Shown: positions 1 to 64,000 of the stretch, one piece after another | How positions within the stretch are numbered: the first letter of the stretch is position 1 | How the letters are laid out: each line of letters begins with the position of its first letter | Source of the DNA: Klebsormidium nitens | Lineage: Eukaryota; Plantae; Klebsormidiophyceae | Assembly (NCBI GenBank): GCA_000708835.1 | Contig: DF237122.1 | Coordinates: 62,001 to 126,000, forward strand | DNA length: 64,000 bases | Direction: 5' to 3' | Notes under the pieces: model-generated | Database searches by the model: none | The model's input: the letters and a program-made list of their open reading frames with translations, nothing else | Told to the model about the DNA's origin: nothing | Program-made: the position numbers and the translations under genes

Positions 1-331
1 CAAGGAACAATAAGAAAGGGACTCATTGTTACAGGCACTGAGATAATATTGCCAATGATTCTTTCATGTAAGGTCATTTCTGTGATCTGTAGCGTACTTG
101 ACAATGAGCCCCCCTACTTGTAATAAATCCCGAGGCGGGATTCCAACAAAGCTATCCCAACGGATCGCAAAAAGCCTACGCTCGCCCAATCACTTGCTTT
201 TGTCGATTCGACATCCTGGATTGGACATACTTTTCTTTTGCGCTTTCTGCGCTACTAGTCGATAATACATGCTAGATTTTTGTACCCCCCCAAATTGCTT
301 CCTGAGCGTCATTCTCGATACCTTCCCCTCT

Positions 332-823
332 CACAGCGCTGCTTTCAGTACTTAAGCCGAGACCCTGTCCTCTTCCCCCTTCTTGCACTCCTAGATGAAA
401 TCTCACACGAAATACATCCTTCCACCCCCCATAATCGTCATCTCTGCCCTTTTCCACCATACAGCGCTGCCGTCAGCACGCCGAGACCCTGTCCTCTTCC
501 CCCCTCAGGCGCTCCTTAACGAGAGCTCACACGAAGTCATCCTCCACCCCCCTAAATGTCACACGGACCGTTATCCTCTGCCTCTTTCCCCCTTGCAGCG
601 CTCCCGTCAGCACGCCGAGTCCTGTCCTCTTTCCCCCTCCGGGACTCCTCAATAAAACTTCACACGACATCCTCCTTCCACCCCCATCATCTCATGCTGA
701 CCCCCTTGGGCGCTCCTTCACCAGATTTCACACGAAATTTTCCTTCCACGCCCCACATATCATACTCACCGTCATTCGCTGCCCCTTTCCCCCTTGCAGC
801 GCTGCCGCCAGCACGCGGAGACC
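332..823 (+). repeat. Degenerate tandem array of intron-3'-end plus exon-start units (3 decoy copies and the functional acceptor)
   Basis: The pattern 'cag|cgct(g/c)c..tcag(c/t)ac....gag(a/t)cc' follows AG at 336, 464 and 598 and at the functional acceptor at 799 (spacing 128, 134, 201 nt). Shared pyrimidine-rich intron text (ctgtcctcttcccc, cacacgaa, ccttccacccc) recurs between copies. Confidence 0.85.
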
Positions 824-1897
824 GGCATGGACCTCGCGCGCCAGCTTTGCACCACGGACGGCTGCGAGAAGCGCCGGCGCTACGGCTGGGCGATGAAGAA
901 GCCGATCAAGTGCCGGGAGCACGCCGAGACGGGGATGGAGAACGTCATCCCGTACGAAAAGTGCCAGGGCTCGGACGGCGACGACGTGTGTACGAAGCGT
1001 CCGAATTACGGGTGGCCGGGGCAGAAGAAGCGCACGCACTGTAAGGCGCACTGCCAACCGGGGATGGAGGATTTGAACAACAGAAAGTGCGGGTGCCCGG
1101 ACGGGACCATGGTGGGTTGCAAGCTGCGGCCGAAGTTCGGGTTCCCAGGTGAGCGGTTCGAAGATTCGGGGGCCGACTTCGCTTCAGGTTTGACATTAAC
1201 TGAGAGTGCGTTTTCGGATTCAGATTCGGACTCTGGGTTTTGGGGCAGGGTCATAGTTTCGCGTTGAGGTTCTACGTGAGGTTCGGTGCCTAGGGCTAGG
1301 ATCGACTTCCAGATTGCCTTCCTATGGCCTTTGTTTCTTGGTACGGTAGATTTGCGTAGCAGCGATTGTCGGATAGCTTGCATTGTAAAGGTGAAGAGAC
1401 GATGAGTTTCTGTCACTCCTGGCCTCACGTCACACGAAGTTGAGAGGGCGGACTCGGCCTCGTGCTACGTTCTCTCTTCCTCCCTCTCCTGCTTTTCGTC
1501 GTCCTCTGAAAGAGTACTTTTCGATTGTGTAGGCGAGAAGGCGTCCCGGTGCAAGGCCCACGCAGAAGAGGGCATGGTCGACGTGGGGCACGCTAAGTGC
1601 GAGATCGCGGGTTGCATGAAACGAACACAATATGGGTGGGCGGGGGGCGCATCCAAACCCACCCGGTGCAAAGGCCACACCGAACCTGGCATGGTAGACT
1701 TGACGAAACGGGTGTGCGCGTTTGACGGGTGTAAGGGGAAAGTTGTCACGGGCCCCCCGAAAGAGACAAGCTGGCGGTGCGAGGCGCATGCAGAGCGGCA
1801 GTCGGTGCGCGTGTTGGAGCTGCGGGCGAAGGCGGGGCTTGAGGCGCAACCGGCGGCCGGGACGCCGGCTGGGTTTGTGATGGGCGCGGTCGGCTGA
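800..1897 (+). CDS. EsV-1-7 (IMM-like) cysteine-rich repeat protein, last two exons (800-1148, 1533-1897); upstream exon(s) not identified, probably left of the window
   Basis: About 5-6 repeats of C-x2-H-x3-4-GM-x6-7-C-x3-9-C-x4-6-G, e.g. RCRQHAETGM, KCREHAETGMENV, HCKAHCQPGMEDL, RCKAHAEEGMVDV, RCKGHTEPGMVDL. The phase-1 GT-AG intron 1149-1532 joins the two ORFs in frame. Confidence 0.8.
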
Positions 1898-3180
1898 TGC
1901 CGGGAGGTCGGGTACTGTTCGGGCTGATTTTTTTTTGACACCGTAGTGTTGAACAGATTGAGTAAGAGGCTCACGTCATCGTTGCTCACGATGTCTTCTT
2001 CGTGAGGGCTCTGTCACGAAGCCGTTGTGGAATCTGTCCGCACTGCATTTCTGCAGATAAGAGTGCGGTTCCTCTCTGCTTCAACGTATATAATCCTTGC
2101 TGCACAGCCAGGTTTTCGGACACACCTGTCAAGCCCAAAAAGTTTTGCTAGCCATGGCTGCATTTATGATATGCAGGGACATGCATATCTATTCGTATTT
2201 CGACCGAGTTACTATGCGCCTGGCGTATCTGAACCTACGTGTGCGGCTGGCCAGTGCATCTAATCAAGAGCTCTAGACTCAATGCATGTGTGTTCGACTG
2301 AGTATACCTATATGGACTGCATGAACCAGGATTCCGATCGCACCCTTATGCATAAGCTACCTCAACGTGATCAAGGCATGATCATTGTTTCATGCATGGT
2401 TGAGCGGATTAGCTATGCACTGAGATTGTCACGTTCCTTTCACATGGTGCAAATGCATGATGCAGCCGAGCTGAGCGATCATGCATGAAAACACTGAGTT
2501 TTATGTGCATCCATACGACGGTTTGCATATGTATTTATGCAAGATCTTCTGATCTGCGCGGATAAAACATGTCCGCGTCTGTGAATCTCGAAACATGAAC
2601 TGACGGTTGTCGCAATTTCATCTTCGTAGAACAATCGATTACGAGATGCAGGAGTTGCCGAACCTTAGGTTAGATTCCAAGCTTCGTGAAGATAAGCTCA
2701 AATAGACTATCAATGTTTTTCATAGGTAAAGTTTGCGCCCTAACTAAGTTTGACTAAGCCTAAATGTAGAGCCTGAACGTAGATGCCTCTTAGGTCGAGG
2801 TTTGCGCTTCTTAAGGAGCCTTACAGGACTGATATTGGTTAACGTGCAGAACCGATACTCTTGGACAAGTTTGGTCCAGTCTGCTCCCTTGCGTCTTTCT
2901 CAGCGACATGTATTTGACATGAACGCAAAAGTGGTAAGATGCACTTGTTTGTCAAAGGGACTAGGTAATCTACCAAAAGAACAATTGGGGTCTGGACGCC
3001 TGTGACCGTCCCCAGGAGCCTGCTCCGCTGATGCGGAGCATAACCTTCTACAAGCTGCATCGTCTGAGGAACTTTCAAAACCTGCAGCGGAGGTGACGCC
3101 TAGCGGACTCAACCCCTCGCAAGCGCAACCAGTCCCCGAATGGGCACCAAACACCCAAGTATAACCGAACGCTGTACATT

Positions 3181-5927
3181 TTACATTGTCACCCCATCAG
3201 CTACTTCGTTCAACTCCAGTGGACCCGCGAAATCTGCATCCTCTCCCATCTCAAGCGCCTCTTGCGGTTGCGCTACGGCCCCCGATCTCTGTTTCTTGGC
3301 GGTCCCCGGATCCTTCTTCGCGGCAGCCCCGCTCGCCTTCCGTTTCCGAACCATCCCCTCTTCTTTGTGCAGCTCGCACCGCTGCGCGCAGTCCCTCCCA
3401 AAGGCAAATTCGGGAGCTCGGTAGCAGTCGCCGAAGTTGCAGCGTTTGGTCACGATGTCCTCCATGCCCGGCTCCGCGTGGATCTGGGAAAATTACGTTC
3501 AACTCGGACATCAGTTCGGACGGCCGCAATGTTTTGCAAGCTCGCGAGAGGGATTATTGGTCGATGCAACTGTGCTATTAAAAGGCTGGGTTGGAGGGGG
3601 AGATATCGTACAATTGCCAAGGCAGGCATCGATGGATGAGGAAGGGGGTGAAGCGTTTGGCATAGGAAATTGGGCGCTCGTTATGCCTCAACTCAGCTGA
3701 TTATGAACACAAACGAAGCTTGAGGTTTAGGGTCAGAATATCGTGTGGAGGAGAGGTCTTCAGGCACAGCGAGTCTGCCTCCTAAAAGCACGTGGGTTGT
3801 AGTCCTAGAAATCTATCTCAAGAACGACTTCCAGAGAACGAGAACTTTGTTGGTGAATTTCTCTCCAAATGAAACAAAGCTTGACAGAGCTTATCTGAAC
3901 AGGCAGAATTAACCAATCTACGAGGGTGCCGATGAGAACAGGCAGTGAGGGGAGGTCAATTTATGGCTAGACCCCCTGCGATGCGTTGGATGCCCAGCTG
4001 TAATCCTGTTGTTCGAAATTGACCCGACCATCGTCGGGATAAGTCACAAGAAAGACATATATATTCCTCACACCCAAGTAGTTTATCGAGCAGCGAGTGA
4101 AGGGCAGGAAAAGGAAACAGAAAGCCGAAAGCGAGAGCGCAGAGACGATGGGTTGAAGCAAGGGCCAGAGGAAGGCTGGGCGGTGCGCTGAGGGAAATGG
4201 GGGATGAGGGGAGGAGTACTTAAGATGCTGAAAGGCCGAAACGGAAGGGGAAAGCCATGCGAACTACGCTCTGTCATCCCAGCAAGACAAGAACGAAGCT
4301 TCCGAACAACGCCGAGTACACTCTGGTAATCGGAAAAATGACAGACCAAAGCTTTCCATCCAAGAAGGAAGCTGACATACTTGAACAAGTATAATCAACG
4401 GGCTGACTCAGGACACAGCCAAAGTAGGTCGATCCCAACAGACTGGCAACGCACCTTGCAGCGCGAAGGCCGCAGATCGCCAGCGCGCCCAAACGACGGC
4501 CGCCGGGAGCAAGTCTCCTCCTCGCACAGGCTGTGCATGACGTCCCTCATGTCAGGCTCGGCATGCGCCTTGCACTTGACGGGCTTGAGCTTCTCCCAAC
4601 CAAACACGGGCCGCTTGGCGCAACCATCAGTGGTGCAGCGTTTCGAGATGACGTTCTCCATGCCAGGAGCGGCGTGGATCTTGCAGCAGGTCTGCCTGTC
4701 AAGCGTCAAAGAAAAGGGGCGGTTTGCAGTTTTCCCCTTAACGAAACGAGGGGTGTCTGCTAACCGTCTGTAGTTGATACATGGAAGCTAGGTCCTTGAG
4801 TCTGTCCATGTTATTACCAGCTTTAAGAATCTCTTATCCGTACGAAGTTCGCTAAGAAACCGCACTTATCCTTGTTCCTGTGAATGAGAATTGGCTTGAC
4901 ATTGTTCGCTGCCGAATGCGTCTAAAATCAGTGGCAGTGGCAAATATCGAAACCATACATTGCATCAAAGCTTCAGAACAACGCTGCTCGTATTCTGCCT
5001 GCACCGCTCTCCTTCATGAAATGCCAGAGAGCTCCAAACAAAGCTGCGGCAAAACGCCATGAAAGCCTTAAAAGACAGAACGAAACAAATCCCCTCACAT
5101 GTGCCCTGGCCACCCAAAGCTTGAATGCTTTGTGCAAAGGAGGCCCTTCCCACACCGCTTCTTGGGGACGTACTCTTCCATTCCTACGGTGGCGTGCGCA
5201 GGGCACGTCTCTGGTTTCCAGATGGGCCAGCCATAGGTGGGTAACTCTGTGCAGCCATCTGCAACGAGCGGAGAAATTAGAAGACCCTGAATGTAATACA
5301 CTTGTGCGACAAGAAGAGTTTGACCATGATTCGGTGGCGTAAAGTGTCACGAGAAAAGAACCCAATTGAGCGACCGCAGTGATCTACAAGACTTTGAATG
5401 ATATTCTTAATCAGAAACATCAAGTCAAAATGGTGAGAACCAGTGACTAATCTCTGCTTTACCAACACCCACATGGAAAATTCATAAGAGCATCAGCCTC
5501 CTTTTGCGACATTCAGCCTCAGTTGAAGAGAAGTAAGAGGAATTACCGAGGGAGCACAACTCCGACCTGTTGGCAGTGTTGCAAACATGGCAATGCAGCA
5601 CAACATAAGAGTCTGACATCAAAAAGAGCGACGGAGGGGGTTGACAACAGAAGAAGATGACGAGACATGTTTCGAACCTGCAGCACAGGCAAGCCTCCTC
5701 TTCTTGACCCCCCTCTTTTCCGACATGCTGACATAGTGCGTCTCTTCATAGCTCGGCCCTGGGCTTTTCTCTGAGAAGCTGCGCACCCCTTGCAGAACAT
5801 TAAGTGCATCCTGCAGCTGCTGAACCACTTCTGCCTCCGTCTTGCTGCGCAGCAGCTTGGCAGCCTGCCGACGCAGCTTCAGCAGCATGGCCTCCACCTC
5901 AGCAAACGCTACCAAAGAGGCCTCCAT
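3181..5927 (-). CDS. Second EsV-1-7 cysteine-rich repeat protein with an N-terminal predicted helical segment and a basic C-terminal NLS-like tail (multi-exon)
   Basis: Exons encode MEASLVAFAEVEAMLLKLRRQAAKLL (about 5927-5680), CPAHATVGMEEYVPKKRCGKGLLC (about 5250-5100), CCKIHAAPGMENVISKRCTTDGCAKRPVFGW...RCK (about 4697-4455) and IHAEPGMEDIVTKRCNFGDC...RCELHKEEGMVRKRK (3483-3181). The exact 5' exon joins and the 3' end are uncertain. Confidence 0.7.
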
Positions 5928-7251
5928 GATGATGCGCCTCCGCGCCTTTCTCACCACTGGCACAAGTCTAGGAATCGCCCGCAGCAGCGCAGCTCTGGAA
6001 ACAGCTCCGTATCACTATCTAGCAGATTGACCCGAGTTGACCCCAGCACCGGTGGTTCGGACCGGGTGAGTACAGTGCCGGGGGAAAGCGCCAACAGGAA
6101 CCGTTGTGCTCCGCCCGTGAGCGAAATCAGAGACGAGTGGGCCGTTTCTTGGAGGAGTGCTGAGAACCGGCTTCTAAGTGGTCGGTAGCTTAGGTCCCGG
6201 GTACCAAATTTTCACTGACGATTTTGGGTCTTATACCCTATGGCGCAACTAGGCGCTTATTGTCCATAAGGTATGAAGCTGCCAGTAGCTGATGGGGGCC
6301 ACTAGCTAGCTAGCTAGCGCTCGCTAGCTCGCAAGTTGCTGTTGCTTGGCCAATCAGCGTCGTGAGTGGCAGCTGCGTACTGGCTGTGGCTTGGCGCAGC
6401 TTGCATGCAAACTCCAACTTGCTCAGATTCTCTGCTCGTTCTCAAGCGCTCAGAGCCCCAGTGCATCTGGAGAGATCTGAACACAGAAAGAGAGCCAGTG
6501 CATGAAGCCTTCAGAAGCAGCATTCTTGTTCAGAAATGGCATCAGAAAACTTTTTGCACACCATCACGGACAAGTTTCCTTAAAAGCAGCAGCTGCAGAG
6601 GAGTTTCTGAGTTACCTTGAGCATCAGGAAAAGGAGTAAAACATATCCATGCTCATGTCCAACGCCAGCGCCAGCTTCATGCAGGCTTGATTGAAGCAAT
6701 CAAGGGAGGGCGCCAGCTCGATTTTGGCCTCAGCTTGGTCCTTGTTGGTATTGAAATTGAGGATCAAAAGAAGACTCCGTCGCAAGTAATTGTGCGCTGA
6801 TCAACCACCTGGTCAGCTCTTTGCCATTGCAAAGAAGAGTTGAAGATGGGGGCATTTGGGACCACAATTGTGAGATTCTTGCTACGATCTCTTATCTGGT
6901 GCTATTCTTGATTTTCCAGAAAGGGAGGAAGAATCTGAGAAGCCCGCCTGATCTCTATTCCAAAGATAGCATCTGGGACATCAAGATAGTCATTTGTCTC
7001 CAAACAAAAGAGAGCATGCGGTCTGCTTATCAATCTCTTGGCTTGTCAAGCAAACACCTTGAATTGAAGCACACCTCTATATTGAGATTCTATACGATCG
7101 CATGCGACGGAAGCATCTCAAATTACTCTTTGAAGGACTTTGTGTGCTCGTTCGGTCCTGGTTTTGCTTTTGAGACCCTTTGATTGACTTTGCCACCCAC
7201 TATCGCAGGATGGTCGAAGCATCGCTCTCAGTGGGGAGCCTCTTTTCCCAG

Positions 7252-10200
7252 GCTTCGACCGCAAAGAGTTCAGCAAAGCCGATAAAGATGCGGCCCGTTC
7301 ACAAAATTACTTCAAGGACAGGACGCCGAGCATCACTCTACGCAATCAGATACAGCTGTCCACCTATGGTGATGCGATCGGCGGGGACCTTGAGCATCTG
7401 AAGAAGTTCGTTGATGAGCACCTTGGAGGTGAGGACAGATTTTCTTCTGTATGACTGGTTTCTTTGCGCATGAGGTGGTGGTAGCTTTTCAAAATTTGTC
7501 ATGAAAGGTCAGCTTCTAAATAGCCTGGGTAGAAAAGGAAATGCTTTTCAGACTTCTTTCTATTCATCGATGTTGACATTCCCAGCTCATGATGCGAGCT
7601 TTGATCTTTCATGGTGTGCTCTGATCTTTCATGGTGCGGACAGGGAAGCCTCAAATCGATGCACTTTCTTATCTCCTTTGGGTTTACTATTTTGTTGCTC
7701 CTTTAGGAAAGTAATTGAGAGCAGTCTCCACTTGCAAACACTTCCATTTTGTTGCCAAGGCAATATTCACAAATATCTTAAGTGCCTTGATACTGGTACG
7801 GCTGTCTCTCTCTCGGTCATCTTGAGGGCGCCTTCGCTCTGTCATCTTGACGGCGGCTTTCTAAACTAGTCTGATGCTGCCTGCAGGCGCCTTGGGTAGT
7901 GTCCACCTGCTGCCGATATACCCCTCCTCAGGCGACAGGGGTTTTGCGCCGTTGACGTATCATCAGATCGATCCCGAGCAGGGCAGCTGGGATGATGTTC
8001 GGGAGTTGGGCAAGGAGTATGACTTGGTTCTTGACTTCATGCTCAACCACGTTTCGGCCCAGTCAAAGATGTTCAAGGACTATCTGGCCAAGGGGGAGAA
8101 GTCGGAGTATGCTTCCATGTTCATGGATTGGGACAAGTTTTGGGGGGAAGGTGAGCTGCGGCCGGCTTTGTTCAAACGGTTCGGCTTGTGAACAGAGTAC
8201 TGATGCCTGTCCAAGTTTCCCTGATGCATTGGTTGAGGCTGGGAAACGCTTTTCAGTCGTTGTCTGGTCGTTCTGATGCACTCAAGGCGCGAGGAAAGCC
8301 CGTTCATAACTCTATCGTCATTCAAGAGAGATTGCAAGCACAGATTGCGCCTGCTCATCCTTTTCTCTGCTGACATCGAAAGCACACTTGCGCTTGGTCA
8401 ACAACGCTGAGTTCCGAAAGTAAACCCATAGTAAAGGCTGGCAATGTCTTCAAGGTCGTAAGTCTTCCACATGCGTTCATAGACGTGTTCCAGGCATAGA
8501 AAATATCCAACAAAACCCGATTGGAAGATCGGGAGATGAGGGGAAAAGTAGAGCCACTGTAAGCAAAGACTTGAAAGGGACAAATGTCAATCGAAGCAGG
8601 ACAATTGACTTGAAGGCGACTGAAGAGAGAACAATCTTGCATTTTTGTGTCTCAGGTGGTCCTGGAGAGAAGGATCTCGCGAGCATCATAACACACCAGG
8701 GCGACCTTCCGATGATCGAAGTGACGCTCGAGGACGGAAGCAAGAGACGGCTTTGGAACACGTTCGGACCCGAGCAGATTGACATCGACCCCAAGTCCCC
8801 AGCAGGTAAGCAGAGTGTCGTGTCAGAGTGAGGTTATGTTGCTTAGGACGTGAACTTAAACACAAGTATCAGCATCTGAAACTTTCCGTTCTGTGAGTCC
8901 TTGACCAACTGCTCGATCGGCTCGTTTGCTTGCTCTTGGTTTTGTCCTCGAATGATATTCTGTTAGTGCTTCGTCCACGTCTCAATCTTCCTTACGCAAT
9001 TAGGCGTGGCTTGGAGAAGCCTGAGCGTGTGTCTCGACCGCTTGGCTGATTGCCCCTCACTTCAATACGTAGCCTGCATCCCACTTACTACGCTTTCTCC
9101 GCGCAGGCTGGAACTTCGTTACGAAGTCGATCAAAAACCTTTGCAGCCACGGGGTGAAGGTCATTCGGCTGGACGCCTTTGGGTGCTTCACGAAGAAAGC
9201 GGGTTCGGAGTGCTACTTTGAGGTGGGTGTACTTGATTGCAACAAACGCTTCAAGTGGACCACAGCCCGAAAAAAGCGGACTCGTTTTGTGATCAAAATG
9301 AGTAGCTTATGTTTGGCCAGTGCAGATGCGTTTGGAAGCCGAAGAAACATTAAAGTGATGGTTGACTGCTTGTGTTCACAGTTTGTCTGTATATTGTAGC
9401 GGAAAGTGTACTTGCGGTCGGTTGCCTATCTTGTTCCCCAAAGAGCTGCCCCAAGTTGTGGACACACGTCCCGAAAGCCGACTCGTGTTGCCCTGGTCGA
9501 CACTAGCTGACACGTGTTCCCTTTGCAGGAGCCAGAGGTGTTCGACATGCTGGATAGAGTGGGGAAGCTGATGGAAGAGTCTGGGACGAGGTGAGGGCAT
9601 TTTACATCGTTCCTGTTCTCAAACGCGTCTCGTGATGTTGGAGATGCAAAGGTTTTGGTATCATGCTACTCGACATGGTCCGCTGCAGTATTCGAAGACT
9701 GGGGTGCTTTTGAGTTGATTTAAATAGTCGGTAATCTGGACGGTGTTGCGCCGCTGCCGTAATCTCCCTTTGCACAGCTTGCTTCTGCTTTCTGTGCTTT
9801 GTATCGAAGCTGTTTTCTCCTTGTTGAAGCAATTCTGAGCCTGTCGGTTGGATGTGCGAAGCTTGAAAAACTTTACTGGGCCGTACATTTGTTCTTGATA
9901 TCTCGACCCTCGGAGTCAGCCCTTGGAGTCATAGTTTGTTGCCCCACTCTGTGGTTCCCTGTCTTCTGCTCTTCCGTTCGTGAAATAGATGATGAGCACC
10001 TCAACCCAGATTTGTCATATCCCCCACACGTCCTCTCGAACTCCCCATATTCCGCCCAGGTTGTCGGGCGAAGTTACCTTTGTTTCGTAAACCACTTACA
10101 TCAACAATCTCTTCCTCATTGGAATTGCGGACATACTCTTACCACGATCCTCAACCTCCGGCCAGGTTGCTGTGCGAGGTCCATCAGGACTACCGGTCCA

Positions 10201-12213
10201 ACCTGTTAACAAGTCACGTAATCAACAATTTCTCCCTGATTGGAATGTCGAACGTACTTTAACACGAGCCTCAACCTCCGGCCAGGTTGCTGTGTGAGGT
10301 TCATCAGGACTACCGGTCCAACCTGAAGATCGCGGAGCGCGGCTACTGGGTGTACGACTTCTCGCTGCCGCTGCTGGTACATCACGCGTTCCACTTCCAA
10401 ACCGCGCTCAACCTGCGCAAGTGGCTGCACATCTGCCCGCGCCGCCAGGTCACCACGCTCGACACACACGACGGCATGGGCATCGATGACGTCACAGGCC
10501 TGGCTGACGTGAGCGGCTGATCTAGCTTCTATTCCCTATTCGATTTTGTCATTGGGCGAGCCCTCAATGGCTTCACGTCTTGTCCAACTCGCTGCGCGGT
10601 TCCTGTATTAGTCGCTTACGAATGTGTTGACTAGCTCTCTCGTTCACAAACGCTGGCCGCCCATCTGCTCACAATACGACATGATCTAGCTCCGGCAGGT
10701 CTACACAGTGTTAGCTATCATACAAGCGTCAAGGCGTTTCGTCTGAGCAACCTGTTCTTTAAAACCGATTTTATGTCGCAATCGTCCGACTTGGCGCCCG
10801 CTTTCGCATGTGCTACTTGCGCATCGAGTACTTTTCTAACTACACGTCCGTTAGAAAGTTGTGACAGACACACTCGTTTCGGCTCCCTCTCTCCTCGGCC
10901 AATTTTCGTGCTTCTCGTCTCTTCCATCACGCCTTCCTTAACCCGTTGACTACTCGTACAATCTGATTGGCCGTTAAGTTACTTCCATTCCCTCCTGATC
11001 GGTTGTTGAGTTTCTCATATCCTCTCCCCTGCCAGATCTGCGACCTGCAAGAGCTGGAGAGCCTGGCCAAGGGCGCCACCACTCAGGACCTGGCGGCCAT
11101 CACGAAGAAATACTTCTACGACCCCAAGAAGGCCTCGTACGTGGACGCCGTTCACCAGATCAACAGCACCTACTACTCGGCGTGCGAGGAGGATGACCTG
11201 ACGTACCTGCTCGCGCGCGCCATCCAGTTCTTCTGCCCGGGCGTTCCGCTGGTGTACTACAATGGAATGCTGGCCGGAGTGAACGACGCGGATGCGGTGC
11301 GGCGGACCGGCGTGCCCCGGAACATCAACCGGCCGAACTACAGCTACGAGGACGCGGCGAAGCAGGTGGGTGGTTGGCCGGTTGGAATTTCAGAGTTTAT
11401 ACGGTCATTGTTCGGCAAGTCGTGAAGCCGTCTGATTGCTTGTCCGCTTTGACGGCTTGCCGGTTTGTAATCAAGTTTTGCAACAGTATAAGCTTGAGGA
11501 CGGTGGGCTGCTTGAAAGACACGCAGACGATCCTACTGTAGATGCAAATTGATGGTCAGAAACTAGTCCCAATTCATTTCCGATTCCCCGAAAACATGGG
11601 GTTTTTAAACACGATCCAAACTCGTGTTCGGACAGCGGAACTCGCAAGTGAATGCAATTTGATATGCTAAACTGTTGCTCTGTGGCGGTCCCCTGCGAGA
11701 CAAGAGCGGAACGCTTTCGTCAATTCTTCGTTGCAGAAAGGGTACAGAGGTCCAAGTAAGCACCCTCCAGCCGGTAAAAGTAAATGCCGAAGCGCACTCA
11801 CTCAACATCTCTTCTGCTCTCGAGTTGCGAGCACATTTTGGAGTTGGAGCCTTGAAGCTTGACGCAATTGCTGACGCCTTTGTTTCCTGTGGTCTTGCCA
11901 GATGCAACGGCCGGTGGTGCAGGCGTTGCGCGACTTGTGCCGCTTCCGGAACCAGCACCCCGCGTTCCAAGGACAGATCACCATCTTCGACGATGAGCCC
12001 GAACATGTTCTCAAAGTCCGGTGGGCGAACGGGAAGGACTACGCGACATTGACTGCAAACATCAAAACGCGGTCCTTCGATCTGCGGTACACTACCGGAG
12101 GCCACGAAAGTTCCCCGATCCGGTGCGTGAGGTTCCAGCGAGAAGGAGGCCAGGAGGGGTTCCCGGAGGGTGACTTTAACGAAGAAGATGTTGTCTTCGT
12201 GTGCGCGAAGTAG
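7252..12213 (+). CDS. GH13 subfamily 18 sucrose-phosphorylase-like enzyme; exons 7252-7428, 7887-8150, 8656-8805, 9107-9222, 9529-9590, 10286-10508, 11036-11365, 11902-12213; first exon(s) upstream unresolved
   Basis: The spliced translation carries the family motifs in order: NQIQLSTYGD, VHLLPIYPSSGDRGFAP, DFMLNHVS, LWNTFGPEQID, IRLDAFG (nucleophile Asp), LCEVH (acid/base Glu), YDFSLP, TTLDTHDG, QINSTYYSA, RAIQFFCPGVPLVYY, RNINR, RFRNQHPAF. These closely parallel Streptococcus/Leuconostoc GtfA as I recall it. All seven introns are GT-AG with matching phases. Confidence 0.93.
10103..10325 (+). repeat. 120-bp tandem duplication covering the 3' splice site and first 40 nt of the 10286-10508 exon of the GH13_18 gene
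   Basis: 'cctcaacctccggccag|gttgctgtg(c/t)gaggt(c/t)catcaggactaccggtccaacctg' occurs with the exon start at 10166 and at 10286. The upstream copy runs into TAA at 10260-10262. Confidence 0.93.
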
Positions 12214-13077
12214 GGAGCTCGACTGACGAGTGTTTCGCATTTAATCATTTGATGATTGACCTCTGTTGAGGGTTGCGATTCCGCATTCAAAATTGCTCGC
12301 TACTGATAAGGTAGAGACTGCACGGTGAGAGGTTGTTGCAACGTGACGCAGCTGCACGCTTCGGTACGGTTGGAAACGGCCCGCTATAACGGATGGTAGC
12401 AATTATTGCTCGCATACATCCTTGTTATAGACATTGTCATTTAGGACATAACCCTTTGAGCTTTTCAGGGTCAGGCTGTCATTTGCAGCAAGTAGTTGTT
12501 GACCTCTAGGCGCACATAATCATTCAATGCATCGCACATGCCAGGATGTGGACGTTCAAACACGGTCAAATTGACTTATCAAACACACAATAATATGTGC
12601 TCCATCTGCCGAAGGGTGTCGGTGACTACATCACTTGATTGATGATCTTTACTAATTTGCATGGAGCAGTTGAGCCGTGCAACTTCGCGAGTATGTATGT
12701 TATCACCTTTAACAATCGGATTCAAGTTTGACGGAGTCGAAAGGATGCACGTACCATGACATGATGGCAGCCCGTGCTTTCAAAGGTGAGATAACTGCTC
12801 CATGCATGGTTTCCTCGAGCCGCAATCGGCGAAGGGCTAACGAACCGCGGCGCAACAATGGACGTTGTACGTGCCTCAGTAAGATTGTCTGGTATCTTTG
12901 TACCACATGCTTATATCACCATTCTGCCTCGTGTTGTACGTTTCATCATCAAAGAAATCCCTGATCTGGTTTGGAATCTATTCTTAAATCGTCAGAAGAT
13001 ATTCGTACGGAAGTTTCCTCTCATCAGCTGCCATCGGTGTGCTGGGTCAAGTGACTCAACAGTGAGCAAAGCTCTAG

Positions 13078-13999
13078 ATGCTGTCACTCGCGGAAAAGAT
13101 TTCGCTGTGGAGCTACATCGAAGCGCGGTTGCAAGGCCTGCCGGCGCACCTACCCGGCCTGCCTTCCGCTGCGGAATGGAAGGTCAAAGGGGAGGAGAAT
13201 ACCGGAAGCCTTGGCGTTCCGGTCGTGTGCTCATGGAAGCTGTGCACGGCAGGTCCCGAGCCCGTGGTTCAAGGCAAGAGGTTTGGCAAGTGTTCCCTTT
13301 GCCAAGTCGCTGGCTACTGCAGGTAACAATCAACGGCCACAGATTGAATATGAGTATCTTCCTTTTAACATTGGACAGGGGCGTGCCTTACTGAGTCAGG
13401 AGAGTGGCTCCCTCATGATTTTTGACGCCTCTTTCTGATGCGCCTCGCTTTCTGATTGGTCAGATGCAAGAGGCGTGCATTGCAAATCTTTTTTTGACGA
13501 CCATCTGGACATTCTCAATTGTTGCCAGCCAAAGCACGGACTCTGTGAGAATGCCATTGTCTAACTTCGATGCCAAGGTGGCGCTTCGAACTGTGAATCG
13601 ATCGACTGGAGCCCTTGTCTTTCAGTCTTTCGTACTCTGATCTGTTCTCGGCTTTGCTTGCGAATAATCTGACTCGCTTGACACAATCGAATCCATTTTG
13701 CAGCAACACCAGAAGCTGCATTGGCCAACCCACAAGGTCCCTCGTCAAACACGCGCGGCCGATTGCCAGGTTCGACCCTTAAAACTACGAGCATGAGAAA
13801 GTGGCTTACAGAAATCACAAGAGGATCTCCTAGACCATCTGAGGAACTTTTGAGACTATTTGGTTCATGCATCATAACTCTCGGAAGCGGGCCGGATCGT
13901 CAATCCATCTTCGATCAATATCCCGAACAATATCCGACAAAGTGCATCACAGCTTTCCAATGGGAGGAAAGGCATCCTTTTACATTTCAGCTCCTTTAG
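13078..13999 (+). pseudogene. Possible degenerate MYND-type zinc-finger gene
   Basis: VVCSWKLC...FGKCSLCQVAGYC (about 13225-13320) ends at a CAG|GTAAC donor. QHQKLHWPTHKVPR (about 13703-13745) resembles the second half of a MYND finger (C/H-Q-x2-HW-x2-HK-x2-C), with the last Cys as Arg (cgt). The splice phases do not join cleanly. Confidence 0.4.
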
Positions 14000-15286
14000 G
14001 TCATGCAGCGCTTGAAGTTAACCATAAGATAACCCATTGTAACCGTCGAATCTGCGTCTAGATCATAAGCACCTCTCGTAGAATCTTACTGAGAGGCTTT
14101 CCTCCAATTCATGTGGGATTTGTCACTCTGCCACCCGAGCTCTATAAGCGTACACTGATGAGACTCTTATATCACATGCATTCCGTGGGATCCACTCGGA
14201 AGTTGCAGCATACACGTGAAGTAAGGCTCGCTGCATGGCAGAAAAGCTCTCCAATGTTGCATTGCCGAGATCCGTCCTCTTGATCGCGTTTGAAAAGAGA
14301 ACATCGCCACTCTTGTTTCCCTCTGGTATGGGCGAAGATTGCATGAATTACTATCCGGACTTCGGATCGAGGATGTATGAGCAAGTACGTGCTAATCCAT
14401 GCAATCGTTCCAAACAACAAGCATGGTGACAGAACGAATCAAGTCGCATACGCAGCGGCCCCATGGTGGAAAGCTCTTTAACCGAAAAGGGGGCGACCGA
14501 CAATTATAATCTCATGCGGCCATCTTCCTGATGACATATGTACGATATACAGCCTAGCGTGTTCTATGCCATTCAAGGTTCAAGTTGAGTGTTGGTATGA
14601 AAACTACTGTAGGACTCCTTGGTAACATGCTAACTTGTAGGTTACTTGGACAGCTGCCAGCACGGAAGGGAGGCAAACACTCAACTCCTTGATCTCATGC
14701 TCGCACTTGAACTCATGTTTCCAGGATCGACAGATCCTGCTTCCGACCTACTGGAAAGAACGCACACAGCGTGTGTTTGGTAAGGGCGGCTAGCTTTGCA
14801 TGGTCGTGCGGTCACGTCACATGCCTGTCAATTCTACCAGATCCAAATCTTACTGAGTCGACTATGTACCAAGACTCGCCTGCTTTTCTTTCAGCTTTTG
14901 AATGAACGAGTTCCCCTTTCGCGGTATAAGCACGTCAATCTTACTCAACGACATGCCCTTCCGTTTGCCGACCGCCTGCACAAGGAAGCAACTCTTAGCG
15001 TACAGGCTTCACCGATGTTCTGGTAGAGGAAGATATGAAAGCGGGCCGACTCGAAGCAACTTCGAGGCACTTCTTGAATAGGGCCTCGGTTACCTCCGCA
15101 AGCTTTGCACACTTTCACAATACAGGTGCTTATCTGGCACTGGTTCTCAAGGCTCTTGAAAAAGCAATGTGCGGGGGAACGGTTCGAAGCTTCCGCCAGT
15201 CTTCCGTTCCACATTCACCGGGCTCAATCTGCGTTTTAGAACAAGTGTCCATCTTTTTCAGAGGTTCGCGAAGCTGTAACAATACG

Positions 15287-18200
15287 CTAGACGATTTCCA
15301 ACCCTACCGCCAAGGTCCTTCCAAAAGCAGCACTCGCCAGTCTTCCCAGCGCCCACGCATCCGGCTCATAATCTTGGCAATCGCGGTTCAAGCTTCGACG
15401 TACCTGGTCCGCCTTAAACCGCCCGTCCACGATCTTTTTCTTCTCTTCCGCCGACATCTCCAAGTGCCCGGGGACGACTACCGGGACCGGGGTCGCTAAG
15501 CGGGGGTCATGCTTGTCCGCCTCTTCCAGCCGCGCCTGGAAGAGCCCCCACTCGTGCTGGCACCGCTCGCGCACCCCCTCCCACGGCTGCCGGCCGTCTT
15601 CCGATTGACCCTAAACGGAATAGAACGGAACGGAATGATGACCCTGAGCAAAATCAACGGAACAGAATGAGAATGTGTCAGCAGTGACAAGCCCAGGGGT
15701 TCTGGCAGCGCGAGCACGCCCTCCCACGGATGTTGCCCGTCTTCGGATTGGCCCTGAGCGGAATCAACGAAGCGGAATGACAGCGTGTCAGCGGAATGTG
15801 AACCAGAAGGTTTGGCAGCGCACGCTTGCCCAATTACGCTGCCAGCCATCATCCGTTTGACCCTGAGCGGCAACAACGGAACGGAATGACAGCGTGTCTA
15901 GCGAATCTTAATCCCAGGACTGGCAGCGCGCACGGCCACGGCTGGCAGCCGTCTTCCGTCTGCTCCTGGCCGGAACCGACAGAACGGAACGCGAGCTGCA
16001 TGTAAGACGAGGTTTACACCGCTCGCACACGCCCTGTTACACGCCGGTAACTCTCATTTTCCCCAATGGCCGATTGATTTAAAGTAAGCACCCGGGGGAC
16101 TGGTGGGGTTAGTCTGGTGGTTAGGATGACTGCGCGCGCGGGCCGCATTGTTTTTGGGGTTAGGCGTTAGTTGAGACGGCCGGCCCTTATGTATCTGAAA
16201 ACAAACTCCTCATATTGCAATCTAACTCTAGTGTTACCAGTACCCCTGTCACGGCTGCCGCCGTCTCTCGCCCATCTTTCTCCAGGCAAATTGTATCCTC
16301 CACGTGACGGGAACTCTCACCTGGTTCCCTAATGACGGGACCGACTTGTGCTTGATGAACTCCTGGTCCACCACCCCAATCTTCTCGTACGCGAGACCCT
16401 GCAAAACGCACGAGTCGGGACGTTACGCTTTTCGGCGGACGGGTCAGAACGTTACGCTTTTCGGGAGAATTTTCGATACGTAACGCTTTTCTGCGGGCGG
16501 GTCAAACGTTACGCTTCTCGGCAGACGGGTCAGGAAGATATGCTTCACGGCAGACGGTCAGAGCGTTACGCCTATCGGCAACTCGTTCGAAAGATTGTTC
16601 GAAAGATTCCTCTAGGCGAACGGAGCGATTCCTCCTTACAAGCTCGCCTCGTTGGGACTGCTTTCTGAGAAGCCTTCTGTAGCTCGGACCAAAACCCCTA
16701 TAAATGTCGTAGCGAAGGTTTGCTTCGGCATTCTTTACCATGCACCCTCGGTGAAGAGATCTTGTAATCACTTCGACGACTTCAGCGTCCCCTGCCTCAC
16801 CTCCCAATTATCGCTTATATCGCATTCAATGGACTTCAGTCTGGATCAACTCCAGTTTTTCTCGCCGACATGGAAGTAAGACGGTATACAAAACAAGATT
16901 GGCTCACCTGCGCGCAGCGCTGAAGGGCCATATCCAGGCCCCAACCGTGGATCAGATCGTTCTGCACACACCCAGACGTCGATGCGGTCAGAACACTCTT
17001 GTATGTTTGAACGAAACTTAGGCAGGCGGAAAAGAGGCGTCCAAAAAGGTAAACGCTCCAACCTAGACCAAAGCAACGCGTTCTCAAGAGGCTCCAACGA
17101 AGGTGCGTCGGTCAAACTACTGGCTGGTTGACGGGGCGTCAGAGTTGCGGTCAAGGACTGGTTAGGGGATGGTTAGCGGTTCACCTGGATCATGTACCAC
17201 GTACACCGCCAGGCCTTTCGTGAGAACACCGGAGCCATAATCTCCACGAACCTGCCAGGTTGAACGCTTTGTCACAATAGATCCTCATGTTAATCAACGG
17301 GCGTTGAACTGGTCATGGTCGAAAGGAAGTTGGACATCCAAGATGCGAACTCCACATGCAAGAACATCTAGTCGAACCCGCACGGCGTGCTCGATAGAAA
17401 AGCATCCAACGACGATGAGAAGAAACATCTACTTTCTCGTCCAGAGGGAATTCACAGAAAAGGACATGAAGGAGGAGCAAGCACAGACCCAGCAGCTTCT
17501 GCGACGAAATAAACCACGTAAAGAGGCATCAACCCGCGCGAAACAGCACGACAGGTTTAGATGCTGGAGATCTATCTGCTCATTCAAAGCAAAGCTTGCG
17601 AAAGGCTGTTGCCGGAAAACTGTCGAAAGGCGGGGCTTGCAGTTCGTCGCGTCGCGTTTGTCACTCGTTTGTCACTCGTTTGTCACTGCAACTTGTAAGA
17701 GAAAAAGTGAGGGCCAAACCCAACAAGTACATGCGCTGTACAGCCATCAACAACTGTTGTCCACCAAGACTCGCTAGAATTTGCAGATTTCCCGCGGGCC
17801 TTTCACGGCATGTGAGCAGTGTCGACTTACCCCGCACACGGTGGTTTCAGCGGACCGTCTTTACACCAACCCGGCCGCTCCTCAGTCGCTCTGCAGAGAA
17901 GAAGCTGGCTGGTGTCAAAATAATTGAGCATAAGTGGCTGTTTACGTCTTGAAACGAACAGTGCAGGGCTCAGAAGCCCGGGACGGTGATCAATTTGCAC
18001 GACGGGGCTTGAGGACCTCTTGTGGGCAGGGTTCGACCGGATCACAGCGATCTGAGTGGAAACCGGAAGACTCGGGAGGCCAGAAGACGCGATTGGAGAT
18101 TCGCAGACCGCACTTCTCAACCGGAAACTCGAGGATTGGAGCAACAACCGTACCACCGTTGGAAAAGCCTGCTTCGCTGATGGAAAGCATCCGTTTCGCA

Positions 18201-21200
18201 TTCGTTCCCATGCCTATCTGAATCGAAGTGAAGGTACAAACATCAAACATCAAGCCGTGAACAACAATGAAAGGACGTGGTGCTCTATCTCACTTTAGAG
18301 CTAAGCCGCTATAAACAATGTTGAGAAAGACAATGTGTAGTGGGCTTCTTACTTGTGAATCTCCTGCCCCGGCCTCATCAGTGTCATCATCCACGTGGCC
18401 CCTGCGTCCAGCCCCGGCTGCGAGATTTCGAGGCCGTGCCTCTTTATCAACGCCAGATACCTGCAGAGGAATTGAATAATCTCAGAGTTCGACAACAAGC
18501 ATTGGATATATCGACGCCGGATACTTGGCCGAAGAATCCGGGTTCTTTCTGACTTTCTGGGCACGGAGTATGGAAAGAAAGTGCCCTGTCGAAGTTGGCC
18601 CCGGCAACAGCGGAGCTGGGAGCCTTTGCCCCGGATTCATGTGACACTGACTTGCACGGTTTCCAGGGACGCTTTTGCTAGCGCGCACTAAAATTCAAAG
18701 ACTTGAGTGGCCTCGCAAGTCACGATGATTTCGATAGGTGGTCCTCGACGAAGAAACGTTGACCGGTAGACACCAACCACGAACTGACATCGATGTCGCC
18801 GGTCGAGTCGTTCCAGATACAACAAAAAAGTATTAAGCAAGAAGTATCCTGTTCGCACTCCGCAGATAACGACAAAACGTGCTCGCAAGCAACTCGCTCT
18901 CGCACGGAGAGGATGTTGATACATGCTTCCGGTCGAACAAGCACACAAGAAGGGGTCGGCAAATAAATCGGAAGGATCCGGTTGTCTGCATGTCAGTCGG
19001 GGGACTGACCGGGAGGCATTGAAGTTGTCGAGGCCCAAGTCCTCGTCCCAGATGAAGATGTAATCGTACGGCTCCACGATGTCAGGGTGAAGGAAGCGCT
19101 TCGCAAACCACCTGCAGAGCAAGCGACCGGTGGATCGATGATTGGTTGATCTTTTCTGCCGCTTGATTGGCCGGTTAGCCAATGGTTTGCTTGACAGCGT
19201 CAAACATCTACCGTTGAGATTGTCGGAAAAGTTTTTAAACCGACGGCCAGCAACATTCGAAGCAGAATACTCGCATATCTAGACACCCGTGAAAGAGGAA
19301 CGGAATATTCGTTCCAGTAGTCAGAGCCTTTACAGAAGTCTCGTCGCGCTCTTTTGACATGCTGGCAATCATGCTGATGTAGAAACTATGGGTGCTCAAA
19401 GCGCCGCCAATATTCAAGCCCGAAACTCAACCGAGGCGACTCGAGCAGACGGAAGTTACAACAATTGAATTCCGCACCGGTAAGCGAAGTTGAGGTGTCA
19501 GAAAGATGTGGGCGCTCACCATTTGCTCTGCCTCTTGCCCACAATGTGGATGGCGGCGTCGAACCAGGGGGACGTATTCCACTGCTCGACGATCCCATCG
19601 TAGTGAAAGATGAGGTACACGAAGTCGGACGCCGGGAACTGCAGCGACGGGTGAGCAGGCAATCACTAGTCAGCAATCAGATCAAAAAGATTGGGAAACT
19701 TTCTGCTTCGAAAGAACGACAGAGCATATGGGCTTCTGTTTTCGCTCAGGTCACTTTTAGGGATGTCAAAAGCGTTTGTAAGCTAAAATGGTTCCCCTTC
19801 TTGCGGTCAGTCTTGCGCTAACCTTGTTTTGGATTCCTTCCCGGCACCGGCCAACCTGTCGTTCACTGTTAAATGGACGTCAGACTCAAGCGAAGGGTTT
19901 CCTTTGAAATAAAAGCCTACAGACCACCGAAGTCTCAAGCTACTCAACAAAGATCGAGGTGCCTCCCCTCCTCGATACTTGAACCATAATCCTCGCCTCT
20001 TATTGACGGAAAAGCATCGTGCCCCTTTCAACAAGGCGAGGCAATAAGCCAAAGATAAGAATGCCGGTTCGTCACCTTCCCGATCGCGCCGACCACGTTT
20101 CTTTGAAGCGAAACATAAAAGTAACAACGTGCTTCCCTTTCAAAAGAGAAACCTGCCTCCAATCGAGACGAAAATGAGAGCTTCTCTTGAGTAACTTCGG
20201 TGGCTCACCTTCTCAATCATGTTGTCAACATTCTCCTTCTGCTGGATCCCCGCCGTGATCACCAGCAGGTTGCGCGGCTGCGACCCCTGCAGGTCCTCCT
20301 CAGGACGCCCCCAAAGGCGCCGGAGATAAAAGTCGCTCGTGCTCGCCACGATCTGGGGGGGCAGGATGCGCGCCTCGGGGGGTATCCGGAAGTCGGTGTG
20401 CGGGTCGAGGGGCTGGGAGGGGGCCTGCGAGAGGGCAGGGGAAATAATTCATTTCAAGGTCGGTAGTGTCTAACGAGTCTTCCTTTTGAAGGGATCTACC
20501 AGACAAGACCCCTGAGCAGTTGAGGCTAGTGGTTGGACGCGTCACAAATACGCATTTGTCCTGAAATGGTGTCCATCATTTGATGCGCTGCAGCATGGGA
20601 GTGCGTAGGTACGAAGCTGAAGGCACAACGGCGTCCTAGTGAACTGTTAAATCGTAGTTTCAACAAGTCCCCACAGGACCAGGTGACCACCGGATCATCA
20701 ACTGTCACTCGGATGCAACATTGATCATGCTGATATGGAGCTTTCTGTAGCTTGGACCTTGAAACCCGTTTCAAGTAGGAAAACGAACTCCCTGGAAAGT
20801 TCGTGAAAAAAGGACCCTTTACATTAGGGGCAGTGCCTCAGTCAACCTTAGAAAGTACACCAGTTGAAAATGAATCAGAAGTTATATGCGACGTTCTATC
20901 ATCACGGGCACACATCGAAATCAATCAGCTTTGTAACGAGTGATGGGCAGCCCCCCGTGTCGCAATTCCATCTTCAGGACCCAGTCTTGAAAAAGAAAAA
21001 ATCCGAAATGATTGTGCATCATGAACAGTCAGCTCAGATAAGCGACTCGATTTGCAAAGCACGTCACGTACCTCAAGTGAAGCAGCTTCTGGCGCTATGT
21101 CTAAGCGGCCAAGTTTGGACCATGGCTGCAGAACAAAGAATAAAGATCAGGCACTGCCTGCGCTCATCAGTTCAAACATAAAGATAAACCCCTGATAACG

Positions 21201-22237
21201 AGAAGTGGACCTACAGCACTGTCTGTCAATTCAGCTCATGCGGGTCCGCCTCCATTTCAGCAGCATTCTCCTATTCATTTCTTTGGAAACCTCTTCTGGG
21301 CAATTATGTATGCATTCACGAGCTGAAATCCAACACATTGGAGGATTGCCCTTCAGGGCTGACTTTGAATGACCTACTCAAAAATGACTTGAATTGCTGA
21401 ACATCACAGACCGAGTTTTGCTCTGACACAACCATGCGGCTAATACATTCTTTCTCACCTGTGCTAGAAAAACTCCTAAGAGGCACCCTCCGACGAACCA
21501 GAGCATGGGGGTCACTTGCATTTTCGGCGTCCTGGGTGTGTGAGGACTGCAGGGGAGGATAACAAGATTGTTTCACCCATTCTCGTGATTCTAACCAACC
21601 TTTCTAAGCTTGGTTGGGCGGTTCAGCAAGCATTAGGAGCGAGGACACAGTGCCTTCAAACCTCTTTTTCCTGTGAGGGAATCTTTTTCAGATGCGTTGC
21701 ACCACTGAGAGAAAAAGCCATTCAGATAAGTGGTGTCCTTCACAAGATCTGTGATAGAGGGGAAACAGGAGGCTCCACTTGTCTGAGAAGAGCTGTTAAG
21801 TTGGAAAGAGTTCCTTCTTATATCAAAATGTCAGCGAACACGCTTTGAACTAGAATTGACTGGCAACACACACTCAGAGGTTTACAGGATGTTGACTCAT
21901 CGCGCACTGATCAATGTATGCTGTAATCTTTGAAATGAAGGACAGACCCAATGAAAGCACCACCATTTAGTAAGCAAAATTGAGCCTTTGGAAGACCTAT
22001 CTCGCTTTGTGCACTCACTCCCCATAGGATAAGGTCTCTCCATGAGTTGCTTGATCTACCTTGCAATTCTCGAATCTCGGGGAGTAACTTTCAGCAGAAC
22101 CTGTCTTGCACAGCTGAACAGAAAACATACCTGGACGACTGGCGCTGCCGGCCTCTAAAGAGCAGGAACATGCTAGCAACAACTATCAGCGCAAGTCCGA
22201 GAATTAATGGCTGGTACACCATGTGCGAGCTGTCCAT
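15287..22237 (-). CDS. DUF707 family protein (plant-type, predicted type II membrane protein), multi-exon
   Basis: Exons encode STSDFYLRRLWG, LIFHYDG..W...AIHIVGKRQSKW, WFAKRFLHPDIVEPYDYIFIWDEDLG, GLEISQPGL, FVEIMAPVFSRKAWRCTWYMIQ, NDLIHGWGLDMALQRC, EKIGVVDQEFIKHKSVPSLGNQ and GQSEDGRQPWEGVRERCQHEW, which are DUF707 motifs. The putative first exon MDSSHMVYQPLILGLALIVVASMFLLFRGRQR starts at 22237 (start inferred). Confidence 0.88.
15575..15990 (-). repeat. Tandem array of duplicated acceptor plus exon-start units upstream of the last DUF707 exon
   Basis: On the minus strand, 'ag|gg(t/c)caa..cggaagacgg....c.gtgg' starts at 15610 (functional) and degenerate copies start at 15753, 15862 and 15965, with a partial copy near 15643. 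Confidence 0.85.
16421..16580. repeat. Minisatellite, about 6 copies of a 28-29 bp unit (cgttacgcttttcggcggacgggtcagaa), in a DUF707 intron about 20 nt from the 3' splice site
   Basis: The core cgt(t/a)acgc starts at 16421, 16450, 16479, 16507 and 16564, with a degenerate copy near 16536. Confidence 0.85.
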
Positions 22238-23018
22238 TCAGCTGCTTGCACTGCGGCGCTTCAAGGGCGTCGATCAGGCACACGAACGAGGGCCATGCGA
22301 GGCTCAAATGGGCGAACTCGCTGCTGAAATGTCTACTTCAGCTGCGAGCATTGAAAAGAAGACAGAAGGGACGAGGGAATTGCAGCACCCATGAAGCGTG
22401 ATCTGCTAATCAGCTCCCTGCTTCGCCTAGCTGGCTCGCTTCTGAGCTAGGTAGATCAGCTGTTCATTGGCTTCTCATTGTCAACAATTGACGTGCATGA
22501 CATTCACACTGACATCAACAGAGCTACCTAGCTCGCTGCTTAGCTGCCCTGCCAAAACGGTTGGACAATGGCGCCGCCCCCGAGTTTCACGGTTGACCCC
22601 TCCTCACTTCAACAACGTCCGTAACCCTAATGTTGGTTCCAGAAACCTTGAAGCCAGCATCAGGCGGGTGGCTTGTAAATCCAGCCGTCAAACCCAGCTT
22701 CCACTAACCCAGTGGAAACCTTGAAGTTTCAGGTACCTAGGTGAAGTCGCCCTGCTTGCTCGGACATTTCCAAGGCTCGAGCTGGCTAGGGTGGGTCAAG
22801 GATTGTCCACCTTTTAGGACAGGTGCAGCCTGTAGGGAAGGTTGAACACAGGGGCGGAGGGCAGCGGTGGTTCCTTCTGACATCACAAGAGGCGTATTAA
22901 ATCGATTAGGTTGGATTAGCTATCATCACAGACGAGCCTCGAGGGTGCCCAACAAACGCAGTGTCGTAGTGGGAGGATTGGGGCGCTCTGCGACGTTGGA
23001 CGATCTGCTTGGGCACAC

Positions 23019-26000
23019 ATGCAGATAGACTCCGACAACTCTCGAGGGGGCCGCGGGCCCGTCTGGCGTGGAGGGGGGCGCTCCGCCGGTCGCAGCGGGG
23101 GCAGGAGCGGGGGTGGCACCGCAAATGTCCCCTGCCGGTTCTTTCTGGAAGGGAAATGCGAGCGGGGGGACGCCTGCAATTTCTCGCACAACGTCGACCC
23201 AGGAGCAGTGGCCAATGGACGGAAACGAATCTCGGAACGGGGGCCGGCGGCGCACGACCCGCGGCCCGGGGCGTCATTTGGCGGCGGTAGAAATGGGTTG
23301 GGGCCGAGTGGCAGCGCCTTTGATCGGTTAGGTGGTCAAAGTGGTCAAAGCCCGTTTGATCGCCTAGGGGGAGGCGCTCCGCAGGCGCCGCCGGCGGCGG
23401 GGTCTGGGTACGGTGCTTATGGAGGGGGGGGGATGCAAAACGGGGGGCAAGGGGGCAGGGGCCAGCAGGCGCGGTTTGGGCGGCGAGGGGGGGGTGCCGG
23501 GAGGAGTGGGCCGCAGCAGCAGAAGCGGGGGGTGTGCCGGTATTGGCTGGGCGGGTCGTGTAGAAACGGGGCGAATTGCAACTTTTTGCACGTGCACGCG
23601 ACAGCGCCGGACGTGGACCTTATGACAGAGCTGAAAGGGCACGAAAAGGCGAGGTTATTGGCCAACTTAGTGTGATGAAGGATTGAAATCTATCAAAGAA
23701 GAGGGGTTCCATCAGGTTTGGGTGTATGGCGCAAAGTGGGTGGTTTGTTCAATTGGTGGTAATGGTGGCACCTTGGATTTTGAACTTGCAATCTGGAAGT
23801 TAGACCTGTGGTAGTGACGGCTGTACACGAACTGTGGCGCGCCGGTTGATCGTCTCTCGTGCTGTCAGATTCATATCCGAAATATATTCTGCAATAGTGT
23901 TTGAGAAGAATTGATTCTTGTTTCCGCATATGGGTGCCTTGCTGGGTGACACGTAGACAAGAAAGCCTTTGCTGGCCAGTGGAACCCTAATTTGGCTTCG
24001 CTAGTTTCTTGCACCTACAGTTTTAGTGATGGTGTTGTTCCTATTGCAATTGTCATGAAGCAGACCCAATTGATGCACCACTCGTAGTATCAGATTTATT
24101 AGATTGTCAAAAGGTTTCACGGTGAATCGTGCATCTGGAATCGGCGCTTTCTGAAACTTTTTCCAACCTTCTACCCGAGCACTCCAGAATCAAGCATCAT
24201 CTGCATGGTCCTGTCATCCAATGCTGCCACTTTTGTGCCCATTCTGAAAGTAATTCGCTCAGCACTCCTCGTCCTTAGTTGCTAAGAGAAGCCATTCCCA
24301 GACTCTGTGTATGTAATACTGACAATCCTTGTTTGCTGCATCGATGCAGGCGGTTCGGGCCATTGCCTTGCCTGCGGGTTCAAGCGAATTGTATACCGGG
24401 AGTCAAGATCAGTCTATACGTGTATGGGACTGTGAAACTGGGCAGGTGCGGATCCCTCTTCTTCTATCAGTTGTTTTGACGAAGCAGCTCGAAGATTTTA
24501 GCTGGGTCCCTGATCAAGTGCAAATTTGTACCATTATGAGGGTCCTGTGCTGATGCTCATCGGAGGAAGTTTGCTTTATTTTTCAAATTGATGTGGCGGG
24601 CTAGATCGGTAGCTCCGTATGAGTGTTACGAGCAGTATCATATCTGTTTACCGTTGTTTTGATTGCACTTTAGGGATAAGTGCGGCGATTAGTCAGCAAA
24701 TTTGCACGATTTGCAAATTACCGTTGTTTCGAATGCTTTTCTAGAGATTAGTGCTGCGATTAGTCAGCAATGATTTGCAAGTGACATGCCTAGTCACACT
24801 TTCTATTGCACATTCTGAGTTTCTTGCCGTCCTTGCTTGTGGACAGTGTAAAAGCGTCGTGCCGATGGGTGGGGATGTGGGGGCCCTGCTGACAGAGGCC
24901 GGGTTCTTGTTTGTGGGTTTACCAAATGAAATTAAGGTGAGTTCTCGCGTTTACGGGACGAAAAGAAGGTGAAGAGTTGGCAGTCTGGTTTATTGACTAG
25001 CGCTGATCCGTTTACACCCATGACAGAGGCAGGACCAGAAGTGGGTCAGATTCATGGGTCAGCATGTCTTCTTTGCTAGGAAGTAATGCGCTTTCGGTTC
25101 AGAACAACTCTACTAGAGCGGAATGCATCGAAGATTTAGCCTGAAGCCCCAGTCATAGTCACGTGACTCTGTTGGCTCGCACAATATATGTATGCTCTGT
25201 CGGACTCCATTGTTCACTACATCCTTTTGCCATTCTTTGGTCCCTGAATCGGATCCTGCCTGTCCTGATTCGGACCTGGACATGCGACTTAGTCCTTGTT
25301 TGCTATCCCAAGCTTGCTCGAGAACTGCCATTCTGGTTTATTAAAATGCAAGTTCTCACCGTCGTCAGTCTTTCGTCAAACTGAGTCTGTCTGTGCCCGC
25401 AGGTCTGGAACATGCAGAGCGCCCCTCCAGCCCAACACAGCCTCCCGGGTCACGTGGGTCAGGTCCATTCGCTTGCGGTCGGAAACAACATGCTCTTCAG
25501 TGGAGCCCAGGTGCGTCTTTGAACGAACTTTTCGAAGATTGCTGTTCACAAAAGTCGTCCTTGGGCGGCGAACGGTTCCTCTGATTAGCTTACATTAAAG
25601 AAGGCAGTTTCGTTGAGACGCAAGCGATCGGAGGCGATCTTCAGGCTGGCCTTACGTTCGGAATCGATCTGGTCCGACCCTAAGAGTTGAGGAGGGGTTG
25701 CGGGCCTCGACATGCCGAAGCTTTCCGTGGAAGGGCTGTCTTCGGGACCTTCAGTCGCTTTCGTAACGTGCTACTGTTCTTTACATATCGGAACTTGGAT
25801 CGGTCTCTCAATACTTTCTTTTGGGCTATGCTCCTCGACGTTTGTAAGCATGATTTACGGCGTCAAGAGTATTCTCTCCGTTTCTTAGTCCCTATGGTTC
25901 CTTCTTATGCTCGATGAGGTTGGAAGAGGGTGTTGTTGGCATTCGAAGAAGGATAAGTAGTTTCCTTTTGTCATATGTCTCTGTACATCGAAGAGGGTTA

Positions 26001-27810
26001 GCGAGGGAGACGACTCATCTTTTCCGATTGTGGTACGCTTTTCCACATGGATGCGACCACATCCAGACCACATCAATGAAGGTGGCGCTTTCACAGCTTC
26101 CACGCCAATCAATCAACTCAATACCTCTCTTCCAGGAGGTGACTTCGACTTATGGGCTGTTTGGCACGTTGGAACCATTGCTCCGCCCACGCTTTTTCCG
26201 CACACTCCATGATGAAGTACAAAGCTTGAGAAAGTGACCCAGTGTTTTCTTCTCGTTTCAGGATGGCACAATACGCTGCTGGGTTCTCAACACTACCTCC
26301 CAAAACTTCGAGCACGTGGGCACACTCTCGGGCCACACCGCCCCCGTCGTCACGCTTCAATGCGCCGCCAATAAGCTATACTCGGGGTCCATGGATAAGA
26401 GCATCCGCGTATGGGATCTCACGGCGAACGGCGCGTGCATACAAACGCTAACCGCGCACGAAAACGTGGTCATGAGCCTCCTCTGCTGGGACCAGTATTT
26501 GATAAGCTGTTCCCTGGATAACACGATCCGGGTTTGGGGGCTTAACCCGGCGGGTCAACTGGAGAACACGTACACGTACCCGGAGGTCGAGGCGGGGGCT
26601 GTGCGGGCGGCGCAAACGCCACAAGATGTAAGATGCTTTCCCTTTTTACATTATGGAAACCGTTGCTTCTCTGAGAAAGGGGGAATCAACTTAGATGTTG
26701 CAGCATACAAGTTGCTTATGCTTGTGATTTGGAGCCTTGTTCTGTGACGTTCATCGAGTCGCCTCGTCTTCAAACACGTTCTCCGAACCATCAGCAGCGC
26801 AACTCTTCGATCAACAAATGTTACGAAAATGACGTCATATGCTTCTACCAGCCCTGTTGTTGTCAGGTCGACCGTCATGGCCGTTTGGTTCCAAATGAAT
26901 GGTGAAATCATTGTTACTGTTCTGTGTCGATCGTCGTCTGTTTACTCTCGAGCCTGAGCCGCGCAATCTAGTCACCTGTGATAGATGCCTTTCCAACCCC
27001 GTCCGTCCAACCCGTAGTTCAAGCGGGGCGCTCGCCACATCCGGGGGTGTGGGACTCCCCCTTGGAACCCTCTATTGCCGAGTGACTCGCCTTAACTCTC
27101 CGTGTATGCCATCTAAACCGTTCCTGAGGTACTGAGGCTATGAATTGTCGCTTCACTGCAGGCCGGCAGCGCGCCGTCGCTTCGCTGACGTTTATGCCCG
27201 GGTAGTCTGCTCAGCAAGTGATGCCGCTTTTGACTGACTATATTGCGCTCTTACAGGGAGCTTTGGCCCTCTGCGGTTCGTTGGACGAGGCGGGGAAGCC
27301 TATTTTGGTGTGCGCGTACAACGACAATTCGGTCCGACTCTACGACCTGCCCACGTAAGTCTCTTCGTTAAAAAGTTGCGTGTTCGTTTTCCCGAACCTT
27401 ATATTCGCCCGGTTTCTCAGTTGGTGACTGGCCACTGCGGCTAAGTTTACGATCTCGCTGGGAACGGACTCAATGTTGAGGCGAATAAAAGTCGGATAGA
27501 AAATACTGAGAAGATGTACAGTCCGTGAATGGTTGAATCTTGACATTATTGTCGAACCACAGTTTGCGGCTCCTGAGACCGCCTCCGCCGCTGTATGTGG
27601 GACAGGTGTCATCCTGAGATGCACACATCATAGAATTGCAGTATGCAAAGTAGCTCGTCCTGCCTCCTTTGCAGGTTTCAAGAACGGGGCATCCTCTACT
27701 CGAGTCGAGAAGTCAGGACTCTGTTAGCCGGGCCGAGCGGGTTGCTCTTTACAGGGGATAGTGCGGGGCTGGTGAAAGTCTGGACTTGGAAGAAGGCTGC
27801 ACCCAGTTGA
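23019..27810 (+). CDS. CCCH zinc-finger plus WD40-repeat protein (ZFWD/C3H48-like)
   Basis: Two CCCH fingers (CRFFLEGKCERGDACNFSH; CRYWLGGSCRNGANCNFLH) flank an RGG/Gly-rich linker. WD40 exons follow: GHEK|AVRAIALP..LYTGSQDQSIRVWD, VWNMQ..GHVGQVHSL, GHTAPVVTL..LYSGSMDKSIRVWD, AHENVVMSLLCWDQYLISCSLDNTIRVW, LFTGDSAGLVKVW. Stop TGA at 27808-27810. Confidence 0.92.
24648..24780 (+). repeat. Degenerate tandem duplication of about 65-70 bp in ZFWD intron 2, about 65 nt upstream of the acceptor
   Basis: 'ttaccgttgttt...gcgattagtcagcaa...gatttgcaa' occurs at 24648-24717 and 24718-24780. Confidence 0.75.
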
Positions 27811-28945
27811 TTATTTTGAAAGCTACTTAGTGGAAATAGCGACACTGACTATAGTGTTCTGTCATTCCGGAATTGAAAGGTCCGATCCGCCTGTGAACGT
27901 GTTGCTCATTCACACGCTCATCCGACACCTCATTTGTGCAATTGCATCTTTTCAAATTGGTCGATGATCGAAGGCACCCCATCGGCCAGTGAGCACACTC
28001 CATCTGCTCATTGCGCCGGATCATAGAGAGATGCGGGAACCCCGCAACTCGCCCGACCATGCCTTTCTGCATGGCTGGCTGGCCGGGCCGGCATATATGA
28101 AACCATGGCCGGAAACCCTCTAAACACCAAGCATGGGGTCGTGTGACCCAGGGACTGCAGCAGCATATTCTGACATGCCTCTCTGATATCCGGCCGTAGC
28201 TTACTAGCTAGTGTCGGTGCAAGCACAGCTGATCATGTTTTGTAGGGGTCTGCTTCTTAGGTTTCTGGACATGACATGCAGCTGCAGCATGCAAACTTTA
28301 TTCCCGGCCCGTTTGCTGGAGACCGTGCTCCATGGCCATATGGCGGCCAAGGGGTTAATAAACCAGAAGTTACCATCATGCTGCAATTCGTCCATTGGCC
28401 GCATGCAAGGGCCCCCGGGGAGCTCATGAGCAGGGACTATCGTCAAACTTGAAAGCATGAGCGCGTGATCATTTGAATATGTCAGTATATCGTATGTCAG
28501 TACTACAAGCGCATGCGCGAAAGGCCTGCAACATATACGTGCACTACGCTTCCTTAGTCGAGTCCAATGCAGGTTCAACCTAACGGAAGTTAATACAGCT
28601 GGATTGTCCGCCAGGATTCTCATTTATCATACATGCAATCATAAACAGGCTCGCAACCGAGTATCTCTTTCACAACATGGATCTGTGACTCACTGTACTG
28701 AAAGCACTGGTCGTTGGGATCCAATCGTTGGGATCAGACGCCACATTAATGTGCGAGATGTGACATATTGCAGAATTTTGGAAAATCGAATAGCGAAAGG
28801 CCCCCTACTGCAAGGTACTAGACACGGCCAGGAAATCTGTCGTATGGAGTCTACGGTTTGCATCTCCACCTTATTTACAGTTACAAGGACACTGCAAGGC
28901 TGCCAATACTTTTAGATCGACCCAAATGTTACCCGGTGCACTGCT

Positions 28946-30178
28946 TTAGTAGCCCACGTCCCTCCTGTCCGTGAAGAAACGGCCCGACGGCCCATCCGGT
29001 GGCTGGAGCGCCAGCCACACGGGCGTGTCTGCGCCCTCATCTATCGTTTTGTATCCTCTGTGTGATGACATGTCGGTGTTCACATACCCTGGACAGCACA
29101 CGTTCACGAGCACCTTGCCATCATCCCCCCGTTTTGCTAGATCCCGCGCCAGGATGCGGTTGAATGCGGCCACTCCGACCTTGGACACACCGTACATGCT
29201 CGCCGGCCAGCCGTTCTGCTTGTAAGTACCGGCTTCAATCTGGTTGGGAAACTCGTTCATGAGCTGGTCTAGTTGCTCCAATGTGAGCTCAGGATCTGAG
29301 AACTTGCGCTGCAGTTCCGGTGACAAGATGCTCAGCGTGCCAGCCCGAGACCCGACAGTCACGACGCGAGCGCCCGCAGAGCTCTTCTTTAGTAACGGCA
29401 GAAGTTCCTGCGTGACATTGCGCGTCCCAAAGTAGTTGATGGCGTTTGTCTGCCGCGCCTCGTTAGCCCCAAACGTGTTGCCCTTGAATGCGAACCCCGC
29501 GTTGTTGACCAGGATATCCAGACCCCCGTGCTCCTTCTCAAGCCACTTTGCAAACGACTTGACCGAGTCCTTGTCACTGATGTCCAGTTGGTGGAACTCC
29601 ACATCCACTCCTTCCTCCTTGAGTTGCTTTTGAGCCGCAGCACCGAGCTCCGGGTTGCGCGCTGTCAGAATTGTGGTCACGCCCTCCTTCCCTAGCTTTT
29701 TTGCTATTGCAAAGCCGATGCCTTTGTTTGCCCCAGTCACCACGGCCGTCGCGTGCTTCTTCCAATCCTCCATCTCGGCTGAGGTAGCGTAGCTAGGCTG
29801 CCGCCCTGTTACGCGGTTGACCAACGTCCTGCCAAAACTCCCAGCGAACTGGCCAATCAGGTGAAGGTTGCTCGACATGCCAGGTCCAATCTGCGCTGGT
29901 CCTACTGAATCCCGCAAGTCTACACTGACACCACCGATACAAAGTCCAGCGGTCTGCTGAGTTCCTTGTGCTCTGGGGCGCCTAATCAGCAGCAATCCTG
30001 CAGAACAATGTAAATGCTTTGATTGCGCGCTCTTAACTACCACGGTGAAGGGGTCTGCATGTAGGCGTGTGAGCTTGTTGGAAAGCAAAACATTAGCAAC
30101 TTCCGCCCCCGAGGATATTTGCAGCTGCTGATGATGCGTGCAAAGGCTGACACGAGGAACTGCAAGTGAGGCAGCCAT
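28946..30178 (-). CDS. NADPH-dependent carbonyl reductase (CBR1-like short-chain dehydrogenase/reductase) with a possible N-terminal targeting extension
   Basis: Motifs VVTGANKGIG, FHQLDI, DILVNNAG, NYFGT, YGVSK (YxxxK) and CCPGYVNTDM lie in one uninterrupted frame. In-frame ATGs occur at 30178, 29878 and the MEDWKK start; the true start is uncertain. Confidence 0.9.
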   Translation of the reverse strand: MAASLAVPRVSLCTHHQQLQISSGAEVANVLLSNKLTRLHADPFTVVVKSAQSKHLHCSAGLLLIRRPRAQGTQQTAGLCIGGVSVDLRDSVGPAQIGPGMSSNLHLIGQFAGSFGRTLVNRVTGRQPSYATSAEMEDWKKHATAVVTGANKGIGFAIAKKLGKEGVTTILTARNPELGAAAQKQLKEEGVDVEFHQLDISDKDSVKSFAKWLEKEHGGLDILVNNAGFAFKGNTFGANEARQTNAINYFGTRNVTQELLPLLKKSSAGARVVTVGSRAGTLSILSPELQRKFSDPELTLEQLDQLMNEFPNQIEAGTYKQNGWPASMYGVSKVGVAAFNRILARDLAKRGDDGKVLVNVCCPGYVNTDMSSHRGYKTIDEGADTPVWLALQPPDGPSGRFFTDRRDVGY

Positions 30179-30259
30179 GAAAGAGCTGAGCAAAGAACGT
30201 TCAAAGAACGTTCCTTGCAGAATCTGCAGTGCAGAGTTCAGCATTCGAAGGGGGCTTTC

Positions 30260-30267
30260 AAACCCTA
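30260..30267 (+). promoter_or_regulatory. Telo-box-like motif AAACCCTA at the 5' end of the carbonyl reductase / divergent promoter
   Basis: Exact match. Similar TAGGGTTT motifs lie at 33329-33336, 47038-47045 and 57286-57293, all near inferred gene 5' regions. Confidence 0.4.
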
Positions 30268-31590
30268 GTGGTCAAGCGTAAACCCTCCTTAACCCCAAGG
30301 TTTCAAGGTTGATTCTCCCTCGGCTGTCCACGTCGACAAAAGCGCGGGCTGAAGCACTTTTTGCACACCGTGGCAGCCGCTGTCCACCGTGGCAGATTCT
30401 GCGCACTTTTTCATGGCTGGTGCGCGGCCGGTTGCTTCAGACCGGGAGGTTGAGCCGCCGTGCGTGTGTCAGGCAGATACGAATTCCTCTGGACGGAAGA
30501 GCAGCGGCGAGGCACATTTTGGCAGCTCTGACGTTCGATGCCGTAGAGGACTGTGGAGGGAAGGAGGAAAGCGCGTGGACTCACGGGGATGACTGCCTTG
30601 AAGCAACAGCAGAGACAATTTTATATAATCCGACTTTGACCACAAGTACCCTGGTTTCTGAGGACCATAATTCTGCCCTGCAAATGCTTCAAAAGCGGTT
30701 TGGGTACTTTGGGGACAAGCGCACAATTAATGCGCTGACTTTTTGTGGATTTTGACCGCTCACTTTCTGGTCAGCATGGCGCCGTGTTGACTCAAGAGGG
30801 CCACGTCGTTCCCTGAGCCCTCTGCAGAATGACTTTTCATGAGTCGGAAAATGGCGGCGGAGAAATTGTGTTGCTGAAATCGCAGCTTGGTAGGGCAGAT
30901 TGCGAACTGCGCTGGTCAGTCTTTAGACGGCTGGCATTCATTTGCAGCACGTGAATTGATCTTCTGTGGCCAGGTTTCTTGCAGCAAGTGTGTTGGAGGG
31001 AGTTTCAGATTTCAAAAGGCCTGTTCAGAAGGACATATCACAAGTTTAGAGTTGAATTTATCTGCGCCCGAGCCGCTCTTGAAGACAACACGTAGACAGA
31101 GGGTTATTGCATGTTGTTAGTTGTTATTTTGAGCTCTGGAAGCAGTTGGGAAGCATCATGGCTTCCCGGGCCGCGCTCATGGCCCAGGTTGCCCCCACAA
31201 CTTCTTACCTTGGGCGGTCGCAGAGCGGGAGCTTCACAAGCACCAGCAGTGCCAGCTCTGACAGCATGTAAGTTCGTTCTCCACTTTGGGATACTTGCTG
31301 GACAATTCTATGTTGTTTGTGAGTCCTCGGCCGCGTTTTTACATGCCCTGATCGACAGCTTTCCTCTGATCTTTTTGAATAGTATGTGGGCACTATCATA
31401 ATTTCTCCTTCTCTGTCCTTGCCAATCAGTCCCTTTCCATTTGCTAATTAGTTCCTGGGCTTCTGTGTTTCAAACTTCTAGGTCAAGGGCTGCTATTGTC
31501 GATTGGAACAGATCATGCTATGTATCAATCTCCCTTCCTTTCTTGAAAGGAACTAAAAGGAAGGAAGGCAAAAGGGTGTGCATGTTCTAA

Positions 31591-32622
31591 ATGCGTCCCC
31601 CCTTGGATTGCAGGCCCCCTCTCCGGAAGCACGACTCGCTGCGGTCAAGCTTTTCTGGCCGGAAGCTGCCCCCTTCTCTGAGCTTAGACAGCATTCAGCG
31701 CTCTCCTCTGGACACAGCTCGGCGAAGGTCCGGCGTACATGCATCTGCTGTTTTGTCCCACTACAGCAAGCCTGAAGCCAGCTTCCCCTCCACATTTGTT
31801 TCCGACACAGCGTCCGTTCCGTCGCCCAGATTTGACAAGTGGCTTACGCAAGCGGCAGGAGAGGTGAGCATTCTGGTGCATCTTGCAGACCCTTGTTCAT
31901 TGTTTCCAGGGAGAGAGGATGGGGCCAAAATAGAGTCCACATAGAAGACATGTGATCTTTGCTGCCAACTTCGTTAGTCACAGTGGTTGATCATGTGTTT
32001 GGCGCTGTCTGGTCCATGATGTTACTTTACAGGAGCGCTGCAGGAGGAGAAAGAAACCGGGGACTGAGGTTTGTTCTCCTCAGAGGCAGACAAGTCTTTC
32101 GGTTTCACGCTGCAGATCTGATTTGGCCAGATTATGACATCCGTTTGGCTTTTTGTGCAGATCGTGAGGCACTTAGAAGAGGCGCCCTTTTTGCACTACG
32201 TCTTTGACGGGAAGTCAAAGGAGGGGGGCCCTCAGTTCCACCATGTTTCTGAGGGGGTCGCATCCACTTCAGGGGGATGGGACGAGATCCAATCGCAGGT
32301 ACAAGCGGTGTCGCCTGACGGAGTTATCCTAGTTCAGAGATTAGGAGTAGAAGCAGCAGCTGGTTGCTATGGAGAGGAGTATGCGGAGACTAGTGAGAAC
32401 TGCGCAAAGCTGGAGGGGTGTCCGTATGCCACGGGGCCCAGGACGGACGTGTGGGGGCTTGTGGTGCAAGGAAGGCGGAATGCGAAGCATGCGTGTTACA
32501 TTCTGAAGACGACGCGGGCGGTGGGTTGCAGCCATGCGTGCACGCGGTTCAGCTTGACACGAGCAAAGTGTTTCGGACCGTCGCTGCATAAGCAGCTGGA
32601 GAACTCGTGGCTAGCAAGCTGA
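31591..32622 (+). CDS. Plant-lineage uncharacterised protein (DUF7804-like), exons 31591-31863 and 32161-32622
   Basis: The phase-0 GT-AG intron joins FDKWLTQAAGE|IVRHLEEAPFL...WGLVVQGR...CYILKTTR...GC...CTRFSL.R.KCFG..L..QLENSWL, a pattern I recall from plant proteins of unknown function. The N-terminus is Ser/Arg-rich and transit-peptide-like. Confidence 0.75.
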
Positions 32623-32989
32623 GGGTTGGGACAACCGAAGGTTTAGTCTGTACATCTTGACTAGGACTGCAGGAGTTTGCCATCAACCATTCTTTGAGAT
32701 CAAACGCAAAGTTGTTAAAAGATCGTGGAGAGCATGCAGCCACATGGCCAGAGGTTTAGGAGAGGAAGTTCGTATTGTGCCAACAAGTTAGCTCGTCGTT
32801 AGATCAAAACCGAGAAATCCAGCCAATCAGATTTGTTTGTAAAGAGTGGAGACTTTTGCTTAATGTAGTTCGGCTTTTGGATCAAATCAGGAGTCCTTTG
32901 CTCATCATACGTGGATCTCAATCACTTAAACCACCATTTCATGGCCCATGACTCATTGAACCAGTGCTGCTTGATGACTTGATTTTGAA

Positions 32990-33043
32990 GTATGATGACA
33001 TGGATTTCAAGTGGCTGTATGATGACATGGATTTCAAGTGGCT
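32990..33043. repeat. Perfect 27-bp tandem duplication
   Basis: gtatgatgacatggatttcaagtggct occurs twice back to back. Confidence 0.95.
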
Positions 33044-33214
33044 GACGATAGAATCCCTACATATTGCATCCGATGAACAATTGTTTGTGAGTCTGCAAAT
33101 TGCATCGCTAATGAAACAAGTTGCGTTTAGCTGCACATATAAGGCAATGGCAATTATTTAGGACCGTAGCTAGCTTCTGGACCATTTTGCCCTTGCGCCA
33201 TGCAGGTGTTGCAC

Positions 33215-33253
33215 TAAATTATCACACACATTCCGAGTGTGTGTGATAATTTA
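33215..33253. repeat. Perfect 16-bp inverted repeat with a 7-nt loop (hairpin)
   Basis: taaattatcacacaca-ttccgag-tgtgtgtgataattta. Confidence 0.95.
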
Positions 33254-35131
33254 CTACTACTTACTTTACATACTTCCTTGCCACCGCCTCACAGCAGCAG
33301 CAAGCAAAGCGCCCAAGCATTAGCTACTTAGGGTTTCGATTTCAGAAGAGAAGGAGAAAGCGAAGCAAGCAAGGGGGCTGGGCCAATTCAGACAATCTCG
33401 TGCTCTCACGGAAGATCTTCTCTGCGATTTCTGATTGGTCAACCATCTGAAGATTCTATGCAGGTCCAAGACTGACATCCTCCCTCTCTCTCCTCTCCCC
33501 TCTCAGGTATGACACTTTATCCGCCAGGCACCAGAATTCTTATCAATGCGGAAGCTCTTCGTAAAGCAGGAAAACTTGTTTAACTCGTGCATGCTGAGAT
33601 GGACTGACTATGCTTTGGGATAGATCATTAGTTTGTTGCATTGAATGCTTTTGTTCTATTGCTTCTGTCTTAATTCTGGCCCAGCCCCCCTTTAGCATTC
33701 AACAATAAGAGGGTAGTATAGGCAGTCCTACAGTAGTAGTCTCGGATGTGCTCATCCAATCTGGACAAACACATAAAGACAGCATATTTTGATAAGACGG
33801 CAGGCCAGCCAAGTTAGTTTGTATAACTATCTTCACACAATTGATGCTTCCATTGAATATCATTCTTGGGTTATGCATGACTCAAATTGTAACTCAAAAC
33901 ATAGACCATAATTTCATCCCAGAAGAGCCAAGGTAGGCAATGAAAGAAGGGCTGTCAACTTCTTTCCATGCCAATCCACCTGAATCTTCTCTGCTATCTT
34001 GTTAGATACACATGACCTGTCCACTATGGCTTTCAATTGAGGACAGGAAGGCAAACCGGAATATCTCATGCCGTATAAATTGAGAAGACTCATATGCTTG
34101 CATGAAGATTGGCATGCTTGTCATATGAATCTAGCTTTTGCTGCTTCATAGTCCTGCCGCGCCACATACCATGGCCAATCAGATGGCTACTGGGCGGCCG
34201 AACGTAGATATGCATGTGTTCAGACTAAGTACTTGACCTGGGCCATGCGCATAATTACCATTTAATGTCGATTAATTTCAACTCTCATCATCGAGGCGGC
34301 AGGGTCGATCCGACTAAGTGCATATGGTTGCAGGTGCCCTAGCTTCGATTATATGCAATACTTAAGGGCATGCTGGTCGATCACTAGTTGGTGCATTCGA
34401 ATAGGTGGCCAGAGGTATCTAGTACGCGCCAAAATCACCAAGGCTAAAGAAACAAGTGCAACATTCTATAACTTCGAGTCATAAGCAGCCACAGATTTCA
34501 ACTCAAGAGGTGCCGGAGACTTCTTAAGCACTTACATTTCTGACATAATAACCTAACATCGCACCCGCACGTTGCATCCTCCAATTGTCGAGGAACATGA
34601 TGACGTCGTTGTTACATTACCAATTAAACTGCAAAACGTGTGGTCATGGAACCTCCATCAATTCTTTTAGTGAATGATCGAGTCTTTCGCGCACAGTCAT
34701 TGTCACGGCCTTGCAGCATCATGAATCATACCGACTGATATTCGAGTGCACATCTCAAAGCGTGAACTAGCACTTTGAGGCGCAGTTGGTCTATCTCACC
34801 CTCAGCTAGTACTGTTGTTTCTAAGGTCGATCCCTCTTGATTCTGATCCTCCATGCACGACCTCATGATTTCAACGAGGCTTGTGAGCGTTTCTATCATT
34901 GGTCATTGTCCCTTCACCAGAAATCCCGCAGAAAAACCCATCACAATCCGTTGCACAATCAAGGACAACCACCACTGGCACGTATTTAGTAGTCCCGAGT
35001 ATCCACGTCCGAGCTTACCCGAAGATTCATTTGTTAAAAGCCTTTTACCCAGCACCCGCAGAATCATAGCGGACTGACTACATGCACACTTGAGCCATAC
35101 CTCGGAATCGTGTTCCTTCACCGGCCCCGCC

Positions 35132-35174
35132 TCATATTCCTTTTAAGGAAGCTTCATATTCCTTTTAAGGAAGC
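35132..35174. repeat. 21-bp direct repeat, period 22
   Basis: tcatattccttttaaggaagc occurs at 35132 and 35154. Confidence 0.9.
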
Positions 35175-35584
35175 GAAGGTTTTTTGAATCGAATATTTCG
35201 CTTCGTGTCTGTTAAAGAAGCACTCTTACATTGAAGAATATTTCACTTCGCGGCTCGTCAGTATTGCGTCATCTATTCGGCCGTCTTTGTACAACCTCTT
35301 TCGGCCCTGGTCCACCATTCCGTGAGCCAAAGTCTTTGATCAAGCTTTCCTGAACTTTTTGCGCCCCTTTTGACAGAGCTTAGAAATGGCAAAGCAAATC
35401 CTGCACCGCCCACTGCTTCCTATCCATTCCTACCCTCGGTCTCCCGACTCTTCCCGACCAGATACTCTTTTCTATCCTGACTTCCTCTTACATTCATTTT
35501 ATGACCCCCGCCCACCTACAACGGCGCATTCTGCGTTCTCCGTCTCCCCCCCCCTGCTCCGCTCGCCATTTCCCCGCCCCCCCT

Positions 35585-37602
35585 TCACGAGCTGGTGTAC
35601 TTGGTGACCGCTTTCGTCCCCTCGGAGACGGCGTGCTTGGCCAGCTCCCCCGGCAGCAGCAGCCGCACCGCCGTCTGGATCTCGCGTGACGTCAGCGTGG
35701 TCTTGCCGCTGATGCGCGCGAGCCGCGACGCCTCGCTCGCGATCTTCTCGAACATGTCGTTGATGAACGCGTCCAGGATCGCCATCGCCTTGCTGCTGAT
35801 GCCCAGCTCCGGGTGCACCTGCTTCAGCACCTGCGCCGGGGGGGAGATTGTTGCTGTTATTTCACGGAGGGGGGACAGAGACTGCTGTCGAGTGCGGGGC
35901 ACAGGAAGGTCAGGTCGTCTTTTCTGCCCCCCGTAATGATCAGCACCTGCGCCGGGGGGATGATTGCCGCGGTGATTTCACGAGGGAGGAGACTGTTGTG
36001 ATTATCGGGGATATGAAACCCAGTCTGTCTTCTCTGCCCCCCACAATTGATTTGAGAGCCACAGAAGACGGGCTGACATTGGGCGCGGACAGGATCACGA
36101 GGCGATCGATTGGGTGACGTGAGGTAAGACGAATTGGAGTCGAAGTTGGAGCAACATAGACACGGATGCGAACGGTTATCTAAGGAGAAAACTTGTGCAC
36201 TGAGGTGGTTGAGCACGGCAAATCATAAAGGGGTGACGCAGAGCATCATTCCTCAAAATTGTAGAGGTCGGCAACGGCAGATGACTTACAAACGATTACG
36301 GCTTTATTCGGCAGGGACCATCTACCGGCCGGTTAAGGAGAGCCAATAATCGTGAGCACTTCTGCAAGCCGCGAACGGACAGATCACAGAAACACCTGCC
36401 GTTGCAAGACTTTTTTAGCGCAGCGCCTTCTTCAAACCCTGGTATTGCCTTGAGCAAGTCGGCAGAACCATCGCGATGCATTCCGAACCCTTCTTGAATG
36501 TTCAGCTCTGCAAACGAAGCAGGAGAACGAAAGAAAACGAAAAATCAAAATCAGCTGCCAATACCGTCCCTGACGCCACCCCGCTGTTTAGACGAGCATA
36601 CTTGACGCTGAGATTTTCCAAAACGAGCCCTTTGACTTCGAGGCAACGAGTAAGGCGAGGATTAGAGAACCGGTCTCCGCTGATCTGGCGCATGAACCGG
36701 TCACGATGAAAAGCAAATGCGTGAAAGAGTCGGCTTGCGTATCAAACATTCGACAAGTAGTCGTCGTATCTTCGAGACATCCGGGTAAAGAACAAACTTG
36801 TCTACGGGTCGGGATTCTAGCTTGAGCTTAAAGTTGTCGATGCCTTTGAAAGACGCGGTTGGAATAATCACCAGCCTCTCCCTGCTTCCGAAGCCGCGCG
36901 AATCGATCTGATCACATACTGTCGTCGAAACAATTCCAATTCACATCGGAAAATTTCCTCGGAGTCCTTCCTTCAAGACGCTTCTAAACATGTAAAAACC
37001 GCATATTGGGTTGAAACATAGGATTTTGAGGTTAAGAGACCGCCACCAAGGTCAAAAGAAGCACGCATCACTCGGCAGCCCAGCTTGCGGGACGGCCCTA
37101 CATGGCCCCATATTTTCCACAGCCAGAAAACAATACCGGCTGAAACATCTGCTCGACATTGCTCGCGCAAACTCTGCCACGTGCAGATTCGACAAAACAT
37201 GCTTCAAAACCAAATATCAAAATCAAACCCACGTGCATGCGAACCCGGACAACCCAGCAAGCAGAAACCAGCACCCGGCATGATTCGTTTCGAACCCAAT
37301 CCTGCATTTCCCAGGCAGAGTGACAGATTCTATCGAAGAAAACCCCGCGCTGCCCCACCCACCCTGTGAATGTAGATCTTCCACGTGAACTGCCTCCGCC
37401 TGTTGCGCTGCCCGCGGCCTCGGCCGCGCGGCGCCTTGCTTGCGGCGCCTTCCTTGGGCGTCTTCTCGCCCTTCCCCGCGCGGCCGCGCGGTCGCTTCTC
37501 CGCAGGGCGCTTCTCTGCAGGGCGCTTCTCGGCTTCGCCCCTCGGCGCCTTCTCGGCAGTCTGCCCTTCGCCCTCCGCAGTGTCGCCCGGTTTTGGCGCC
37601 AT
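35585..37602 (-). CDS. H2B: Divergent, intron-containing histone H2B variant (161 aa); exons 37602-37363 and 35830-35585
   Basis: The histone-fold exon reads [19 protein letters not shown]...[34 protein letters not shown]. It joins in phase 0 to the exon MAPK...[13 protein letters not shown] across a 1532-nt GT-AG intron. Confidence 0.93.
35824..35995 (-). repeat. Duplicated H2B acceptor region (116-nt period)
   Basis: On the minus strand 'ccccgtgaaatc/ta...cccccggcgcag|gtgctga' has its exon start at 35946 (decoy, then TAA in frame) and at 35830 (functional). Confidence 0.85.
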
Positions 37603-38418
37603 GCCTAGTTGCGGCAACGTCTCAGAACCTCGCAGCTTGCACCGCAGCTCGAAGAGTCGTTCCGGTGAGGCGGACGAAAGTCAACGGAGCGCCGTTTCTG
37701 TGCGTTCGGGTGCGCTTTCGATCAGGGAGACGCCCTGCAGGACCACGATATTCCTTTGCCAGATGTGCGACTCATGCATGAGCTATCCTCGGCTGAGCTT
37801 CCGCTTGCAGGGAGAGGAGGATTGAAGGTTTCGGCTGCTGATGTACAAGCTCGAAGCGGAAGGGTAGGAAACCTGGTACATCTTTTTCGGCTAAAAACTG
37901 AGCCTCAGAGGGCAGGCTTATGAATTGTAAGTACGCTCGTCTGACTGGATCATTCGTGCATGTGCTTTCGACGCCGTACGGACATCGTGCGAAACTTGCA
38001 AAGTGAAGTTTCGACTTTGCCAGATGCGTCGTCTCTGGTTTCCGCGCATATAAACCAACGTGCTCGTCCAGCAAGCTTGCAGACGAATCCAACTTTGCCA
38101 CTCAAAAAGTGCTTTTACGTCACAAAAGTAATCGGAACGGCCTGCAGGAGTTCTAGGTCGGCAGGCTGCAAATCGAAACTTGACAAGATGTTCTGTCAAG
38201 CTACTTATAACAACACCATGTTTTGGTACGGAACAGGTTTCAACGTTCGGCACTGCAAGGTGTCCCCCATTGGTCGTGGCCTGAAGCGCCAATTGAGCAG
38301 GCGGGGCTTTAATCTGCAATCAAGCTTTCAGGTTGCCAAGAGGCCGGCAGGCCGAGAGCTAGACGCCCTTCCGTTATTCCATCGTGACAGCGCTTGAATT
38401 CGGATCCAATCTCGTAAT

Positions 38419-38442
38419 AGCGGGACCGTGCACGGTCCCGCT
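38419..38442. repeat. Perfect 24-bp palindrome
   Basis: agcgggaccgtg|cacggtcccgct. A 12-bp palindrome, ggcccgcgggcc, lies about 100 bp downstream. Confidence 0.9.
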
Positions 38443-39334
38443 GGACACAAGTCATATCCCGTCATCTCTTTGAGTCGGTCCATGAGCAAGTTCTCTGTAT
38501 CATTTCACAAAGCTTCCGACCTGCATCAAGCCCCGGGCCCGCGGGCCGGTGGATGGGAACTCTGGCAAACATGTAATGTTAAGATTGCCGTCCTAACTTA
38601 GTAATGACCCTTCCAAGCACTCGGCAGAATTCTTCGTCTGCAATAGACGAGGCACGATATTCTTGCAAACTCAGTACCATCTAATCATAGATGTCATGGC
38701 CGATCAATATTCCAATCAGGTTTGCGTTCAATTGGCTGCCCGTACGCGCCCACGCCATGGAAGTGAAGATCGAATATGTGGTGAAGTATATAATATTTTC
38801 ATGTCGAAGCCGCCACATGCATGCATACAAAGTACGTACCCGCAAGCTAGGTCGGAGGACCGATTCAGCATGTAATAAAACTGCAAACAGCAACGTCCCT
38901 ATGCGCAGCGATCGGCCGAGTCTGAATCATGATCAACCTATTATTTAGCATGCGTCAATCAAAGAGGAGATCTGACCGACTCGAGATTCCTTCGTTCTTG
39001 GGCGTCACGGCGAAGCCAGGTCAATGCATGCCCCGGCACACGGGCCTTACTCTGGATGCGAGCAAGTCGACGAATCGACAAAATTGCAGATCAAGTTCCC
39101 TCTTCAACCTAGTTGATCGTCACTATGTTTGTACATTCATCTGGCTCTCCTACCCAAGCGGTGCCAGCAATGGTGGGACCTCTAGGAAATTTCTCCTGGA
39201 CTGATCGATCTCTAGCTCTTGGTCTTCCTACGTCTCTGCCTAAACAACCTACATGCTTCTGCTTTATTCAACTCGACTATCAGACAATTGCTTACGTCAA
39301 CACCGCAGCTTACAGGAGCACGTAATGTGACATG

Positions 39335-41366
39335 CTAGTAAGCCATAATGACCCTCGGGTCTTTCAGCAACTCGTCGTAGGTAGCTTTCACGAGGTCTGC
39401 GGATTGTACTAGAGTCGTAATCCGCATCGAGATATACTTGCCCCCAGCCTTTTCCTGTACGAGGAAGGGGTACCACAGGAATTAATTAGGGGCTGTAAAG
39501 CTTGTCCATTTGGATCCGACCTATGTTTGGCATGGAGCTCTGCATCCGATGTTGAATTGAAAACTGAATCAACCTGGCAGGCTGTCAAACAAGGGTCTCC
39601 ACGAAATCCAGTTTCCAACAAAGTCGTTCGACGGCAACGAGAGTATCTAAGAGATGCTGCGAATGATCACGCAACCGGTCTTTGAAGTGACAGACCGTCA
39701 ACGCGTCTGGAAGAATTTTGAGGTCCGCTGGTCGAGTACCGCGCCGCTCCTTTGCAGCGAAACTACCAATGCGAATGTCAACCATACATTGAGAGAGAAG
39801 AACCAGGAGTCGACACCGGCCAATCAAAGAGTCGGTCAACTTAAGGACAAAGGATCACTTGAGATCAAAGGCGACTCATCATTGCCAAGATCAGAAGGAG
39901 AGCCTTCGAATGGTAGCCTTTTACTGCCTTAATTCAGGCTCTATAAAGGTTCACAGACTGTTACACCCGAAGGAAGCGACTGCTCACCCTGACGGAGTAA
40001 TGACCGGTGGCCAGCTTCGTCCCGCAAATTCGCTCGACTGTCTCTAGCGTGTCCTTTGTAAAAACTTTCCCGGGAGCTTTCGATGTCGTCTCTACCTTTC
40101 CAACTATTGAAAAGGTGTAAAACGAAGGGAACTGGACGAGCGCCTCGAGAAGCGATCGCTTCTCTGTGTCCTGCATGAAAGAAGCTCCGACTCGTTTGCC
40201 AATCTTCCAAGATGGACATGAAGGCCAGTCCACATTTGTGTTGTTAACTTCTGGACCCCTTAGGTTGTCCACTGTCCTACGTTGGTCTACTGTATCCCCT
40301 CTTCTCAGAAGCTCATACACTTTCCTCGATTCTTGACAGCATGCTCGCAAGGTCCATCTCACACCCGCCTTGTTTCTCGCATGCCGCTGATCCAGTTCGA
40401 AGTCAATAACTGCCAAAATCAGAGCACATACAACCGGTCACTGTGCCTAAACCTGCCCAGGCGCTAGAACGCCTGTGTCTCCAATCTTGTAATATGGAAA
40501 GGAGAAGAATTCACCATCTTCAAGAAAACTCCCTAACAGTGCCACTGTAGCGTTCATTTGATTGAATGACCATTGGACTCTAAGCCAGCTAGGAGACAGC
40601 AGGCTGCAAAATCAAGTCCTTCGGATTGCCGCTACAACCTTATAAAGCATCTCTGCCACACCCCCGACTGAATTGCAGCGGCTGCGCAAACGAAGGCTAT
40701 CCTTCCACCAAGAAGGCGCAAGCTCCTGAAGAGCCAAATGAATCAGGGTCTATAATGGCAACAAGCCGTGCCGCAACAATCCCAGGAGCCTGAGAGATGG
40801 GAGTCAAGACCTACCTCAGAAGCTTTGGGTGGATCAAAATCCCCCTTCATTGCTCGGACTGCCACATCAAATCGGGACCCCCCAATGCTCTCCTCGTCCA
40901 CCATCGCTATCTTTGGGGGCCGAAGATTGGACACTCCAGCACTGTCTGAAGCAAAATTGGACGGCTTGCTGCTGTCCGAAGCTGCTTCGAAACCTCCCCT
41001 TTCGAATGCACCACCCGCGCTTGGATTCTTAGACTCAGAGTCTGCGCTCCTATCATTCTCTTGTTCTCCAGGACCTTCTGACGAGGTGCTAGCTCTTAAA
41101 GTCTGTCTCTCATGTGCAGTTCTTCGCATGTACTGTCCTCTATGTGGTGTGTGTCTCAGGTGGCTTGGCCTTTTACTTGGATGCACAAACAGGGGACAAC
41201 GCGAAGGAAGCGCCGGCTGGCCTTTTGACCAAATGCTGTGAAAAGACATGCAAAAGCGCCCGCTCCTGCAGTTCTGCACAACGCCATCTCTGCCAATCTT
41301 GCATATGGATCCATCAAGAGGAAGCTTCGAGGGGCACAGCCTAGCGCCCTGCTGACAGACTTCCAT
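39335..41366 (-). CDS. DUF493/YbeD-like (ACT-like fold) protein with a probable plastid transit peptide; exons about 41366-40815, 40170-39988, 39454-39335
   Basis: The phase-0 joins give ...DFDPPKASE|DTEKRSLLEALVQFPSFYTFSIVGK...YSVR|EKAGGKYISMRITTLVQSADLVKATYDELLKDPRVIMAY*, matching the YbeD pattern (FP..F...G ... GKYxS.....V.S...Y..L). The start is uncertain (41366 or 41249). Confidence 0.78.
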
Positions 41367-42392
41367 AAGAGAAGCTGTTGCGTCACTCACTCCCAGAATA
41401 ATATGATTGTATGAGGTCCTGAATTCCGCAAACTGAGAGATGTTACTAAGAGTGCCAGCCACAGATGGAAGAGCAAGACGCAAAGATCAGCAAGCACTGT
41501 ATGCAGCACTAGCTAAGATTTGATCCTTTGCTCCCATGTACTAACTCGGAACTACCGTATTTTCGGAAGGCAGCTCAGGTCCCTGCATGCAGCTTTTCCA
41601 CAGCTGAGAATCATGGGACTCGGAGCAGGCGACGAAGCTGCAGTGAAACTTTTTCCTGCGGAATCGGAGGCCCGGGTGCGAGACGGCCTTCAGAACCGGT
41701 AGAGCCACGGCATCCTCGTTTTAGATTGGGACAGGCCAAAACGCAAGCGCGATCTAACAACCGTCACAAGACGCGTCAGCCAGCAAGCTCTCACCCGGTC
41801 TTCATGACCGTCTTGAGCCGAGCAACTAAAGAAAGCTATTCTTTTTGCTACAAGAGTCATGCTCAAAATGCATCATATCAAGGGCTAGGTAACTCGAACT
41901 ACTGACGCCGGATTAGTATGCAGAAGGGACCACTGAGACCACCAGAAGGCTCGATCATGCAAGTTAAAAGTTCGCAGCTGCACAGCTGTAGGTGCACGAC
42001 CACTTGAAGGAAGATCGACTTTTGTAGCGAGATCAAACTTGAAACTTTTGTGCTCTGGTTGTTAGATTGTACGCGGGTCACTGGCTGTGAAAGCCAATCT
42101 TTTCGAGGTACACGTTTAGATCAATTGCCTATATGCGACGATTGCAAACATGGCAGTCCTTAAGTTTGAAAGTATGCACAGATAACCATTGTCGACTTTA
42201 ATAACCATCGGGGGCATTGATGAGCCTGCAGGTTTCATTGTAGCTGAATAACTTTAAAAACGTTTACAATGGCCAGCCGTCGCATCTCATGCACTCGAGT
42301 ATACGACTCTGCCAGTTGAAGCAAAGACAACTGGTGGGCTGGAGCATCGGGGCAGATATAGAGCTCCATTTCTCGCTCCGCACCAAGCTTTA

Positions 42393-45300
42393 TCAAAGCT
42401 TGATAGATGTCCTCGGCAAGATGCGTCTGATGAAAGCCTCGCACCCCTCCACTTGCGTGATCTCGTTCCCTCCAAGCTCTAAGAGGTCCAGACTCAAGCC
42501 CATTAGCCCACCAAAAACACGTTGTAGTTCTCTAGGACCCGTATCCAATCCGGAATCGACAACTTCACGTCGGATCCCAGATGAGTAAAACTGCGTATCT
42601 ACGGGGCTCGCCCCGAGCTGGTTGCTTGCGAGGCTCAACCATCGGAGGTGCGGCAGGAGGTGGAGGGCAGCCAAGCCAGAAGCATGCGAGATTCTGTTGT
42701 GGCTCAGGTCCAAACTTCGAAGCAACTGCAGCGCTTCGAGACCTGCAGGAATGTCAACAAGACGGCCGTTAGCATTCGCATCATCAGCAAGTTGTCTACA
42801 ATGGGCTTTCGAGCTTTTACCGGTCTTGCAGCGAGTGGTTGCTAGGCTCCCAAATCGTGGGCTCAATCAACCCATGTTTCCTTGCCAAAGATCCGGATCG
42901 TCGGGAACATTTCGGCGTTCAAAGGGTCAGCGCATAATGAGCCGCACAACGAGATCACACGGCTGACACGACAGATCACAGCGAAAATGGAACAAAGCGG
43001 GGGAAGAGAAACGACAACGCAGGGACGATGGAAATCCGCAGAAGACACCGGAAAAAGCATCGGCGCGGAAGAGTAAAAGCACGAGAACGGGCGGACCTTC
43101 GACGGAGCGCAGCGCATTGCGGCTGAGGTCGAGGTGCTGCACCCAGAGCAGCGCATCTAGGGCGCCCAGCCGTCGCAGGCCCAGGTCGCGCAGCCGAAGC
43201 TGGAGGCACGGCAGGCCACCACGGGAGGTGCGCACCATGTGCGACTCGAGCTGGCGCCTGTCCGCTGTTATCTGCGGAGTGAAACGCGCGGAGCGGACAG
43301 TGAGTACGAGTTCTGCTCGTCAGCCGGACGTCGAACAATTTCGGGGATGCCTTTCGATTCGGAGGGGTTGAGAACGGGACGGATAGTGCGGGCCCATCAA
43401 CTAGTTCTAGACGCGTTCATATCAAACCAAACTTAAAAACGTCGGGGATGTTCTTCTACTCTGTTGGAAGGCCTTGATGACCTAAACGTATGCTGAGCCT
43501 TGGGCAACCATTGTGAACGGGCGTACAATAGAGCTGTGTCGATTCGCCGGGACAGCGAATTGTTCGAGAAACAAAAGCAGCAGCTTCGTCTGCTCTCCCA
43601 AAACTGAGCACAACGCGACTGCTTTTTGTTAGCCAATCGGCGGGTTTCCGACCTCGTCAAATCATTTTGGGGAGACAGGCCTTGTCTTCTCGGAAGCAAA
43701 AATCACAAGGATAGGAGAGTTCCTTTTCTGCACTCAAGCTCCTGATTACAATCGTCAAGCAGCCTGTTCTGAAAGCACCGGACTATCATGCCTTGAGGAG
43801 AAGCAGGATCCGTCCTCGGGCAAACCGGCAGAAACAAACATGCTCTTTGCGAACAGACTCCAAGCCCGAAACACCGATGAAACAGATTCGGCCTCCCCAA
43901 AGTAGCTTTCTGAGGTAGCGTCTGCGAATCGAACCAAGTAGGTAGCCAACTGCCGCTTGCTAAAAACTACTCAGCTCTGGAGTCTGATACGAAGCAGGTT
44001 CCGTCAGTGCTCGGAAGCTCACCTCTTCCAGCCGCAGTTGCCCGAGCATCTCCCCGTAGTACTCGGCGTGTGCGGGGTCCAAAGCGAACAGGTCCCGGTA
44101 GATCTGCTGTTCTTCGTGTAGCCTACTGCTTACTGCGGCGTCGGTCGGGAGGAGCCGCATGGCTGCCAGGAGCCGCGCCTTGCCGAGGAGGATCCACTTG
44201 CTACAGAGAAGGAGACGCAGATTCTGGGCGCACTAGATCTAGGATATCGACGGTTGACGACAATGTGCCTCGTAGAAGTTTGGGAATGCGGTGGAAAATC
44301 TGAGACCGACTTCCTCGGGCCCGATCAGGGGGTAGGGAGGGACAGAATAGTAAGTCGCTTTCAGCACCCGCGCATATCAATGTGTACTTTCGACGAGACG
44401 AAAAAGAACGTCTACGCCCGCTGGTGGTCAGACGTTGCCCAAAGCTTCAAGAAACATTAGCTTTGGAAGTGCTGTAGGGCCGTTGGTTGCCTAAGGACAA
44501 ACTTTCGAGCATGTGGAGAACGCCTTCACTTTCGGACAAGCTGGAGACATCTGTAGCCTCTTCAGCCAAAGAGGATATAACAATGACAAGCAACGCGTAA
44601 CCTATAACGCACTGCTAGACCATAAAAGTGCATGTCCTTCTGAAACGCAGCCCAGACAGGATGAAATCCCCGGCCCACCAGGATAGTCGACTCGTTCACA
44701 ACTTCCAGACTCGGTTGCGGGCGAAATAATCGTTCTTTTCAGGTGGACTTTCCGATATCTACACCGGATAATTTGGCCCTGATTGAAAGCACGAAAACGT
44801 AATGACACCGCTTCGCTGCTCACCTCTTGCCCTGCTCTAGTTCCTCTTGCTGCTCCCTCAGGTCCAGCTGCCTGGCAAACAGCTCCTCTCTCCAACCCTT
44901 CCAATCCCCATTTTCCGGACCTTTTGGCACCGACGAAGCTGCATACCCCGGCAGCGCCAGCTGGCTGACGTCACTCGCCGGCTCCCCTGCATCACTCTCC
45001 CCTGCTCCCCTGCTGACGTCACCATCTTGCAGACGAACTGCGTCCGCATCCGACTCGTCAACCATACGAACACTGAAACCACTTGATGCGCTTCGGACGA
45101 CTTGGACCCCCTCTGCCGTCCGAATTCCCGGACCCGCCCCCACATGGACGTGAAGTTCCGCGCTTTCAATTCTTCCCGCCGGTAGCTCCTGCACCCAAAC
45201 TTTGGACGCTTCTCCTTGGCTCCCCACTGGCGTCCAGTCCTTCCCGGTCTTTTTGGACGCTTCGGGTGTCCGGATCGTCGCTGGGACTGTATGTCTGTTG

Positions 45301-47309
45301 ACGCCGGATACGGGCTTTGAGAAGGAGAGGATTGCTGGCAGAGTTGGAGAACTAGAGGAGGGGGTCGGGGGTTTGGCAAGCGGGACCGTGACACCGGAGG
45401 GTGGCCACATTCCCGTCAGGACAGAACCTGGGTTGGGTACCTAGACAAGGAGGTACAGAAGCCTTGATGTTGCAGCTCTGGAAGTCGAGGTAGTCCTCGC
45501 TTGCACGTCCCTCCAGAGGATTCACTCGGTGATGCAGGTCGCTATTTGTCGATTTTAAGGGCAACCTCGACAAAGCCCAAAAGTTTCTCGAGTATGCAAC
45601 ATCACGAGTTCGACCAGCTTGAGCAACATTGGGTACAGATCGATTTTCGGCCCCTTGCGCCCCTTTGCTTTCCTTCCATCTTTGGAACTGCCACTTCGAA
45701 AAGAAGCCTCAAACTATGAGCATGTCAAGATGCATCCATAATTCAAACCACCTTTGAACGCTCCCTCCGCAACCTTCTCAAACACCAGTCCTTCACATCG
45801 TCTATCTTGGACCTGCGAGTCAAACCTGAGACGAACTTCCTAAACTCTGGCAGCAGTCCCTTGCTCACCGTGTTCTGCAACAGCCACGCCTGGTAGATCC
45901 ACGCGCTGGTGTCATTTGGATCAGTGAAGAGCGCATTGTCCACAAGCTCAAACTCCGGCTCCAGCCATGCCGATGCTTGCTCCGGTCCAACAGCGATGGC
46001 CTCCTTCGACAGGTGCATCTTTGTGAGGAGTTTACTGCAAAGATTAGGTCCAATCACTCAGTCTGTTGCAAAAGGAATATTAAAACGTGTTTTTGACAAA
46101 AAAGCTTACAGCTTGTATGTCAGTGAGGCCTACTCTTGAACCCAAAGCTTGACATCATACACAGAGTAACGATTCCTCTGCTTCAAATTTCCTCGTTAGA
46201 ACGATGGGGGCTTGACATGATGAGGATTACACTATCAGTTGAAAAATCAACATTCAAACAGATGTAAAAATAGCCAGTTGACATCAGAAACAAAGTCTGT
46301 GTTTCTGCTCATCTGACACTTGACCTTCTGCTGAGAAGAAACTCTATCATGCCCTTCGACTGTGAGCACCCTACACAACATAAGACCAACTCCTTCAAGA
46401 TAAGATAGAGGGCAGAAGGACTTGACTCAAAGTCACTCAGACCGCGTGCTGCCACGCACCTCCGGTAGTGCCACGCCGAAAAGTTGCTGAATGTCTCATC
46501 AATCTTCTGCTGCACAAAGGCCATCTCCTGAGTGTCCGGTGCATCGGCCTGCCGCACAAGGAAGCGTCGGTAGGCCCAGCCATGAAAGTTGCGCTCGTCC
46601 TGCTTCAGGAGCTTATCCAGTAGCTTGAATTCTCTCTGGAGTGGAGCGTGCACTCCCATCAGCTGGAGAATCCACTTGCGGTGGTACCAGGCACCGTATG
46701 CCTTGGGGTTCACTTGAAGGGCTTCAAAGATGAGAACCAGCTCTTGCTCAAAGATGCGCGCTTTTGCTGCATCATCCGCCTCTGCCAGGAGCATCTTTAT
46801 GGCCAATTTCCTGCAGCGATCAGGAGCGATGCGGGTCAACCAATAAGATGTTAACCTTCATAAGATATGTATCAATCCACCAATGCTTAGAGGTGATGCT
46901 TGCTGGATGCAGAACAGGCCAATAGCTGCTGATTGACAGTATTGTCACGATGTACACTGTGAATATTGTTATGTACATACCAAAGCGACACCTCTCGTTC
47001 ACTCGCATCTGTTCATTGTGAAGCACTGCCCTCAAATTAGGGTTTCAAATACTGTGCCATGTACAGCCTGCACCACGCAGCCGTCAAATCGCACCTGTAA
47101 TTCCAGGCAGTGTACATGTCAGGATTCGTCTTGAGCAGCGCAGCACTCTTCTCCACCGCCTCCTTTCCATAATCCTTCTCTTGGTTGCTCCTCAGAACCT
47201 CGGCCAGCTGCTCGGCATACTGCGCTGCTCTCCTCTTGTCCTTTGCAGCTTCCTTGGCACCAGCATCGCTATGCTGGTGCTGCACAGAAACCCTCGCACG
47301 CCCGTGCAT
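42393..47309 (-). CDS. RGTA1: Rab geranylgeranyltransferase type II alpha subunit (PPTA repeats, Ig-like segment, C-terminal LRRs), multi-exon
   Basis: Start MHGRAR. PPTA repeats include NPDMYTAWNYR, NPKAYGAWYHRKW, DERNFHGWAYRR, FSNFSAWHYR and FTDPNDTSAWIY. Then LSFSKPVSGVN, KWILLGKARL..DPAHAEYY and LRR exons (LDLSRNALRS, LDLSHNRI, LSLASNQL, LELGGNEI). The 3' end is approximate. Confidence 0.92.
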
Positions 47310-48218
47310 CCTGAAAACAGCTCAGGAACGCTAGAAGGAGACTGCCAACTGCTGAAGATGTCTACAGACTACAGTGCAGCACCCTGAAAATTGGAATAGC
47401 TCCTGTACTACCTATGATAGCTATTAGCAGGGAGCCCGGCCGGGGCCAGCGCTATAACAAGGTGGCAACCCGCACGCCAGTATTAGCAGCCCCTCTCTAG
47501 ATCCCTCGACTCTAGCATTTTCAACCGTTATCGGCAACTGTCTAAAAAGCCGGTAAGAAGCGGTGCTGGCACCAGCAACCGGCGCGGCGGGCTAGACTGC
47601 CCGAGGGTCTTGGCCCAGGCTCGCCTTGGACCGGCGGCAGCCGCCGCCACCATGGTAACGGTTTTCTCTCTACTCGACTGCGTGGATCGATTTGAAAGAT
47701 ACGCGCGCTTGAAATCTTGAACGCATTTGACGTTGACTTCTTTGACCACCTTCGACGACATTCAAATTGCATGGACAACAGTGGATTTCGAGCAGTCAAC
47801 GCTGTCAAGTTTCGGACTTTCGTTATCGAAGACTGCGTTGAATGAAACTCGAAAGTGCAAGGCAATCCCGCAACGGAAATATCTTTGCTCGAGCAGGGCC
47901 GGAGCAGCCTGTCAACAGTGAAGGCTCGGAAGTCGGATCCAGGATTGGAGCAGCTTGCGAGTCCTGAGCCAATTGGAGGCTACAGCAAGCTCACAACCTC
48001 AGCATTGCATTCATTTCCATTTCGTGGTTGCGGACAGAAAAGCTGTTTTGCAAAAGCTGCGCAGCGCACAAGTAACGAAGCTTGGGGCATTTCTTTGCAC
48101 TTGCATTTTGCTAGGCCTTTGAAGCGTGCTCTGGCGTCATTGCATTGAGATCTGGGAATCTTACAACTTCCTTCAATCCTACCTCCGAAGAGGAGGAGGT
48201 ACTGCAACTACTACGAGA

Positions 48219-54179
<5,961 letters not shown>

Positions 54180-55866
54180 GAACATTTGCGTCACTGAGGC
54201 TTTCCATAGGTACCGCTGGGACTGTCAGGACATTGTAGGTGACTGGTCTTGCGTGCGTTTTGTAAGATGAGGACGAGGTTCGAGCGCCATTTCAGCTTAA
54301 ACGAATTACTTGGGGCGTCATTGTTGACATTGCAGCGCGGTGTCTGGCCAGAGTCTGTAATTTAGGCTTCAGGAGAGCAGGTTGTGAACTTACCATTTCT
54401 TGGGCAGAATGGAGCGGCCGATCTGCCTTATGTTGACTGCTTACAAAGAAGGACGTACATGCAAGCGCTTTGACCTTATGCTGAAGATTCGAAAGCCGAT
54501 CGGTTATCCTCTTGCAAGTTTTAGTTCCAGGCAACTTTCATTCGCCATGTTCACAGGGCACCAGTATCTTGGGCCTTCAAGATTCGGCTTGCAAGCTCTT
54601 GCTCAATCTTGTGTCACGTATCTAGCCTGTTGCATGTCGTCACAGCATGAGTACGTGTCGTGGCATGTACATGTCGTGGATCGATCTGCATATGCTCTTC
54701 AAATAATAATCTATGGGGATTGCGGTCGACCTTCACGTAGTGACCATACAACAAAAGGCTGCACCGCAACAATTATCAACCATGGGACACGTCATCCCAT
54801 GAAATTAAGCTGACGGTCGCCTATAGCAGGCGTGCTCTAGCCTGCATGACGCACATGATTGATAGATGCAAGCTAGTTGTCACCAGAATACATGTGACAT
54901 ATGTTGCTGCGCATGCAGCCGCGCGCATATGACAGACTCGATCGAATGATCTCATGCAGGTTGTGATTTATGTGTATATAGGCATGCAGCCATGACTGTA
55001 TATGCATGCCAGCTTTCACACGAGCGGGCAAAATTCTCACGTACCACTAAAGGCGCAATATACTCACATCTAGCTTGCACTATTCATTGCGTTGTACGTG
55101 TGCTAGTACTCATAACAATTGTTACAACGAGATACGTACCACACATGGGCACGTGGGTACCATCGGCCATGATACCCACATTTCAGATGCATTTCCGGTC
55201 TTTCCAATCATGCAGCTTGAACATACAGCACAGTGCATGTATTCATCTGTACGTGCATGAGCGCGCGGCTCAAAGCAATATCAGACGCTCCGGTCATGTT
55301 CTGAAGACATGTGCGATTTCGCATTGTTACTCTGTGGCTAGTTCAAGCTTACCAGATTCAGTGATTGTAGGGTGCGCTTAGTAGTGTGCGTGAATCGACT
55401 TTTTACTTGAGGTCAACCTATCCATTGAGCCTGGCAGTCGATCCGGTCGCCGGACTCTGCGTTTTGCTTGCCACATGCTCGTCGAGGTACGATCAGGCTA
55501 CACGGACCGCAGGCTAGAATCTGTGCAAAGAGGACTTGATGGTTCTATAACAAGCCATCAGATATGCAAAATTTCATTCGATGGAGGAACCCGCATAACA
55601 CCATCCCAGTACTCTTCTAGAGCAACTTGTGTTTGGCACGCTGAACCTCAGCTGTTGGTATAGACCAGACTTCATTTGACAGGCATTCACAATCACCACA
55701 CAATTCGCTTGCGCGTCGAGCATTGTGATTGATTCGGCAAGTGTGACAGGTTCCAAACAAAAGACAAAAGACTGACTCGTTCCATTGTGCTGTTTGCACA
55801 GCTTGCTCAGGACTTCGAGCGGCAGTGTCAGTACTCTTCGAGAATTTCGGGACGAATTGGCATGCC

Positions 55867-56688
55867 TCATACAATGTCCTCCGCTCGAGCCACGGCTGCG
55901 TTGGCGTTCCCTGCCGGCGGCCTTTGCAACACTCCCCCAATCAACCGCACCGGAGACGCGTTTTCAGTCACCGTCTCCACTTGGATCCAATCCAACTGGA
56001 AGGGGCTCGACCGTTTCAAACTTGCAACGAACGCTATCCCCAACCATATGGTTCCTGTGAGCGCCCAGAAATCACTTATCCCCTGAAACAATCCCCAACC
56101 TATAAGGTAACCCACTATAATCCCCGCTAAATGTCCTACAAAGCTGGCCTGTGGAACTATGATTGACGTGAAGATGAGTGACTCGAACGGGGCGAAGCTG
56201 ATTGGGAGGTTGAGAAGTCCTAAAAGATTCAGGTTTGATGACGGTTGCAAGCAGCTAAGAATGGTCATAAGACCAAACACGACGCAACTATAACCGACAG
56301 CTGTTACCCGCTTATACCGCTCCATCCGGAAGCGATGGGACAAGACATGGTACATTCCCAGAACGAGCGCGCCAGATAAGAACACCAGCAGAACTGTGTA
56401 TTTCAGATACTGTCGCCACCCCAATTGCGCGTGCACTGGATTCTCGATGATCCCCAGGCTCCAAAGGGCACTCATGTTGAACATCAGATGGATGAAACTT
56501 ATGTGGGAAAAAGCTGCCGTGACAACCCTCCAGTACTGGCCAGACTCCACCACCGCCTCGTAGCTTATGCCAACATCTGAATAGCCTATACCATGCTTCT
56601 GGATGTACAACCATACTGCTGTGCACAGGACAATGAGGCAGCTGGTTGCGGGCTTGTCTACCACCTCATAGAGGATTGGCCGTCCCAT
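55867..56688 (-). CDS. RBL13: Rhomboid-like intramembrane serine protease, RBL13-like (single coding exon)
   Basis: [19 protein letters not shown] motif (GQYWRVVT), [15 protein letters not shown], catalytic GYS and GHL, and [22 protein letters not shown], all matching plant RBL13 as I recall it. Confidence 0.9.
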
Positions 56689-58510
56689 CGTGTGGAACAA
56701 GCCGCCAGCGTAGATCAGCACCGCAATCCGGGGCCCTGCTGAAGCATCGGTAAGCACATTCTGCCTTGTCAAATCCAAGCTTCAACGTAGAAGCAGGAGA
56801 TGCCTGCACAGTAAGTTCGAACTTTTGGCAGCCAGTTCGCTCGCTAGCGTCTTACTAATTCCCTACAATCCTTGCGACAAGGGCGTCGAACTCTGCCATT
56901 GAAGTATCAGACGCTCTATAAAGCCTGCCCTCGGCAGATATATTCGGGCCTAACTAAATGCCCTTCTGTAGGAAGGCAATCTAGGTGTATGTAGCGGATT
57001 GCAGCTTGCCCCCGGCGCTCCTCAACACACTGCTCTCTCGCTCTTGAGTCTCCTGACATTAGTCATCAAACGAGGGAATCCTTTCAAGTTTCACAACCAC
57101 GACGGCTTTCTTTCTGCAGCGCCACCTTCTTAGGCAAAGTGGCGGTTCCCCAGACGACCAATTGCCGTCGCATGCCGTTCGGGTAACAACGAGGTGCCCT
57201 TGTAACGAGCTCGTGCAATTCGTATCAAAAGGGAACCGGCATTAGAACCGCCATGAAGCAGGCAGTGTGAACAGCCCTGGCAGATTAGGGTTTGCCAGCG
57301 CTGCTGAGCTTCATGAGCTCATGCAAGCGATGGCGTAAAGGTATGGTGTATGGTGTGAGTAACCAAGCTTTGCAAAACGCAACTGCAGAGGGTTTGCTGA
57401 TGACACCATGACGGTTTGTCTGTTACCATGGCCAGTGCAAAAGTCAGTCACTCCCTTGAACAGCTCCTACTTTGCAGAAATGCACTGATCAATGATCATA
57501 AAGTGGTCAGTTCTACAGAGCTTCAAGTTGCATCAGCAGTGCTGGCAGCTGTGGCTCAGTGATGCAAGGATCCGTTCTTCCATGTCCCAAACATCAGTCC
57601 TTCCTTTTTTGGACATCAGAATCGATGTGTTCCCTCTAGCTGTAGACGGGCAACAGCTGGGCCTGAGTAGAGCAGGTGGCGTTGAGCTCGTTTGAGCCCT
57701 CGGTGGACATCCAGAGCTGAGCTCTCCTGCCCTCCGGGCTTGTTTCTGTTAAGGTTGAACCAAGATGAATCACAAGCAGGCGGGGAGCAGTTTTCAGGAA
57801 CTTGTCCGGAAAATTGGAATTCATGCAGAAATGTAGGACACCTGGATCTACTTTGGAGTGCTCATGTCCAATCTGAGCACTTACTGGCTTAGTTTTGGTT
57901 AGCTACAAACCTTGAGCTCATTGGTTTTTGATTTATGCTTGTCTGCTGACGAAGCAAGTTTCCTGACTTCTCTCAAAGCTAGGCTGCAAAGGAACCACAT
58001 AATGAACTCACAAAACATGGTGTGAGGATGCAAAGATGGCTTGCTGAGAATATTCGCAACAACAGGTGAGGGTTCAATCCTGATGGACTTATCACGAGAG
58101 CTCTTTTTGATGTACACGTGGAGCTCAGGTCGTTCAATCTGGCACTGCAACTGTTGGTAATTGGACAAAAACACCTGACTTGTTTCAGGCGGTGAGCACA
58201 AGACTTCTCCAAAATCCATATGGAGGTGGAATTAGCTTTTCTTGGTTGCCTTTTGGGCCACCAATCAGCAAAGCTAAGATCTGTATTGAATTAACTCGTC
58301 TGTTCATGTGAGCAAGAACGTATTACCACTTGCCTTCTATCATAGGGCGGAGTGTTCCATGATGCTTATTGCGAGAACTTGACAAAAATTAGTCCAAGAT
58401 TGCAGAAAAGCTGGAGTGAGCCAAAGTGTACAATTTGATATGACCACCGAAAATTTTCTCGTGTTGCCTACAGTGACAGCAGGGAAGCGGGGAGTATAAG
58501 GGCTGTCAAG

Positions 58511-61500
58511 ATGCTGACATCATTTGCCGCTGGCAAGGGCCTTGTGCTGCTCACGTTTGCCATGCTTGGCTGGTACATCAGCATGGCTGTGGGCAGTCCA
58601 ACCATGAGACAAGGCCTTTTCAGAAGTGAGCACACAATCCGGACGTGTACCAGTATCAATAATCTGAAAGCAGTGACTATCTTGAGCTCAAGAGCATCTT
58701 CCTGGCTGCTTCTTAAATCTGTGTCTTGGTTCTAGCGGCTTCGGAGGCTGCCCGGTGCCTTCCGCTCTTTTGTAAACGTTGGTAAAGTTGTCATCATCTG
58801 AGGCAATTTTTTGGCCTAAAAATGGTCACATCAGTGCTCAGCATGGCCTGTTCGACATCGTTCTTTCGAAGCCAACACTATCTTCCCCAGCTTGCTCATA
58901 CCAAAACTTGTTCTCTATTGGTGCAGGACACTTACCCGTCCAAGTCATGTCGCCTGATGCTTACATCAGCAGTGACGTCACGGCCCAGAAGGCCGAAGAC
59001 GGTCTTGGGATCTTTCACAGCACGAATCGGAATGAAGACGGCATCATAGATAAGGGCACAGGTTACAAAGGGGAGTTCGCAACAGTCAGCCAGGATGGAA
59101 AACCGGCTACAGCAACAAGGCACGCCAGCAAGGTTGCGCGGGTAGCCGTCCCCCTTCACACGTTCACAATGCCGAGCTCGACGAACAAGTCACAGCAGTC
59201 TCGAAACAAAACGCATTTAAGGTCAGAAAGAGTTCACCGTGGGCCTGCCACGTGCCCCCCCCTCAAAACCGGAGCGAATCTGCCCCGCCGAATCTATCCT
59301 CGTCGGGACCGGGGGAACTGTTCGTGCACCCCGGTGGCGCCGTTCATTCTGCTGTCGATGCAGCGGTCGGGGAGCGGGTGGCTGGAGACACTGCTCAACA
59401 GCCACCCGAACGTGCAGAGTCACGGCGAGCTGTTCCAAGTGAGGAAGAGGGGGGATGGGTGGCGGGAGATGCAGGCGGCGTTGGAAGAAGTGTTTGAGTT
59501 TGGGAGAGTGTCCGAGGAGCAGGAATGCCTCTCGGCTGTGGGGCTCAAGTGGATGTTGAATCAGGTGAGACATACAGGGCTGAGCGCCTTGCGAAGACAC
59601 CGAATGGCATTGCAATACGGTTAGCGCGAGTGGTTGTAAGAAGGCGCTGCGGTCTCTAGCGCGTTTTCTTCATTTGTGCCGGACTGACAGGTTGAGTCTA
59701 ATTGAGCCCTGGTCGCCACGAGCTTGGATCACGAACGAGGCAGTGCATGAAGAAAGCACTATGATAAGGAGGCTCGCATGGAAGTCGGTTCTCCTTCGAT
59801 GCACGTTTGTCAAAGACCGGTCCTTCTTCCCGTTGAGCACACAATCCCTTGAAAATAAATGAGTGATTCCATCTTGTAAGCTCCCTGTGACGCCCAGAAC
59901 ACGTCATTGCTGTAATTATTGAGTCGAGCTGCCCGACTTCGCACCAGAGTTCGAAGTAAAAGCACGGATACGAATCGAGCTGATTCAGGAGAGGTGAGAA
60001 CGTCCGGCAAGGCTGATGTCGAGGCTCCTTGTCGTTACAGCACCAAAAGCAGATTCCGCTTGCACGGCGCGAAAGTCTCACATCCACGGAACGTAACGCA
60101 CAGCCTGACACCTGTTTCACCGTTACAGGGCGCCCTTCAGTACCGGCGCGAGCTGGTCGAGTACGTGCGCGCGCGGGGCGTGTCCGTGGTGCTGCTGGTG
60201 CGGCGGAACAGCCTGCGGCGGCTCATCTCCGTGCTGGCCAACATTTACGACCAGGGGAAGAAGCTGGTGGACGGGAAGAAGCACCGGAGCCACGTGCACT
60301 CCGCGGAGGAGGTGGGCTTTCCAGCGCTTGTCCTGAACTGCCCTGTCTAGTTACCTGCACGATCTTGTCGAGCTAGTTCAAATGGGTCACGTTGAAACCG
60401 CCCAGCTGGGAAAATCTTCGGCCGCTGGAACTGGTTACAAGCGTCCTTTTCTCCAAGCACGAAACAAGAAACTGGAATAACCAATCCGACGTCCCAGTCG
60501 GTCACGTTTTTGCTCCTGGCGCACTTTCAGTCGGTTGAGGAGGGGGAAAGAGATTGATATTTTGTGCTGACGCCACAGCTTGCGATGCGTTCGAGGCGGC
60601 ACCTCGCACTAGAAACATTGCAATCCAACAGGAAGAATGAGAGCGAGACTGCCTGTGCTGACGTCACAGCTCGTCACGTGTCCACGATTGCCAAGCCGGC
60701 GCATTTTGAGTCATAATATAGTCCGCCACCTTGAAGAAAGAAACGGACGATCCGTTCGCTGACGTCACAGCTCGACAGGGTCCGCGATCGGCCAAGCTGG
60801 CGCACTTCGCGTCAAAACGTCGGAAGAACGATCCGTTCGCTGACGTCTTGCCACGTGTCCGCAGGCGGCCAAGCTGGCGCACTTCCGGCCGCGGCTCAAC
60901 CCCGGCACGCTGCTCCCGCACCTGCGCCACGTGCAGCGGACGACGGACGCCGCCGTCGATTTGCTCGCGGACACGCGGCACCTGGTGCTCCACTACGAAG
61001 ACCTGGTGGCGGACTCGAGGGTACGGTTCCGGTCGTTCCGTTTCCGTTCGCCGTGAATGCGTCGTTCCGCCGCTGTTTGCGGTCTGCCGAAGTGTATGGC
61101 GCTCCTGTGAAGCGTTGTTGTGACGAATGGGAGGGTGCGGTTTCGTTATACAAGTATTTTCCGTCGGGACTCACTTGGCAACAGATAATGCATTGCGCCG
61201 GCTTGGGAAGGAGCCTTGATCGGATACTTCTTTCAATGGTAGCGTGCAATAATGCCTTGATTCCGTCACCAACTCTTACGGTTACGGTCCAGGGATATCT
61301 AACTGACCTCAAAACATGGCAGCGCCTTTTCTTGTTGCCAGAAGCAGTCCTTGCAAAGTTACTGACGCCACCTTGCCGGAAATTGCAGGTCGTCGACCGC
61401 TTACAGGCCTTCCTCGGGTTGCCCCCCCGGTTGCTGAGGAGCAAGCAGGTGCAGATTCACCGAGAGGGCCTCGAGCAGCACATCGCAAACTGGGACGAGG

Positions 61501-61547
61501 TCAAGAGTATCTTGACCGGCACAGAGTTCGAGCACATGCTGCAATGA
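58511..61547 (+). CDS. NodH-like / Stf0-like PAPS-dependent sulfotransferase, type II membrane protein; exons about 58473/58511-58626, 58927-59564, 60129-60311, 60865-61020, 61389-61547
   Basis: An N-terminal hydrophobic anchor is followed by FILLSMQRSGSGWLETLLNSHPNVQSHGELF (5'-PSB loop), AVGLKWMLNQ, LLVRRNSLRRLISVLAN, HRSHVHS, LVLHYEDLV and QAFLGL...KQVQIH...HIANWDEV. Additional upstream exons are possible. Confidence 0.88.
60736..60885 (+). repeat. Duplicated acceptor region (about 77-nt period) of the 60865-61020 sulfotransferase exon
   Basis: 'acgatccgttcgctgacgtc...gtccgc..cggccaagctggcgcacttc' occurs twice. The upstream copy has lost the AG (cgcgat versus cgcagg). A partial third copy, gctgacgtcacagctcg, lies at 60657. 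Confidence 0.85.
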
Positions 61548-63555
61548 GAGGCAGGCGGAAGTTCGGTTCTGCGGTCGACATCTTTTGAACGTACCGCTGA
61601 ATCGCGTGTTGTAAAGTAGAAAGCGGGGGATTGCCGGGTCAAACGGTGTGCAGGAAAGGTTGAATCATTCACCGCCACTCACTGCTTGGGATGTTGAAGT
61701 CCCGGCTCAGAAATGCGGGAACGGCATGCGGTGTTTGCGTCCGAGGACGCGATTCTTTCATGATAGCGTGTACGAAGCAACTCGATAATTGACCGGACGT
61801 TAGGACGTAAGTAGATGCATTCCACTTAAGATAAGGCAGAGCATTGGAATTCGATGCTCTGCTTAGTGGTACCGTTCAAAAGTCTCAGTTGCACCATCTC
61901 CTGCCAAATGCCTTTCATCACCTCTGACGCTTGTGACCTTGTGTATCAACAGCCGCGCTGCACGCGAATCTATCGGGAATGCGCTTTTCAGGTCATCATG
62001 CATTTTGCATGTATAGCTGTACGGCCTCTGTTGAGACGTCTGCAAAAATAGATTAAGTAAGGCAACATGCAATTGATGGGGCGCTTGCGCAGCTCAGGCA
62101 AGCCTATGGAGGGGGCCGGCCATGTGCGAAAATGCAACGGCTTGCAGCTATATGATGTACGAGGGAACATTCGAGGACATTGCTTTTGTATTTTCTCTTC
62201 ATGAAGAACATATATGACCTAATGAGGTCACATGAAAGCCATGCAATTGTCGGATGCAATTTTCGATGGAAGCAAGGCAAAAGCGTGGATCCAAACTTTT
62301 TCAATCCGTTGGACTTCCATTCGATCGAATCAGTGAAAAAGCCTCGACTCAACAAGAGCTTGAGTAGCGATAAGGAAGTGCGACTTCGAAGACTCGCAAA
62401 ATTCTCTTGCGCGTACTGTCGAATCGTGCAGCAGGTTTTTTCCACAGTCTTACAGACGCAATTTAGACGGACGGTCTGGATTATTCGTCAGCTCACGGGA
62501 GAATCGATTATGCATGACCTCCTGATTGGCAGATGTCCCGGTCGGACCCTTGTTGGCGGTTGCGGTTTTCTTCGGAGCCTGAGGCTTGCATGTTATATGA
62601 TCTGGGTTCACGTAACTGTATCTTGATCGGCTCTTTCACAAATCTGGACAAACGAACCCAGTTCAGTGCATCGGATTGGTCGGGAGACACCCCCGAGGAC
62701 GCGACTGGATGCAGACTCGGCTATGTCAACACTCCGCGCCTCACAACGTCGGCCCGGCTTTTTTGATAACCCTCGATATGTCACTCTCAAGCTACTACTG
62801 TGAGACTTCGACTCGAATTCCGCGGGAAGCTCCTGCATGACAAGAAGTCGTTTGCGCGGGGACTTTATTTGGAAAGGCAGACTTTGAGAATGCCAAGGCA
62901 ATAATCTTACTTAGTGCTTTCCGGTTTCAAGATGAATTCAAACTTCGAGAGAAAGCGCGCGGAGGCAACATAGCAAGTCTGTCTGAAATTCAGGACTCAA
63001 GAGGCAGAGAGTCTACAGTAGTATCATCTGATTACCCTACGTCAATTCCAAGAATGCGCATGCATCTGGTGCCAGTAGAAAAGAAGCTACAGTTATCATA
63101 TAGCCGCAGTGAGCCGCAGCTCAGAGCTTCTTTTCTTTTCCAACTTTCGCGTCATAGTGTTCCTTCTTTGGCGCAAAGATCAAGGTTGTCGGGAGCCATG
63201 CACAGTTATTGGTGAATCATATCAGTTAAGTAATGTTCAGCGCTGAAGATCTGGGTGGGTGTCCCAATTTCTGGAGGGCGCTCCGACTACTGCTCGGAAC
63301 AAACCGACAAGTGACTCGTTGCGGCCAAAAGTTGTGGAAAGGCCACGGAGGTGTCTCTCTGCATTGCAGCTCAGATAGAGGGCCTGGCTCGTATCAGGAC
63401 AACGATGAAGCCTTCCGTAGTCTCTTTCGCGAAATGGTTGGGCTTCCTGATCCTCAAGCACCTGAAAGCTAAGGCTTATTGAGCGCCTTCTCTGGCATAC
63501 CTCTTTGCGAACACCCTTCTCTGCCAGCTCTGATCAAGGAAGCCATCCTTTCAAG

Positions 63556-64000
63556 ATGGAAGTACCTGCAGGACTCGAGCAAAGTGAACTGCAGCAATGT
63601 TCAACGCTCGAGACATGCTTCGTGGACATCCCTAACTTTTTAGATACAAATTCTGACCAGTGCACTGAGAGAATAGGAGGAGATACTGACTGCTCAGAAG
63701 GACCTGCTGGTTACAGCCAGTCTTGTGAAGCAACCAATACCTTCGACGTGAGCAACTTCCTGGAGCTAGACTTTGCGTTCGAGAAACCAATTGGCTCAGC
63801 GCTGGAGAGGCGAAGCTCGGGGCAATCAAAGACTGGAAAGGAAGACAGAAGCATGGTCAACCTGCTCGGGGTTTCGTCTAGTCAGGAATGTCGTGCTTGC
63901 GTGCCGAATCGTCTGAGCGAAGAATCCACGCAGTCAGTTGGTGGCATGCAAACGCCTTTTAAGCTTGGCTACTACAAATCAGAAGCAGACCTCTTTCCGG
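63556..64000 (+). CDS. Start of an unidentified protein (acidic, Ser/Cys-rich N-terminus) running off the window edge
   Basis: ATG at 63556 (aagATGG) is followed by 148 stop-free codons to the window end: MEVPAGLEQSELQQCSTLETCFVDIPNFLDT... It is absent from the ORF track because no stop lies in the window. Confidence 0.5.
   Translation, partial: MEVPAGLEQSELQQCSTLETCFVDIPNFLDTNSDQCTERIGGDTDCSEGPAGYSQSCEATNTFDVSNFLELDFAFEKPIGSALERRSSGQSKTGKEDRSMVNLLGVSSSQECRACVPNRLSEESTQSVGGMQTPFKLGYYKSEADLFP

Follow-up and report, generated by a model that had tools for sequence, protein, structure and literature searches.

A transcribed GH13_18 gene of Klebsormidium nitens with an intact catalytic centre and a rebuilt acceptor site

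The window, the 64,000-nucleotide stretch of Klebsormidium nitens contig DF237122.1 analysed here, contains one nine-exon gene (coding sequence 6846–12213, + strand, 566 amino acids, GT..AG introns) that holds all of the catalytic and acceptor-loop motifs discussed below (Table 1). Its translation is identical to database protein P0169, 'sucrose phosphorylase [Klebsormidium nitens]' at NCBI. All eight introns were confirmed by splice joints in assembled contigs from four runs in four studies, and the exon 1/2 joint (6869→7209) was present in spliced contigs of four runs. At exon 7, where CEVH lies at the very start and THDG follows in the same exon, the tandem copies are 94% and 79% alike at a spacing of 120–121; splicing uses only the downstream copy (joint 9590→10286), which a loose end in X17 also matches. 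We read it as a transcribed, functional nuclear gene of K. nitens. The neighbouring open reading frames matched only DUF707 and CCCH zinc-finger proteins, with no metabolic partner and no operon-like context.

Table 1. Features of the GH13_18 gene in the window, with the evidence for each placement.
Feature	Coordinates	Strand	Evidence
Exon 1: start codon and MGAFGTTI	6846..6869	+	pattern search (ATG, then GT donor); matches P0169 N-terminus
Exon 2: N-terminal extension (GEPLFPGFD... motif) and barrel start (RNQIQLSTYGD)	7209..7428	+	spliced contigs
Exon 3: GDRGF (Asp50 equivalent), NH (His88 equivalent), glucose subsite	7887..8150	+	splice joints, alignment
Exon 4: loop B IITHQGDLP (8685-8711) and WNTFGPEQIDID	8656..8805	+	splice joints, codon positions
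Exon 5: nucleophile segment RLDAFGCF; Asp242 codon GAC 9172-9174; Cys246 replaces Tyr196	9107..9222	+	
Exon 6: EPEVFDMLDRVGKLMEESGT	9529..9590	+	translation, spliced contigs
Tandem duplication of ~120 bp copying the exon 7 3' splice site and first 40 nt	10100..10325	+	
Exon 7: acid/base LLCEVHQ (Glu283, His285), stabiliser LDTHDG (His340, Asp341)	10286..10508	+	
Exon 8: loop A YVDAVHQ 11138-11158 (His393, Gln394); INRP (Arg452 = Arg399 equivalent)	11036..11365	+	
Exon 9: C-terminal beta-sheet domain, stop TAG 12211-12213	11902..12213	+	spliced contigs, AF2 model

The encoded protein belongs to GH13 subfamily 18 by its catalytic triad, −1 subsite, fold and profile score. The nucleophile D242, acid/base E283 and stabiliser D341 line up with those of solved members and do not vary among 57 aligned family sequences; R240, H285, H340, Q394 and R452 are equally invariant among the 57. 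Of the exon 3 residues, N135 and H136 are invariant and D98 nearly so. At the −1 subsite, D98, H136, R240, H340, R452 and F206 are conserved as the equivalents of Asp50, His88, Arg190, His289, Arg399 and Phe156, whose roles have been described (PMC7178133; PMC11787520). The AlphaFold2 model (pLDDT 88, pTM 0.89) combines a (beta/alpha)8 barrel with a C-terminal beta domain and is nearer to GH13_18 than to other GH13 subfamilies: the top 20 Foldseek matches were all GH13_18 (TM by target 0.85–0.96), and the next best, amylosucrases, scored ~0.62. The N-terminal extension in exon 2, whose motif is common to the related loci L002, L022, L023 and L024, has low pLDDT. The protein scored 496.9 bits against TIGR03852 (NCBIfam; curated cut-off 334.4), and this profile equally accepts proteins with the motifs of 2-O-glucosylglycerol phosphorylase (GGoP) and of the sucrose-6F-phosphate-cleaving enzyme TtSPP; it therefore defines the subfamily and is no test of specificity. 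The first-pass annotation, made from the DNA alone, had read the catalytic and glucose-subsite motifs as intact and had put the loop-B, nucleophile and loop-A codons exactly where Table 1 has them; translation and the 57-sequence alignment bear this out within a single spliced gene.

The +1 (acceptor) site is different. We compared it with ~215 full-length relatives nearest the algal clade, a part of the subfamily comprising 198 bacterial and 17 chlorophyte proteins. The loop-B Arg is kept in 97% of the bacterial relatives and in 17/17 chlorophytes, Lys/Arg135 and Tyr196 are conserved to a similar degree, and all three are replaced only in Klebsormidium, by His183, Gln184 and Cys246, respectively, along with Ile181 for Tyr132. 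Counting sites that are at least 85% conserved in the 198 bacteria and also conserved in the 17 chlorophytes (88–94% at S305 and H311, fully elsewhere), 11 replacements are Klebsormidium-only: I181, H183, Q184, C246, S253, Y256, F263, S305, H311, P/R453 and D459. The loops are also less basic, with Asp187 and Asp390 added. His393 in place of Tyr344, in contrast, is clade-wide and common to all green-algal relatives.

The loops had been called unprecedented in the first-pass annotation. This holds in part. Loop B, IITHQGDLP, was not found among the 198 bacterial and 17 chlorophyte relatives. The word is too strong for loop A, VDAVHQ, which has the GGoP length and whose His-Gln pair also occurs in all green-algal relatives and in TtSPP and TtSPP-like bacteria (GFDAHQ, GVDVHQ); one BaSP-like bacterium has it too (MPHQ). 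The reading of Asp342 as Ala depends on the alignment: it follows from counting back from Gln345 and from ungapped HMMER alignments to TtSPP and GGoP, but in alignments to two sucrose phosphorylase structures a one-residue gap pairs the Asp of VDAVHQ with Asp342. The family motifs given there agree with a published review, which gives loop A as N(L/V)D(I/L/V)YQ in sucrose phosphorylase, GFDVHQ in TtSPP and VGAIYQ in GGoP and has Arg135 and Tyr344 act on phosphate (PMC7178133).

In solved GH13_18 complexes, the loop-B Arg, Tyr196 and Tyr344 hold phosphate (PMC11787520; PMC6720575). The MsGGP residues that hold the Glc1P phosphate are Arg131, Tyr335, Gln336, His233 and Arg390, while Tyr194 and Arg131 hold free phosphate (PMC11787520); in TtSPP, sulfate is held by Tyr201, Arg134 and His344 (PMC6720575). 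Because these are the positions that differ, changed handling of phosphate or acceptor is a reasonable inference. Since the second pocket has lost most of its phosphate-holding residues, the activity of the enzyme is probably not the one that its database name implies, and new acceptor specificity or weakened phosphate use may be regarded as a well-founded lead.

By sequence, the best match among solved structures is the LmSP-like sucrose phosphorylase of Jeotgalibaca ciconiae (7QQJ; E 1.8e-128, ~40% identity, TM 0.93). LmSP-like enzymes share the catalytic triad, −1 subsite and domain order with the K. nitens protein, but have IYKRK(P/D), RLDAFAY, LPE(I/V)HE and NLD(I/V)YQ where K. nitens has IITHQG, RLDAFGC, LCEVHQ and VDAVHQ; the K. 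nitens gene also differs in its eight introns and in an N-terminal extension of 50 residues. An ordinary sucrose phosphorylase (EC 2.4.1.7), with neutral or compensated loop changes and feeding sucrose into glycolysis as Glc1P and fructose, would fit the nearest solved structure being a true sucrose phosphorylase, the NCBI/UniRef name and the profile match, although GGoP- and TtSPP-motif proteins pass that profile equally. It would also fit the retention of Gln345, which binds OH3 and OH6 of fructose in BaSP (PMC7178133), the treatment of the algal clade as sucrose phosphorylase in a paper that has already published the K. nitens gene under that name together with its bacterial origin (PMC13315243), and the joint rise of a 'sucrose phosphorylase' transcript and of sucrose-synthesis genes when K. 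dissectum is desiccated (PMC6691101). However, loop A lacks the fingerprint N(L/V)D(I/L/V)YQ, the phosphate- and fructose-site residues Tyr132, Arg/Lys134–135, Tyr196 and Tyr344 have given way to I181, H183, Q184, C246 and H393, and the change and subsequent fixation of 11 otherwise near-invariant sites is unlike neutral drift. We consider this explanation unlikely.

The closest full-length relatives (46–54% identity) are green-algal, from Coccomyxa, Trebouxia, Apatococcus, Myrmecia and Tetradesmus; they are annotated as sucrose phosphorylase or hypothetical. They share RLDA(F/Y)G, LCEVH, THDGMGIDD, His344-Gln345 and the N-terminal extension with K. nitens, but keep IRTRKP (Arg134, Lys135), Tyr196, EVHE, INRH and a G-x-P-H-Q loop A, all of which Klebsormidium has lost. 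These relatives retain Arg134, the Tyr201 equivalent and His344, the three ligands of TtSPP (Thermoanaerobacterium thermosaccharolyticum, 6S9V; TM 0.93), which counts towards the alternative that the K. nitens enzyme is of the TtSPP kind (EC 2.4.1.329), interconverting sucrose-6F-phosphate and phosphate with Glc1P and fructose-6-phosphate beside the plant-type sucrose-phosphate synthase/phosphatase pathway. The last residues of loop A are VHQ, as in GFDVHQ, and the loop-A regions align ungapped, the loop-A exon scores best against 6S9V, and His344 binds the 6F-phosphate in TtSPP (PMC7178133; PMC6720575). But only the His-Gln pair is shared: where TtSPP has FLRR (Arg134), Tyr201 and the Asp of GFDVHQ, K. 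nitens has His, Cys and Ala, so that two of the three ligands are gone; the added Asp187 and Asp390 leave the loops less basic; and the algal clade lies outside the TtSPP-like clade, from which it follows that His344 arose independently. This alternative is improbable, more so than an ordinary sucrose phosphorylase.

Structural similarity was highest to the Marinobacter GGoPs (7XDQ/7XDR, 9J1U; TM 0.94–0.96, rmsd ~2 Å, AF2 model and Foldseek). Both proteins have RLDAFG, and their A loops are equally long and fit V-x-A-(V/I)-x-Q (VGAIYQ versus VDAVHQ). For GGoP specificity (EC 2.4.1.359), however, VDAVHQ shares V, A and Q, and the glycerol- and phosphate-binding residues of GGoP, Arg131, Tyr194 and Tyr335, are all replaced in K. 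nitens. The features of 2-O-glucosylglycerate phosphorylase, Glu for Gln345 and a (T/S)ETN acid/base loop (PMC7178133), are likewise absent, with Gln394 and CEVH in their place. Across these relatives and solved structures, the first-pass description is upheld in that this is a GH13_18 enzyme from a eukaryote, its catalytic centre is intact and its +1 site resembles that of no characterised clade.

The same loops occur in L023 (~95% amino-acid identity), L022 (~80%), L001 and the fragments P0363, P0365 and P0366; loop B is identical in L022 and L023, and GCF is kept in L001, L022, L023 and P0366. Across the K. nitens gene and three further Klebsormidium-type loci, the derived residues are identical. 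Over 526 codons, dN/dS was 0.09, 0.08 and 0.06 at dS of 0.38, 1.3 and 1.5, the upper values of dS being near saturation. Strong purifying selection thus keeps the replacements fixed, and low dN/dS together with identical derived residues at high dS means maintained function and no decay. In the opposite case, the gene, once horizontally acquired, would now be a decaying or non-catalytic relic whose acceptor site is broken and which has no role as an enzyme. That view could appeal to the many near-invariant family residues replaced and to the related locus L024 with its two frameshifts and very long branch, but is contradicted by these rates and identities, by the intact reading frame, catalytic triad and −1 subsite, and by correct splicing in four studies and a confidently predicted fold; we regard it as highly improbable. 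An EsV-1-7 gene is syntenic in L022 and L023. On splicing, dN/dS and this synteny, we reject a pseudogene or contamination.

The algal genes form one clade (support 100/100) nested in LmSP-like bacteria, in a tree that left out the solved-structure sequences and whose clades were labelled by published loop-A fingerprints. Support for P0077/P0297 as its bacterial sister group was only 57/93, and the TtSPP-motif proteins P0028, P0054 and P0122 grouped with the GGoP-motif protein P0065, apart from the algal clade. Within it, the grouping (L002,(L024,window type)) received 100/99 and 100/98. L002, which keeps Arg134, Tyr196 and His400, and L024 are metagenome contigs, drawn from the two samples that also carry L022. 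On this topology, the K. nitens gene type emerged within a subgroup of the algal clade that has three gene types, and these may be duplicates made within that algal lineage. In metagenome contigs, the loop-B exon matched only bacterial LmSP-like genes at 47–53% identity over the exon and two short partial matches (65–76%), also bacterial; this blank says little, because the JGI samples carrying L022 were evidently outside the collection scanned. A whole-library search with the loop-A exon returned mostly fragments, with P0001–P0005 and P0014 as entry points. In the literature, we found no paper characterising an algal GH13_18 enzyme and nothing specific on Klebsormidium glucosides.

On balance, we favour a bacterial-derived, functional algal gene whose product has an intact −1 site, an altered +1 site and an acceptor unlike those of the characterised clades. 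A bacterial GH13_18 gene would have been acquired by a green-algal ancestor or passed between algae. With an alpha-glucosyl donor, most likely sucrose or glucose-1-phosphate, the enzyme would give rise to the usual covalent beta-glucosyl-enzyme; sucrose is the alga's main soluble alpha-glucoside. What differs is the +1 site, which takes the acceptor: Arg to His183, Lys/Arg135 to Gln184 and Tyr196 to Cys246, on top of the clade-wide His393 and a loop A of GGoP length. The loop-B Arg closes the pocket entrance in solved GH13_18 complexes; in TtSPP, R134A opened the entrance and large acceptors were taken, and the BaSP variant R135Y-D342G-Y344Q-Q345F works as a transglucosylase that forms nigerose (PMC7178133). 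The pocket would be more open and less basic, so that phosphate would be accepted less well and the favoured acceptor or leaving group would be unlike that of every characterised clade. The enzyme would then be a phosphorylase acting on a new alpha-glucoside or else a transglucosylase or hydrolase working from sucrose. Against this, His183, Gln184 and His393 together could still bind phosphate, and the K. dissectum transcript pattern fits ordinary sucrose metabolism too. TtSPP, which has His344, is a working phosphorylase. The protein keeps Gln394, His285 and Arg452, whose equivalents also touch phosphate in MsGGP. More specifically, and only tentatively, we propose that Klebsormidium turned one copy of an acquired, apparently duplicated gene to a specificity undescribed in the subfamily, either a sucrose-using, largely phosphate-independent transglucosylase/hydrolase or a phosphorylase for an unrecognised algal alpha-glucoside.

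GH13_18 enzymes are workhorses in the production of glucosides from sucrose, and the newer specificities of the subfamily (sucrose-6F-phosphate, glucosylglycerate, glucosylglycerol) were each found through odd acceptor-site loops. Should the enzyme prove to be an ordinary sucrose phosphorylase after all, the canonical phosphate ligands would be shown to be dispensable, which matters to enzymologists. If our preferred reading is correct, the Klebsormidium changes (loss of Arg134/135, Tyr196 and Tyr344) would match in kind those by which engineers open up this site, and a naturally opened, phosphate-poor site kept by selection would be a ready template for transglucosylation. The gene would then be a clear-cut example of a bacterial gene that, once acquired, took on a new function in a eukaryote, with three apparent gene types for comparison, one little changed, one changed and one probably decaying, and would hint at an unrecognised glucoside or sucrose route in a desiccation-tolerant relative of land plants.

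A six-frame reading of window positions 7000-12600 contained pieces of a GH13 enzyme split by stop-rich spacers, with every codon cited in the first-pass annotation in its expected place, and splicing these pieces at canonical GT..AG sites, together with a short exon 1 from a pattern search, gave an open frame. The 566-residue product was 100% identical to database protein P0169, which NCBI and UniRef name 'sucrose phosphorylase [Klebsormidium nitens]'. All eight introns were seen as joints in RNA contigs from four sequencing runs in four studies, and no intron-containing form was present at comparable depth in these runs; therefore, the gene is transcribed and spliced as modelled. In a tandem duplication of ~120 bp, the last part of intron 6 with its AG acceptor is repeated together with the opening 40 nt of exon 7. 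Only the downstream copy was used in the RNA contigs, whose assemblies break at this repeat; the upstream copy, if spliced, would lead into a stop codon. The introns of L022, an orthologue of the window gene, hold degenerate extra exon starts, one copy from the exon 7 region and two of the exon 8 start. Duplication of intron/exon borders may be recurrent in this gene.

Coordinates of the modelled gene, neighbouring features, and related loci
Feature	Position	Strand	Remarks
Coding exon 1	6846-6869	+	pattern search
Coding exon 2	7209-7428	+	
Coding exon 3	7887-8150	+	
Coding exon 4	8656-8805	+	
Coding exon 5	9107-9222	+	
Coding exon 6	9529-9590	+	
Coding exon 7	10286-10508	+	
Coding exon 8	11036-11365	+	
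Coding exon 9	11902-12213	+	
Sequence encoding residues 1-50	6846-7360		
Tandem duplication	10100-10325		
Extra exon starts, L022	10142-10222, 11846-11884, 12021-12140		degenerate
EsV-1-7 cysteine-repeat gene	window 1-1897, L022:862-1263, L023:4378-4815		upstream of GH13_18 gene
DUF707 ORF	18691-19203	-	E 1e-17
CCCH ORF	23019-23672	+	two zinc fingers
L023			Logan contig; about 95% aa identity
L022			contig from a JGI metagenome; about 80% aa identity
L001			partial contig; about 88% aa identity
L002/L003	L002:3101-10669		IRCRNNKEP, RLDAFGYF, CEVHE, loop A SIDHQ, INRH
L024	4695-9024		HSFRA, GCC, CEVHL, loop A ENIHD; two apparent frameshifts, long branch

Each exon and the whole protein matched NCBIfam model TIGR03852 (whole protein, 497 bits versus a cut-off of 334). 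Proteins with published fingerprints of glucosylglycerol phosphorylase (GGoP) or of the sucrose-6F-phosphate phosphorylase TtSPP also passed this model, which therefore defines a subfamily rather than a substrate; we consider it unlikely that the enzyme is the ordinary sucrose phosphorylase of its database name. The nearest solved sequences (7QQJ, 7QQI, 6S9V, 7XDQ/7XDR, 9J1U, 1R7A/2GDU, and 6S9U) are all GH13_18. An AlphaFold2 model built from a 57-sequence alignment was confident (pLDDT 88, pTM 0.89), with acceptor-site loops A and B scoring 83-95 and only residues 1-49 and some of 350-370 weak. The 20 best Foldseek matches were all GH13_18 (TM by target 0.85-0.96), led by Marinobacter glucosylglycerol phosphorylases, with amylosucrases next at about 0.62. 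Residues 1-49 are predicted to be disordered, yet the motif GEPLFPGFD..K..AARSQ.YF.DR.PS within them is kept by each of the three gene types of Klebsormidium-type algae. N-myristoylation sites follow the pattern MGxxx(S/T), which the N-terminal sequence MGAFGTT, identical in L023, fits.

Across the 57 aligned sequences, R240 and D242 of the nucleophile segment, E283 and H285 of the acid/base segment, the stabiliser residues H340 and D341, Gln394 (Gln345 in bacterial numbering), Arg452 (Arg399), and the NH and F/Q/D glucose-subsite motifs were invariant. Thus, as first proposed, the catalytic triad and glucose subsite are preserved, and the machinery for forming the glucosyl-enzyme is intact.

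The acceptor site differs. The protein was compared with full-length relatives, 198 of them bacterial and 17 from chlorophytes. Some changes are common to all of the algal clade, among them Cys282 in place of Pro, Gly245 in place of Ala, and, most importantly, His393 in place of Tyr344. Another 11 changes are confined to Klebsormidium, at sites that are each at least 85% conserved in bacteria and, in chlorophytes, fully conserved at nine and 88-94% conserved at those of S305 and H311. These are I181 (where bacteria have Tyr132 and chlorophytes Arg), H183 (Arg in 97% of the bacterial and 100% of the chlorophyte sequences), Q184 (Lys/Arg135), C246 (Tyr196), S253 (Thr), Y256 (Phe), F263 (Trp), S305 (Ala), H311 (Leu), P/R453 (His), and D459 (Glu). 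Four replacements listed in the first-pass annotation, Y132 to I, R135 to Q, Y196 to C, and Y344 to H, were recovered as I181, Q184, C246, and H393. Alignment also bore out its loop-A comparisons: VDAVHQ matches the GGoP loop VGAIYQ in length and pattern, and ends in His-Gln like GFDVHQ of TtSPP. Its reading of D342 as Ala holds when counting back from Gln345 but not in HMMER alignments to two sucrose phosphorylase structures, which gap loop A so that its Asp pairs with Asp342; the residue assigned to this position depends on the alignment used.

Fragment searches and contig look-ups yielded three more loci sharing the exon structure of the window gene (L001, L022, and L023). Wherever covered, these loci keep IITHQGDLP, RLDA(F/L)GCF, LLCEVHQ, THDG, and YVDAVHQ, including where flanking sequence has diverged. 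Nei-Gojobori dN/dS values were 0.09 (dS 0.38), 0.08 (dS 1.3), and 0.06 (dS 1.5). By these ratios, strong purifying selection acts on the gene as a whole, derived acceptor site included, which argues strongly against its being a non-catalytic relic, a reading we regard as highly improbable. An EsV-1-7 gene lies upstream in the window, L022, and L023, and these contigs show synteny of the neighbourhood among genomes of the Klebsormidium type. The DUF707 and CCCH ORFs are unremarkable neighbours that nothing obvious ties to sugar metabolism.

In a maximum-likelihood tree (LG+C20+F+G4, 60 rows), the algal sequences formed one clade nested among bacterial sequences resembling the sucrose phosphorylase LmSP, with support of 100/100 from a bootstrap not fully settled. 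This clade lies apart from the GGoP-like and TtSPP-like groups; the algal His344 is therefore convergent with that of TtSPP, and a TtSPP-like sucrose-6F-phosphate phosphorylase, which shares the His-Gln ending, seems improbable for the window gene. L002 and L024, both on algal contigs from the two JGI metagenome samples of L022, joined the window type inside the algal clade as (L002,(L024,window type)), with support of 100/99 and 100/98. The L002 type is conservative, keeping Arg134 and Tyr196; L024 is very divergent, with Asp replacing Gln345. The L002/L003 and L024 loci may be paralogues in a single genome of the Klebsormidium type, and it is simplest to suppose that Klebsormidium-type algae have a small family of these genes, with a conservative copy, the remodelled copy of the window, and a probably decaying copy. 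P0099, a very divergent bacterial GH13_18 protein of 500 residues on a long branch, combines loop B FYRPRPGLP, of the type in the sucrose phosphorylase BaSP, with an algal-like loop A, MPHQ.

The chlorophyte relatives P0152-P0167 (Coccomyxa, Trebouxia, Apatococcus, Myrmecia, and Tetradesmus) all carry IRTRKP, Tyr196, and G-x-P-H-Q. These motifs include all three TtSPP ligands of the 6F-phosphate, besides a very basic loop B. The proteins are possible sucrose-6F-phosphate phosphorylases, which could form sucrose-6-phosphate out of Glc1P and fructose-6-phosphate with no need for UDP-glucose; an enzyme from Coccomyxa or Trebouxia would be expected to favour fructose-6-phosphate. Long Ser/Ala/Arg-rich N-termini in several of them look, by eye, like plastid transit peptides.

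A 2026 paper already describes this gene, with its eukaryotic host and bacterial origin, as a sucrose phosphorylase of K. nitens, Coccomyxa, and Sphaeropleales (PMC13315243). Our literature search found no paper that treats the remodelled acceptor site, its restriction to Klebsormidium, or the selection that maintains it. In M. salinexigens GGP, loop-B Arg131, Tyr335, Gln336, His233, and Arg390 hold the phosphate of Glc1P, and Tyr194 and Arg131 hold free phosphate (PMC11787520); in TtSPP, Tyr201, Arg134, and His344 bind a sulfate (PMC6720575); and in BaSP, phosphate affinity is set by Arg135, Leu343, and Tyr344 (PMC7178133). Compared to these complexes, the window enzyme has His for the loop-B Arg, Cys and His for the two Tyr residues, and Gln for Lys/Arg135, whereas the counterparts Gln394, His285, and Arg452 remain. 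This would make the +1 pocket wider as well as less basic, change which acceptors it prefers, and probably weaken its use of phosphate. Engineered enzymes point the same way: TtSPP R134A, with its opened entrance, takes bulky acceptors, and BaSP becomes a nigerose-forming transglucosylase in a variant that lacks Arg135, Asp342, and Tyr344 (PMC7178133). We think it rather probable that the specificity of the window enzyme differs from that of all characterised clades. If so, a phosphorylase for another glucoside would be the likelier form, and a transglucosylase or hydrolase that works largely without phosphate the less likely one. The original proposal of a novel activity is partly supported by these results and was somewhat overstated; the window gene is a sound target for biochemical testing, and the new activity is so far only a candidate.

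Follow-up and report, generated by a model that had tools for sequence, protein, structure and literature searches.

Sucrose cleavage in land plants is carried out by invertase and sucrose synthase. The gene described here, from a 64,000 bp stretch of the Klebsormidium nitens genome (the window), encodes a member of the GH13_18 phosphorylase family, which is overwhelmingly bacterial. Residue roles in the sucrose phosphorylase (SP) of Bifidobacterium adolescentis (BaSP; PDB 1R7A, 2GDU, 2GDV) and the specificity motifs of GH13_18 are defined in PMC7178133, with Arg135, Tyr344 and Tyr196 of BaSP contributing to phosphate affinity. Other members are the sucrose 6F-phosphate phosphorylase of Thermoanaerobacterium thermosaccharolyticum (TtSPP; PDB 6S9V), and glucosylglycerol phosphorylase (GGoP; PDB 7XDQ, 7XDR) and glucosylglycerate phosphorylase (GGaP), which act on osmolyte glucosides and have the same −1 subsite as the window protein. 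The closest full-length relatives are uncharacterised bacterial enzymes of Spirochaetota, Desulfobacterota and Verrucomicrobiota (for example L019, L012 and L051) together with PDB 7QQJ, at 49-52% identity over the exons; no paper on PDB 7QQI/7QQJ was found in the literature.

The family has also been reported in algae. The main text of a recent paper (Nat Commun 2026, PMC13315243) describes horizontally acquired genes in K. nitens NIES-2285, the Sphaeropleales and Coccomyxa C-169, calls them sucrose phosphorylases, and gives the family as absent from the Volvocales and as earlier believed absent from plants and cyanobacteria. These genes belong to the same family and come from the same type of organism, very probably including the window gene or a paralogue of it, and the Klebsormidium copies receive neither a gene model nor a comparison of introns nor an analysis of the active site in that main text. 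The bacterial origin in Klebsormidium is thus already published, and what is new here are the details: a corrected gene model, shared introns and the substrate pocket.

Gene model and family assignment

An intact GH13_18 gene occupies 6846-12213 on the + strand of the window and encodes a protein of 566 residues. Spliced transcript contigs from four runs (four studies, two organism labels) define nine coding exons and eight introns, all GT..AG, and the summed exon length of 1701 nt corresponds to 566 codons and a stop, with a stop-free frame in all nine exons. The first exon begins at or before 6450 and ends at 6869; its first in-frame ATG is at 6846, with an in-frame TGA upstream at 6798-6800. 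The features are as follows.

6343-6845, + strand: 5' UTR within the first exon; 5' end approximate (unbroken contig cover 6450-6869, and up to 107 nt further upstream)
6846-6869, + strand: coding exon 0, the ATG and seven codons (MGAFGTTI); joint 6869>7209 in four runs
6870-7208, + strand: intron 1, GT..AG, phase 0
7209-7428, + strand: coding exon 1, remainder of the 52-residue N-terminal extension and first part of the conserved domain (RNQIQLSTYGD); from transcript joints and translation
7887-8150, + strand: coding exon 2, −1 subsite residues Asp50 and Phe53 (SGDRGF) and His88 (LNH); TIGR03852 positions 29-116, 126.5 bits; 6S9V, 108.6 bits
8656-8805, + strand: coding exon 3, loop B (domain B), IITHQGDLP as against the usual IYRPRPGLP; Phe156 and Gln160
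9107-9222, + strand: coding exon 4, nucleophile Asp in RLDA, and Cys at the Tyr196 of relatives (RLDAFGCF)
9529-9590, + strand: coding exon 5, 62 nt; joints 9220>9527 and 9588>10284; conserved in the sister species
10100-10325, + strand: tandem duplication of 120 bp, 1.9 copies, 88% matches (Tandem Repeats Finder)
10286-10508, + strand: coding exon 6, acid/base Glu232 and His234 (CEVH), His289 and transition-state Asp290 (THDG); TIGR03852 positions 227-295, 78.6 bits
11036-11365, + strand: coding exon 7, loop A (YVDAVHQ); Arg399 (RNINR); from alignments to 6S9V and 1R7A/2GDU with chain numbering
11902-12213, + strand: coding exon 8, C-terminal beta-domain, tail of about 40 residues and stop codon; 77% identity in the sister species
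12214-12584, + strand: 3' UTR; end approximate (contigs extend 116-135 nt past 12449)

Several upstream ATGs lie inside the 5' UTR. Through the 120 bp duplication, intron 6 contains a second copy of the exon 6 3' splice site together with 13 codons from the start of that exon, and splicing uses the downstream copy of the duplicated acceptor (joint to 10284/10286).

A prior sequence-only reading had proposed an intact GH13_18 gene of at least eight exons and seven introns. The gene itself is borne out by eight + strand ORF pieces colinear with TIGR03852 and by the open 1701 nt frame, and the multi-exon structure stands, as spliced transcripts show, but the counts are nine coding exons and eight introns. 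Its gene end at 12213 coincides with the stop codon, whereas its exon start at 7252 is replaced by a start at 7209 preceded by the exon that holds the ATG, and the N-terminal extension, put at a minimum of about 30 residues, is 52 residues long before RNQIQL.

All searches and trees were done exon by exon, with exon peptides as separate rows. TIGR03852 (sucrose_gtfA, NCBIfam) ranks first for six exons, covering profile positions 29-116, 121-168, 169-203, 227-295, 321-401 and 404-468 with E values down to 1e-36; the gap at 204-226 is filled by the 20-residue exon at 9529, and the exon 1 piece aligns with residues 4-32 or so of the bacterial enzymes. The exon scores add to approximately 379 bits; the curated cut-off of 334.4 applies to whole proteins and is not directly comparable with such a total of local scores. 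Pfam was far less informative on single exons, its Alpha-amylase model being reached by exon 2 only. The top PDB matches belong without exception to GH13_18 (E 1e-30 to 1e-16); 6S9U is the weakest GH13_18 entry among the PDB hits, and for exon 2 the GH13_18 chains score between 1.6e-30 and 1.4e-09 and other GH13 chains 8e-06 or worse. A search of representative proteins with exon 2 returned no full-length protein of the K. nitens genome, the top matches being exon-sized fragments from unannotated eukaryotic contigs.

The catalytic core is complete. The GH13 triad is present in RLDA (exon 4) and in CEVH and THDG (exon 6), matching the nucleophile Asp192, acid/base Glu232 and Asp290 of BaSP, and HMMER alignments to 1R7A/2GDU and 6S9V show a fully conserved glucosyl (−1) subsite (Asp50, Phe53, His88, Arg190, His289 and Arg399). 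Phe156, Gln160, His234, Asp342 and Gln345 are likewise shared with BaSP. The algal protein differs from BaSP in its 52-residue N-terminal and approximately 40-residue C-terminal additions, and its gene in the eight interrupting introns.

Eukaryotic residence and bacterial ancestry

A family so predominantly bacterial invites the suspicion that the assembly is contaminated with bacterial DNA at this locus, or that the gene is a dead pseudogene. Both are refuted, with virtually no probability left to them: eight spliceosomal introns are spliced out of the transcripts, the frame is intact, and the neighbouring genes are of eukaryotic, plant type (DUF707 and a CCCH zinc finger), so the gene is not contamination, which the sequence-only reading had judged unlikely. 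The copy in a sister species (L001) matches the window gene in introns, loops and N-terminal extension; comparison of the two gives dN/dS of 0.086 at dS of about 1.2, indicating strong purifying selection and likewise speaking against a pseudogene, and the extension is itself conserved (omega 0.14).

The antiquity of the gene is supported as well. In a second alga-like eukaryote (L002/L004/L006), which its presence in lichen-dominated Antarctic rock metagenomes suggests is an alga, introns 2, 4, 5, 6 and 7 are identical in position and phase and intron 3 lies within one codon. For exon 2 (98/92) and for exon 6 (98/99), exon-wise maximum-likelihood placement unites the window, L001 and L004 in a single clade, and all exons fall in a 31-row clade with enzymes of Spirochaetes, Desulfobacterota and related bacteria, none of them joining the TtSPP-type clade (100/100), the canonical SP clade or the GGoP row. 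A first fragment tree with 24 references was an unresolved polytomy, and the addition of 25 named bacterial sequences resolved clade membership but not the donor; since the placement within the 31-row clade varies by exon, the exon fragments being separate rows, the donor cannot be named. The nearest bacterial proteins are spread over many phyla.

Shared introns of this age could alternatively reflect vertical descent within the green algae, or inheritance from the plastid endosymbiont, and not transfer from a heterotrophic bacterium. We regard this as very unlikely: no cyanobacteria occur among the best 80 bacterial loci, the algal distribution is patchy, and the absences given in the main text of PMC13315243 point the same way. 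The shared introns, together with the position of the algal copies inside bacterial diversity, support one old bacterial acquisition, in agreement with the ancient transfer first proposed for this gene; its subsequent history would have involved intron gain and duplication, with the window copy a divergent paralogue in an algal clade that shares its introns. Overall, we consider it likely that the nuclear genome of a streptophyte alga, Klebsormidium, carries here a real gene that is transcribed, and that it encodes a divergent GH13_18 paralogue derived from an old bacterial transfer.

The acceptor site and candidate substrates

A more complex picture is seen at the acceptor (+1) site. Relative to BaSP the algal protein carries Tyr132 to Ile, Pro134 to His, Arg135 to Gln, Tyr196 to Cys, Leu343 to Val and Tyr344 to His, and loop A has a single Ala inserted after Asp342 (YVD-A-VHQ). 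Neither Cys196 nor the lack of Arg or Lys at positions 134/135 is found in any of 104 bacterial relatives (the closest 104 only), and these unusual residues are conserved in the sister species. The closest bacterial relatives, which share RLDAF and TLDTHDGIG-type motifs with the window protein, differ in keeping Tyr196, Arg or Lys at 134/135, an SP-type loop A NLD(I/V)YQ and a loop B YTRKPRPP, and in having neither terminal extensions nor introns. Four of the seven BaSP residues with a role in phosphate or fructose affinity are replaced (Pro134, Arg135, Tyr196 and Tyr344), so that dependence of the window enzyme on phosphate, as judged from its residues, is not certain.

It is possible, though rather doubtful, that the gene encodes a true sucrose phosphorylase (EC 2.4.1.7), converting sucrose and Pi to glucose 1-phosphate and fructose during recovery from stress. 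Asp342, Gln345 and His234 are retained, the nearest bacterial clade has the SP loop A motif, and the rough sum of exon scores exceeds the TIGR03852 equivalog cut-off; the label is that of the literature and of the JGI/IMG names of related fragments. The physiology is also suitable, in that Klebsormidium has sucrose as its main osmolyte (PMC4873514) and an SP transcript rises with those of SPS, SPP and SuSy on desiccation of K. dissectum (Rippin 2019, PMC6691101). That induction makes the proposed link of the gene to desiccation plausible, but the paralogue concerned is not specified. Against an SP stands the pocket itself, in which the loop A signature N(L/V)D(I/L/V)YQ is replaced by YVD-A-VHQ with its one-residue insert and His for Tyr344, and Tyr132-Arg-Pro134-Arg135 of loop B by IITHQG; the change from YRPRP to ITHQG means that Tyr132 (fructose) and Arg135 (phosphate) are lost, in addition to Tyr196 (roles from PMC7178133). 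A promiscuous sucrose 6F-phosphate phosphorylase of the TtSPP type, which would link glucose 1-phosphate and fructose 6-phosphate to the plant sucrose-6-phosphate pool, is improbable. TtSPP provides the top solved structure for exon 2 and for exon 7 (81.3 bits), both loop A sequences end in VHQ, the His of which binds the 6F-phosphate in TtSPP (PMC7178133), and the copy in the second alga retains Arg134 (TRKP) with the loop A His. In the window protein, however, His344 is present but Arg134 is replaced by His, the GFD of GFDVHQ is unmatched, and the conserved MLDCHDGIP of that clade reads TLDTHDGMG; with all exons outside the TtSPP-type clade, the shared loop A His looks convergent.

The other described specificities fare no better. 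The window protein does not match the loop A KXXYYQ of the strict sucrose 6F-phosphate phosphorylases (IcSPP, RgSPP), nor VGAIYQ and Tyr194 of GGoP (reference P0068 has VGAIYQ, and the window protein has Cys at the Tyr position), nor the (T/S)ETN and loop A Glu of GGaP, in place of which are CEVH and Gln; the loop signature of the myxobacterial clade is also lacking. Since the +1 site departs from all four characterised specificities, 'sucrose phosphorylase' is an unproven name. We tentatively favour, at somewhat short of an even chance, a paralogue that is not an SP and in which Cys196, His134/Gln135 and the extra loop A residue before a terminal His-Gln would confer an undescribed acceptor specificity or use of nucleophile, having perhaps arisen after duplication in the Klebsormidium lineage. 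The acceptor could come from the unidentified glycoside that Klebsormidium builds up on cold acclimation (Nagao 2008, cited in PMC4873514), or phosphate use may have weakened to give a hydrolase or transglucosylase. The departure from every known loop signature, the rarity of the substitutions, and their retention under strong purifying selection all argue for such neofunctionalisation; it is nonetheless a reading of sequence, SPs are promiscuous with plastic loops, and the sampled relatives are the closest 104. No assayed enzyme of this algal clade, nor any assayed eukaryotic GH13_18 enzyme, was found in the literature, and an acceptor site unlike that of every tested GH13_18 enzyme may be new. 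Candidate substrates could include sucrose, sucrose 6F-phosphate or another glucoside, and the hedged 'sucrose or osmolyte-glucoside turnover' of the sequence-only reading would be the only safe form of the substrate claim.

Proposed role in Klebsormidium

By analogy with the family, a retaining double displacement is expected, in which the Asp of RLDA would attack C1 of an alpha-D-glucoside while the leaving group receives a proton from the Glu of CEVH, and phosphate would then release alpha-glucose 1-phosphate from the glucosyl-enzyme. The N-terminus is not transit-peptide-like, so a cytosolic location is the most likely, where the enzyme would convert a storage or osmolyte glucoside to glucose 1-phosphate at no cost in ATP or UTP. 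With seven acidic and eight basic residues, the extension looks untypical of a chloroplast or mitochondrial transit peptide; N-myristoylation of the MGAFGT start is not claimed, the sister copy probably starting MGMFGV, a poorer fit to the motif.

For a streptophyte alga living on land, a phosphorolytic route would spare one ATP or UTP per glucose and may aid recovery from drying or freezing; this point, like the bacterial origin, is already in print. The present analysis provides a gene model backed by transcripts and corrected to the true start, usable for cloning, and shared introns that argue for an old rather than a recent transfer. The acceptor-site residues of the window copy do not support the published name 'sucrose phosphorylase', and the family, which industry uses to synthesise glucosides, could gain a fifth specificity from this enzyme.

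Gene structure and family assignment

On the + strand, at 7.2-12.2 kb, stop-free pieces resemble a sucrose-phosphorylase-family enzyme. In an exon-by-exon scan six of these match the NCBIfam profile TIGR03852 (sucrose_gtfA), colinear with the profile (ranges 29-116, 121-168, 169-203, 227-295, 321-401 and 404-468) and with E-values down to 1e-36; the scores sum to ~379 bits against a whole-protein cut-off of 334, a sum that only approximates a whole-protein score. Exons were used singly in the searches and the tree. A Pfam scan of the exons gives the generic Alpha-amylase domain alone, in exon 2 only. Among solved structures, the strong matches to exons 2 and 7 are exclusively GH13_18 enzymes (6S9V, 7QQJ, 7QQI, 7XDQ and 1R7A/2GDU; E 1e-30 to 1e-16), and the next-best are other GH13 subfamilies at ~1e-5. 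These matches are far above chance and thus confirm the resemblance, and the ordered profile matches together with the GH13_18-specific structures bear out the GtfA-like, GH13_18 assignment made in a sequence-only reading.

Public transcript runs, 20 from eight studies, contain 29-42% of the window's sampled words, approximately its exon share. Four runs (four studies, two organism labels) were used for splice mapping and placed on window 6450-12449; being stored as contigs, they report presence and splicing rather than expression level. The two labels are nearly identical, which the K. flaccidum / K. nitens renaming would explain. Eight splice joints, all GT..AG, are the same in every run covering them, and after cut shifts give the following model.

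Coding exons of the GH13_18 gene
6846-6869, + strand, exon 0, with the start codon
7209-7428, + strand, exon 1
7887-8150, + strand, exon 2
8656-8805, + strand, exon 3
9107-9222, + strand, exon 4
9529-9590, + strand, exon 5
10286-10508, + strand, exon 6
11036-11365, + strand, exon 7
11902-12213, + strand, exon 8

The coding length is 1701 nt (566 codons plus stop), with each exon open in its own frame. Spliced transcripts, whose absence the sequence-only reading had named as evidence against it, are therefore present in all four runs. That reading was right that the gene is spliced and the protein extended at its N-terminus, but its at least eight exons and seven introns become nine coding exons and eight introns. 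Its first-exon start at 7252 is displaced to 7209, with a further upstream exon whose ATG lies at 6846, downstream of an in-frame TGA (6798-6800), and its extension of at least about 30 residues becomes one of 52, counted to RNQIQL, where bacterial enzymes start. There is also a C-terminal extension of ~40 residues.

Low-depth contigs (depth 3-6 versus 30-270 over exons) at 6889-7179, 10701-10919 and 11336-11928 span portions of introns 1, 7 and 8, and are probably unspliced precursor or retained introns. The transcript leader (6343-6845, ~500 nt or longer) contains several upstream ATGs, including that of a 45-codon uORF from 6502, an arrangement suggesting either that translation is controlled or that transcription also starts further downstream.

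Intron 6 contains a 120-bp tandem duplication (window 10100-10325) in which the 3' splice site and the opening 13 codons of exon 6 occur a second time. Splicing in the transcripts goes to the downstream copy, and reading from the upstream one would run into a stop; the contig of one run breaks here. In the sister-species gene, on metagenomic contig L001, the introns ahead of exons 6 and 7 hold decayed partial copies of the 5' parts of these exons (one of exon 6; three of exon 7, ~175 bp apart), and intron/exon-boundary duplication seems to be recurrent in this gene.

Decayed partial exon copies in the sister species
L001:8784-8864, partial exon copy
L001:10317-10424, partial exon copy
L001:10488-10568, partial exon copy
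L001:10663-10782, partial exon copy

Eukaryotic residence and probable bacterial ancestry

Neighbouring ORFs at 18688-19203 (-) and 23019-23675 (+) encode DUF707 (E 1e-17) and two tandem CCCH zinc fingers. The L001 copy (JGI 3300060284) has exon identities of 77-93%, is identical in position and phase at all seven checkable introns, and keeps the N-terminal extension and unusual loops. Summed over seven exons, dN/dS between the two is 0.086 with dS ~1.2; for the N-terminal extension alone it is 0.14. Contamination and a dead gene are ruled out by the eukaryotic neighbours, the conserved copy with matching introns and the low dN/dS, and the sequence-only judgement that contamination was unlikely agrees with this.

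A representative search with exon 2 yielded 1344 relatives. The best 11 are exon-sized fragments with 58-78% identity; the contigs that carry them are unannotated, reach 3.4 Mb and are thus eukaryotic DNA. Full-length bacterial proteins begin at ~54%. A second alga-like eukaryote (L002/L004/L006), present in GCA_030012885.1 and GCA_030012865.1 and in Antarctic cryptoendolithic rock metagenomes (bioRxiv 725200), is, we infer, a lichen-type green alga. Its copy shares introns 2, 4, 5, 6 and 7 with the window gene in position and phase, has intron 3 shifted by one codon, is without intron 8 and carries further introns that the window gene does not have. Three metagenome fragments (P0046, P0051 and P0037) form a second eukaryote-like GH13_18 group in which exons 1 and 2 are fused and exon 2 is interrupted by a different intron; the N-terminal extension, longer in this group, again ends in (T/L)L(R/L)NQxQ(L/I)S. 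Among eukaryotes the family seems broader than the two lineages compared.

A bacterial and archaeal scan (one genome per species) turned up 593 relatives; the 80 nearest have 52-63% exon 2 identity and belong to Spirochaetota, Desulfobacterota, Bacillota, Chloroflexota, Bacteroidota and others, with no cyanobacterial relatives among these 80. Closest over all exons are Spirochaete and Desulfobacterota enzymes (49-52% identity). For a maximum-likelihood tree, exon peptides were entered as separate rows next to 49 full-length references. In it, the three copies from eukaryotes group in a single clade, with support of 98/92 for exon 2 and 98/99 for exon 6. All exons fall inside a 31-row clade with Spirochaete/Desulfobacterota-type bacterial enzymes, and outside the clade (100/100) of the sucrose 6F-phosphate phosphorylase TtSPP, the canonical sucrose phosphorylase (SP) clade and the glucosylglycerol phosphorylase (GGoP) row. 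Placement within the 31-row clade varies by exon, so the donor cannot be named. The tree and the shared introns support a single old transfer from a bacterium to an alga, after which the gene gained introns and was duplicated. The ancient horizontal acquisition proposed from sequence is therefore upheld, and is not new, the horizontal origin of this gene family being already in print for K. nitens NIES-2285, Sphaeropleales and Coccomyxa (PMC13315243).

Among the related proteins, bacterial P0047 (L003:5001-6956, ENA ERZ21831104; 651 aa) has a TIR domain at its N-terminus, fused to a GH13_18 domain with Glu in place of both catalytic Asp residues (RLEA, THEG). Its gene lies upstream of Zn-ribbon and SNF2/DEAD helicase genes, and the protein may act as a TIR-type sugar sensor instead of an enzyme. 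P0087 (1505 aa) has a GH13_18-like region near residues 897-963, in two matched stretches.

Active site and predicted function

Residue numbers follow B. adolescentis SP and come from HMMER alignments; residue roles are from a review (PMC7178133). The window enzyme and B. adolescentis SP share Asp50, Phe53, His88, Phe156, Gln160, Arg190, Asp192 (nucleophile), Glu232 (acid/base), His234, His289, Asp290, Asp342, Gln345 and Arg399, so the glucose-binding half and catalytic machinery are intact. Like the rest of the family, the enzyme would work by retaining double displacement and release alpha-Glc1P.

A different relationship is seen in the acceptor half. Loop B reads IITHQGDLP rather than the IYRPRPGLP of SP, replacing Tyr132, Pro134 and Arg135; Tyr196 is Cys (RLDAFGCF); and loop A is YVD-A-VHQ rather than NLDLYQ, with a one-residue insert and Tyr344 changed to His. 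Because the exons lie outside the TtSPP-type clade, this His looks convergent with TtSPP. Cys at 196 is absent from all of the 26 full-length representatives and 78 named bacterial enzymes compared, and among them no SP, SPP (sucrose 6F-phosphate phosphorylase) or GGoP-type sequence lacks a basic residue at 134/135, where the window enzyme has neither Arg nor Lys. All of these changes are kept in the sister species, which argues that the pocket is "deliberately different" and not decaying. The second alga-like eukaryote has more ordinary loops (TRKP, Tyr196, GRPHQ).

One reading is a plain sucrose phosphorylase. Sucrose is the main osmolyte of Klebsormidium (PMC4873514), and in K. dissectum desiccated at 20 °C a sucrose phosphorylase is among the transcripts that go up (Rippin et al. 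2019, PMC6691101). The SP signature N(L/V)D(I/L/V)YQ is absent from the window enzyme, and this reading is rather doubtful. For a sucrose 6F-phosphate type, the loop-A His is shared with TtSPP, and neither GFDVHQ with Arg134 (TtSPP type) nor KXXYYQ (strict SPP) is present; we consider this reading improbable. The signatures of GGoP (VGAIYQ), glucosylglycerate phosphorylase ((T/S)ETN with a loop-A Glu) and myxobacterial enzymes (GEXRPYE/AETD) are likewise absent from the window enzyme. That the enzyme has a new specificity, or uses phosphate differently, is a serious possibility, if short of an even chance; an unidentified glycoside accumulates on cold acclimation, according to Nagao 2008 as cited in PMC4873514. 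We commit to a predicted cytosolic GH13_18 glucoside phosphorylase, which would draw on a storage or osmolyte glucoside to supply Glc1P.
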